Source: Paragordius varius (lineage: Eukaryota; Animalia; Nematomorpha). From it: 64,000 nucleotides of DNA. The notes under the pieces were generated by a model. It made no database searches. It was not told the DNA's origin and saw nothing but the letters and a program-made list of their open reading frames with translations. Below, piece after piece: positions 1 through 64,000 of this stretch (its first letter is position 1; each line of letters starts with the position of its first letter). Made by a program: the position numbers and the translations under genes. The stretch is taken from contig OZ176056.1 of assembly GCA_964247055.1 (NCBI GenBank), forward strand, positions 682,001 to 746,000. Reading direction: 5' to 3'.

Positions 1-3000
1 AATTAATTTTTATACATTCTCTTAGTAGGACTACATCAAAATATAGAGATATTTTGACAAATTCTTTCATATCCGATTTTTACAACGATACTTTAAAAAA
101 TAATGTATAAAAGTAGTCGCATCAATACTCAAGTTAAACTTTGTCCTTAAAAATCGGATATTGGTCACCGGTTAACAAAACTATTTTTTATACATTATCT
201 TAGTAGGACTACATCAAAATATAGAGATAGTTTCACAAACTCTTTCATATCCGATTTTTACAGCGATACTTTAAAAAATAATGTATAAAAGTAGTCGCAT
301 CAATACTCAAGTTAAACTTTGTCCTTAAAAATCGGATATTGGTCGCCGGTAAAGAAAATTATTTTTTATACATTCTCTTAGTAGGATTACATCAAAATAT
401 AGAGATAGTTTGACAAACTCTTTCATATCCGATTTTTACAGCGATACTTTAAAAAATAAAATATAAAAGTAGTCGCATCAATACTCAAGTTAAACTTTGT
501 CCGTAAAAATCGGATATTGGTCACCGGTTAACAAAACTATTTTTTATACATTCTCTTAGTAAGACTACATCAAAATATAGAGATAGTTTGACAAACTCTT
601 TCATATCCGATTTTTACAGCGATACTTTAAAAATTAAAGTATAAAACTAGTCGCATCAATACTCAAGTTAAACTTTGTCCTTAAAAATCGGATATTGGTC
701 ACAGGTGAACAAAATTATTTTTTATACATTATCTTAGTAGGACTACATCAAAATATAGAGATAGTTTGACAAACTCTTTCATATCCGATTTTTACAGCGA
801 TACTTTAAAAATTAATGTATAAAACTAGTCGCATCAATACTCAAGTTAAACTTTGTCCTTAAAAATCGGATATTGGTCACAGGTGAACAAAATTATTTTT
901 TATACATCATCTTAGTAGGACTACATCAAAATATAGAGATAGTTTGACAAACTCTTTCATATCCGATTTTTACAACGATACTTTAAAAATTATTTTATAA
1001 AACTAGTCGCATCAATACTCAAGTTGCCCTTAAGAATCGGATATTGGCCGCCGGTAAAGAAAATTATTTTTTATACATTCTCTTAGTAGGACTACATCAA
1101 AATATAGAGATAGTTTGACAAACTCTTTCATATCCGATTTTTACAACGATACTTTAAAAATTAATGTATAAAACTAGCCGCATCATTAGTCAAATTAAAT
1201 TGTCCTTAAAAATCGGATATTGGTCACCGGTTAACAAAACTATTTTTTATACATTCTCTTAGTAGGACTAGATCAAAATATAGAGATAGTTTGACAAACT
1301 CTTTCATATCCGATTTTTACAGCGATACTTTAAAAATTAATGTATAAAACTAGTCGCATCAATACTCAAGTTAAACTTTGTCCTTAAAAATCGGATATTG
1401 GTCACAGGTGAACAAAATTATTTTTTATACATTATCTTAGAGGACTACATCAAAATATAGAGATAGTTTGACAAACTCTTTCATATCCGATTTTTACAGC
1501 GATACTTTAAAAATTAATGTATAAAACTAGTCGCATCAATACTCAACTTAAACTTTGACTTTAAAATCGGATATTGGTCACCGGTGAATAAAATTATTTT
1601 TTATACATTTTCTTAGTAGGACTACATCAAAATATAGAGATAGTTTGACAAACTCTTTCGTATCCGATTTTTACAGCGATACTTTAAAAATTAATGTATA
1701 AAACTAGTCGCATCAATACTCAAGTTAAACTTTGTCCTTAAAAATCGGATATTGATCACAGGTGAACAAAATTATTTTTTATACATTATCTTAGTAGGAC
1801 TACATCAAAATATAGAGATAGTTTGACAAACTCTTTCATATCCGATTTTTACAGCGATACTTTAAAAATTAATGTATAAAACTAGTCGCATCAATACTCA
1901 AGTTAAACTTTGACTTAAAAATCGGATATTGATCACCGGTGAACAAAATTATTTTTTATACATTCTCTTAGTAGGACTACATCAAAATATAGAGATATTT
2001 TGAACTCTTTCATATCCGATTTTTACAACGAGACTTTAAAAATTAATTTATAAAACTAGTCGCATCAATACTCAAGTTAAACTTTGTACTTAAGAATCGG
2101 ATATTGATCGCCGGTAAAGAAAATTATTTTTTATACATTCTCTTAGTAGGACTACATCAAAATATAGAGATAGTTTGACAAACTCTTTCGTATCCGATTT
2201 TTACAACGATACTTTAAAAATTAATGTATAAAACTAGCCGCATCATTAGTCAAATTAAATTGTCCTTAAAAATCGGATATTGGTCACAGGTGAACAAAAT
2301 TATTTTTTATACATTATCTTAGTAGGACTACATCAAAATATAGAGATAGTTTGACAAACTCTTTCATATCCGATTTTTACAGCGATACTTTAAAAAATAA
2401 AATATAAAAGTAGTCGCATCAATACTCAAGTTAAACTTTGTCCGTAAAAATCGGATATTGGTCACCGGTTAACAAAACTATTTTTTATACATTCTCTTAG
2501 TAAGACTACATCAAAATATAGAGATAGTTTGACAAACTCTTTCATATCCGATTTTTACAGCGATACTTTAAAAATTAATGTATAAAACTAGTCGCATCAA
2601 TACTCAAGTTAAACTTTGTCCTTAAAAATCGGATATTGATCACAGGTGAACAAAATTATTTTTTATACATTATCTTAGTAGTCTACATCAAAATATAGAG
2701 ATAGTTTGACAAACTCTTTCATATCCGATTTTTACAGCGATACTTTAAAAATTAATTTATAAAACTAGTCGCATCAATACTCAAGTTAAACTTTGCCCTT
2801 AAGAATCGGATATTGGCCGCCGGTAAAGAAAATTATTTTTTATACATTCTCTTAGTAGGACTACATCAAAATATAGAGATAGTTTGACAAACTCTTTCAT
2901 ATCCGATTTTTACAACGATACTTTAAAAATTAATGTATAAAACTAGCCGCATCATTAGTCAAATTAAATTGTCCTTAAAAATCGGATATTGGTCACCGGT

Positions 3001-6000
3001 TAACAAAACTATTTTTTATACATTCTCTTAGTAGGACTAGATCAAAATATAGATATAGTTTGACAAACTCTATCATATCCGATTTTTACAGCGATACTTT
3101 AAAAATTAATGTATAAAACTAGTCGCATCAATACTCAAGTTAAACTTTGTCCTTAAAAATCGGATATTGGTCACAGGTGAACAAAATTATTTTTTATACA
3201 TTATCTTAGTAGGACTACATCAAAATATAGAGATAGTTTGACAAACTCTTTCGTATCCGATTTTTACAACGATACTTTAAAAATTAATGTATAAAACTAG
3301 CCGCATCATTAGTCAAATTAAATTGTCCTTATAAATCGGATATTGGTCACCGGTTAACAAAACTATTTTTTATACATTCTCTTAGTAGGACTAGATCAAA
3401 ATATAGAGATAGTTTGACAAACTCTATCATATCCGATTTTTACAGCGATACTTTAAAAATTAATGTATAAAACTAGTCGTATCAATACTCAAGTTAAACT
3501 TTGTCCTTAAAAATCGGATATTGGTCACAGGTGAACAAAATTATTTTTTATACATTATCTTAGTAGGACTACATCAAAATATAGAGATAGTTTGACAAAC
3601 TCTTTCGTATCCGATTTTTACAACGATACTTTAAAAATTAATGTATAAAACTAGCCGCATCATTAGTCAAATTAAATTGTCCTTATAAATCGGATATTGG
3701 TCACCGGTTAACAAAACTATTTTTTATACATTCTCTTAGTAGGACTAGATCAAAATATAGAGATAGTTTGACAAACTCTTTCATATCCGATTTTTACAGC
3801 GATACTTTAAAAATTAATGTATAAAACTAGTCGCATCAATACTCAAGTTAAACTTTGACCAAAAAATCGGATATTGGTCACCGGTGAACAAAATTATTTT
3901 TTATACATTCTCTTACTAGGACTACATCAAAATATAGAGATATTTTGAACTCTTTCATATCCGATTTTTACAACGATACTTTAAAAATTAATTTATAAAA
4001 CTAGTCGCATCAATACTCAAGTTAAACTTTGTACTTAAGAATCGGATATTGGTCGCCGGTAAAGAAAATTATTTTTATACATTCTCTTAGTAGGACTACA
4101 TCAAAATATAGAGATAGTTTGACAAACTCTTTCGTATCCGATTTTTACAACGATACTTTAAAAATTAATGTATAAAACTAGCCGCATCATTAGTCAAATT
4201 AAATTGTCCTTATAAATCTGATATTGGTCACCGGTGAACAAAATTAATTTTTATATATTCTCTTAGTAGGACTACATTAAAATATAGAGATAGTTTGACA
4301 AATTCTTTCATATCCGATTTTTACAGCGATACTTTAAAAATTAATGTATAAAACTAGTCGCATCAATACTCAAGTTAAACTTTGTCCTTAAAAATCGGAT
4401 ATTGGTCACAGGTGAACAAAATTATTTTTTATACATTATCTTAGTAGGACTACATCAAAATATAGAGATAGTTTGACAAACTCTTTCATATCCGATTTTT
4501 ACAGCGATACTTTAAAAAATAAAATATAAAAGTAGTCGCATCAATACTCAAGTTAAACTTTGTCCGTAAAAATCGGATATTGGTCACCGGTTAACAAAAC
4601 TATTTTTTATACATTCTCTTAGTAAGACTACATCAAAATATAGAGATAGTTTGACAAACTCTTTCATATCCGATTTTTACAGCGATACTTTAAAAATTAA
4701 TGTATAAAACTAGTCGCATCAATACTCAAGTTAAACTTTGTCCTTAAAAATCGGATATTGGTCACAGGTGAACAAAATTATTTTTTATACATTATCTTAG
4801 TAGGACTACATCAAAATATAGAGATAGTTTGACAAACTCTTTCATATCCGATTTTTACAACGATACTTTAAAAATTAATTTATAAAAATAGTCGCATCAA
4901 TACTCAAGTTAAACTTTGCCCTTAAGAATCGGATATTGGCCGCCGGTAAAGAAAATTATTTTTTATACATTCTCTTAGTAGGACTACATCAAAATATAGA
5001 GATAGTTTGACAAACTCTTTCATATCCGATTTTTACAACGATACTTTAAAAAATAATGTATAAAACTAGCCGCATCATTAGTCAAATTAAATTGTCCTTA
5101 TAAATCTGATATTGGTCACCGGTGAACAAAATTAATCTTTATACATTCTCTTAATAGGACTACATCATAATATAGAGATATTTTGACAAATTCTTTCATA
5201 TCCGATTTTTACAACGATACTTTAAAAATTAATGTATAAAAGTAGTCGCATCAATACTCAAGTTAAACTTTGTCCTTAAAAATCGGATATTGGTCACCGG
5301 TTAACAAAACTATTTTTTAAACATTCTCTTAGTAGGACTAGATCAAAATATAGAGATAGTTTGACAAACTCTTTCATATCCGATTTTTACAGCGATACTT
5401 TAAAAATTAATGTATAAAACTAGTCGCATGAATACTCAAGTTAAACTTTGTCCTTAAAAATCGGATATTGGTCACAGGTGAACAAAATTATTTTTTCTAC
5501 ATTATCTTAGTAGGACTACATCAAAATATAGAGATAGTTTGACAAACTCTTTCATATCCGATTTTTACAGCGATACTTTAAAAAATAAGGTATAAAAGTA
5601 GTCGCATCAATACTCAAGTTAAACTTTGTCCTTAAATATCGGATATTGGTCGCCGGTAAAGAAAATTATTTTTTATACATTCTCTTAGTAGGACTACATC
5701 AAAGTATAAAGATAGTTTGATAAACTCTTTCATATCCGATTTTTACAACGATAATTTAAAAATTAATGTATAAAACTAGTCGCATCAATACTCAAGTTAA
5801 ACTTTGACTTAAAAATCGGATATTGGTCACCGGTGAACAAAATTATTTTTTATACATTCTCTTAGTAGGACTACATCAAAATATAGAGATAGTTTGACAA
5901 ACTCTTTCATATCCGATTTTTACAACGATACTTTAAAAATTAATGTATAAAACTAGTCGCATCAATACTCAAGTTAAACTTTGTCCTTAAAAATCGGATA

Positions 6001-8030
6001 TTGGTCACAGGTAAACAAAATTATTTTTTATACATTCTCTTAGTAGGACTACATCAAAATATAGAGATAGTTTGACAAACTCTTTCATATCCGATTTTTA
6101 CAACGATACTTTAAAAATTAATAAAACTAGTCGCATCAATAGTCAAGTTAAACTTTGTCCTTAAAAATCAGATATTGGTCACCGGTGAAAAATTATTTTT
6201 TATACATTTTCTTAGTAGGACTACATCAAAATATAGAGATAGTTTGACAAACTATTTCATATCCGATTTTTACAACGATACCTTAAAAATTAATGTATAA
6301 AACTAGTCGCATCAATACTCAATTTAAACTTTGTCCTTAAAAATCGGATATTGGTCGCCGGTAAAGAAAATTATTTAATATACATTCTCTTAGTAAGACT
6401 ACATCAAAATATAGAGATAGTTTGACAAACTCTTTCATAATTTTTACAACGAATTTTTAAAAATTAATAAAACTAGTCGCATCAATAGTCAAGTTAAACT
6501 TTGTCCTTAAAAATCGGATATTGGTCGCCGGTAAAGAAAATTATTTTTTATACATTCTCTTAGTAGGACTACATCAAAATATAGAGATAGTTTGACAAAC
6601 TCTTTCATATCCGATTTTTACAGCGATACTTTAAAAAATAAAATATAAAAGTAGTCGCATCAATACTCAAGTTAAACTTTGTCCGTAAAAATCGGATATT
6701 GGTCACCGGTTAACAAAACTATTTTTTATACATTCTCTTAGTAAGACTACATCAAAATATAGAGATAGTTTGACAAACTCTTTCATATCCGATTTTTACA
6801 GCGATACTTTAAAAATTAAAGTATAAAACTAGTCGCATCAATACTCAAGTTAAACTTTGTCCTTAAAAATCGGATATTGGTCACAGGTGAACAAAATTAT
6901 TTTTTATACATTATCTTAGTAGGACTACATCAAAATATAGAGATAGTTTGACAAACTCTTTCATATCCGATTTTTACAGCGATACTTTAAAAATTAATGT
7001 ATAAAACTAGTCGCATCAATACTCAAGTTAAACTTTGTCCTTAAAAATCGAATATTGGTCACAGGTGAACAAAATTATTTTTTATACATTCTCTTACTAG
7101 GACTACATCAAAATATAGAGATATTTTGAACTCTTTCATATCCGATTTTTACAACGATACTTAAAAAATTAATTTATAAAACTAGTCGCATCAATACTCA
7201 AGTTAAACTTTGTACTTAAGAATCGGATATTGGTCGCCGGTAAAGAAAATTATTTTTTATACATTCTCTTAGTAGGACTACATCAAAATATAGAGATAGT
7301 TTGACAAACTCTTTCGTATCCAATTTTTACAACGATACTTTAAAAATTAATGTATAAAACTAGCCGCATCATTAGTCAAATTAAATTGTCCTTATAAATC
7401 TGATATTGGTCACCGGTGAACAAAATTAATTTTTATACATTCTCTTAGTAGGACTACATTAAAATATAGAGATATTTTGACAAATTCTTTCATATCCGAT
7501 TTTTACAGCGATACTTTAAAAATTAATGTATAAAACTAGTCGCATCAATACTCAAGTTAAACTTTGTCCTTAAAAATCGGATATTGGTCACAGGTGAACA
7601 AAATTATTTTTTATACATTATCTTAGTAGGACTACATCAAAATATAGAGATAGTTTGACAAACTCTTTCATATCCGATTTTTACAGCGATACTTTAAAAA
7701 ATAAAATATAAAAGTAGTCGCATCAATACTCAAGTTAAACTTTGTCCGTAAAAATCGGATATTGGTCACCGGTTAACAAAACTATTTTTTATACATTCTC
7801 TTAGTAAGACTACATCAAAATATAGAGATAGTTTGACAAACTCTTTCATATCCGATTTTTACAGCGATACTTTAAAAATTAATGTATAAAACTAGTCGCA
7901 TCAATACTCAAGTTAAACTTTGTCCTTAAAAATCGGATATTGGTCACAGGTGAACAAAATTATTTTTTATACATTATCTTAGTAGGACTACATCAAAATA
8001 TAGAGATAGTTTGACAAACTCTTTCATATC

Positions 8031-11000
8031 CGATTTTTCAGCGATACTTTAAAAATTAATGTATAAAACTAGTCGCATCAATACTCAAGTAAAACTTTGT
8101 CCTTAAAAATCGGATATTGGTCACAGGTGAACAAAATTATTTTTTATACATTATCTTAGTAGGACTACATCAAAATATAGAGATAGTTTGACAAACTCTT
8201 TCATATCCGATTTTTACAGCGATACTTTAAAAATTAATGTATAAAACTAGTCGCATCAATACTCAAGTTAAACTTTAAGTTTAAAATCGGATATTGGTCA
8301 CCGGTGAACAAAATTATTTTTTATACATTCTCTTAGAAGGACTACATCAAAATATAGAGATATTTTGACAAATTCTTTCATATCCGATTTTTAAAACGAT
8401 ACTTAAAAAATTAATGTATTAAACTAGTCGCATCAATACTCAATTTAAACTTTGTCCTTAAAAATCGGATATTGGTCGCCGGTAAAGAAAATTATTTTTT
8501 ATACATTCTCTTAGTAGGACTACATCAATATATAGAGATAGTTTGACAAACTCTTTCATATCCGATTTTTACAACGATACTTTAAAAATTAATGTATAAA
8601 ACTAGCCGCATCATTAGTCAAATTAAATTGTCCTTATAAATATGATATTGGTCACCGGTGAACAAAATTAATTTTTATACATTCTCTTAGTAGGATTACA
8701 TCATAATATAGAGATATTTTGACAAATTCTTTCATATCCGATTTTTGCAACGATACTTTAAAAAATAATGTATCAAAGTAGTCGCATCAATACTCAAGTT
8801 AAACTTTGTCCTTAAAAATCGGATATTGGTCACCGGTTAACAAAACTATTTTTTATACATTCTCTTAGTAGGACTAGATCAAAATATAGAGATAGTTTGA
8901 CAAACTCTTTCATATCCGATTTTTACAGCGATACTTTAAAAATTAATGTATAAAACTAGTCGCATCAATACTCAAGTTAAACTTTGTCCTTAAAAATCGG
9001 ATATTGGTCACAGGTGAACAAAATTATTTTTTATACATTATCTTAGTAGGACTACATCAAAATATAGAGATAGTTTGACAAACTCTTTCATATCCGATTT
9101 TTACAGCGATACTTTAAAAATTAATGTATAAAACTAGTCGCATCAATACTCAAGTTAAACTTTAACTTTAAAATCGGATATTGGTCACCGGTGAACAAAA
9201 TTATTTTTTATACATTCTCTTAGTAGGACTACATCAAAATATAGTGATATTTTGACAAATTCTTTCATATCCGATTTTTAAAACGATACTTAAAAAATTA
9301 ATGTATTAAACTAGTCACATCAATACTCAATTTAAACTTTGTCCTTAAAAATCGGATATTGGTCGCCGGTAAAGAAAATTATTTTTTATACATTCTCTTA
9401 GTAGGACTACATCAATATATAGAGATAGTTTGACAAACTCTTTTATATCCGATTTTTACAGCGATACTTTAAAAATGAATGTATAAAACTAGTCGCATCA
9501 ATACTCAAGTTAAACTTTGTCCTTAAAAATCGGATATTGGTCACAAGTGAACAAAATTATTTTTTATACATTATCTTTGTAGGACTACATCAAAATATAG
9601 AGATAGTTTGACAAACTCTTTCATATCCGATTTTTACAACGATACTTTAAAAATTAATTTATAAAACTAGTCGCATCAATACTCAAGTTAAACTTTGACT
9701 TAAAAATCGGATATTGGTCACCGGTGAACAAAATTATTTTTTATACATTCTCTTAGTAGGACTACATCAAAATATAGAGATATTTTGAACTCTTTCATAT
9801 CCGATTTTTACAACGATACTTTAAAAATTAATTTATAAAACTAGTCGCATCAATACTCAAGTTAAACTTTGTACTTAAGAATCGGATATTGGTCGCCTGT
9901 AAAGAAAATTATTTTTTATACATTCTCTTAGTAGGACTACATCAAAATATAGAGATAGTTTGACAAACTCTTTCATATCCGATTTTTGCAACGATACTTT
10001 AAAAAATAATGTATCAAAGTAGTCGCATCAATACTCAAGTTAAACTTTGTCCTTAAAAATCGGATATTGGTCACCGGTTAACAAAACTATTTTTTATACA
10101 TTCTCTTAGTAGGACTAGATCAAAATATAGAGATAGTTTGACAAACTCTTTCATATCCGATTTTTACAGCGATACTTTAAAAATTAATGTATAAAACTAG
10201 TCGCATCAATACTCAAGTTAAACTTTGTCCTTAAAAATCGGATATTGGTCACAGGTGAACAAAATTATTTTTTATACATTATCTTAGTAGGACTACATCA
10301 AAATATAGAGATAGTTTGACAAACTCTTTCATATCCGATTTTTACAGCGATACTTTAAAAATGAATGTATAAAACTAGTCGCATCAATACTCAAGTTAAA
10401 CTTTGTCCTTAAAAATCGGATATTGGTCACAAGTGAACAAAATTATTTTTTATACATTATCTTTGTAGGACTACATCAAAATATAGAGATAGTTTGACAA
10501 ACTCTTTCATATCCGATTTTTACAACGATACTTTAAAAATTAATTTATAAAACTAGTCGCATCAATACTCAAGTTAAACTTTGACTTAAAAATCGGATAT
10601 TGGTCACCGGTGAACAAAATTATTTTTTATACATTCTCTTAGTAGGACTACATCAAAATATAGAGATATTTTGAACTCTTTCATATCCGATTTTTACAAC
10701 GATACTTTAAAAATTAATTTATAAAACTAGTCGCATCAATACTCAAGTTAAACTTTGTACTTAAGAATCGGATATTGGTCGCCTGTAAAGAAAATTATTT
10801 TTTATACATTCTCTTAGTAGGACTACATCAAAATATAGAGATAGTTTGACAAACTCTTTCGTATCCGATTTTTACAACGATACTTTAAAAATTAATGTAT
10901 AAAACTAGCCGCATCATTAGTCAAATTAAATTGTCCTTATAAATCTGATATTGGTCACCGGTGAACAAAATTAATTTTTATACATTCTCTTAGTAGGACT

Positions 11001-13263
11001 ACATCAAAATATAGAGATAGTTTGACAAACTCTTTCATATCCGATTTTTACAGCGATACTTTAAAAATTAATGTATAAAACTAGTCGCATCAATACTCAA
11101 GTTAAACTTTAACTTTAAAATCGGATATTGGTCACCGGTGAACAAAATTATTTTTTATACATTATCTTAGTAGGACTACATTAAAATATAGAGATATTTT
11201 GACAAATTCTTTCATATCCGATTTTTACAGCGATACTTTAAAAATTAATGTATAAAACTAGTCGCAATACTCAAGTTAAACTTTGTCCTTAAAAATCGGA
11301 TATTGGTCACAGGTGAACAAAATTATTTTTTATACATTATCTTAGTAGGACTACATCAAAATATAGAGATAGTTTGACAAACTCTTTCATATCCGATTTT
11401 TCAGCGATACTTTAAAAATTAATGTATAAAACTAGTCGCATCAATACTCAAGTAAAACTTTGTCCTTAAAAATCGGATATTGGTCACAGGTGAACAAAAT
11501 TATTTTTTATACATTATCTTAGTAGGACTACATCAAAATATAGAGATAGTTTGACAAACTCTTTCATATCCGATTTTTACAGCGATACTTTAAAAATTAA
11601 TGTATAAAACTAGTCGCATCAATACTCAAGTTAAACTTTAACTTTAAAATCGGATATTGGTCACCGGTGAACAAAATTATTTTTTATACATTCTCTTAGA
11701 AGGACTACATCAAAATATAGAGATATTTTGACAAATTCTTTCATATCCGATTTTTAAAACGATACTTAAAAAATTAATGTATTAAACTAGTCGCATCAAT
11801 ACTCAATTTAAACTTTGTCCTTAAAAATCGGATATTGGTCGCCGGTAAAGAAAATTATTTTTTATACATTCTCTTAGTAGGACTACATCAATATATAGAG
11901 ATAGTTTGACAAACTCTTTCATATCCGATTTTTACAACGATACTTTAAAAATTAATGTATAAAACTAGCCGCATCATTAGTCAAATTAAATTGTCCTTAT
12001 AAATATGATATTGGTCACCGGTGAACAAAATTAATTTTTATACATTCTCTTAGTAGGATTACATCATAATATAGAGATATTTTGACAAATTCTTTCATAT
12101 CCGATTTTTGCAACGATACTTTAAAAAATAATGTATCAAAGTAGTCGCATCAATACTCAAGTTAAACTTTGTCCTTAAAAATCGGATATTGGTCACCGGT
12201 TAACAAAACTATTTTTTATACATTCTCTTAGTAGGACTAGATCAAAATATAGAGATAGTTTGACAAACTCTTTCATATCCGATTTTTACAGCGATACTTT
12301 AAAAATTAATGTATAAAACTAGTCGCATCAATACTCAAGTTAAACTTTGTCCTTAAAAATCGGATATTGGTCACAGGTGAACAAAATTATTTTTTATACA
12401 TTATCTTAGTAGGACTACATCAAAATATAGAGATAGTTTGACAAACTCTTTCATATCCGATTTTTACAGCGATACTTTAAAAATTAATGTATAAAACTAG
12501 TCGCATCAATACTCAAGTTAAAGTTTAACTTTAAAATCGGATATTGGTCACCGGTGAACAAAATTATTTTTTATACATTCTCTTAGTAGGACTACATCAA
12601 AATATAGTGATATTTTGACAAATTCTTTCATATCCGATTTTTAAAACGATACTTAAAAAATTAATGTATTAAACTAGTCACATCAATACTCAATTTAAAC
12701 TTTGTCCTTAAAAATCGGATATTGGTCGCCGGTAAAGAAAATTATTTTTTATACATTCTCTTAGTAGGACTACATCAATATATAGAGATAGTTTGACAAA
12801 CTCTTTTATATCCGATTTTTACAGCGATACTTTAAAAATGAATGTATAAAACTAGTCGCATCAATACTCAAGTTAAACTTTGTCCTTAAAAATCGGATAT
12901 TGGTCACAAGTGAACAAAATTATTTTTTATACATTATCTTTGTAGGACTACATCAAAATATAGAGATAGTTTGACAAACTCTTTCATATCCGATTTTTAC
13001 AACGATACTTTAAAAATTAATTTATAAAACTAGTCGCATCAATACTCAAGTTAAACTTTGACTTAAAAATCGGATATTGGTCACCGGTGAACAAAATTAT
13101 TTTTTATACATTCTCTTAGTAGGACTACATCAAAATATAGAGATATTTTGAACTCTTTCATATCCGATTTTTACAACGATACTTTAAAAATTAATTTATA
13201 AAACTAGTCGCATCAATACTCAAGTTAAACTTTGTACTTAAGAATCGGATATTGGTCGCCTGT
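8031..13263. repeat. 19-monomer (3363-bp) higher-order duplication within the satellite, containing a 5-monomer (886-bp) duplication
   Basis: Private variants recur at exactly +3363: cgatttttcagcg 8031/11394, tcttagaagg 8331/11694, aaaaatgaat 9475/12838. The aaaaatgaat variant also recurs at +886 (10361). Confidence 0.85.
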
Positions 13264-16200
13264 AAAGAAAATTATTTTTTATACATTCTCTTAGTAGGAC
13301 TACATCAAAATATAGAGATAGTTTGACAAACTCTTTCGTATCCGATTTTTACAACGATACTTTAAAAATTAATGTATAAAACTAGCCGCATCATTAGTCA
13401 AATTAAATTGTCCTTATAAATCTGATATTGGTCACCGGTGAACAAAATTAATTTTTATACATTCTCTTAGTAGGACTACATCAAAATATAGAGATAGTTT
13501 GACAAACTCTTTCATATCCGATTTTTACAGCGATACTTTAAAAATTAATGTATAAAACTAGTCGCATCAATACTCAAGTTAAACTTTAACTTTAAAATCG
13601 GATATTGGTCACCGGTGAACAAAATTATTTTTTATACATTATCTTAGTAGGACTACATTAAAATATAGAGATATTTTGACAAATTCTTTCATATCCGATT
13701 TTTACAGCGATACTTTAAAAATTAATGTATAAAACTAGTCGCAATACTCAAGTTAAACTTTGTCCTTAAAAATCGGATATTGGTCACAGGTGAACAAAAT
13801 TATTTTTTATACATTATCTTAGTAGGACTACATCAAAATATAGAGATATGACAAACTCTTTCATATCCGATTTTTACAGCGATACTTTAAAAAATAAAAT
13901 ATAAAAGTAGTCGCATCAATACTCAAGTTAAACTTTGTCCGTAAAAATCGGATATTGGTCACCGGTGAACAAAATTATTTTTTATACATTATCTTAGTAG
14001 GACTACATTAAAATATAGAGATATTTTGACAAATTCTTTCATATCCGATTTTTACAGCGATACTTTAAAAATTAATGTATAAAACTAGTCGCATCAATAC
14101 TCAAGTTAAACTTTGTCCTTAAAAATCGGATATTGGTCACAGGTGAACAAAATTATTTTTTATACATTATCTTAGTAGGACTACATCAAAATATAGAGAT
14201 AGTTTGACAAACTCTTTCATATCCGATTTTTACAGCGATACTTTAAAAATTAATGTATAAAACTAGTCGCATCAATACTCAAGTAAAACTTTGTCCTTAA
14301 AAATCGGATATTGGTCACAGGTGAACAAAATTATTTTTTATACATTATCTTAGTAGGACTACATCAAAATATAGAGATAGTTTGACAAACTCTTTCATAT
14401 CCGATTTTTACAGCGATACTTTAAAAATTAATGTATAAAACTAGTCGCATCAATACTCAAGTTAAACTTTAACTTTAAAATCGGATATTGGTCACAGGTG
14501 AACAAAATTATTTTTAATACATTCTCTTAGTAGGACTACATCAAAATATAGAGATATTTTGACAAATTCTTTCATATCCGATTTTTACAGCGATACTTTA
14601 AAAAATAAAATATAAAAGTAGTCGCATCAATACTCAAGTTAAACTTTGTCCGTAAAAATCGGATATTGGACACCGGTTAACAAAACTATTTTTTATACAT
14701 TCTCTTAGTAAGACTACATCAAAATATAGAGATAGTTTGACAAACTCTTTCATATCCGATTTTTACAGCGATACTTTAAAAATTAATGTATAAAACTAGT
14801 CGCATCAATACTCAAGTTAAACTTTAACTTTAAAATCGGATATTGGTCACAGGTGAACAAAATTATTTTTTATACATTCTCTTAGTAGGACTACATCAAA
14901 ATATAGAGATATTTTGACAAATTCTTTCATATCCGATTTTTAAAACGATACTTAAAAAATTAATGTATTAAACTAGTCGCATCAATACTCAATTTAAACT
15001 TTTTCCTTAAAAATCGGATATTGGTCGCCGGTAAAGAAAATTATTTTTTATACATTCTCTTAGTAGGACTATACAAAATATAGAGATAGTTTGACAAACT
15101 CTTTCATATCCGATTTTTACAACGATACTTTAAAAATTAATGTATAAAACTAGCCGCATCATTAGTCAAATTAAATTGTCCTTATAAATATGATATTGGT
15201 CACCGGTGAACAAAATTAATTTTTTTACATTCTCTTAGTAGGACTAGATCAAAATATAGAGATAGTTTGACAAACTCTTTCATATCCGATTTTTCAGCGA
15301 TACTTTAAAAATTAATGTATAAAACTAGTCGCATCAATACTCAAGTAAAACTTTGTCCTTATAAATCGGATATTGGTCACAGGTGAACAAAATTATTTTT
15401 TATACATTATCTTAGTAGGACTACATCAAAATATAGAGATAGTTTGACAAACTCTTTCATATCCGATTTTTACAGCGATACTTTAAAAATTAATGTATAA
15501 AACTAGTCGCATCAATACTCAAGTTAAACTTTAACTTTAAAATCGGATATTGGTCACCGGTGAACAAAATTATTTTTTATACATTCTCTTAGTAGGACTA
15601 CATCAAAATATAGTGATATTTTGACAAATTCTTTCATATCCGATTTTTAAAACGATACTTAAAAAATTAATGTATTAAACTAGTCGCATCAATACTCAAT
15701 TTAAACTTTAACTTCAAAATCGGATATTGGTCACCGGTGAACAAAATTATTTTTTATACATTCTCTTAGGAGGACTACATCAAAATATAGAGATATTTTG
15801 ACAAATTCTTTCATATCCGATTTTTAAAACGATACTTAAAAAATTAATGTATTAAACTAGTCGCATCAATACTCAATTTAAACTTTGTCCTTAAAAATCG
15901 GATATTGGTCGCCGGTAAAGAAAATTATTTTTTATACATTCTCTTAGTAGGACTACATCAATATATAGAGATAGTTTGACAAACTCTTTCATATCCGATT
16001 TTTACAACGATACTTTAAAAATTAATGTATAAAACTAGCCGCATCATTAGTCAAATTAAATTGTCCTTATAAATATGATATTGGTCACCGGTGAACAAAA
16101 TTAATTTTTATACATTCTCTTAGTAGGATTACATCATAATATAGAGATATTTTGACAAATTCTTTCATATCCGATTTTTGCAACGATACTTTAAAAAATA

Positions 16201-16399
16201 ATGTATCAAAGTAGTCGCATCAATACTCAAGTTAAACTTTGTCCTTAAAAATCGGATATTGGTCACCGGTTAACAAAACTATTTTTTTATACATTCTCTT
16301 AGTAGGACTAGATCAAAATATAGAGATAGTTTGACAAACTCTTTCATATCCGATTTTTACAGCGATACTTTAAAAATTAATGTATAAAACTAGTCGCAT

Positions 16400-19300
16400 C
16401 AATACTCAAGTTAAACTTTGTCCTTAAAAATCGGATATTGGTCACAGGTGAACAAAATTATTTTTTATACATTATCTTAGTAGGACTACATCAAAATATA
16501 GAGATAGTTTGACAAACTCTTTCATATCCGATTTTTACAGCGATACTTTAAAAATTAATGTATAAAACTAGTCGCATCAATACTCAAGTTAAACTTTAAC
16601 TTTAAAATCGGATATTGGTCTAGGTGAACAAAATTATTTTTTATACATTCTCTTAGTAGGACTACATCAAAATATAGTGATATTTTGACAAATTCTTTCA
16701 TATCCGATTTTTAAAACGATACTTAAAAAATTAATGTATTAAACTAGTCGCATCAATACTCAAGTTAAACTTTGTCCTTAAAAATAGGATATTGGTCACC
16801 GGTGAACAAAATTATTTTTTATACATTCTCTTAGTAAGACTACATCAAAATATAGAGATAGTTTGACAAACTCTTTAATACCTGATTTTTACAACGATAC
16901 TCTAAAAATTAATGTATAAAAGTAGTCACATCAATACTAAAGTTAAACTTTGTCCTTAAAAATCTGATTTTGGTCACCGGTGAACAAAATTATTTTGTAT
17001 ACATTCTCTTAGCAAGACTACATCATAATATAGAGATATTTTGACAAATTCTTTCATATCCGATTATTGCAACGATACTTTAAAAAATAATGTATAAAAG
17101 TAGTCGCATCAATACTCAAGTTAAACTTTGTCCTTAAAAATCGGATATTGGTCACCGGTTAACAAAACTATTTTTTATACATTCTCTTAGTAGGACTAGA
17201 TCAAAATATAGAGATAGTTTGACAAACTCTTTCATATCCGATTTTTACAACGATACTTTAAAAATTAATGTATAAAACTAGCCGCATCATTAGTCAAATT
17301 AAATTGTCCTAATAAATATGATATTGGTCACCGGTGAACAAAATTAATTTTTATACATTCTCTTAGTAGGACTACATCATAATATAGAGATATTTTGACA
17401 AATTCTTTCATATCCGATTATTGCAACGATACTTTAAAAAATAATGTATAAAAGTAGTCGCATCAATACTCAAGTTAAACTTTGTCCTTAAAAATCGGAT
17501 ATTGGTCACCGGTTAACAAAACTATTTTTTATACATTCTCTTAGTAGGACTAGATCAAAATATAGAGATAGTTTGACAAACTCTTTCATATCCGATTTTT
17601 ACAGCGATACTTTAAAAATTAATGTATAAAACTAGTCGCATCAATATTCAAGTAAAACTTTGTCCTTAAAAATCGGATATTGGTCACAGGTGAACAAAAT
17701 TATTTTTTATACATTATCTTAGTAGGACTACATCAAAATATAGAGATAGTTTGACAAATTCTTTCATATCCGATTATTGCAACGATACTTTAAAAAATAA
17801 TGTATAAAAGTAGTCGCATCAATACTCAAGTTAAACTTTGTCCTTAAAAATCGGATATTGGTCACAGGTGAACAAAATTATTTTTTATACATTATCTTAG
17901 TAGGACTACATCAAAATATAGAGATAGTTTGACAAACTCTTTCATATCCGATTTTTACAGCGATACTTTAAAAATTAATGTATTAAACTAGTCGCATCAA
18001 TACTCAAGTTAAACTTTAACTTTAAAATCGGATATTGGTCACCGGTGAACAAAATTATTTTTTATACATTATCTTAGTAGGACTACATCAAAATATAGAG
18101 ATAGTTTGACAAACTCTTTCATATCCGATTTTTACAACGATACTTTAAAAATTAATGTATAAAACTAGTCGCATCATTAGTCAAGTCTTTGTCCTTAAAA
18201 ATCGGATATTGGTCGCCGGTAAAGAAAATTATTTTTTATACATTCTCTTAGTAGGACTACATCAAAATATAGAGATAGTTTGACAAACTCTTTCATATCC
18301 GATTTTTACAACGATACTTTAAAAATTAATGTATAAAACTAGCCGCATCATTAGTCAAATTAAATTGTCCTTATAAATATGATATTGGTCACCGGTGAAC
18401 AAAATTAATTTTTATACATTCTCTTAGTAGGACTACATCATAATATAGAGATATTTTGACAAATTCTTTCATATCCGATTTTTGCAACGATACTTTAAAA
18501 AATAATGTATAAAAGTAGTCGCATCAATACTCAAGTTAAACTTTGTCCTTAAAAATCGGATATTGGTCACCGGTTAACAAAACTATTTTTTATACATTCT
18601 CTTAGTAGGACTAGATCAAAATATAGAGATAGTTTGACAAACTCTTTCATATCCGATTTTTCAGCGATACTTTAAAAATTAATGTATAAAACTAGTCGCA
18701 TCAATACTCAAGTAAAACTTTGTCCTTAAAAATCGGATATTGGTCACAGGTGAACAAAATTATTTTTTATACATTATCTTAGTAGGACTACATCAAAATA
18801 TAGAGATAGTTTGACAAACTCTTTCATATCCGATTTTTAAAACGATACTTAAAAAATTAATGTATTAAACTAGTCGCATCAATACTCAATTTAAACTTTG
18901 TCCTTAAAAATCGGATATTGGTCGCCGGTAAAGAAAATTATTTTTTATACATTCTCTTAGTAGGACACATCAATATATAGAGATAGTTTGACAAACTCTT
19001 TCATATCCGATTTTTACAACGATACTTTAAAAATTAATGTATAAAACTAGCCGCATCATTAGTCAAATTAAATTGTCCTTATAAATATGATATTGGTCAC
19101 CGGTGAACAAAATTAATTTTTATACATTCTCTTAGTAGGATTACATCATAATATAGAGATATTTTGACAAATTCTTTCATATCCGATTTTTGCAACGATA
19201 CTTTAAAAAATAATGTATCAAAGTAGTCGCCTCAATACTCAAGTTAAACTTTGTCCTTAAAAATCGGATATTGGTCACCGGTTAACAAAACTATTTTTTA

Positions 19301-22300
19301 TACATTCTCCTAGTAGGACTAGATCAAAATATAGAGATAGTTTGACAAACTCTTTCATATCCGATTTTTACAGCGATACTTTAAAAATTAATGTATAAAA
19401 CTAGTCGCATCAATACTCAAGTTAAACTTTGTCCTTAAAAATCGGATATTGGTCACAGGTGAACAAAATTATTTTTTATACATTATCTTAGTAGGACTAC
19501 ATCAAAATATAGAGATAGTTTGACAAACTCTTTCATATCCGATTTTTACAGCGATACTTTAAAAATTAATGTATAAAACTAGTCGCATCATTAGTCAAGT
19601 CTTTGTCCTTAAAAATCGGATATTGGTCGCCGGTAAAGAAAATTATTTTTTATACATTCTCTTAGTAGGACTACATCAAAATATAGAGATAGTTTGACAA
19701 ACTCTTTCATATCCGATTTTTACCGCGATACTTAAAAAAATTAATGTATAATTTAGCATACGACAATAAGCAAGTTAAACTTTGTCCTTAAAAATCGCAT
19801 ATTGGTCGCCGGTATAGAAAATTATTTTTTATACATTCTCTTAGTAGGACTACATCAAAGTTTGACAAACTCTTTCATATCTGATTTTTACAGCGATACT
19901 TTAAAAATTAATGTATAAAACTAGTCGCATCAATACTCAAGTTAAACTTTAACTTTAAAATCGGATATTGGTCACCGGTGAACGAAATTATTTTTTATAC
20001 ATTATCTTAGTAGGACTACATCAAAATATAGAGATAGTTTGACAAACTCTTTCATATCCGATTTTTACAGCGATACTTTAAAAATTAATGTATAAAACTA
20101 GTCGCATCAATACTCAAGTTAAACTTTAACTTTAAAATCGGATATTGGTCACCGGTGAACAAAATTATTTTTTATACATTCTCTTAGTAGGACTACATCA
20201 AAATATAGTGATATTTTGACAAATTCTTTCATATCCGATTTTTAAAACGATATTTAAAAAATTAATGTATTAAACTAGTCGCATCAATACTCAAGTTAAA
20301 CTTTGTCCTTAAAAATAGGATATTGGTCACCGGTGAACAAAATTATTTTTTATACATTCTCTTAGTAAGACTACATCAAAATATAGAGATAGTTTGACAA
20401 ACTCTTTAATACCTGATTTTTACAACGATACTCTAAAAATTAATGTATAAAAGTAGTCACATCAATACTAAAGTTAAACTTTGTCCTTAAAAATCTGATT
20501 TTGGTCACCGGTGAACAAAATTATTTTGTATACATTCTCTTAGTAAGACTACATCAAAATATAGAGATAGTTTGACAAACTCTTTCATATCCGATTTTTA
20601 CAACGATAAAAATTAAAGTATAAAACTAGTCGCATCAATACTCAAGTTAAACTTTGTCCTTAAAAATCGGATATTTGTCGCCGGTAAAGAAAATTATTTT
20701 TTATACATTCTCTTAGTAGGACTACATTAAAATATAGAGATAGTTTGACAAACTCTTTCATATCCGATTTTTACAGCGATACTTTATAAATTAATGTATA
20801 AAACTAGTCGCATCCATACTCAAGTTAAACTTTGTCCTTAAAAATCGGATATTGGTCACCAGTGAACAAAATTATTTTTTATACATTCTCTTAGTAAGAC
20901 TACATCAAAATATAGAGATAGTTTGACAAACTCTTTCATATCCGATTTTTACAACGATACTTAAAAAATTAATGTATAAAACTAGTCGCATCAATACTCA
21001 GTTAAACTTTGTCCTTAAAAATAGGATATTGGTCACCGGTGAACAAAATTATTTTTTATACATTCTCTTAGTAAGACTACATTAAAATATAGAGATAGTT
21101 TGACAAACTCTTTCATATCCGATTTTCACAACGATACTTTAAAAATTAATGTATAATTTAGCATACGACAAAAAGCAAGTTAAACTTTGTCCTTAAAAAT
21201 CGGATATTGGTTGCCATTAAAGAAAATTATTTTTTATACATTCTCTTAGTAGGACTACATCATAATATAGAGATAGTTTGACAAACTCTTTCATATCCGA
21301 TTTTTACAACGATACTTTAAAAATTAATGTATAAAACTAGCCGCATCATTAGTCAAGTCTTTGTCCTTAAAAATCGGATATTGGTCGCCGGTGAACAAAA
21401 TTATTTTTTATACATTCTCTTAGTAGGACTACATCAAAATATAGTGATATTTTGACAAATTCTTTCATATCCGATTTTTAAAACGATACTTAAAAAATTA
21501 ATGTATTAAACTAGTCGCATCAATACTCAATTTAAACTTTAACTTCAAAATCGGATATTGGTCACCGGTGAACAAAATTATTTTTTATACATTCTCTTAG
21601 TAGGACTACATCAAAATATAGAGATATTTTGACAAATTCTTTCATATCCGATTTTTAAAACGATACTTAAAAAATTAATGTATTAAACTAGTCGCATCAA
21701 TACTCAATTTAAACTTTGTCCTTAAAAATCGGATATTGGTCGCCGGTAAAGAAAATTATTTTTTATACATTCTCTTAGTAGGACTACATCAATATATAGA
21801 GATAGTTTGACAAACTCTTTCATATCCGATTTTTACAACGATACTTTAAAAATTAATGTATAAAACTAGCCGCATCATTAGTCAAATTAAATTGTCCTTA
21901 TAAATATGATATTGGTCACCGGTGAACAAAATTAATTTTTATACATTCTCTTAGTAGGATTACATCATAATATAGAGATATTTTGACAAATTCTTTCATA
22001 TCCGATTTTTGCAACGATACTTTAAAAAATAATGTATCAAAGTAGTCGCATCAATACTCAAGTTAAACTTTGTCCTTAAAAATCGGATATTGGTCACCGG
22101 TTAACAAAACTATTTTTTATACATTCTCTTAGTAGGACTAGATCAAAATATAGAGATAGTTTGACAAACTCTTTCATATCCGATTTTTACAGCGATACTT
22201 TAAAAATTAATGTATAAAACTAGTCGCATCAATACTCAAGTTAAACTTTGTCCTTAAAAATCGGATATTGGTCACAGGTGAACAAAATTATTTTTTATAC

Positions 22301-25300
22301 ATTATCTTAGTAGGACTACATCAAAATATAGAGATAGTTTGACAAACTCTTTCATATCCGATTTTTACAGCGATACTTTAAAAATTAATGTATAAAACTA
22401 GTCGCATCAATACTCAAGTTAAACTTTAACTTTAAAATCGGATATTGGTCTAGGTGAACAAAACTATTTTTTTATACATTCTCTTAGTAGGACTAGATCA
22501 AAATATAGAGATAGTTTGACAAACTCTTTCATATCCGATTTTTACAGCGATACTTTAAAAATTAATGTATAAAACTAGTCGCATCAATACTCAAGTTAAA
22601 CTTTGTCCTTAAAAATCGGATATTGGTCACAGGTGAACAAAATTATTTTTTATACATTATCTTAGTAGGACTACATCAAAATATAGAGATAGTTTGACAA
22701 ACTCTTTCATATCCGATTTTTACAGCGATACTTTAAAAATTAATGTATAAAACTAGTCGCATCAATACTCAAGTTAAACTTTAACTTTAAAATCGGATAT
22801 TGGTCTAGGTGAACAAAATTATTTTTTATACATTCTCTTAGTAGGACTACATCAAAATATAGTGATATTTTGACAAATTCTTTCATATCCGATTTTTAAA
22901 ACGATACTTAAAAAATTAATGTATTAAACTAGTCGCATCAATACTCAAGTTAAACTTTGTCCTTAAAAATAGGATATTGGTCACCGGTGAACAAAATTAT
23001 TTTTTATACATTCTCTTAGTAAGACTACATCAAAATATAGAGATAGTTTGACAAACTCTTTAATACCTGATTTTTACAACGATACTCTAAAAATTAATGT
23101 ATAAAAGTAGTCACATCAATACTAAAGTTAAACTTTGTCCTTAAAAATCTGATTTTGGTCACCGGTGAACAAAATTATTTTGTATACATTCTCTTAGCAA
23201 GACTACATCATAATATAGAGATATTTTGACAAATTCTTTCATATCCGATTATTGCAACGATACTTTAAAAAATAATGTATAAAAGTAGTCGCATCAATAC
23301 TCAAGTTAAACTTTGTCCTTAAAAATCGGATATTGGTCACCGGTTAACAAAACTATTTTTTATACATTCTCTTAGTAGGACTAGATCAAAATATAGAGAT
23401 AGTTTGACAAACTCTTTCATATCCGATTTTTACAACGATACTTTAAAAATTAATGTATAAAACTAGCCGCATCATTAGTCAAATTAAATTGTCCTAATAA
23501 ATATGATATTGGTCACCGGTGAACAAAATTAATTTTTATACATTCTCTTAGTAGGACTACATCATAATATAGAGATATTTTGACAAATTCTTTCATATCC
23601 GATTATTGCAACGATACTTTAAAAAATAATGTATAAAAGTAGTCGCATCAATACTCAAGTTAAACTTTGTCCTTAAAAATCGGATATTGGTCACCGGTTA
23701 ACAAAACTATTTTTTATACATTCTCTTAGTAGGACTAGATCAAAATATAGAGATAGTTTGACAAACTCTTTCATATCCGATTTTTACAGCGATACTTTAA
23801 AAATTAATGTATAAAACTAGTCGCATCAATATTCAAGTAAAACTTTGTCCTTAAAAATCGGATATTGGTCACAGGTGAACAAAATTATTTTTTATACATT
23901 ATCTTAGTAGGACTACATCAAAATATAGAGATAGTTTGACAAATTCTTTCATATCCGATTATTGCAACGATACTTTAAAAAATAATGTATAAAAGTAGTC
24001 GCATCAATACTCAAGTTAAACTTTGTCCTTAAAAATCGGATATTGGTCACAGGTGAACAAAATTATTTTTTATACATTATCTTAGTAGGACTACATCAAA
24101 ATATAGAGATAGTTTGACAAACTCTTTCATATCCGATTTTTACAGCGATACTTTAAAAATTAATGTATTAAACTAGTCGCATCAATACTCAAGTTAAACT
24201 TTAACTTTAAAATCGGATATTGGTCACCGGTGAACAAAATTATTTTTTATACATTATCTTAGTAGGACTACATCAAAATATAGAGATAGTTTGACAAACT
24301 CTTTCATATCCGATTTTTACAACGATACTTTAAAAATTAATGTATAAAACTAGTCGCATCATTAGTCAAGTCTTTGTCCTTAAAAATCGGATATTGGTCG
24401 CCGGTAAAGAAAATTATTTTTTATACATTCTCTTAGTAGGACTACATCAAAATATAGAGATAGTTTGACAAACTCTTTCATATCCGATTTTTACAACGAT
24501 ACTTTAAAAATTAATGTATAAAACTAGCCGCATCATTAGTCAAATTAAATTGTCCTTATAAATATGATATTGGTCACCGGTGAACAAAATTAATTTTTAT
24601 ACATTCTCTTAGTAGGACTACATCATAATATAGAGATATTTTGACAAATTCTTTCATATCCGATTTTTGCAACGATACTTTAAAAAATAATGTATAAAAG
24701 TAGTCGCATCAATACTCAAGTTAAACTTTGTCCTTAAAAATCGGATATTGGTCACCGGTTAACAAAACTATTTTTTATACATTCTCTTAGTAGGACTAGA
24801 TCAAAATATAGAGATAGTTTGACAAACTCTTTCATATCCGATTTTTCAGCGATACTTTAAAAATTAATGTATAAAACTAGTCGCATCAATACTCAAGTAA
24901 AACTTTGTCCTTAAAAATCGGATATTGGTCACAGGTGAACAAAATTATTTTTTATACATTATCTTAGTAGGACTACATCAAAATATAGAGATAGTTTGAC
25001 AAACTCTTTCATATCCGATTTTTAAAACGATACTTAAAAAATTAATGTATTAAACTAGTCGCATCAATACTCAATTTAAACTTTGTCCTTAAAAATCGGA
25101 TATTGGTCGCCGGTAAAGAAAATTATTTTTTATACATTCTCTTAGTAGGACACATCAATATATAGAGATAGTTTGACAAACTCTTTCATATCCGATTTTT
25201 ACAACGATACTTTAAAAATTAATGTATAAAACTAGCCGCATCATTAGTCAAATTAAATTGTCCTTATAAATATGATATTGGTCACCGGTGAACAAAATTA

Positions 25301-28300
25301 ATTTTTATACATTCTCTTAGTAGGATTACATCATAATATAGAGATATTTTGACAAATTCTTTCATATCCGATTTTTGCAACGATACTTTAAAAAATAATG
25401 TATCAAAGTAGTCGCCTCAATACTCAAGTTAAACTTTGTCCTTAAAAATCGGATATTGGTCACCGGTTAACAAAACTATTTTTTATACATTCTCCTAGTA
25501 GGACTAGATCAAAATATAGAGATAGTTTGACAAACTCTTTCATATCCGATTTTTACAGCGATACTTTAAAAATTAATGTATAAAACTAGTCGCATCAATA
25601 CTCAAGTTAAACTTTGTCCTTAAAAATCGGATATTGGTCACAGGTGAACAAAATTATTTTTTATACATTATCTTAGTAGGACTACATCAAAATATAGAGA
25701 TAGTTTGACAAACTCTTTCATATCCGATTTTTACAGCGATACTTTAAAAATTAATGTATAAAACTAGTCGCATCATTAGTCAAGTCTTTGTCCTTAAAAA
25801 TCGGATATTGGTCGCCGGTAAAGAAAATTATTTTTTATACATTCTCTTAGTAGGACTACATCAAAATATAGAGATAGTTTGACAAACTCTTTCATATCCG
25901 ATTTTTACCGCGATACTTAAAAAAATTAATGTATAATTTAGCATACGACAATAAGCAAGTTAAACTTTGTCCTTAAAAATCGCATATTGGTCGCCGGTAT
26001 AGAAAATTATTTTTTATACATTCTCTTAGTAGGACTACATCAAAGTTTGACAAACTCTTTCATATCTGATTTTTACAGCGATACTTTAAAAATTAATGTA
26101 TAAAACTAGTCGCATCAATACTCAAGTTAAACTTTAACTTTAAAATCGGATATTGGTCACCGGTGAACGAAATTATTTTTTATACATTATCTTAGTAGGA
26201 CTACATCAAAATATAGAGATAGTTTGACAAACTCTTTCATATCCGATTTTTACAGCGATACTTTAAAAATTAATGTATAAAACTAGTCGCATCAATACTC
26301 AAGTTAAACTTTAACTTTAAAATCGGATATTGGTCACCGGTGAACAAAATTATTTTTTATACATTCTCTTAGTAGGACTACATCAAAATATAGTGATATT
26401 TTGACAAATTCTTTCATATCCGATTTTTAAAACGATATTTAAAAAATTAATGTATTAAACTAGTCGCATCAATACTCAAGTTAAACTTTGTCCTTAAAAA
26501 TAGGATATTGGTCACCGGTGAACAAAATTATTTTTTATACATTCTCTTAGTAAGACTACATCAAAATATAGAGATAGTTTGACAAACTCTTTAATACCTG
26601 ATTTTTACAACGATACTCTAAAAATTAATGTATAAAAGTAGTCACATCAATACTAAAGTTAAACTTTGTCCTTAAAAATCTGATTTTGGTCACCGGTGAA
26701 CAAAATTATTTTGTATACATTCTCTTAGTAAGACTACATCAAAATATAGAGATAGTTTGACAAACTCTTTCATATCCGATTTTTACAACGATAAAAATTA
26801 AAGTATAAAACTAGTCGCATCAATACTCAAGTTAAACTTTGTCCTTAAAAATCGGATATTTGTCGCCGGTAAAGAAAATTATTTTTTATACATTCTCTTA
26901 GTAGGACTACATTAAAATATAGAGATAGTTTGACAAACTCTTTCATATCCGATTTTTACAGCGATACTTTATAAATTAATGTATAAAACTAGTCGCATCC
27001 ATACTCAAGTTAAACTTTGTCCTTAAAAATCGGATATTGGTCACCAGTGAACAAAATTATTTTTTATACATTCTCTTAGTAAGACTACATCAAAATATAG
27101 AGATAGTTTGACAAACTCTTTCATATCCGATTTTTACAACGATACTTAAAAAATTAATGTATAAAACTAGTCGCATCAATACTCAGTTAAACTTTGTCCT
27201 TAAAAATAGGATATTGGTCACCGGTGAACAAAATTATTTTTTATACATTCTCTTAGTAAGACTACATTAAAATATAGAGATAGTTTGACAAACTCTTTCA
27301 TATCCGATTTTCACAACGATACTTTAAAAATTAATGTATAATTTAGCATACGACAAAAAGCAAGTTAAACTTTGTCCTTAAAAATCGGATATTGGTTGCC
27401 ATTAAAGAAAATTATTTTTTATACATTCTCTTAGTAGGACTACATCATAATATAGAGATAGTTTGACAAACTCTTTCATATCCGATTTTTACAACGATAC
27501 TTTAAAAATTAATGTATAAAACTAGCCGCATCATTAGTCAAGTCTTTGTCCTTAAAAATCGGATATTGGTCGCCGGTGAACAAAATTATTTTTTATACAT
27601 TCTCTTAGTAGGACTACATCAAAATATAGTGATATTTTGACAAATTCTTTCATATCCGATTTTTAAAACGATACTTAAAAAATTAATGTATTAAACTAGT
27701 CGCATCAATACTCAATTTAAACTTTAACTTCAAAATCGGATATTGGTCACCGGTGAACAAAATTATTTTTTATACATTCTCTTAGTAGGACTACATCAAA
27801 ATATAGAGATATTTTGACAAATTCTTTCATATCCGATTTTTAAAACGATACTTAAAAAATTAATGTATTAAACTAGTCGCATCAATACTCAATTTAAACT
27901 TTGTCCTTAAAAATCGGATATTGGTCGCCGGTAAAGAAAATTATTTTTTATACATTCTCTTAGTAGGACTACATCAATATATAGAGATAGTTTGACAAAC
28001 TCTTTCATATCCGATTTTTACAACGATACTTTAAAAATTAATGTATAAAACTAGCCGCATCATTAGTCAAATTAAATTGTCCTTATAAATATGATATTGG
28101 TCACCGGTGAACAAAATTAATTTTTATACATTCTCTTAGTAGGATTACATCATAATATAGAGATATTTTGACAAATTCTTTCATATCCGATTTTTGCAAC
28201 GATACTTTAAAAAATAATGTATCAAAGTAGTCGCATCAATACTCAAGTTAAACTTTGTCCTTAAAAATCGGATATTGGTCACCGGTTAACAAAACTATTT

Positions 28301-31300
28301 TTTATACATTCTCTTAGTAGGACTAGATCAAAATATAGAGATAGTTTGACAAACTCTTTCATATCCGATTTTTACAGCGATACTTTAAAAATTAATGTAT
28401 AAAACTAGTCGCATCAATACTCAAGTTAAACTTTGTCCTTAAAAATCGGATATTGGTCACAGGTGAACAAAATTATTTTTTATACATTATCTTAGTAGGA
28501 CTACATCAAAATATAGAGATAGTTTGACAAACTCTTTCATATCCGATTTTTACAGCGATACTTTAAAAATTAATGTATAAAACTAGTCGCATCAATACTC
28601 AAGTTAAACTTTAACTTTAAAATCGGATATTGGTCTAGGTGAACAAAATTATTTTTTATACATTCTCTTTGTAGGACTACATCAAAATATAGTGATATTT
28701 TGACAAATTCTTTCATATCCGATTTTTAAAACGATACTTAAAAAATTAATGTATTAAACTAGTCGCATCAATACTCAAGTTAAACTTTGTCCTTAAAAAT
28801 AGGATATTGGTCACCGGTGAACAAAATTATTTTTTATACATTCTCTTAGTAAGACTACATCAAAATATAGAGATAGTTTGACAAACTCTTTAATACCTGA
28901 TTTTTACAACGATACTCTAAAAATTAATGTATAAAAGTAGTCACATCAATACTAAAGTTAAACTTTGTCCTTAAAAATCTGATTTTGGTCACCGGTGAAC
29001 AAAATTATTTTGTATACATTCTCTTAGCAAGACTACATCAAAATATAGAGATAGTTTGACAAACTCTTTCATATCCGATTTTTACAACGATACTTTAAAA
29101 ATTAATTTATAAAACTAGTCGCATCAATACTCAAGTTAAACTTTGTCCTTAAGAATCGGATATTGGTCGCCGGTAAAGAAAATTATTTTTTATACATTCT
29201 CTTAGTAGGACTACATCAAAATATAGAGATAGTTTGACAAACTCTTTCATATCCGATTTTTACAACGATACTTTAAAAATTAATGTATAAAACTAGTCGC
29301 ATCATTAGTCAAGTCTTTGTCCTTAAAAATCGGATATTGGTCGCCGGTAAAGAAAATTATTTTTTATACATTCTCTTAGTAGGACTTACAAAATATAGAG
29401 ATAGTTTGACAAACTCTTTCATATCCGATTTTTACAACGATACTTTAAAAATTAATGTATAAAACTAGCCGCATCATTAGTCAAATTAAATTGTCCTAAT
29501 AAATATGATATTGGTCACCGGTGAACAAAATTAATTTTTATACATTCTCTTAGTAGGACTACATCATAATATAGAGATATTTTGACAAATTCTTTCATAT
29601 CCGATTATTGCAACGATACTTTAAAAAATAATGTATAAAAGTAGTCGCATCAATACTCAAGTTAAACTTTGTCCTTAAAAATCGGATATTGGTCACCGGT
29701 TAACAAAACTATTTTTTATACATTCTCTTAGTAGGACTAGATCAAAATATAGAGATAGTTTGACAAACTCTTTCATATCCGATTTTTACAGCGATACTTT
29801 AAAAATTAATGTATAAAACTAGTCGCATCAATATTCAAGTAAAACTTTGTCCTTAAAAATCGGATATTGGTCACAGGTGAACAAAATTATTTTTTATACA
29901 TTATCTTAGTAGGACTACATCAAAATATAGAGATAGTTTGACAAATTCTTTCATATCCGATTATTGCAACGATACTTTAAAAAATAATGTATAAAAGTAG
30001 TCGCATCAATACTCAAGTTAAACTTTGTCCTTAAAAATCGGATATTGGTCACAGGTGAACAAAATTATTTTTTATACATTATCTTAGTAGGACTACATCA
30101 AAATATAGAGATAGTTTGACAAACTCTTTCATATCCGATTTTTACAGCGATACTTTAAAAATTAATGTATAAAACTAGTCGCATCAATACTCAAGTTAAA
30201 CTTTAACTTTAAAATCGGATATTGGTCACCGGTGAACAAAATTATTTTTTATACATTATCTTAGTAGGACTACATCAAAATATAGAGATAGTTTGACAAA
30301 CTCTTTCATATCCGATTTTTACAACGATACTTTAAAAATTAATGTATAAAACTAGTCGCATCATTAGTCAAGTCTTTGTCCTTAAAAATCGGATATTGGT
30401 CGCCGGTAAAGAAAATTATTTTTTATACATTCTCTTAGTAGGACTACATCAAAATATAGAGATAGTTTGACAAACTCTTTCATATCCGATTTTTACAACG
30501 ATACTTTAAAAATTAATGTATAAAACTAGCCGCATCATTAGTCAAATTAAATTGTCCTTATAAATATGATATTGGTCACCGGTGAACAAAATTAATTTTT
30601 ATACATTCTCTTAGTAGGACTACATCATAATATAGAGATATTTTGACAAATTCTTTCATATCCGATTTTTGCAACGATACTTTAAAAAATAATGTATAAA
30701 AGTAGTCGCATCAATACTCAAGTTAAACTTTGTCCTTAAAAATCGGATATTGGTCACCGGTTAACAAAACTATTTTTTATACATTCTCTTAGTAGGACTA
30801 GATCAAAATATAGAGATAGTTTGACAAACTCTTTCATATCCGATTTTTCAGCGATACTTTAAAAATTAATGTATAAAACTAGTCGCATCAATACTCAAGT
30901 AAAACTTTGTCCTTAAAAATCGGATATTGGTCACAGGTGAACAAAATTATTTTTTATACATTATCTTAGTAGGACTACATCAAAATATAGAGATAGTTTG
31001 ACAAACTCTTTCATATCCGATTTTTAAAACGATACTTAAAAAATTAATGTATTAAACTAGTCGCATCAATACTCAATTTAAACTTTGTCCTTAAAAATCG
31101 GATATTGGTCGCCGGTAAAGAAAATTATTTTTTATACATTCTCTTAGTAGGACACATCAATATATAGAGATAGTTTGACAAACTCTTTCATATCCGATTT
31201 TTACAACGATACTTTAAAAATTAATGTATAAAACTAGCCGCATCATTAGTCAAATTAAATTGTCCTTATAAATATGATATTGGTCACCGGTGAACAAAAT

Positions 31301-34300
31301 TAATTTTTATACATTCTCTTAGTAGGATTACATCATAATATAGAGATATTTTGACAAATTCTTTCATATCCGATTTTTGCAACGATACTTTAAAAAATAA
31401 TGTATCAAAGTAGTCGCCTCAATACTCAAGTTAAACTTTGTCCTTAAAAATCGGATATTGGTCTCCGGTTAACAAAACTATTTTTTATACATTCTCCTAG
31501 TAGGACTAGATCAAAATATAGAGATAGTTTGACAAACTCTTTCATATCCGATTTTTACAGCGATACTTTAAAAATTAATGTATAAAACTAGTCGCATCAA
31601 TACTCAAGTTAAACTTTGTCCTTAAAAATCGGATATTGGTCACAGGTGAACAAAATTATTTTTTATACATTATCTTAGTAGGACTACATCAAAATATAGA
31701 GATAGTTTGACAAACTCTTTCATATCCGATTTTTACAGCGATACTTTAAAAATTAATGTATAAAACTAGTCGCATCATTAGTCAAGTCTTTGTCCTTAAA
31801 AATCGGATATTGGTCGCCGGTAAAGAAAATTATTTTTTATACATTCTCTTAGTAGGACTACATCAAAATATAGAGATAGTTTGACAAACTCTTTCATATC
31901 CGATTTTTACCGCGATACTTAAAAAAATTAATGTATAATTTAGCATACGACAATAAGCAAGTTAAACTTTGTCCTTAAAAATCGCATATTGGTCGCCGGT
32001 AAAGAAAATTATTTTTTATACATTCTCTTAGTAGGACTACATCAAAGTTTGACAAACTCTTTCATATCTGATTTTTACAGCGATACTTTAAAAATTAATG
32101 TATAAAACTAGTCGCATCAATACTCAAGTTAAACTTTAACTTTAAAATCGGATATTGGTCACCGGTGAACAAAATTATTTTTTATACATTATCTTAGTAG
32201 GACTACATCAAAATATAGAGATAGTTTGACAAACTCTTTCATATCCGATTTTTACAGCGATACTTTAAAAATTAATGTATAAAACTAGTCGCATCAATAC
32301 TCAAGTTAAACTTTAACTTTAAAATCGGATATTGGTCACCGGTGAACAAAATTATTTTTTATACATTCTCTTAGTAGGACTACATCAAAATATAGTGATA
32401 TTTTGACAAATTCTTTCATATCCGATTTTTAAAACGATATTTAAAAAATTAATGTATTAAACTAGTCGCATCAATACTCAAGTTAAACTTTGTCCTTAAA
32501 AATAGGATATTGGTCACCGGTGAACAAAATTATTTTTTATACATTCTCTTAGTAAGACTACATCAAAATATAGAGATAGTTTGACAAACTCTTTAATACC
32601 TGATTTTTACAACGATACTCTAAAAATTAATGTATAAAAGTAGTCACATCAATACTAAAGTTAAACTTTGTCCTTAAAAATCTGATTTTGGTCACCGGTG
32701 AACAAAATTATTTTGTATACATTCTCTTAGTAAGACTACATCAAAATATAGAGATAGTTTGACAAACTCTTTCATATCCGATTTTTACAACGATAAAAAT
32801 TAAAGTATAAAACTAGTCGCATCAATACTCAAGTTAAACTTTGTCCTTAAAAATCGGATATTTGTCGCCGGTAAAGAAAATTATTTTTTATACATTCTCT
32901 TAGTAGGACTACATTAAAATATAGAGATAGTTTGACAAACTCTTTCATATCCGATTTTTACAGCGATACTTTATAAATTAATGTATAAAACTAGTCGCAT
33001 CCATACTCAAGTTAAACTTTGTCCTTAAAAATCGGATATTGGTCACCAGTGAACAAAATTATTTTTTATACATTCTCTTAGTAAGACTACATCAAAATAT
33101 AGAGATAGTTTGACAAACTCTTTCATATCCGATTTTTACAACGATACTTAAAAAATTAATGTATAAAACTAGTCGCATCAATACTCTAGTTAAACTTTGT
33201 CCTTAAAAATAGGATATTGGTCACCGGTGAACAAAATTATTTTTTATACATTCTCTTAGTAAGACTACATCAAAATATAGAGATAGTTTGACAAACTCTT
33301 TAATACCTGATTTTTACAACGATACTCTAAAAATTAATGTATAAAGGTAGTCGCATCAATACTAAAGTTAATCTTTGTCCTTAAAAATCTGATATTGGTC
33401 ACCGGTGAACAAAATTATTTTGTATACATTCTCTTAGTAAGACTACATCAAAATATAGAGATAGTTTGACAAACTCTTTCATATCCGATTTTTACAACGA
33501 TAAAAATTAATGTATAAAACTAGTCGCATCAATACTCAAGTTAAACTTTGTCCTTAAAAATCGGATATTTGTCGCCGGTAAAGAAAATTATTTTTTATAC
33601 ATTCTCTTAGTAGGACTACATTAAAATATGGAGATAGTTTGACAAACTCTTTCATATCCGATTTTCACAACGATACTTTAAAAATTAATGTATAATTTAG
33701 CATACGACAAAAAGCAAGTTAAACTTTGTCCTTAAAAATCGGATATTGGTTGCCATTAAAGAAAATTATTTTTTATACATTCTCTTAGTAGGACTACATC
33801 ATAATATAGAGATAGTTTGACAAACTCTTTCATATCCGATTTTTACAACGATACTTTAAAAATTAATGTATAAAACTAGCCGCATCATTAGTCAAGTCTT
33901 TGTCCTTAAAAATCGGATATTGGTCGCCGGTGAACAAAATTATTTTTTATACATTCTCTTAGTAGGACTACATCAAAATATAGTGATATTTTGACAAATT
34001 CTTTCATATCCGATTTTTAAAACGATACTTAAAAAATTAATGTATTAAACTAGTCGCATCAATACTCAATTTAAACTTTAACTTCAAAATCGGATATTGG
34101 TCACCGGTGAACAAAATTATTTTTTATACATTCTCTTAGTAGGACTACATCAAAATATAGAGATATTTTGACAAATTCTTTCATATCCGATTTTTAAAAC
34201 GATACTTAAAAAATTAATGTATTAAACTAGTCGCATCAATACTCAATTTAAACTTTGTCCTTAAAAATCGGATATTGGTCGCCGGTAAAGAAAATTATTT

Positions 34301-37300
34301 TTTATACATTCTCTTAGTAGGACTACATCAATATATAGAGATAGTTTGACAAACTCTTTCATATCCGATTTTTACAACGATACTTTAAAAATTAATGTAT
34401 AAAACTAGCCGCATCATTAGTCAAATTAAATTGTCCTTATAAATATGATATTGGTCACCGGTGAACAAAATTAATTTTTATACATTCTCTTAGTAGGATT
34501 ACATCATAATATAGAGATATTTTGACAAATTCTTTCATATCCGATTTTTGCAACGATACTTTAAAAAATAATGTATCAAAGTAGTCGCATCAATACTCAA
34601 GTTAAACTTTGTCCTTAAAAATCGGATATTGGTCACCGGTTAACAAAACTATTTTTTATACATTCTCTTAGTAGGACTAGATCAAAATATAGAGATAGTT
34701 TGACAAACTCTTTCATATCCGATTTTTACAGCGATACTTTAAAAATTAATGTATAAAACTAGTCGCATCAATACTCAAGTTAAACTTTGTCCTTAAAAAT
34801 CGGATATTGGTCACAGGTGAACAAAATTATTTTTTATACATTATCTTAGTAGGACTACATCAAAATATAGAGATAGTTTGACAAACTCTTTCATATCCGA
34901 TTTTTACAGCGATACTTTAAAAATTAATGTATAAAACTAGTCGCATCAATACTCAAGTTAAACTTTAACTTTAAAATCGGATATTGGTCTAGGTGAACAA
35001 AATTATTTTTTATACATTCTCTTAGTAGGACTACATCAAAATATAGTGATATTTTGACAAATTCTTTCATATCCGATTTTTAAAACGATACTTAAAAAAT
35101 TAATGTATTAAACTAGTCGCATCAATACTCAAGTTAAACTTTGTCCTTAAAAATAGGATATTGGTCACCGGTGAACAAAATTATTTTTTATACATTCTCT
35201 TAGTAAGACTACATCAAAATATAGAGATAGTTTGACAAACTCTTTAATACCTGATTTTTACAACGATACTCTAAAAATTAATGTATAAAAGTAGTCACAT
35301 CAATACTAAAGTTAAACTTTGTCCTTAAAAATCTGATTTTGGTCACCGGTGAACAAAATTATTTTGTATACATTCTCTTAGCAAGACTACATCAAAATAT
35401 AGAGATAGTTTGACAAACTCTTTCATATCCGATTTTTACAACGATACTTTAAAAATTAATTTATAAAACTAGTCGCATCAATACTCAAGTTAAACTTTGT
35501 CCTTAAGAATCGGATATTGGTCGCCGGTAAAGAAAATTATTTTTTATACATTCTCTTAGTAGGACTACATCAAAATATAGAGATAGTTTGACAAACTCTT
35601 TCATATCCGATTTTTACAACGATACTTTAAAAATTAATGTATAAAACTAGTCGCATCATTAGTCAAGTCTTTGTCCTTAAAAATCGGATATTGGTCGCCG
35701 GTAAAGAAAATTATTTTTTATACATTCTCTTAGTAGGACTATACAAAATATAGAGATAGTTTGACAAACTCTTTCATATCCGATTTTTACAACGATACTT
35801 TAAAAATTAATGTATAAAACTAGCCGCATCATTAGTCAAATTAAATTGTCCTAATAAATATGATATTGGTCACCGGTGAACAAAATTAATTTTTATACAT
35901 TCTCTTAGTAGGACTACATCATAATATAGAGATATTTTGACAAATTCTTTCATATCCGATTATTGCAACGATACTTTAAAAAATAATGTATAAAAGTAGT
36001 CGCATCAATACTCAAGTTAAACTTTGTCCTTAAAAATCGGATATTGGTCACCGGTTAACAAAACTATTTTTTATACATTCTCTTAGTAGGACTAGATCAA
36101 AATATAGAGATAGTTTGACAAACTCTTTCATATCCGATTTTTACAGCGATACTTTAAAAATTAATGTATAAAACTAGTCGCATCAATATTCAAGTAAAAC
36201 TTTGTCCTTAAAAATCGGATATTGGTCACAGGTGAACAAAATTATTTTTTATACATTATCTTAGTAGGACTACATCAAAATATAGAGATAGTTTGACAAA
36301 TTCTTTCATATCCGATTATTGCAACGATACTTTAAAAAATAATGTATAAAAGTAGTCGCATCAATACTCAAGTTAAACTTTGTCCTTAAAAATCGGATAT
36401 TGGTCACAGGTGAACAAAATTATTTTTTATACATTATCTTAGTAGGACTACATCAAAATATAGAGATAGTTTGACAAACTCTTTCATATCCGATTTTTAC
36501 AGCGATACTTTAAAAATTAATGTATAAAACTAGTCGCATCAATACTCAAGTTAAACTTTAACTTTAAAATCGGATATTGGTCACCGGTGAACAAAATTAT
36601 TTTTTATACATTATCTTAGTAGGACTACATCAAAATATAGAGATAGTTTGACAAACTCTTTCATATCCGATTTTTACAACGATACTTTAAAAATTAATGT
36701 ATAAAACTAGTCGCATCATTAGTCAAGTCTTTGTCCTTAAAAATCGGATATTGGTCGCCGGTAAAGAAAATTATTTTTTATACATTCTCTTAGTAGGACT
36801 ACATCAAAATATAGAGATAGTTTGACAAACTCTTTCATATCCGATTTTTACAACGATACTTTAAAAATTAATGTATAAAACTAGCCGCATCATTAGTCAA
36901 ATTAAATTGTCCTTATAAATATGATATTGGTCACCGGTGAACAAAATTAATTTTTATACATTCTCTTAGTAGGACTACATCATAATATAGAGATATTTTG
37001 ACAAATTCTTTCATATCCGATTTTTGCAACGATACTTTAAAAAATAATGTATAAAAGTAGTCGCATCAATACTCAAGTTAAACTTTGTCCTTAAAAATCG
37101 GATATTGGTCACCGGTTAACAAAACTATTTTTTATACATTCTCTTAGTAGGACTAGATCAAAATATAGAGATAGTTTGACAAACTCTTTCATATCCGATT
37201 TTTCAGCGATACTTTAAAAATTAATGTATAAAACTAGTCGCATCAATACTCAAGTAAAACTTTGTCCTTAAAAATCGGATATTGGTCACAGGTGAACAAA

Positions 37301-40300
37301 ATTATTTTTTATACATTATCTTAGTAGGACTACATCAAAATATAGAGATAGTTTGACAAACTCTTTCATATCCGATTTTTAAAACGATACTTAAAAAATT
37401 AATGTATTAAACTAGTCGCATCAATACTCAATTTAAACTTTGTCCTTAAAAATCGGATATTGGTCGCCGGTAAAGAAAATTATTTTTTATACATTCTCTT
37501 AGTAGGACACATCAATATATAGAGATAGTTTGACAAACTCTTTCATATCCGATTTTTACAACGATACTTTAAAAATTAATGTATAAAACTAGCCGCATCA
37601 TTAGTCAAATTAAATTGTCCTTATAAATATGATATTGGTCACCGGTGAACAAAATTAATTTTTATACATTCTCTTAGTAGGATTACATCATAATATAGAG
37701 ATATTTTGACAAATTCTTTCATATCCGATTTTTGCAACGATACTTTAAAAAATAATGTATCAAAGTAGTCGCCTCAATACTCAAGTTAAACTTTGTCCTT
37801 AAAAATCGGATATTGGTCTCCGGTTAACAAAACTATTTTTTATACATTCTCCTAGTAGGACTAGATCAAAATATAGAGATAGTTTGACAAACTCTTTAAT
37901 ACCTGATTTTTACAACGATACTCTAAAAATTAATGTATAAAAGTAGTCACATCAATACTAAAGTTAAACTTTGTCCTTAAAAATCTGATTTTGGTCACCG
38001 GTGAACAAAATTATTTTGTATACATTCTCTTAGTAAGACTACATCAAAATATAGAGATAGTTTGACAAACTCTTTCATATCCGATTTTTACAACGATAAA
38101 AATTAAAGTATAAAACTAGTCGCATCAATACTCAAGTTAAACTTTGTCCTTAAAAATCGGATATTGGTCGCCGGTGAACAAAATTATTTTTTATACATTC
38201 TCTTAGTAGGACTACATCAAAATATAGTGATATTTTGACAAATTCTTTCATATCCGATTTTTAAAACGATACTTAAAAAATTAATGTATTAAACTAGTCG
38301 CATCAATACTCAATTTAAACTTTAACTTCAAAATCGGATATTGGTCACCGGTGAACAAAATTATTTTTTATACATTCTCTTAGTAGGACTACATCAAAAT
38401 ATAGAGATATTTTGACAAATTCTTTCATATCCGATTTTTAAAACGATACTTAAAAAATTAATGTATTAAACTAGTCGCATCAATACTCAATTTAAACTTT
38501 GTCCTTAAAAATCGGATATTGGTCGCCGGTAAAGAAAATTATTTTTTATACATTCTCTTAGTAGGACTACATCAATATATAGAGATAGTTTGACAAACTC
38601 TTTCATATCCGATTTTTACAACGATACTTTAAAAATTAATGTATAAAACTAGCCGCATCATTAGTCAAATTAAATTGTCCTTATAAATATGATATTGGTC
38701 ACCGGTGAACAAAATTAATTTTTATACATTCTCTTAGTAGGATTACATCATAATATAGAGATATTTTGACAAATTCTTTCATATCCGATTTTTGCAACGA
38801 TACTTTAAAAAATAATGTATCAAAGTAGTCGCATCAATACTCAAGTTAAACTTTGTCCTTAAAAATCGGATATTGGTCACCGGTTAACAAAACTATTTTT
38901 TATACATTCTCTTAGTAGGACTAGATCAAAATATAGAGATAGTTTGACAAACTCTTTCATATCCGATTTTTACAGCGATACTTTAAAAATTAATGTATAA
39001 AACTAGTCGCATCAATACTCAAGTTAAACTTTGTCCTTAAAAATCGGATATTGGTCACAGGTGAACAAAATTATTTTTTATACATTATCTTAGTAGGACT
39101 ACATCAAAATATAGAGATAGTTTGACAAACTCTTTCATATCCGATTTTTACAGCTATACTTTAAAAATTAATGTATAAAACTAGTCGCATCAATACTCAA
39201 GTTAAACTTTAACTTTAAAATCGGATATTGGTCTAGGTGAACAAAATTATTTTTTATACATTCTCTTTGTAGGACTACATCAAAATATAGTGATATTTTG
39301 ACAAATTCTTTCATATCCGATTTTTAAAACGATACTTAAAAAATTAATGTATTAAACTAGTCGCATCAATACTCAAGTTAAACTTTGTCCTTAAAAATAG
39401 GATATTGGTCACCGGTGAACAAAATTATTTTTTATACATTCTCTTAGTAAGACTACATCAAAATATAGAGATAGTTTGACAAACTCTTTAATACCTGATT
39501 TTTACAACGATACTCTAAAAATTCATGTATAAAAGTAGTCACATCAATACTAAAGTTAAACTTTGTCCTTAAAAATCTGATTTTGGTCACCGGTGAACAA
39601 AATTATTTTGTATACATTCTCTTAGCAAGACTACATCAAAATATAGAGATAGTTTGACAAACTCTTTCATATCCGATTTTTACAACGATACTTTAAAAAT
39701 TAATTTATAAAACTAGTCGCATCAATACTCAAGTTAAACTTTGTCCTTAAGAATCGGATATTGGTCGCCGGTAAAGAAAATTATTTTTTATACATTCTCT
39801 TAGTAGGACTACATCAAAATATAGAGATAGTTTGACAAACTCTTTCATATCCGATTTTTACAACGATACTTTAAAAATTAATGTATAAAACTAGTCGCAT
39901 CATTAGTCAAGTCTTTGTCCTTAAAAATCGGATATTGGTCGCCGGTAAAGAAAATTATTTTTTATACATTCTCTTAGTAGGACTATACAAAATATAGAGA
40001 TAGTTTGACAAACTCTTTCATATCCGATTTTTACAACGATACTTTAAAAATTAATGTATAAAACTAGCCGCATCATTAGTCAAATTAAATTGTCCTAATA
40101 AATATGATATTGGTCACCGGTGAACAAAATTAATTTTTATACATTCTCTTAGTAGGACTACATCATAATATAGAGATATTTTGACAAATTCTTTCATATC
40201 CGATTATTGCAACGATACTTTAAAAAATAATGTAAAAAAGTAGTCGCATCAATACTCAAGTTAAACTTTGTCCTTAAAAATCGGATATTGGTCACCGGTT

Positions 40301-43000
40301 AACAAAACTATTTTTTATACATTCTCTTAGTAGGACTAGATCAAAATATAGAGATAGTTTGACAAACTCTTTCATATCCGATTTTTACAGCGATACTTTA
40401 AAAATTAATGTATAAAACTAGTCGCATCAATATTCAAGTAAAACTTTGTCCTTAAAAATCGGATATTGGTCACAGGTGAACAAAATTATTTTTTATACAT
40501 TCTCTTAGTAAGACTACATCAAAATATAGAGATAGTTTGACAAACTCTTTCATATCCGATTTTTACAGCGATACTTTAAAAATTAATGTATTAAACTAGT
40601 CGCATCAATACTCAAGTTAAACTTTGTCCTTAAAAATCGGATATTGGTCACAGGTGAACAAAATTATTTTTTATACATTATCTTAGTAGGACTACATCAA
40701 AATATAGAGATAGTTTGACAAACTCTTTCATATCCGATTTTTACAGCGATACTTTAAAAATTAATGTATAAAACTAGTCGCATCAATACTCAAGTTAAAC
40801 TTTAACTTTAAAATCGGATATTGGTCACCGGTGAACAAAATTATTTTTTATACATTATCTTAGTAGGACTACATCAAAATATAGAGATAGTTTGACAAAC
40901 TCTTTCATATCCGATTTTTACAACGATACTTTAAAAATTAATGTATAAAACTAGTCGCATCATTAGTCAAGTCTTTGTCCTTAAAAATCGGATATTGGTC
41001 GCCGGTAAAGAAAATTATTTTTTATACATTCTCTTAGTAGGACTACATCAAAATATAGAGATAGTTTGACAAACTCTTTCATATCCGATTTTTACAACGA
41101 TACTTTAAAAATTAATGTATAAAACTAGCCGCATCATTAGTCAAATTAAATTGTCCTTATAAATATGATATTGGTCACCGGTGAACAAAATTAATTTTTA
41201 TACATTCTCTTAGTAGGACTACATCATAATATAGAGATATTTTGACAAATTCTTTCATATCCGATTTTTGCAACGATACTTTAAAAAATAATGTATAAAA
41301 GTAGTCGCATCAATACTCAAGTTAAACTTTGTCCTTAAAAATCGGATATTGGTCACCGGTTAACAAAACTATTTTTTATACATTCTCTTAGTAGGACTAG
41401 ATCAAAATATAGAGATAGTTTGACAAACTCTTTCATATCCGATTTTTCAGCGATACTTTAAAAATTAATGTATAAAACTAGTCGCATCAATACTCAAGTA
41501 AAACTTTGTCCTTAAAAATCGGATATTGGTCACAGGTGAACAAAATTATTTTTTATACATTATCTTAGTAGGACTACATCAAAATATAGAGATAGTTTGA
41601 CAAACTCTTTCATATCCGATTTTTAAAACGATACTTAAAAAATTAATGTATTAAACTAGTCGCATCAATACTCAATTTAAACTTTGTCCTTAAAAATCGG
41701 ATATTGGTCGCCGGTAAAGAAAATTATTTTTTATACATTCTCTTAGTAGGACACATCAATATATAGAGATAGTTTGACAAACTCTTTCATATCCGATTTT
41801 TACAACGATACTTTAAAAATTAATGTATAAAACTAGCCGCATCATTAGTCAAATTAAATTGTCCTTATAAATATGATATTGGTCACCGGTGAACAAAATT
41901 AATTTTTATACATTCTCTTAGTAGGATTACATCATAATATAGAGATATTTTGACAAATTCTTTCATATCCGATTTTTGCAACGATACTTTAAAAAATAAT
42001 GTATCAAAGTAGTCGCCTCAATACTCAAGTTAAACTTTGTCCTTAAAAATCGGATATTGGTCACCGGTTAACAAAACTATTTTTTATACATTCTCCTAGT
42101 AGGACTAGATCAAAATATAGAGATAGTTTGACAAACTCTTTCATATCCGATTTTTACAGCGATACTTTAAAAATTAATGTATAAAACTAGTCGCATCAAT
42201 ACTCAAGTTAAACTTTGTCCTTAAAAATCGGATATTGGTCACAGGTGAACAAAATTATTTTTTATACATTATCTTAGTAGGACTACATCAAAATATAGAG
42301 ATAGTTTGACAAACTCTTTCATATCCGATTTTTACAGCGATACTTTAAAAATTAATGTATAAAACTAGTCGCATCATTAGTCAAGTCTTTGTCCTTAAAA
42401 ATCGGATATTGGTCGCCGGTAAAGAAAATTATTTTTTATACATTCTCTTAGTAGGACTACATCAAAATATAGAGATAGTTTGACAAACTCTTTCATATCC
42501 GATTTTTACCGCGATACTTAAAAAAATTAATGTATAATTTAGCATACGACAATAAGCAAGTTAAACTTTGTCCTTAAAAATCGCATATTGGTCGCCGGTA
42601 AAGAAAATTATTTTTTATACATTCTCTTAGTAGGACTACATCAAAGTTTGACAAACTCTTTCATATCTGATTTTTACAGCGATACTTTAAAAATTAATGT
42701 ATAAAACTAGTCGCATCAATACTCAAGTTAAACTTTAACTTTAAAATCGGATATTGGTCACCGGTGAACAAAATTATTTTTTATACATTCTCTTAGTAGG
42801 ACTACATCAAAATATAGTGATATTTTGACAAATTCTTTCATATCCGATTTTTAAAACGATATTTAAAAAATTAATGTATTAAACTAGTCGCATCAATACT
42901 CAAGTTAAACTTTGTCCTTAAAAATAGGATATTGGTCACCGGTGAACAAAATTATTTTTTATACATTCTCTTAGTAAGACTACATCAAAATATAGAGATA
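16400..43000. repeat. Large higher-order repeat domain, ~34-36 monomers (~6.0-6.4 kb), about 4 copies; boundaries approximate
   Basis: Diagnostic SNP gtcgcctc at 19229, 25414, 31416, 37771, 42015 (spacings 6185, 6002, 6355, 4244). Variant atttagcatacgacaataagc plus an 11-bp-deleted monomer (catcaaagtttgac) near 19750, 25935, 31937, 42536. Confidence 0.85.
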
Positions 43001-46000
43001 GTTTGACAAACTCTTTAATACCTGATTTTTACAACGATACTCTAAAAATTAATGTATAAAAGTAGTCACATCAATACTAAAGTTAAACTTTGTCCTTAAA
43101 AATCTGATTTTGGTCACCGGTGAACAAAATTATTTTGTATACATTCTCTTAGTAAGACTACATCAAAATATAGAGATAGTTTGACAAACTCTTTCATATC
43201 CGATTTTTACAACGATAAAAATTAAAGTATAAAACTAGTCGCATCAATACTCAAGTTAAACTTTGTCCTTAAAAATCGGATATTTGTCGCCGGTAAAGAA
43301 AATTATTTTTTATACATTCTCTTAGTAGGACTACATTAAAATATAGAGATAGTTTGACAAACTCTTTCATATCCGATTTTTACAGCGATACTTTATAAAT
43401 TAATGTATAAAACTAGTCGCATCCATACTCAAGTTAAACTTTGTCCTTAAAAATCGGATATTGGTCACCAGTGAACAAAATTATTTTTTATACATTCTCT
43501 TAGTAAGACTACATCAAAATATAGAGATAGTTTGACAAACTCTTTCATATCCGATTTTTACAACGATACTTTAAAAATTAATGTATTAAACTAGTCACAT
43601 CAATACTAAAGTTAAACTTTGTCCTTAAAAATCTGATTTTGGTCACCGGTGAACAAAATTATTTTGTATACATTCTCTTAGTAAGACTACATCAAAATAT
43701 AGAGATAGTTTGACAAACTCTTTCATATCCGATTTTTACAACGATAAAAATTAAAGTATAAAACTAGTCGCATCAATACTCAAGTTAAACTTTGTCCTTA
43801 AAAATCGGATATTTGTCGCCGGTAAAGAAAATTATTTTTTATACATTCTCTTAGTAGGACTACATTAAAATATAGAGATAGTTTGACAAACTCTTTCATA
43901 TCCGATTTTTACAGCGATACTTTATAAATTAATGTATAAAACTAGTCGCATCCATACTCAAGTTAAACTTTGTCCTTAAAAATCGGATATTGGTCACCAG
44001 TGAACAAAATTATTTTTTATACATTCTCTTAGTAAGACTACATCAAAATATAGAGATAGTTTGACAAACTCTTTCATATCCGATTTTTACAACGATACTT
44101 AAAAAATTAATGTATAAAACTAGTCTCATCAATACTCTAGTTAAACTTTGTCCTTAAAAATAGGATATTGGTCACCGGTGAACAAAATTATTTTTTATAC
44201 ATTCTCTTAGTAAGACTACATCAAAATATAGAGATAGTTTGACAAACTCTTTAATACCTGATTTTTACAACGATACTCTAAAAATTAATGTATAAAGGTA
44301 GTCGCATCAATACTAAAGTTAATCTTTGTCCTTAAATAACTGATATTGGTCACCGGTGAACAAAATTATTTTGTATACATTCTCTTAGTAAGACTACATC
44401 AAAATATAGAGATAGTTTGACAAACTCTTTCATATCCGATTTTTACAACGATAAAAATTAATGTATAAAACTAGTCGCATCAATACTCAAGTTAAACTTT
44501 GTCCTTAAAAATCGGATATTTGTCGCCGGTAAAGAAAATTATTTTTTATACATTCTCTTAGTAGGACTACATTAAAATATGGAGATAGTTTGACAAACTC
44601 CTTCATATCCGATTTTCACAACGATACTTTAAAAATTAATGTATAATTTAGCATACGACAAAAAGCAAGTTAAACTTTGTCCTTAAAAATCGGATATTGG
44701 TTGCCATTAAAGAAAATTATTTTTTATACATTCTCTTAGTAGGACTACATAAAAATATAGAGATAGTTTGACAAACTCTTTCATATCCGATTTTTACAAC
44801 GATACTTTAAAAAATAATATTTAAAACTAGTCGCATCAATACTCAAATTAAACTTTGTCCTTAAAAATCGGATATTGGTCACCGGTGAACAAAATTATTT
44901 TTTATACATTCTCTTAGTAAGACTACATCAAAATATAGAGATAGTTTGACAAACTCTTTAATACCTGATTTTTACAACGATACTCTAAAAATTAATGTAT
45001 AAAAGTAGTCACATCAATACTAAAGTTAAACTTTGTCCTTAAAAATCTGATTTTGGTCACCGGTGAACAAAATTATTTTGTATACATTCTCTTAGTAAGA
45101 CTACATCAAAATATAGAGATAGTTTGACAAACTCTTTCATATCCGATTTTTACAACGATAAAAATTAAAGTATAAAACTAGTCGCATCAATACTCAAGTT
45201 AAACTTTGTCCTTAAAAATCGGATATTTGTCGCCGGTAAAGAAAATTATTTTTTATACATTCTCTTAGTAGGACTACATTAAAATATAGAGATAGTTTGA
45301 CAAACTCTTTCATATCCGATTTTTACAGCGATACTTTATAAATTAATGTATAAAACTAGTCGCATCCATACTCAAGTTAAACTTTGTCCTTAAAAATCGG
45401 ATATTGGTCACCAGTGAACAAAATTATTTTTTATACATTCTCTTAGTAAGACTACATCAAAATATAGAGATAGTTTGACAAACTCTTTCATATCCGATTT
45501 TTACAACGATACTTAAAAAATTAATGTATAAAACTAGTCGCATCAATACTCTAGTTAAACTTTGTCCTTAAAAATCGGATATTGGTCACCGGTGAACAAA
45601 ATTATTTTTTATACATTCTCTTAGTAGGAGTACATCAAAATATAGAGATAGTTTGACAAACTCTTTAATACCTGATTTTTACAACGATACTCTAAAAATT
45701 AATGTATAAAAGTAGTCACATCAATACTAAAGTTAAACTTTGTCCTTAAAAATCTGATTTTGGTCACCGGTGAACAAAATTATTTTGTATACATTCTCTT
45801 AGTAAGACTACATCAAAATATAGAGATAGTTTGACAAACTCTTTCATATCCGATTTTTACAACGATAAAAATTAATGTATAAAACTAGTCGCATCAATAC
45901 TCAAGTTAAACTTTGTCCTTAAAAATCGGATATTTGTCGCCGGTAAAGAAAATTATTTTTTATACATTCTCTTAGTAGGACTACATTAAAATATGGAGAT

Positions 46001-48172
46001 AGTTTGACAAACTCTTTCATATCCGATTTTCACAACGATACTTTAAAAATTTATGTATAATTTAGCATACGACAAAAAGCAAGTTAAACTTTGTCCTTAA
46101 AAATCGGATATTGGTTGCCATTAAAGAAAATTATTTTTTATACATTCTCTTAGTAAGACTACATCAAAATATAGAGATAGTTTGACAAACTCTTTCATAT
46201 CCGATTTTTACAACGATACTTAAAAAATTAATGTATAAAACTAGTCGCATCAATACTCTAGTTAAACTTTGTCCTTAAAAATAGGATATTGGTCACCGGT
46301 GAACAAAATTATTTTTTATACATTCTCTTAGTAAGACTACATCAAAATATAGAGATAGTTTGACAAACTCTTTAATACCTGATTTTTACAACGATACTCT
46401 AAAAATTAATGTATAAAGGTAGTCGCATCAATACTAAAGTTAATCTTTGTCCTTAAAAATCTGATATTGGTCACCGGTGAACAAAATTATTTTGTATACA
46501 TTCTCTTAGTAAGACTACATCAAAATATAGAGATAGTTTGACAAACTCTTTCATATCCGATTTTTACAACGATAAAAATTAATGTATAAAACTAGTCGCA
46601 TCAATACTCAAGTTAAACTTTGTCCTTAAAAATCGGATATTTGTCGCCGGTAAAGAAAATTATTTTTTATACATTCTCTTAGTAGGACTACATTAAAATA
46701 TGGAGATAGTTTGACAAACTCTTTCATATCCGATTTTCACAACGATACTTTAAAAATTAATGTATAATTTAGCATACGACAAAAAGCAAGTTAAACTTTG
46801 TCCTTAAAAATCGGATATTGGTTGCCATTAAAGAAAATTATTTTTTATACATTCTCTTAGTAGGACTACATAAAAATATAGAGATAGTTTGACAAACTCT
46901 TTCATATCCGATTTTTACAACGATACTTTAAATAATAATATTTAAAACTAGTCGCATCAATACTCAAATTAAACTTTGTCCTTAAAAATCGGATATTTGT
47001 CACCGGTGAACAAAATTATTTTTTATACATTCTCTTAGTAAGACTACATCAAAATATAGAGATAGTTTGACAAACTCTTCCATATCCAATTTTTAAAACG
47101 ATACTTAAAAAATTAATGTATAAAACTAGTCGCATCAATACTCAAGTTAAACTTTGTCCTTAAAAATAGGATATTGGTCACCGGTGAACAAAATTATTTT
47201 GTATACATTCTCTTAGTAAGACTACATCAAAATATAGAGATTGTTTGACAAAATCTTTCATATCCGATTTTTACAACGATAAAAATTAATGTATAAAACT
47301 AGTCGCATCAATACTCAAGTTAAACTTTGTCCTTAAAAATCGGATTATGGTCACCAATAAACAAAATTATTTTTAATACATTCTCTTAGTAACACTACAT
47401 CAAAATATAGAGATAGTTTGACAAAATCTTTAATATCTGATTTTTACAGCGATACTTTAAAAATTAATGTATAAAACTAGTCGCATCAATACTCAAGTTA
47501 AACTTTAACTTTAAAATCGGATATTGGTCACCGGTGAACAAAATTATTTTTTATACATTCTCTTAGTAGGAGTACATCAAAATATAGAGATAGTTTGACA
47601 AACTCTTTAATATCCCATTTTTAAAACGATACTTTAAAAATTAATGTATAAAAGTAGTCGCATCAATACTCAAGTTAAACTTTGTCCTTAAAAATCGGAT
47701 ATTGGTCACCGGTGAACAAAATTATTTTTTATACATTCTCTTAGTAGGAGTACATCAAAATATAGAGATAGTTTGACAAACTCTTTCATATCCGATTTTT
47801 ACAACGATAAAAATTAATGTATAAAACTAGTCGCATCAATACTCAAGTTAAACTTTCTCCTTAAAAATCGGATATTTGTCGCCGGTAAAGAAAATTATTT
47901 TTTATACATTCTCTTAGTAGGACTACATTAAAATATGGAGATAGTTTGACAAACTCTTTCATATCCGATTTTTACAGCGATACTTTAAAAACCTAATTAT
48001 GAGCTTAATACTGCCCAATAAGTGCATATTCCCAATTATATAAACAAAATTTTATTAATATTTATAAGATCGTAACATTTAGTAAAATTATATAAACCCT
48101 TAGACTAAAAAATGAGGCAATTAATTATTGAAAAAATAAGATATATACAATTGAGCAAAGGCAGTTAATATC

Positions 48173-48359
48173 CAGTATGCATTTTAATGGTTGGTTATAT
48201 TACACTATAGTTGGGGGCAATTTGCAACACAGTATGTAAAAAACAAAGGAAAAATTTTTTATTCAACATCCTGTTGTTTTTTCCATACACTACTTAACTG
48301 TGTTGCAGATTGCCCCCAACTATAGTGTGAAATAAGCAACCATTAATATGCGTACTGTA
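48173..48359. mobile_element. Fold-back element/MITE with 61-bp terminal inverted repeats
   Basis: 48173-48233 and 48299-48359 are reverse complements at 55/61 positions, with a 65-bp spacer. Ends are CAGT...ACTG(TA). Confidence 0.75.
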
Positions 48360-48439
48360 ATAAAAATGTATATGTATTCTTAATTATCTATTATTTTTTT
48401 AAACATGTTCAAATACTTAAAATTTAGATAGAATAAAGC

Positions 48440-50240
48440 CTACACGCTTTTACTTGTTTCTCCTGGCCCTGCCTAAAAAAGAATGATAAATTTTTTTGTA
48501 AAGCCTTGATTTATATTGTACAGTAAAAATCCGAATTCTAAGACAAAACCTGAAAACATAAAGACAATTTTTTTTTAAAAAGCATTATATGTTTTGAAAT
48601 CTTAATTTTTAATGTAAACTATCAATTTACAATTGTAGAATATATAAATTGTGTTCAATATACATCTCTATTTCATACTTTGCATTTTAAAACGAGTTAA
48701 AATTGAAATAATCAAGTCTTAAAAACTATAGCCGTGTTAAAATGATATTTGTATTTGTATTTATATTTTGACGTTTAGTCTGTATAATTTAAATTTACTG
48801 TAAATATTATTACACAGAAGAATAAATTTCATAATTACGAGACCTGATAATAATATTTATCCATCAACTGAGTTTCATTTGAATCTGAAAAAAACAGATG
48901 ATAAATTATTTTATTATTTAGACTGACCCCGGTTACAAATTCTTGCTTAAAATTATTAAAAATAACCAGTCAATACTTAAACAATTTTAACCATATGATA
49001 TCGTTTGAAACAAAATATGAATTTGACATATGGTAAGCTTAATTTGACCAAATAAGTATTTTTAATAATATATATGGTCATAGAAAAGTTAGATTTTCAC
49101 TATTATAACCATTTAACTCTTAATATTATTAAAGCGGGAATTGCATTTATAAGCAATAAGATCGTTATTTTTTAATCGGTCAAACCATTACTTCTCTAAT
49201 ATTCTAATTAATCATTGTACCACTTAAAATAAGTTAGTATCATATTAAATATTTAATTTTAACCCTTAAAACAAAAACATGAAATAGCTGTGGGGGCTTT
49301 TTGAATCAAAAAATCGGCGGGCCGCGTTTGAAATATATATATATAAGCTAATAGAATTTACAGTTAAAATTCACCCTTGGATAATATAAATTGACCCTCG
49401 AAGCATTCAAATTCACCCTAAAATAAATTATGTGTTTTTTGATTAAAAATTACCTTTTTATAATATTTTTAAAATATCAAATTCCGTTTAAAATTAATAT
49501 AATGATAAAAAATAATCTATGTTTTAAAATATATTTCATATCAATGATGAATTATATTATTCCGAAAACACATAATTTATATTTAGAATGAGGGTTTTAA
49601 ATTGCAAGAGTAAATTGGAATAGTAAATGGTATATTTTATTATTCAAACATAAAAAAATAAAAATTCAAACAATATACATCAATTTCTAGTTTATTGCCT
49701 ATCGGATAAAATAATACAGAAAATAATTTTAGAAATATTAATTTTATATTCATAGGCACATTTTTTAAAAATATATTTCCAAATTTTCCCCGTGCCGCAC
49801 CAATTATCACGGAAGTTTTGGACACCCCTACTTTAAACCAAATGAAAATATTGTATATACCATTTACCATTCAAATTCACCCCTGAACAATTAGAATCAC
49901 CCTAAAAATAATTTAGGTGTTTTCGGGCTAATATAACTCCTTATTAATATGAAATATATCTTATTAGCTTAGTTTATTACTTTTCTTTAAAATATATATA
50001 ACATAAGTATTACAAAAAATTTAATTTATTTAAGGGTGAATTTGAATTGTAAATGGTATATATAAAGATTATATTTGATTCCAAAATATATTACTTCTTG
50101 CAAATTCAGTAACCGACACGTTGGGTATTTTAGTGAGATTCTGCGAAATCAAAAATTTGAATTAGATAAATAATGATTGCCTAATAAATATCTAACAAAA
50201 AAGTGATTATATTTTATAACTTGTATATTTTCTGAAATTC
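48440..50240 (-). CDS. Tentative downstream exons of the 52106 gene: 50240-50221, 50140-50095, 48884-48844, 48472-48440
   Basis: Phase-compatible chain giving RISENIQ-NLTKIPNVSVTEFAR-NSNETQLMDKYYYQ-AGPGETSKSV*. Acceptors at 50140 (TTTCGCAG), 48884 (TTTTTTTCAG) and 48472 (TTTTTTAG) are good; donors GTTATA and GTCTCG are weak. The MITEs all fall between these exons. Confidence 0.35.
48521..48800. mobile_element. Tc1/mariner-type MITE, family A (CAGTAAAAAT ends)
   Basis: TA|cagtaaaaatccgaattctaagacaaaac ... gtttagtctgtataatttaaatttactg|TA. Same terminal motifs as the copies at 51610, 55313 and 63144. Confidence 0.65.
49290..49830 (+). mobile_element. hAT-type MITE (family B), interrupted by a nested fold-back MITE; left end degenerate
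   Basis: Right end ttttggacacccct is the reverse complement of the caggggtgtccaaa terminus at 61640. Internal matches to the 61640 copy: cggcgggccgcgtttgaaatatata vs cgcgagccgcatttaaaatatata, and caatttctagttttattgcctatcgg vs caatttccagtttttgccaatcgg. Confidence 0.6.
49355..49630. mobile_element. Fold-back MITE family C, copy 1 (degenerate left end)
   Basis: atttacagttaaaattcaccct ... gtaaatgg|tata ends, with internal attcaaattcaccct repeats. Confidence 0.65.
49860..50056. mobile_element. Fold-back MITE family C, copy 2
   Basis: tata|ccatttaccattcaaattcacccc ... agggtgaatttgaattgtaaatgg|tata terminal inverted repeats. Confidence 0.8.
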
Positions 50241-50667
50241 CTAATAATAAATATAAAAATTTATATATAAATTATAATATCGATTGAAAAGCATTGTATT
50301 TGTAATGGAAACCACGGTAATAAACAGTATCTCATTTTCCTATTGTTATCTAAAAATATCTTATGTATCAGTAAGAGAATTATTTTGGCTTCTACGCTGT
50401 CCGGTTATACATTCTTTCCATAAAAATGGTTATTTTTAAATATATGGAATCAAGATTTGACAATGACTTTGAAAACCAGCTGTATCAAAGACACTAAAAC
50501 TAAAACCCAAATGGCATTTAAAATGAAACCATAAGAGTTTTTTTCAAAAATTATGTGGAAAAGTCAAAACAAAAAATTGTTTATTTGGAACCAATTTTAA
50601 AAAATAATTCTAGTTTCAACCATTGCAATGCATTTTTATAGTTTTTTTCGAAAGCATATATCTATAC

Positions 50668-52106
50668 TTTGTTCAATGTCCGTTCTGGATTGATTAGTAT
50701 TAGGTGAATAATTGTCATCTTTGATCTCAATAACTAAACCCATTGTCACAAATATTAAATAATTTTATAATTATATATACCATTTACAATTCAAATTCAC
50801 CCTTAAACAATTTAAATTCACCCTTTAACAATTCAAGTTCACCCTCGAACAATTCAAATTCACCCTCAATTAAAATAAATGTTATTTAAGATTAAAAATT
50901 ACCTATATTTTTATATAATATCAAAAAATAAAAATTTTGTTTTGCATTAAAATGATACTAGAAAAATTAATAACTATGCCACAAAGATTATTTCATATTA
51001 ATAATGAGTTATATTAGTTCAAAAACACACAATTTATTTTTAGGGTGAATTTGAATTGTTCAAGGGTGAATTTGAATTGTTCGAGGGTGAATTTGAATTG
51101 TTTAAGGGTGGATTTAAACTGTAAATGGTATATATTATATATATAAATATTTATTAACTTTTGTAAAAACATTTATAAATATTATATATTAAAATAATTG
51201 TTTATCATTAGTTAAATTAGGTAAAAAAATAATTGTATATCTTTACCGAATACAATTTGTTCACGATATGCTATATGATAAAATAATAAATTAAACTTTG
51301 TTAGCAGGGGTCAATATATAAAAACCGATCTATTGGCTTTGTAATGCAGGTAATTATAAACTTTCATCATTAGTTAATATATATATAATTAGCTCCTCAA
51401 AATTATTCTTAAACACTTTAAATTGATCATCAAGCATTTTAAAATAACTCTAAAAATATTGTGTGTTTTTCTAAATAGCAAAAATAACTTTATTTTTGTA
51501 TTTATAAAATAAAATTTTTTTTAAACATGTTACAGAAATACACCATTTCATAAATATATTTCAATTAATATATATTAATTAGCCCACTCATAATTTTTTA
51601 GTAGTATTAATTAGAATTGAAATCTTACGGATAAAAAGTAAAAATATAAAGTCAAATATTTTTTTATGATACTTTAAAAAATTGATTTATTTAAATGAAA
51701 CTCATTTTTATAAACTGCAAAGTATGAAATATAGGTGAATTAACTCGATCAAATATCAATTGTAATAAAATATAAAATAAATTTTAAAGAAAAAATTAAG
51801 GTTATAAAAGTATGGTTGTTGAAAAAATATTTTTCTTTATATTTTTACGTTTTGTCCGTATAACTTCAATATTTACTGTCCTTATTCTATTAACTAATCA
51901 GTAGACCATATCACTCGAAATATAAGTTTTACAGTGAAAATCTAAAATTATTTTTAAAATTAAAAATTGACATATTTTGCCATTTAAAGTAGCAATCAAG
52001 GAGGTTTTCCTAAAACCACAAATTGGCTCAAATTACCTGTCGTTTGAGTTAGTAGAATACATGCTATAAAACTATAAATTAATGTTCGCATAATAGAATT
52101 CATCAT
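50668..52106 (-). CDS. Small putatively secreted protein, exons 52106-52037 (signal peptide), 51270-51247 (24 nt), 50733-50668 (66 nt); 3' end uncertain
   Basis: Spliced product MMNSIMRTLIYSFIACILLTQTTA-YREQIVF-VIEIKDDNYSPNTNQSRTDIEQ. All junctions are phase 1. Donors GTAATT, GTAAAG, GTATAG; acceptors TATAG, TTTAG. TATAAAA lies ~60 nt upstream of the ATG. No homolog recognised. Confidence 0.65.
50780..51128. mobile_element. Fold-back MITE family C, copy 3 (best preserved)
   Basis: Terminal inverted repeats ccatttacaattcaaattcaccct / agggtggatttaaactgtaaatgg. Each arm carries about 4 tandem ~21-bp units (aacaattcaaattcaccct). Flanked by TATA on both sides. Confidence 0.85.
51610..51878. mobile_element. 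Tc1/mariner-type MITE family A, degenerate copy
   Basis: Right end agtatggttgtt...tacgttttgtccgtataacttcaatatttactg matches the 63365 copy. Left end cttacggataaaaagtaaaaatataaagtcaaatatt matches the 55313 copy. Confidence 0.55.
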
Positions 52107-52163
52107 CGGAATATTTAAACAATACTTTTTAAAAAAATATTTGGATATTCATGTTAAAAAACA

Positions 52164-52170
52164 TTTTATA
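52164..52170 (-). promoter_or_regulatory. Candidate TATA box of the 52106 gene
   Basis: TATAAAA on the minus strand 58-64 nt upstream of the ATG. The motif is common in AT-rich DNA. Confidence 0.3.
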
Positions 52171-54217
52171 AGGTCAGTTATCTATAGTACAAGGTACGCT
52201 CCAACTACAATGTAATGCATAAACAAGTTAACAAACATTCTTTCTTAAAAGTTATAACAGCCTAAGCAAAACAAAGTTAAATTGCTTTTTTGACTAAAAA
52301 AATATTTTCCAATATTATAACTATGATTATATAGTTTTACTAACTTTATAACATATTTTCCCCATTTTAAATAAACCTTATTTGTTATAGTATTATTTTT
52401 AATTTTTAAAAGCAGGCTAGCTATGGGTTTAACGAGTAAGCGCTTGACAAATTACAAGCAAGTTGAGGTTGTCACGAATGAATTTATAAACTACATTTTA
52501 TTATATGATGTATCTCTGCGACTATAATATATCAGAAATAGCTAAAACATCTTTTTGATTTATATTTAACAAGAGTAATAAAAACTAGCGGACACAATTT
52601 GTATTCTTGTAACGTTTACAAAGTTAATTATTTGGAATGCTTACTACTGACATATACTACAATTTAAATACAATATATTTTTTATATAATTAAAGGGCTA
52701 CGCTTATAGATTATCCATAAAAATGCTGATTGTCAAAGTTAAAATAACATAGTAGAAATTCGAATTAAAAAAATTGTTCAAAACTTGTAAACGAGTACTA
52801 TTGTGTTTGATGTATATATATACTGCCATAAAAATTTACCTGCTGAAAACTATATACTGATAGAAAAATATCGGGATTAACATGGTTTTTTGATTTTGGC
52901 TCTTACAAGTAATATAGTAAAGTTATATATACTTTAGTGGTAAGTGCTTCCCATATAAGAAAATGGCAAATTTGAGCACACTTTTAGAATAAAATTTCTT
53001 TGGTGAAAGATAAATGCTTCCACAAAATATCACTAAATTATATCTTAAACTACTAAAAAGCACAATATTTTTAAAATATTTTATTTTTTTGGGGGTCCGA
53101 AAGTCCCAAATTTTTTCTCTTTTTTAAAATAAACGCTAAATGCCTGGATTGTGCGAGTGAAATTTTTTCAAAAAAATATTTTTTAAAAAATGCATACTTT
53201 TTGCAAAAATTTATTTTAAGAAATATTAGTTGAAGCGTATTTCATCTTATTTTTAGTACGAAACGGTATAAAAACGCTTTCACCAAAATTTTGCCATAAT
53301 CTTAGTTTTAAAAAACATTTTTCTTAAAACAAATTTTTTTAATGTCATAGGTGTTCGATATTTTTGTCGCGCAATTTTGCCATTTGGATTTATTTTAAAG
53401 GAACCATTCATTTAAGGAGTCCTCCGTTGTTCTAAATCTAATGGTAAGACCCAAAACAAAAGCAACATATAATTCCTATCATTTTTTATCAGAAATATAT
53501 TGGGTTTTCATAACATCTTCCCCGATTTGGTGCACATTTAAATTATTATTTACGATCATACAATAAAAATTATTTACAGATAAAACAAAAATTAAATAAC
53601 AATCTAAAAAGACAACCGACTCTTTTAAACCTAGATTATTCCTAAATAAACTAAGATAAATATTTTTAAGTATATAATATGATAGTGTCAGCACTTAAAA
53701 ACGGTGATTCTATAACATATGGTTAAGAAATATGGTAATCTTCTATAAAACTTATATTAGTTTTAACGTTTTGTCTACTGTATAATTTTAATTTTAAAAA
53801 TTTATTTATTTTTGAAATAAATCTTACCAAAAACATTTAATTTGGTAAAAAAATTGAAGGTAGTATACAGAATCGCTGCGTCTGTATTAAATGATCTTTA
53901 TAATCTAAATTATATTATAAAAAAAACCACACAATATCTGAATATTATATACGATTAAAATTATTTATTTTTTATTTTGTAAGGTGTTATAACCCCATTT
54001 TTATGGGTTTATATATATATTATTTAATAAAACATTAAAATATATATTGGATATCAAAATAAATGAAATGGCTGTAATTCTTTTGTAGTCTGTTTCGAGA
54101 CGTCGAGAATAAGATATGTGACAAAAATAAGAGTGAGAAAGGCAAATTGGGAGTATATGAAAAGCAAAATACGGTACTGTTAGTTTTTGTTGTATCGATA
54201 AAAAACTAGTCTTTTAT

Positions 54218-54884
54218 ATCCACTCATCACCTAAGCCCGCAATTCAGTAACAAGATAGATGGTGTTTTGGTTGTTAACGAGTTGAGAATGGATTGAAAAC
54301 AGATTTTGCCGGACGGTTTATTGTAAGATTTGGCTAACTTGAGTTTACTGTAAAGGACTAAACAGATTAAAGTATTATTGCGTACATCCACTCATCACCG
54401 AAGCACCGATTCAGTAACAAGATAGATGGTGTTTTAGTTGTTAACAAGTTGAGAATTGATTGAAAACAGATTTCGCCTTACGGTTTATTGTAAGACTTGG
54501 CTAACTTGAGTTTACTGTAAAGGACTAAACAGATTAAAGTATTGCGTACATCCACTCATCACCGAAGCCCCAATTCAGTAACAAGATAGATGGTGTTTTA
54601 GTTGTTAACAAGTTGAGAATTGATTGAAAACAGATTTTGCCGGACGGTTTATTGTAAAGACTTGGCTAACTTGAGTTTACTATAAAGGACTAAACAGATT
54701 AAAGTATTATTGTGTACATCCACTCAAGCCCCAATTCAGTAACAAGATAGACGGTGTTTTGGCTGTTAACGAGTTGAAAATTGATTGAAAACGATTTTGC
54801 CGGACGGTTTATTGTAAAGACTTGGCTAAATTGAGTTTACTGTAAAAGACTAAACAGATTAAAGTATTATTGTGTACATCCACT
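54218..54884. repeat. Four-copy tandem repeat, unit 160-168 bp
   Basis: Units begin atccactca at 54218, 54386, 54550, 54718 and end at 54884. Stops in the frames read, so no ORF found. Unrelated to the 178-bp satellite. Confidence 0.95.
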
Positions 54885-55034
54885 AATGTCACATATCATT
54901 TCTGTACACGGGTGTTCAACTTGGAGTCTAGGATTTAGTTCTAAAAAGCAAAAACTCCCTTTCGCCGTATCATACAAGTATTCAACAGTTCCTGCACTAA
55001 CGTAGCCTACCATACGAGCTAATCTTACAGCGGC
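54885..55034 (-). CDS. ACC: ACC exon 7 ([50 protein letters not shown]); similarity ends at the tandem repeat
   Basis: TGTAG acceptor and 50 open codons. The expected NLPAAQLQ continuation is replaced by tandem-repeat sequence. Confidence 0.92.
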
Positions 55035-56357
55035 CTACATACATATATAAAAGAGTTTTTTTCTATTTGCATCTCATTAAATTAGTTGATTAAATTGTGG
55101 ACAAAATTTCATTTATCTTATATGCTACTGTGTTACAATAATGTGAATTGGCTATTATAAATTAATTTACCAATTTCTATGAACCCACAGCTGCTAATAC
55201 AAATTAATTTAATTAAAATTTAAATCCTATTAGGCCGAATAATGAAAGTTTCATTATTTTGACAAATTTAAAAATTCTCTGAATTTCAAGTTGCCATAAA
55301 AATAAATACATACAGTAATAATAGAAAATATACGGACGAAACGTAAAAATATAAGGACAAATATTTTTTTTAAAAAACATCACATTTTAAATGTTTATTT
55401 TTAAAACTGATAGAATTGGTAACACAATCAATGTATTTTACGATTGTAATTAAATGATTTTTATAAGATGTGATAAATTAAGGTTTAAACAAGTAGGTTT
55501 GCCTATTGAAAAAAATATTTGTCTTTATATTATTAAGTTTTCATATATTTTCAATTTTTACTGTAGACTAACGTGACTTTAACCTATAATATCAGCATAA
55601 TTAAAACATATTAATACATTTTTAAAACATTTAAAGGTGCAGAAACACATTATACTTAAAGAGCTTAAAACACTTAACTTTTTTGACCGTTTCAAAAAAT
55701 ATTTCTATATTGACCCAATATACATATAAGTTATTTTACAACTTCAAACACTTTTATACTCCCCTAACTCTCAAAAAAATAGATTTCAAATATTCAAATT
55801 TTTTAAAAAAACATTTTTTCAATTTTCAAAAAAAACTTACACCTTTCAAAACTTTTCAAAACACTCAAATACTTTCAAAACCGTCCAAAAATCAAAATTT
55901 TAAAAATTACAAAAATCAACCTTTTCCATTTCTTCAATCACGTGGGCGGTTGCTATGGTAACCGGTGCTTCTTCAATAATCTTTTGATGACGTCTTTGAA
56001 TGGAACAATCTCGACCAAAGAGAGAAATAGCTGTTCCATAACTATCAGCCAGCAATTGAACTTCCAAATGCCGACAATGGCTAGCCAGGGCCATCAAGAA
56101 AATGGGTGATCCTGGGACTTCAGTTTGCACCTTTTAGTAAATAGCATTTATTATTGATAAAATAAATTTTGGTTCAAATAAATTTTAGATTTCGTTTATC
56201 ACAATGGTTTTTGCAATATGTGTATACTGTGGTATTAATAATTTTCTTCCATGAGTAAATGTGAAAAATTATAGCACTTGAACCAAAATCTATTTTTATG
56301 CAAAATCGTAAAAATAAAATTGTGTTGAGAAAAAATCTACATATTTGCTAATAAATA

Positions 56358-56389
<32 letters not shown>

Positions 56390-56579
56390 CCATTTACAAT
56401 TTAAATTCCTCCTTAAACAATTCAATCACCCTAGAACAATTCAAATTCACGTAAAATATGTTTTTTAAAAATTAAACTATGCCATAAACATATTTTCATA
56501 TTAATAATCTATATTAGTTGGAAAACACATAATTTATTTCTAGAGTAAAATTAATTGCTCAATAAATTTGAACTGTAAA

Positions 56580-56620
<41 letters not shown>

Positions 56621-57387
56621 TTATAAATCTTTTTTAAATAACATTACTGCTTAAAACTTAAATTATATAGATATAAACAAGTGGATACTTAATTGATATT
56701 GGATAATAAGGAATAGAGATGTAAATTAATAACACATAGTAACATAATTCGTAAGAGCATTTATGAATTACTAAATAAATGAATCAATTTCCCTATTTTA
56801 AGTCAATAATATTGAACCAAAATTTTAGATAATAAATTTCTAAAGTAATAATAAAAATATAATTTATCATTCACTGTTTTTTATGACCTATTTTACGGAC
56901 ATGGACATAACTCTTTGAAACAAATAATGTAAATTTAATAAATTTTCCAATTTAAAATTTTTTTTTTAAAAAAAATAAAAATTAATACCTGTTTGAAAGC
57001 TATTGGAAAATCTTCAGGTTTTAATACTTTACGTATTCCTTTACCTCCACCACCTTCAGAAGCCTTTATCATAATGGGGTATCCAATTTTTTTGCTCATC
57101 TAAAAATTTTTTGATTAAAATATATATAAATTTATAAAAATTTTATTTAGATAAATATATTTATATAAAAATTTTATATACCATGAATAAAAAATAAAAG
57201 AATATAATACTTTTTAATATATTGTTTTGAGTTAGGATACAAGCGAAAAATGATAGATATTTGGTATTTAGTTAATTTTAAATTTTTCTTAATTACAAAG
57301 GTTTTAAAGCTAAAATCAAAGATAAGAAAAGAGTTTTATACAGGAAAAATATTATTCTTCATTTGTTTTTAAACATAATTCATAACT

Positions 57388-57427
<40 letters not shown>

Positions 57428-59736
57428 ATATATAAATATATATATATACATATCATAACTAAATTTTGACATATAACCTTCAAAAATTAACAAAAAACCC
57501 AATATACTTTTTAAAAAACACCCTTAAAGAACCCCCAAAAAACTCGAAGAAAAAGTGTATTTAAACTTGTAATCCTTGTTCACAGTTTGAGATACAAGCC
57601 GATTCATATATTTCAGTTGGAATCAAGTTATTCAAATTATCCAAATCATAATAAGTTGCGGTGTTTTGCGACGCTGAAGTAGAAACATTATTTCCAGCAT
57701 TGGTTATTTGTTTGGTTGTTGAAACAGTAATACTTTTAGTCATGAGAGATTGATTAACAAAATGTTCGGCATTTATACTTTGTTGTAGGGAGCGACTTTT
57801 GACCTCTAAATTTTCAATCTCTATGCCTGCATTTAAAATATTGGATCAAACTAAATTATAAAACGGACAAAATGTAAATACAATAGGGCAAATATTTTCA
57901 AAAAAAGAACGGAAGATAAAATGCTAAAATATATGATGAAAAATCCACCATTGAACTAGAACCAATAACGGCTTGTATCAGAACAAATAGACTTCGGTAT
58001 TTTTTGGACACATAGACAGATCCAGTATAGACTCACCTGCAAAGGAAATTCTTGATTTACAGATTTCTGCCCCCAACTGAAAAGGGAGGCCTAAAACAAC
58101 TTGGACTCAAATCATAGAACAAAACTTTAAATTCCTGAACATACCTCGAAACGCAACAAATGATAGAGACATATATCGTAAATTAATCCATGGAATCCCA
58201 ATAAAGCTGGGCCAAACCAATAATACCGTTGTTTGTTTCCACATAAACTATTTAATTACAATTTCAAATTATGTAAACGCATTTTGAAAAAATACCTTTT
58301 ATTCTTAAAGGCTTAAATGAAAGCCATAAAACAAAAAATTATTTGTCGAAAAACACCCCCTTCAAATTCTAAAACTCATCCCCTTATATATTTAATTTCC
58401 TAGCCTAAATATCCACTTTTAGTTATACAAATGCTATTCATATACCCTGATTACCCTTACAAACCCTTATAATCCAATAAAATACCTAATCTCCTTCACT
58501 CAGATCTGGGTATAGACATGGATGAATTTTATATTTATAATGAAAAAGATTTCAAAAAACATTTATTACCCACTTAAAACCGTATATTAACCCAAAAAAT
58601 TGGTTCAATTTAATCGGAACGAATTCCAAACTAACAAAACGCTTAAACTTCGCAAATAAAAGTGCAAACAAGATCAACTTCAAGTCAAAAGCATGCATTG
58701 CAAATACAGATGGGTAAAAATCCATCTCTTATATATGATTGATATCTTAGCCAAAATATTTATAGTTTATCATAAAAACTCGAAAAAGCCCTATAAAAAT
58801 TGGAGAAAACCCACCAAATAATCAAAAAACCTTTTATGATCTTATAATCACCTTAAAAAACACTGATAACCCTCTAAAAACTCCGCAAACACCCTTAAAA
58901 ATCTAAACCAACTCCACTCCAAGCCAGAGTAGAACAAGGGTGTTTGTCAAAACCGTAAAAGGCATTTAATCACCAAGGGCCATAGCAAATTCCGAAAGTT
59001 AAAAATTATATCCTTATATAAAATCTCCTAATCATTATAACTAGCCTTTAAGTAACTACTTTAATAATTAAAAATTTCAAATCAACTTCTCAAACTCCCT
59101 GAAAAACCTTATTATAAAACAACAAAAAATAATGAAAATTCCTTAAAACCACCCTCAAAAACCAAAAAACCTCAAAAAATCTGAATTCCAAACCTGATCC
59201 ACTCCAAGCCAGGGTAGGAACATGAGCGCTTTGTGCAATCAGGGTAGAAGCTATTTTATCGCCCAAGGCATGCATAGCAAAGGCCGAAGGGCCCAAGAAA
59301 GCCAGGCAGCGGTCCGCTAAAGCGAAGGGCAGGGCCGGATTCTCACTGGCATGACCCCAACCGGCCCAAACTGCATCCGCCCCCGTCCGCACACAAATCT
59401 CTACAATGAGTTCAACGTTGGCGTAATTGTGATTGTTGGAACCGCCTGGAACCGGGACATATTGATCCGCCATTTTTTATGTACTCTATTCATATTCATA
59501 TTATTAAGGGGGATATTTATATATATATATATATATATGGATGAAAGGAAGGTATATTTTAATATTTAAAAAACTAAGAGATGGTTTTTCTATTTCAATT
59601 ATTTATATTTTAATTTATTAAGATAATCTCCTCGGAAGGACCTCGAATGTGGGAAAAATAGATAATTTTACACATCAATCATGCATTTTTAAGGAATATA
59701 TTAAAGTTAAATTGTGAGATTTACAATTTTATCTTT

Positions 59737-59778
<42 letters not shown>

Positions 59779-60436
59779 ATTTAGATAAAATTTAAAATAA
59801 TTTCAAAATTAAATAGTGGATTATAGGGTTTTACTATACCCACAAATCATTTCAGGAAGGTTTATTTTAAAAATCAAAAAAGGTTCATGAAAATCAGCAA
59901 ATGTTAATTATTTTATAGGCGTTGTTTTTTTGAAAATTATATACGAGGTGATTAGAGGCAAATTAGGAAAATAAATTAGTTTTATGTCTATAAATTAATT
60001 TTTGCTTCAATTTTTCATTTTATATTTAATTAAAAAATAAAACTATAGATAGCATTATTAAAACAAGTGTAATGAACAGTCAAAATAAAAAAAAGTAATT
60101 ATTTATTAGAATCGCTTTTGCTTATAATGATGTATATGTTACCAGCATTAGCTTTTAAATCTTCGGGAGTCACCATGACAACAAATTTTATCGCTCGTTC
60201 GTTTCGAAACATTTCGTATGCCCATCTTCGAATAGATCGCATACATTTAACCGCAGCTATACCATTGTTGGCAATAAGGATCTAAATTTAAACATTATAA
60301 AAATTACCTTTTGAATTAGAGTGGTTCCCCCAAATTTTATAACAAATTCTTCGGGGTTAGAGAGCGTAAGCGAACCATGTTTTGAAGTACTTATATTATT
60401 GATCGATGTATCCAAAACACTTATATCGGATGACAT
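54885..60436 (-). CDS. ACC: Acetyl-CoA carboxylase, N-terminal biotin carboxylase region only (~430 aa, 7 exons); frameshifted and apparently truncated, so possibly a pseudogene or partial duplicate
   Basis: Exons 60436-60308, 60281-60143, 59485-59194, 57826-57567, 57099-56989, 56130-55921, 55034-54885. Motifs [109 protein letters not shown]. Confidence 0.95.
55313..55563. mobile_element. Tc1/mariner-type MITE family A in ACC intron 6
   Basis: TA|cagtaataatagaaaatatacggacgaaacgtaaaaatataaggacaaatattttt ... aaaaaatatttgtctttatatt...ttcaatttttactg|TA. Confidence 0.7.
55921..56130 (-). CDS. ACC: ACC exon 6 (VQTEVPGSP...EEMEK)
   Basis: Matches ORF track 55900-56130. Acceptor AAAAG, donor AAG|GTTGAT. 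Confidence 0.95.
56390..56582. mobile_element. Fold-back MITE family C, copy 4, embedded in a (TA)n microsatellite in ACC intron 5
   Basis: (TA)14|ccatttacaatttaaattcctcctt ... aaatttgaactgtaaatga|(TA)16. Confidence 0.75.
56989..57099 (-). CDS. ACC: ACC exon 5 ([37 protein letters not shown])
   Basis: TTTTTAG acceptor, CAG|GTATTA donor, ATP-grasp GGGGKG motif. Confidence 0.95.
57567..57826 (-). CDS. ACC: ACC exon 4 (GIEIENL...[19 protein letters not shown]), with an S/T/N-rich insertion
   Basis: GCAG acceptor in phase 1, open for 86 codons, phase-0 donor CAA|GTTTAA. The end resembles the VPQELYEKGYVKDVDDGLQ segment of human ACC1 (recalled from memory). Confidence 0.8.
57945..58225 (+). mobile_element. 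Degenerate 3' fragment of an RTE-clade-like non-LTR retrotransposon ORF (antisense, in ACC intron 3)
   Basis: Translates [18 protein letters not shown]^[60 protein letters not shown]. This resembles the RLRWFGH...GRP..RW...DR..WR C-terminal signature of RTE-type LINEs. One frameshift and one stop. Confidence 0.7.
58914..58998 (-). pseudogene. Corrupted partial duplicate of the 3' end of ACC exon 3
   Basis: ccactccaagccagagtagaacaagggtgtttgtc...catagcaaattccgaaag aligns with indels to 59199-59290 (ccactccaagccagggtaggaacatgagcgctttgtg...catagcaaaggccgaagg), offset 285. Confidence 0.7.
59194..59485 (-). CDS. ACC: ACC exon 3 (EYIK^[11 protein letters not shown]...AWSGS), with a +1 frameshift in an A run at 59473-59478
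   Basis: AATAG|AG TAC AT AAAAAA TG has six A where five keep the frame. The remainder matches the ORF track 59090-59473. Donor G|GTTTGG. Confidence 0.9.
60143..60281 (-). CDS. ACC: ACC exon 2 (ILIANNG...EDLKANA)
   Basis: TTTAG acceptor, 46 codons plus G, donor GTAACA. Confidence 0.95.
60308..60436 (-). CDS. ACC: ACC exon 1 (MSSDIS...FGGTTLIQK)
   Basis: [11 protein letters not shown] motif, phase-0 donor AAG|GTAATT. The start codon is assumed; an acceptor-like TCAG lies just upstream. Confidence 0.8.
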
Positions 60437-60657
60437 AAAATCTGATTTTAATAATTTAAAGCAAAAAAACACGCGTTTTTACGTGATTGTATGATATTGA
60501 AGCTGTGCCAATTTATAATAGAACAGGGTATTATTGTTAAGCTCAAAATTTATCCTTAATGATTTCTTTATAAAGTATGGCAATAGCCAAATAAAACTTA
60601 AAAATAATATTGTAAATTCAACATCAAAAAATAATTATTTAAATTAGTTTAGAATAT

Positions 60658-61426
60658 ATGTTTGGTAATAATTTGTGCTTATTATTTTTGACCGCTACAA
60701 TTTTTATAGGGTAGTTTAATTACTCTAAAGCAGACAAGTTTCCAAAATATGGTATATATCTTAAAAAGGCCTTTCAGATGTCGAAAAAATTATAACAGAG
60801 TATGATTAAAAAAATTAACTTGAACCTAATTTTTTGGTATATAATTGTTAAAAAATAAAAATTTACTTAAATTTTTTTATTTTAGCACATGTTGGGGTAC
60901 TTTAAGAACTCAGTCTTCTTTAAAATAACTCAAAAATAATTTTATCATTAGGCTAAATTTAATAATGTGCTTTTTTAGCCTCTTAGGCGCATACTATAAT
61001 AAATTTTTTAGAGTAAATATGTTAAAAATCTCCATAAACTTCTCTGTGACTTTTTTCCATTAATCGGAACAGGCAAATAAATGTATATCATGATTTAAAA
61101 ACTTTCGGATTACAAAGAAATCTTTGATATATATCTAATATCAGCTACCTTTATTCATGCTTTGGAGATATCCGTTTGGATTATAAAAGTTACTGTAAAA
61201 ATCATAATTTATTATCTAGAAGAGGCCCTAAAAAATAAATTTTAGCCAAACAGATTTCAAAACAGGATATGTTTTCTAAAAGCTATGGCCTAGGAAACCA
61301 CCCCCAACATGCCATCTCGTACAGAATAGGTAAAAAAGTGTTAATTTATTTAGTTTTGGAGTCAGTTGCTGGTAAATGTAAATTAGTGTTTTCTATAATT
61401 TAGAAACTAGAACTCATACAATATAG
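60658..61426 (+). CDS. Tentative small secreted-protein gene with micro-exons and very short introns, divergent from ACC
   Basis: Candidate exons 60658-60710 (MFGNNLCLLFLTATIFIG), 60731-60751, 60778-60799, 60886-60896, [unresolved gap], 61246-61329, 61354-61371, 61404-61426 (stop). Needs one fewer G at 60709-60711 for phase continuity. Confidence 0.3.
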
Positions 61427-61639
61427 TTTTTTTCTAATAAATTTTAAATTTTTTTATAATTCATGGATCTGACGTACAAAATCCCCAAATTTTATCTATT
61501 TCACATGCATAAAATGTAGGAAATGTTTATTTATTGAGGTAACATCCAAAGAACAGCAGTTTATATATCAAATTATGTAGTTTGTAAAAATAAAAAAAAT
61601 AAAAGGGGGTATAAATGACCAAACTAAAATTAGGTTTTA

Positions 61640-61884
61640 CAGGGGTGTCCAAAGCAAATATTTCGCGAGCCGCATTTAAAATATATATGGGCATTTATAA
61701 ATATTTTATTAAATAAATGTAAAAACAATTTCCAGTTTTTGCCAATCGGGTAGATGTATATGTAGAAATTTTGTTTTAAACATTAATTTTAATGAGATTT
61801 TGTGAGCAAATGTTTGCCAATTATTTTTCGAATATTTCGCAGGTCGCACGTGAGGTCTTGGAGGGCCGCATATTGTAAATCCTG
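61640..61884 (+). mobile_element. hAT-type MITE family B
   Basis: Starts caggggtgtccaaa (Charlie/MER30-like terminus), has subterminal gccgc motifs and a degenerate right end gagggccgcatattgtaaatcctg. No clear 8-bp target-site duplication. Confidence 0.65.
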
Positions 61885-62067
61885 GCTTGAATCAATTTTT
61901 TTCGAACCATGTTATGCGCCGAAAAGTATTTATAATTATATATTTTTTCATAAGACCAATGCGCAGTTTCTGTTTTAAATTGTATTTTACAGATTATATC
62001 TAATATTAACTTACGGTAACTTCTAAACGATCGTCAATTTAAGAAATATATACACATATCAAATATA

Positions 62068-62073
62068 TTTATT
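62068..62073 (-). promoter_or_regulatory. Candidate polyadenylation signal of the micro-exon gene
   Basis: AATAAA on the minus strand ~95 nt after the stop codon. The hexamer is common in this base composition. Confidence 0.3.
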
Positions 62074-62166
62074 AGATAAATAACTTAGTGAATAGTTTTA
62101 CTACAATATTTGATCTTTAATATTCAGATGGAAAATCTTCCAAATATATTATATATAACAAATAAA

Positions 62167-63513
62167 TTATTCAGGCGTTGGCTTTAGATTTCCAATGGCT
62201 TCTTCCAAAACTTCTAAAATTAGGAATTATCGGTAGGATTAATTATATATATTGATAGTTTTGTTGTAAATGCTATCTGCCAATATTAAATGTGGCAATG
62301 CATTTTGATTCACAATGTATGTTATAATTTAAAATTTATTTATCTATATATACCTTTTGATATATCGGGATCCTCTAAGCCTAATGCATCTAGAATTATC
62401 ATAAAAAAATAGTTTATTTCCAAAGTAGAATTTATTTGAACTATCGAATGTATTGAATAACAAATTAGATAATGTATTGCGTATTGTTAAATAAATTTTT
62501 TATATCTTGGGAAGTATACTGTAAATAAAACTCATTTTCAATTTATACCCAAAAATTTTCTAGTTCTTATTTGGAGTTTTTTACACCATGTATGATAGGA
62601 TTATCAATTTGGTTATATTATAACTGATAATAAAATTAATAAAAATAATTTTTAAAAAATATAAAATTATATTTAAAATTTATAAAAAATATATAACTTT
62701 CAACTTCTGCTTGTGGAATCATGGAGCCTAGATTAATATAAAAAATAATTAAAATTATCCCATATAACCAGATATTTGATTACATTTTAATTAACAATAT
62801 TTTAAAAGAAAAAAATATATAATTAATTTGTCAAGTATTATCTTATTATTTTTTTTATATTTTATTAAACAATTAATAAAAATATTAAAATTATTTACTT
62901 TCATTTGCTTTGTCGATTAAATCTAATTAAGTTATCATAATTATGAAAAAATGGTTCGTTATATAGGTTCTTTAATTATTAAATGTTTAAAAATCTTTAT
63001 AAATTTTGGTTTTTATATAATAAAACCAAATTTTCAAAGTATTTTTATTAAACTACTAAATTTTTTTGGTTATAATAAAAAATTTCATGGATGTTCTTTC
63101 AAATTTAAACTAAATATATCCCTATATTGTAATTAACTTTTTACAGTAAAAATTGGATTATACAGACAAAATGTAATTTCAAAATAACCATTTTTTTATA
63201 TTTCATTTTTCTTATATAAAATATTTATTTACCACTGTAAAATATAAAATTGATTGTGTTTCCAATATTCATCAGATGACTTAGAAATAAAAATAAGATT
63301 AAATAGTATGGTTGTTTTTTAGAAAAAATATCTACGTTTTGTCCGAGTAATTCCAATTTTTACTGTGATTAGTAAACTGATAAATAATAAAATAGAAAGC
63401 TAAAAATTAATTTTCATATAAAAATTTTATTTAAAGCCTAAATGACACTTTTTTGGAAATTTTTGCTTTGTTAAAAAGAAAGCTTTATTTCACCTTGAAT
63501 AGTGTCCATCATA

Positions 63514-63572
<59 letters not shown>

Positions 63573-63752
63573 TAAAAGCCAAAAATATTATTTTTATATA
63601 TTAAAGTTTGTAACAAAATTATCCATGCAAAAAATATACTGCTAATGCGCTCTTTCAAAGCTAAATTTGAGATATATAAATTATTAATTTGTTAAAAAAA
63701 TTTCAATTTTTAGTATTATAAAGCATACATTTTATGGATATTTTCATGCCAT
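62167..63752 (-). CDS. Micro-exon gene: six symmetric phase-1 micro-exons plus a terminal exon; 5' exon not identified
   Basis: Exons 63752-63729 (24), 63660-63640 (21), 63514-63494 (21), 62922-62899 (24), 62727-62698 (30), 62389-62354 (36), 62213-62167 (47, TAA). All have YAG acceptors. Donors GTATGC, GTATAT, GTGAAA, GTAAAT, GTTATA, GTATAT. Product xGMKISIKSLKERISNMMDTIQDLIDKANESSMIPQAEVENALGLEDPDISKEVLEEAIGNLKPTPE*. Confidence 0.8.
63144..63365. mobile_element. Tc1/mariner-type MITE family A in the longest intron of the micro-exon gene
   Basis: TA|cagtaaaaattggattatacagacaaaatgta ... tacgttttgtccgagtaattccaatttttactg|TG inverted ends. Confidence 0.75.
63516..63567. repeat. (TA)26 microsatellite
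   Basis: Direct read. Other (TA)n tracts at 56362-56389, 56582-56614, 57392-57423, 59519-59538, 59739-59774. Confidence 0.95.
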
Positions 63753-63858
63753 CTATAAAATAGATTACATAAATATTGAATTAACAAAACACAAAAGATT
63801 AACTTTAAAGCAAATTTCCATCAAAGAGTAAAGTTAAAGAATGTCTTTTTATAAATAA

Positions 63859-64000
63859 ACTAGCGTAAATCTCGTGCTGCTACGCAACCCGAGGAAGTCT
63901 TTCGGACTTCTGGGGGGGGGGGGGGGGGGGAATGGCATTTTACGAGGGGAGCGGGAAAAAGTGGGACTAAATTAAAAAAGCGAGACGACTATGTTCGGCG
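63859..64000 (+). other. GC-rich segment, possibly the start of a Helitron-like or other repeat, with a 6-bp hairpin and a G19 run
   Basis: Begins actagcg...ctcgtgctgctacgc. gaagtc-tttcg-gacttc hairpin at 63894-63910, G19 at 63912-63930. Truncated by the window edge. Confidence 0.3.

Follow-up and report, generated by a model that had tools for sequence, protein, structure and literature searches.

We found that the interval running from 63752 down to 62167 of the window (the whole 64,000-nt stretch of DNA analysed here) probably contains, on its minus strand, a small and separate protein-coding gene with at least seven coding exons, six of which are symmetric and only 21-36 nt long, and with introns that are all in phase 1. 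The seven segments themselves are very likely to be real coding exons, as the chain stands above chance because of its composition, its uniform frame and phase, and the heptad peptide that it encodes.

Borders, frame and composition of the exon chain

The original prediction had described six symmetric phase-1 exons followed by a 47-nt terminal exon, and we could verify its coordinates, the AG/GT borders and the stop-free frame. All seven exons lie on the minus strand, and each sequence occurs once within the 64-kb window. They are listed here in the order of transcription, together with a candidate polyadenylation signal.

63729..63752, minus strand: micro-exon 1, 24 nt, phase 1-1, encodes (x)GMKISIK; preceded by ttttatag and followed by gtatgc; 25% GC
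63640..63660, minus strand: micro-exon 2, 21 nt, phase 1-1, encodes (S)LKERIS, one heptad; 43% GC, with flanking introns at 13% and 10%; picked by the unconstrained chainer
63494..63514, minus strand: micro-exon 3, 21 nt, phase 1-1, encodes (N)MMDTIQ, one heptad; GC peak; picked by the unconstrained chainer
62899..62922, minus strand: micro-exon 4, 24 nt, phase 1-1, encodes (D)LIDKANE, the last heptad; 25% GC; backed by heptad continuity
62698..62727, minus strand: micro-exon 5, 30 nt, phase 1-1, encodes (S)SMIPQAEVE; 43% GC; picked by the unconstrained chainer
62354..62389, minus strand: micro-exon 6, 36 nt, phase 1-1, encodes (N)ALGLEDPDISK; GC peak; picked by the unconstrained chainer
62167..62213, minus strand: exon 7, the last coding segment, 47 nt, encodes (E)VLEEAIGNLKPTPE, then TAA; GC island at 62208-62171
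62068..62073, minus strand: AATAAA, candidate polyadenylation signal, 94 nt past the stop codon; chance expectation about 1 per 250 nt at the local composition

TAG precedes all seven exons and GT follows the first six (GTA in four cases, GTG and GTT in one each). Once spliced, exons 1-7 form a single open frame of 66 codons ending with TAA, GMKISIKSLKERISNMMDTIQDLIDKANESSMIPQAEVENALGLEDPDISKEVLEEAIGNLKPTPE, which reads from GMKISIK to KPTPE and the stop. The introns, in phase 1 throughout, measure 68, 125, 571, 171, 308 and 140 nt, the third being the longest due to the insertion of a foldback element (see below). The six micro-exons (24, 21, 21, 24, 30 and 36 nt) account for 156 of the 203 visible coding bases, which supports the initial remark that the gene is invisible to ORF finders. 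Micro-exon 1 carries the sole candidate start codon (ATG at 63748-63746), and micro-exon 6 contains two in-frame AGs, at +9 and +15. The AATAAA is a possible polyadenylation signal, judging from its sequence. An (AT)n microsatellite of about 60 nt (63515-63575) abuts the acceptor AG of micro-exon 3, where it occupies the place of the pyrimidine tract; variation in its length could influence the usage of this exon.

The GC content was 36% for the exons overall, compared with 10-22% across the six introns. When the interval 63752-62167 is ranked by GC content in 21-nt windows, five of the six highest peaks are exons (2, 3, 5, 6 and 7), and the edges of these peaks fall on splice sites and, at the end of the island of exon 7, on the stop codon. 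The sixth peak (63351-63335) is non-exonic and corresponds to an arm of the foldback. Thus, the exons had been rightly described as locally GC-richer islands as far as these five are concerned, but this does not apply to exons 1 and 4 (25% GC each). These two derive no backing of their own from composition, and their place in the chain is supported by heptad continuity. The purine content was 60% in exons and 50% in introns, as would be expected if short exons rely on exonic enhancers. Such short, GC- and purine-rich exons would presumably be recognised by exon definition.

The chain was evaluated with an unconstrained chainer, which scores base composition only and demands AG/GT borders, open frames and compatible phases; symmetry is not demanded. 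It retrieved exons 2, 3, 5 and 6, every one of them in phase 1-1. In 600 shuffles in which composition was kept in 10-nt blocks, the observed score was reached 12 times, four or more symmetric exons of the same phase were obtained 3 times, and the two together were never observed. In a separate run scored with free phases, 3.5% of the shuffles reached the score, while imposing symmetry on the chainer reduced this to 0-1 of 400. Chaining on the plus strand of the locus yielded nothing, indicating that the signal is strand-specific. Application of the same chainer to a control region (52036-48400) led to a mixed-phase chain running through repeats, so the uniform phase 1 found at the locus is not an artefact of the method.

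The bare number of candidates did not, by itself, depart from chance. In DNA as rich in AT as this, every 1.6 kb contains 10-19 symmetric open AG..GT segments, whichever phase or strand is considered, and the locus contains 17 such candidates in phase 1, of which 6 are the exons of the original prediction and 5 are nested variants of these. It could be argued that the chain is a compatible subset picked from many open segments divisible by three, and this would agree with the abundance of candidates, with the shuffles that reach the score when phases are free, and with the unremarkable composition of exons 1 and 4. There is, in our view, a very slim chance that this is the explanation, in view of the fact that no shuffle combined the score with a uniform phase and no decoy chain reproduced the continuity of the heptads (see below), that the GC islands coincide with exon borders, and that the signal is confined to one strand.

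The encoded peptide and the 5' end of the gene

Exons 1-4 encode 29 residues that fall into four unbroken heptads: a hydrophobic residue occupies each of the eight a/d positions (M, I, L, I, M, I, L, A), and polar residues occupy 18 of the remaining 21. Not one of 5000 chains assembled from 74 decoy micro-exons of the same 16 kb, GC-matched decoys included, showed this pattern, and only 0.02% of residue shuffles attained it; the helical hydrophobic moment of the exon 1-4 peptide had a p value of about 0.001. Exons 2, 3 and 4 have a common layout, consisting of a split polar codon followed by L/M-x-E/D-x-I/A-polar, the a/d hydrophobics being the first and fifth full codons. Each of these three exons thus provides one heptad of an amphipathic helix, in agreement with the proposal that the exons are modular helix turns. 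The first 29 residues would be expected to form an amphipathic helix that engages in a short coiled coil, either with itself or with a partner, and the tail of the product, which is acidic, would be flexible. Since each micro-exon is symmetric, the frame is kept whichever one is skipped, and skipping of exon 2 or 3 would preserve the heptad register as well. The figure of up to 64 isoforms put forward initially is arithmetic derived from this symmetry.

Translation from the ATG of exon 1 (63748) gives a product of 65 aa with a pI of 4.4, comprising 14 acidic and 7 basic residues; the peptide is devoid of C, F, W, Y and H. Comparison of the spliced peptide with Pfam identified no family, only sub-threshold noise (Sigma70_r1_1, E 0.013; Pepco, E 0.062). 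A search for homologues of the 66-aa peptide among 5.8 billion proteins provided no candidate sharing three 5-residue words with it among proteins of 36-115 aa, a range that a longer protein containing the peptide would have escaped.

An alternative to a self-contained small gene is that what is visible forms only the 3' portion of a longer, MEG-like gene (MEG, micro-exon gene) encoding a secreted protein, with a phase-1 signal-peptide exon and possibly more micro-exons beyond 64000, the ATG of exon 1 being internal. We consider this rather unlikely, but it deserves to be weighed. The acceptor of exon 1 is normal and its phase-1 frame is open from the first base, and methionine is frequent in the peptide (5 of 66 residues), so the presence of an early ATG is little informative. 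On the other hand, the window extends 248 nt upstream of exon 1 (63753-64000), and a search of this segment revealed no signal-peptide exon. There is no hydrophobic leader after the ATG of exon 1, and the acidic, helical nature of the peptide is unlike that of known secreted MEG products. The sole GC island nearby is the following.

63861..63988, unstranded: GC-rich island on the upstream side of exon 1, at a distance of 110 nt, reaching 95% GC in 21-nt windows and including about 20 consecutive C

This island is open on both strands and encodes no signal peptide; its frame is proline-rich and non-hydrophobic, which also argues against the larger gene. Rfam and tRNA scans found no match, this island included, and it may be a 5' UTR exon, a promoter, or unrelated to the gene. 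Two first-exon candidates were rejected in the upstream segment. The sole ATG-initiated frame with a phase-1 donor in these 248 nt, from the ATG at 63938 to the donor at 63884, reads MPFPPPPPPRSPKDFLGL and is unconvincing, since it is a poly-proline translated from the C homopolymer and lacks a hydrophobic core. The other, a hydrophobic frame at 63820-63770, lacks an ATG, and use of its donor would give an intron of 17 nt.

A signal-peptide-like exon ending in phase 1, as a larger gene would need, is readable elsewhere in the window, at 52106-52036 on the minus strand; it reads MMNSIMRTLIYSFIACILLTQTT, with a phase-1 GT donor at its end. No phase-1 chain was recovered downstream of it (to 48440) with the composition-only chainer, which is crude.

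Comparison with known micro-exon systems

The original prediction had likened the gene to the MEGs of Schistosoma. These have 10-20 very short exons (6-81 nt), mostly multiples of three, separated by introns of 100-5000 nt, and they encode secreted proteins in which a constant signal peptide precedes a hydrophobic-aromatic motif, FL..F..W (PMC10526429). The resemblance holds for the exon/intron architecture: coding sequence carried mostly by very short multiple-of-three exons with longer, AT-rich introns, which evades ORF finders and is hard to annotate automatically. The introns found here (68-571 nt) agree with those of MEGs, at the low end of the range. Unlike Schistosoma MEGs, with their 10-20 short exons and 'sticky' hydrophobic products, this gene has six micro-exons and encodes an acidic helix; there is no sequence similarity. 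Kinship with the schistosome genes was indeed not borne out, there being no homologue among proteins of 36-115 aa, no Pfam family, and no aromatic motif, since the peptide contains neither F nor W.

A closer match in design is provided by the cytoplasmic tails of chicken BG proteins (butyrophilin family), which are encoded by 27-37 exons, mostly of 21 nt but in a few cases of 18 or 24 nt, one heptad each, located behind Ig-V and transmembrane exons; their first codon is split and hydrophobic a/d residues occur at fixed codons, which suggests a coiled coil (PMC5938342). The micro-exon gene likewise shows one heptad per exon, with exons 2 and 3 of 21 nt and exons 1 and 4 of 24 nt. It differs by having four heptads only and by encoding a tiny protein without recognisable domain, with no Ig or transmembrane exon visible. 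The design match is close but the two are not homologous. The cassette effectors KQY and KHI of the pea aphid are also small proteins made from many miniature exons, in this case in an invertebrate living as a parasite or herbivore, and are reported to have a conserved signal-peptide exon and to be salivary (PMC7495047). The micro-exon gene resembles them as a small protein made from miniature exons, the signal-peptide exon and the salivary role being aphid features.

In the literature searched, micro-exon genes were not linked in substance to Nematomorpha, with one incidental co-mention, and the Gordionus montsenyensis genome paper does not mention exons or introns (10.1101/2023.06.26.546503). 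The suggestion that such a system was undescribed is therefore fair for this phylum within that literature. If genes of this kind are transcribed as predicted, standard annotation overlooks a whole class of such genes in the genome, and a parasite phylum outside the flatworms has the MEG architecture, providing a case of convergence for the question of why parasites use symmetric micro-exons. The locus is a compact and easily assayed example, with six junctions in 1.6 kb and exon borders that track the heptads of a helix. One may go further and propose a lineage-specific phase-1 micro-exon system in horsehair worms, in which an exon equals a heptad and skipping yields length-variable coiled-coil or secreted proteins. 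This extension is quite doubtful; if it were true, MEG-like combinatorial diversity would have arisen independently of flatworms and aphids, perhaps for the host interface.

Genomic context and transcript searches

Three quarters of the window (positions 1-47991) consist of a 178-bp satellite (about 272 copies, 91% matches), which gives way abruptly to unique sequence. The remaining 16 kb have a GC content of 21-31%. For the window as a whole the value is 27%, which agrees with the 26.93% of the Gordionus montsenyensis genome (10.1101/2023.06.26.546503). The unique part also contains the 5' part, and only that part, of a metazoan-type acetyl-CoA carboxylase (ACC) gene, downstream of the micro-exon gene and on the same strand.

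60472-54900, minus strand: 5' part of the ACC gene
60436-60308, 60281-60144, 59476-59189, 57626-57570, 57096-56986, then 56130-55900 and a stretch ending at about 54.9 kb, minus strand: ACC exons, with an intron of 26 nt at 60307-60282

The micro-exon chain ends 1.7 kb before the start codon of ACC, which sits 25 aa ahead of the conserved PEEFV motif. Leaders about as short were found in 3 of the 4 other ACC N-terminal fragments among the matches, indicating that ACC needs none of the micro-exons.

We also considered the idea that exons 1-6 are alternative 5' coding exons of ACC, with exon 6 joined to 60441 so as to add an N-terminal helical extension, exon 7 being an alternative terminal exon. 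The two are on the same strand, 1.9 kb apart, and the acceptor tcag followed by ATTTTATG (border between 60442 and 60441) takes a phase-1 donor and leads in frame into the ATG of ACC. Vertebrate ACC genes employ alternative 5' exons, which offers a precedent. This arrangement is nonetheless highly unlikely: such a phase match arises by chance in one case out of three, the coding signature of exon 7 is strong, is its own and ends exactly at the stop, the leader of ACC is about as short as in most of the other fragments, and a GC-rich stretch that appears repeated by eye (61640-61960) intervenes. A separate small gene remains the preferred reading.

Homology to ACC is lost past about 54.9 kb, beside a tandem repeat of four 167-bp units (54218-54884). 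One ACC exon shows 96% identity with a vertebrate ACC and 74% with Fasciola ACC, a weak hint that the DNA is not from a flatworm, and the best matches of the neighbouring ACC ORF are only 70% identical. It may be that the micro-exon gene and ACC together represent a partial and possibly unexpressed duplicate located at the satellite border, in which case the intact frame would not be independent evidence of selection at this copy.

DNA runs containing the locus were found for the source species and for two related labels, and in the DNA runs of one related species (run X5) 25-37% of the 31-mers were present. None of the sampled 31-mers of 61000-64000, a region that covers exon 7 together with some 100 nt of probable 3' UTR, was found in RNA-labelled runs bearing the same species label, for which the contig sets were small (1-30 million letters) and there was no positive control. 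Their absence is weak negative evidence on expression.

Several repeats are dispersed in the unique sequence. The one responsible for the length of intron 3 is the following.

63145..63371, unstranded: MITE-like foldback within intron 3, families D9 and D16, with arms at 63148-63175 and 63333-63360, 157 nt apart

A better-preserved copy with the identical arm spacing (157 nt) is found at 51616-51870. An extra micro-exon candidate at 63362-63336 (27 nt, phase 1-1, KIGITRTK) was ruled out because it sits in an arm of this repeat. The arms of the foldback family are inverted over about 30-50 nt, and fragments occur at 55305-55369 and 57858-57898. Inverted blocks with a 21-bp subrepeat (GGGTGAATTTGAATTGTT-like) are present at 49360-49466, 49850-49918 and 50770-51138, with arms of up to 107 nt and 88% complementarity, and look like another family of foldback elements. 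The GC-rich stretch between the micro-exon gene and ACC (61640-61960) contains inverted short motifs (GGGGTGTCCAAA, GCGGCCC) that, by eye, it has in common with 49300-49850, and the two may be copies of a dispersed repeat.
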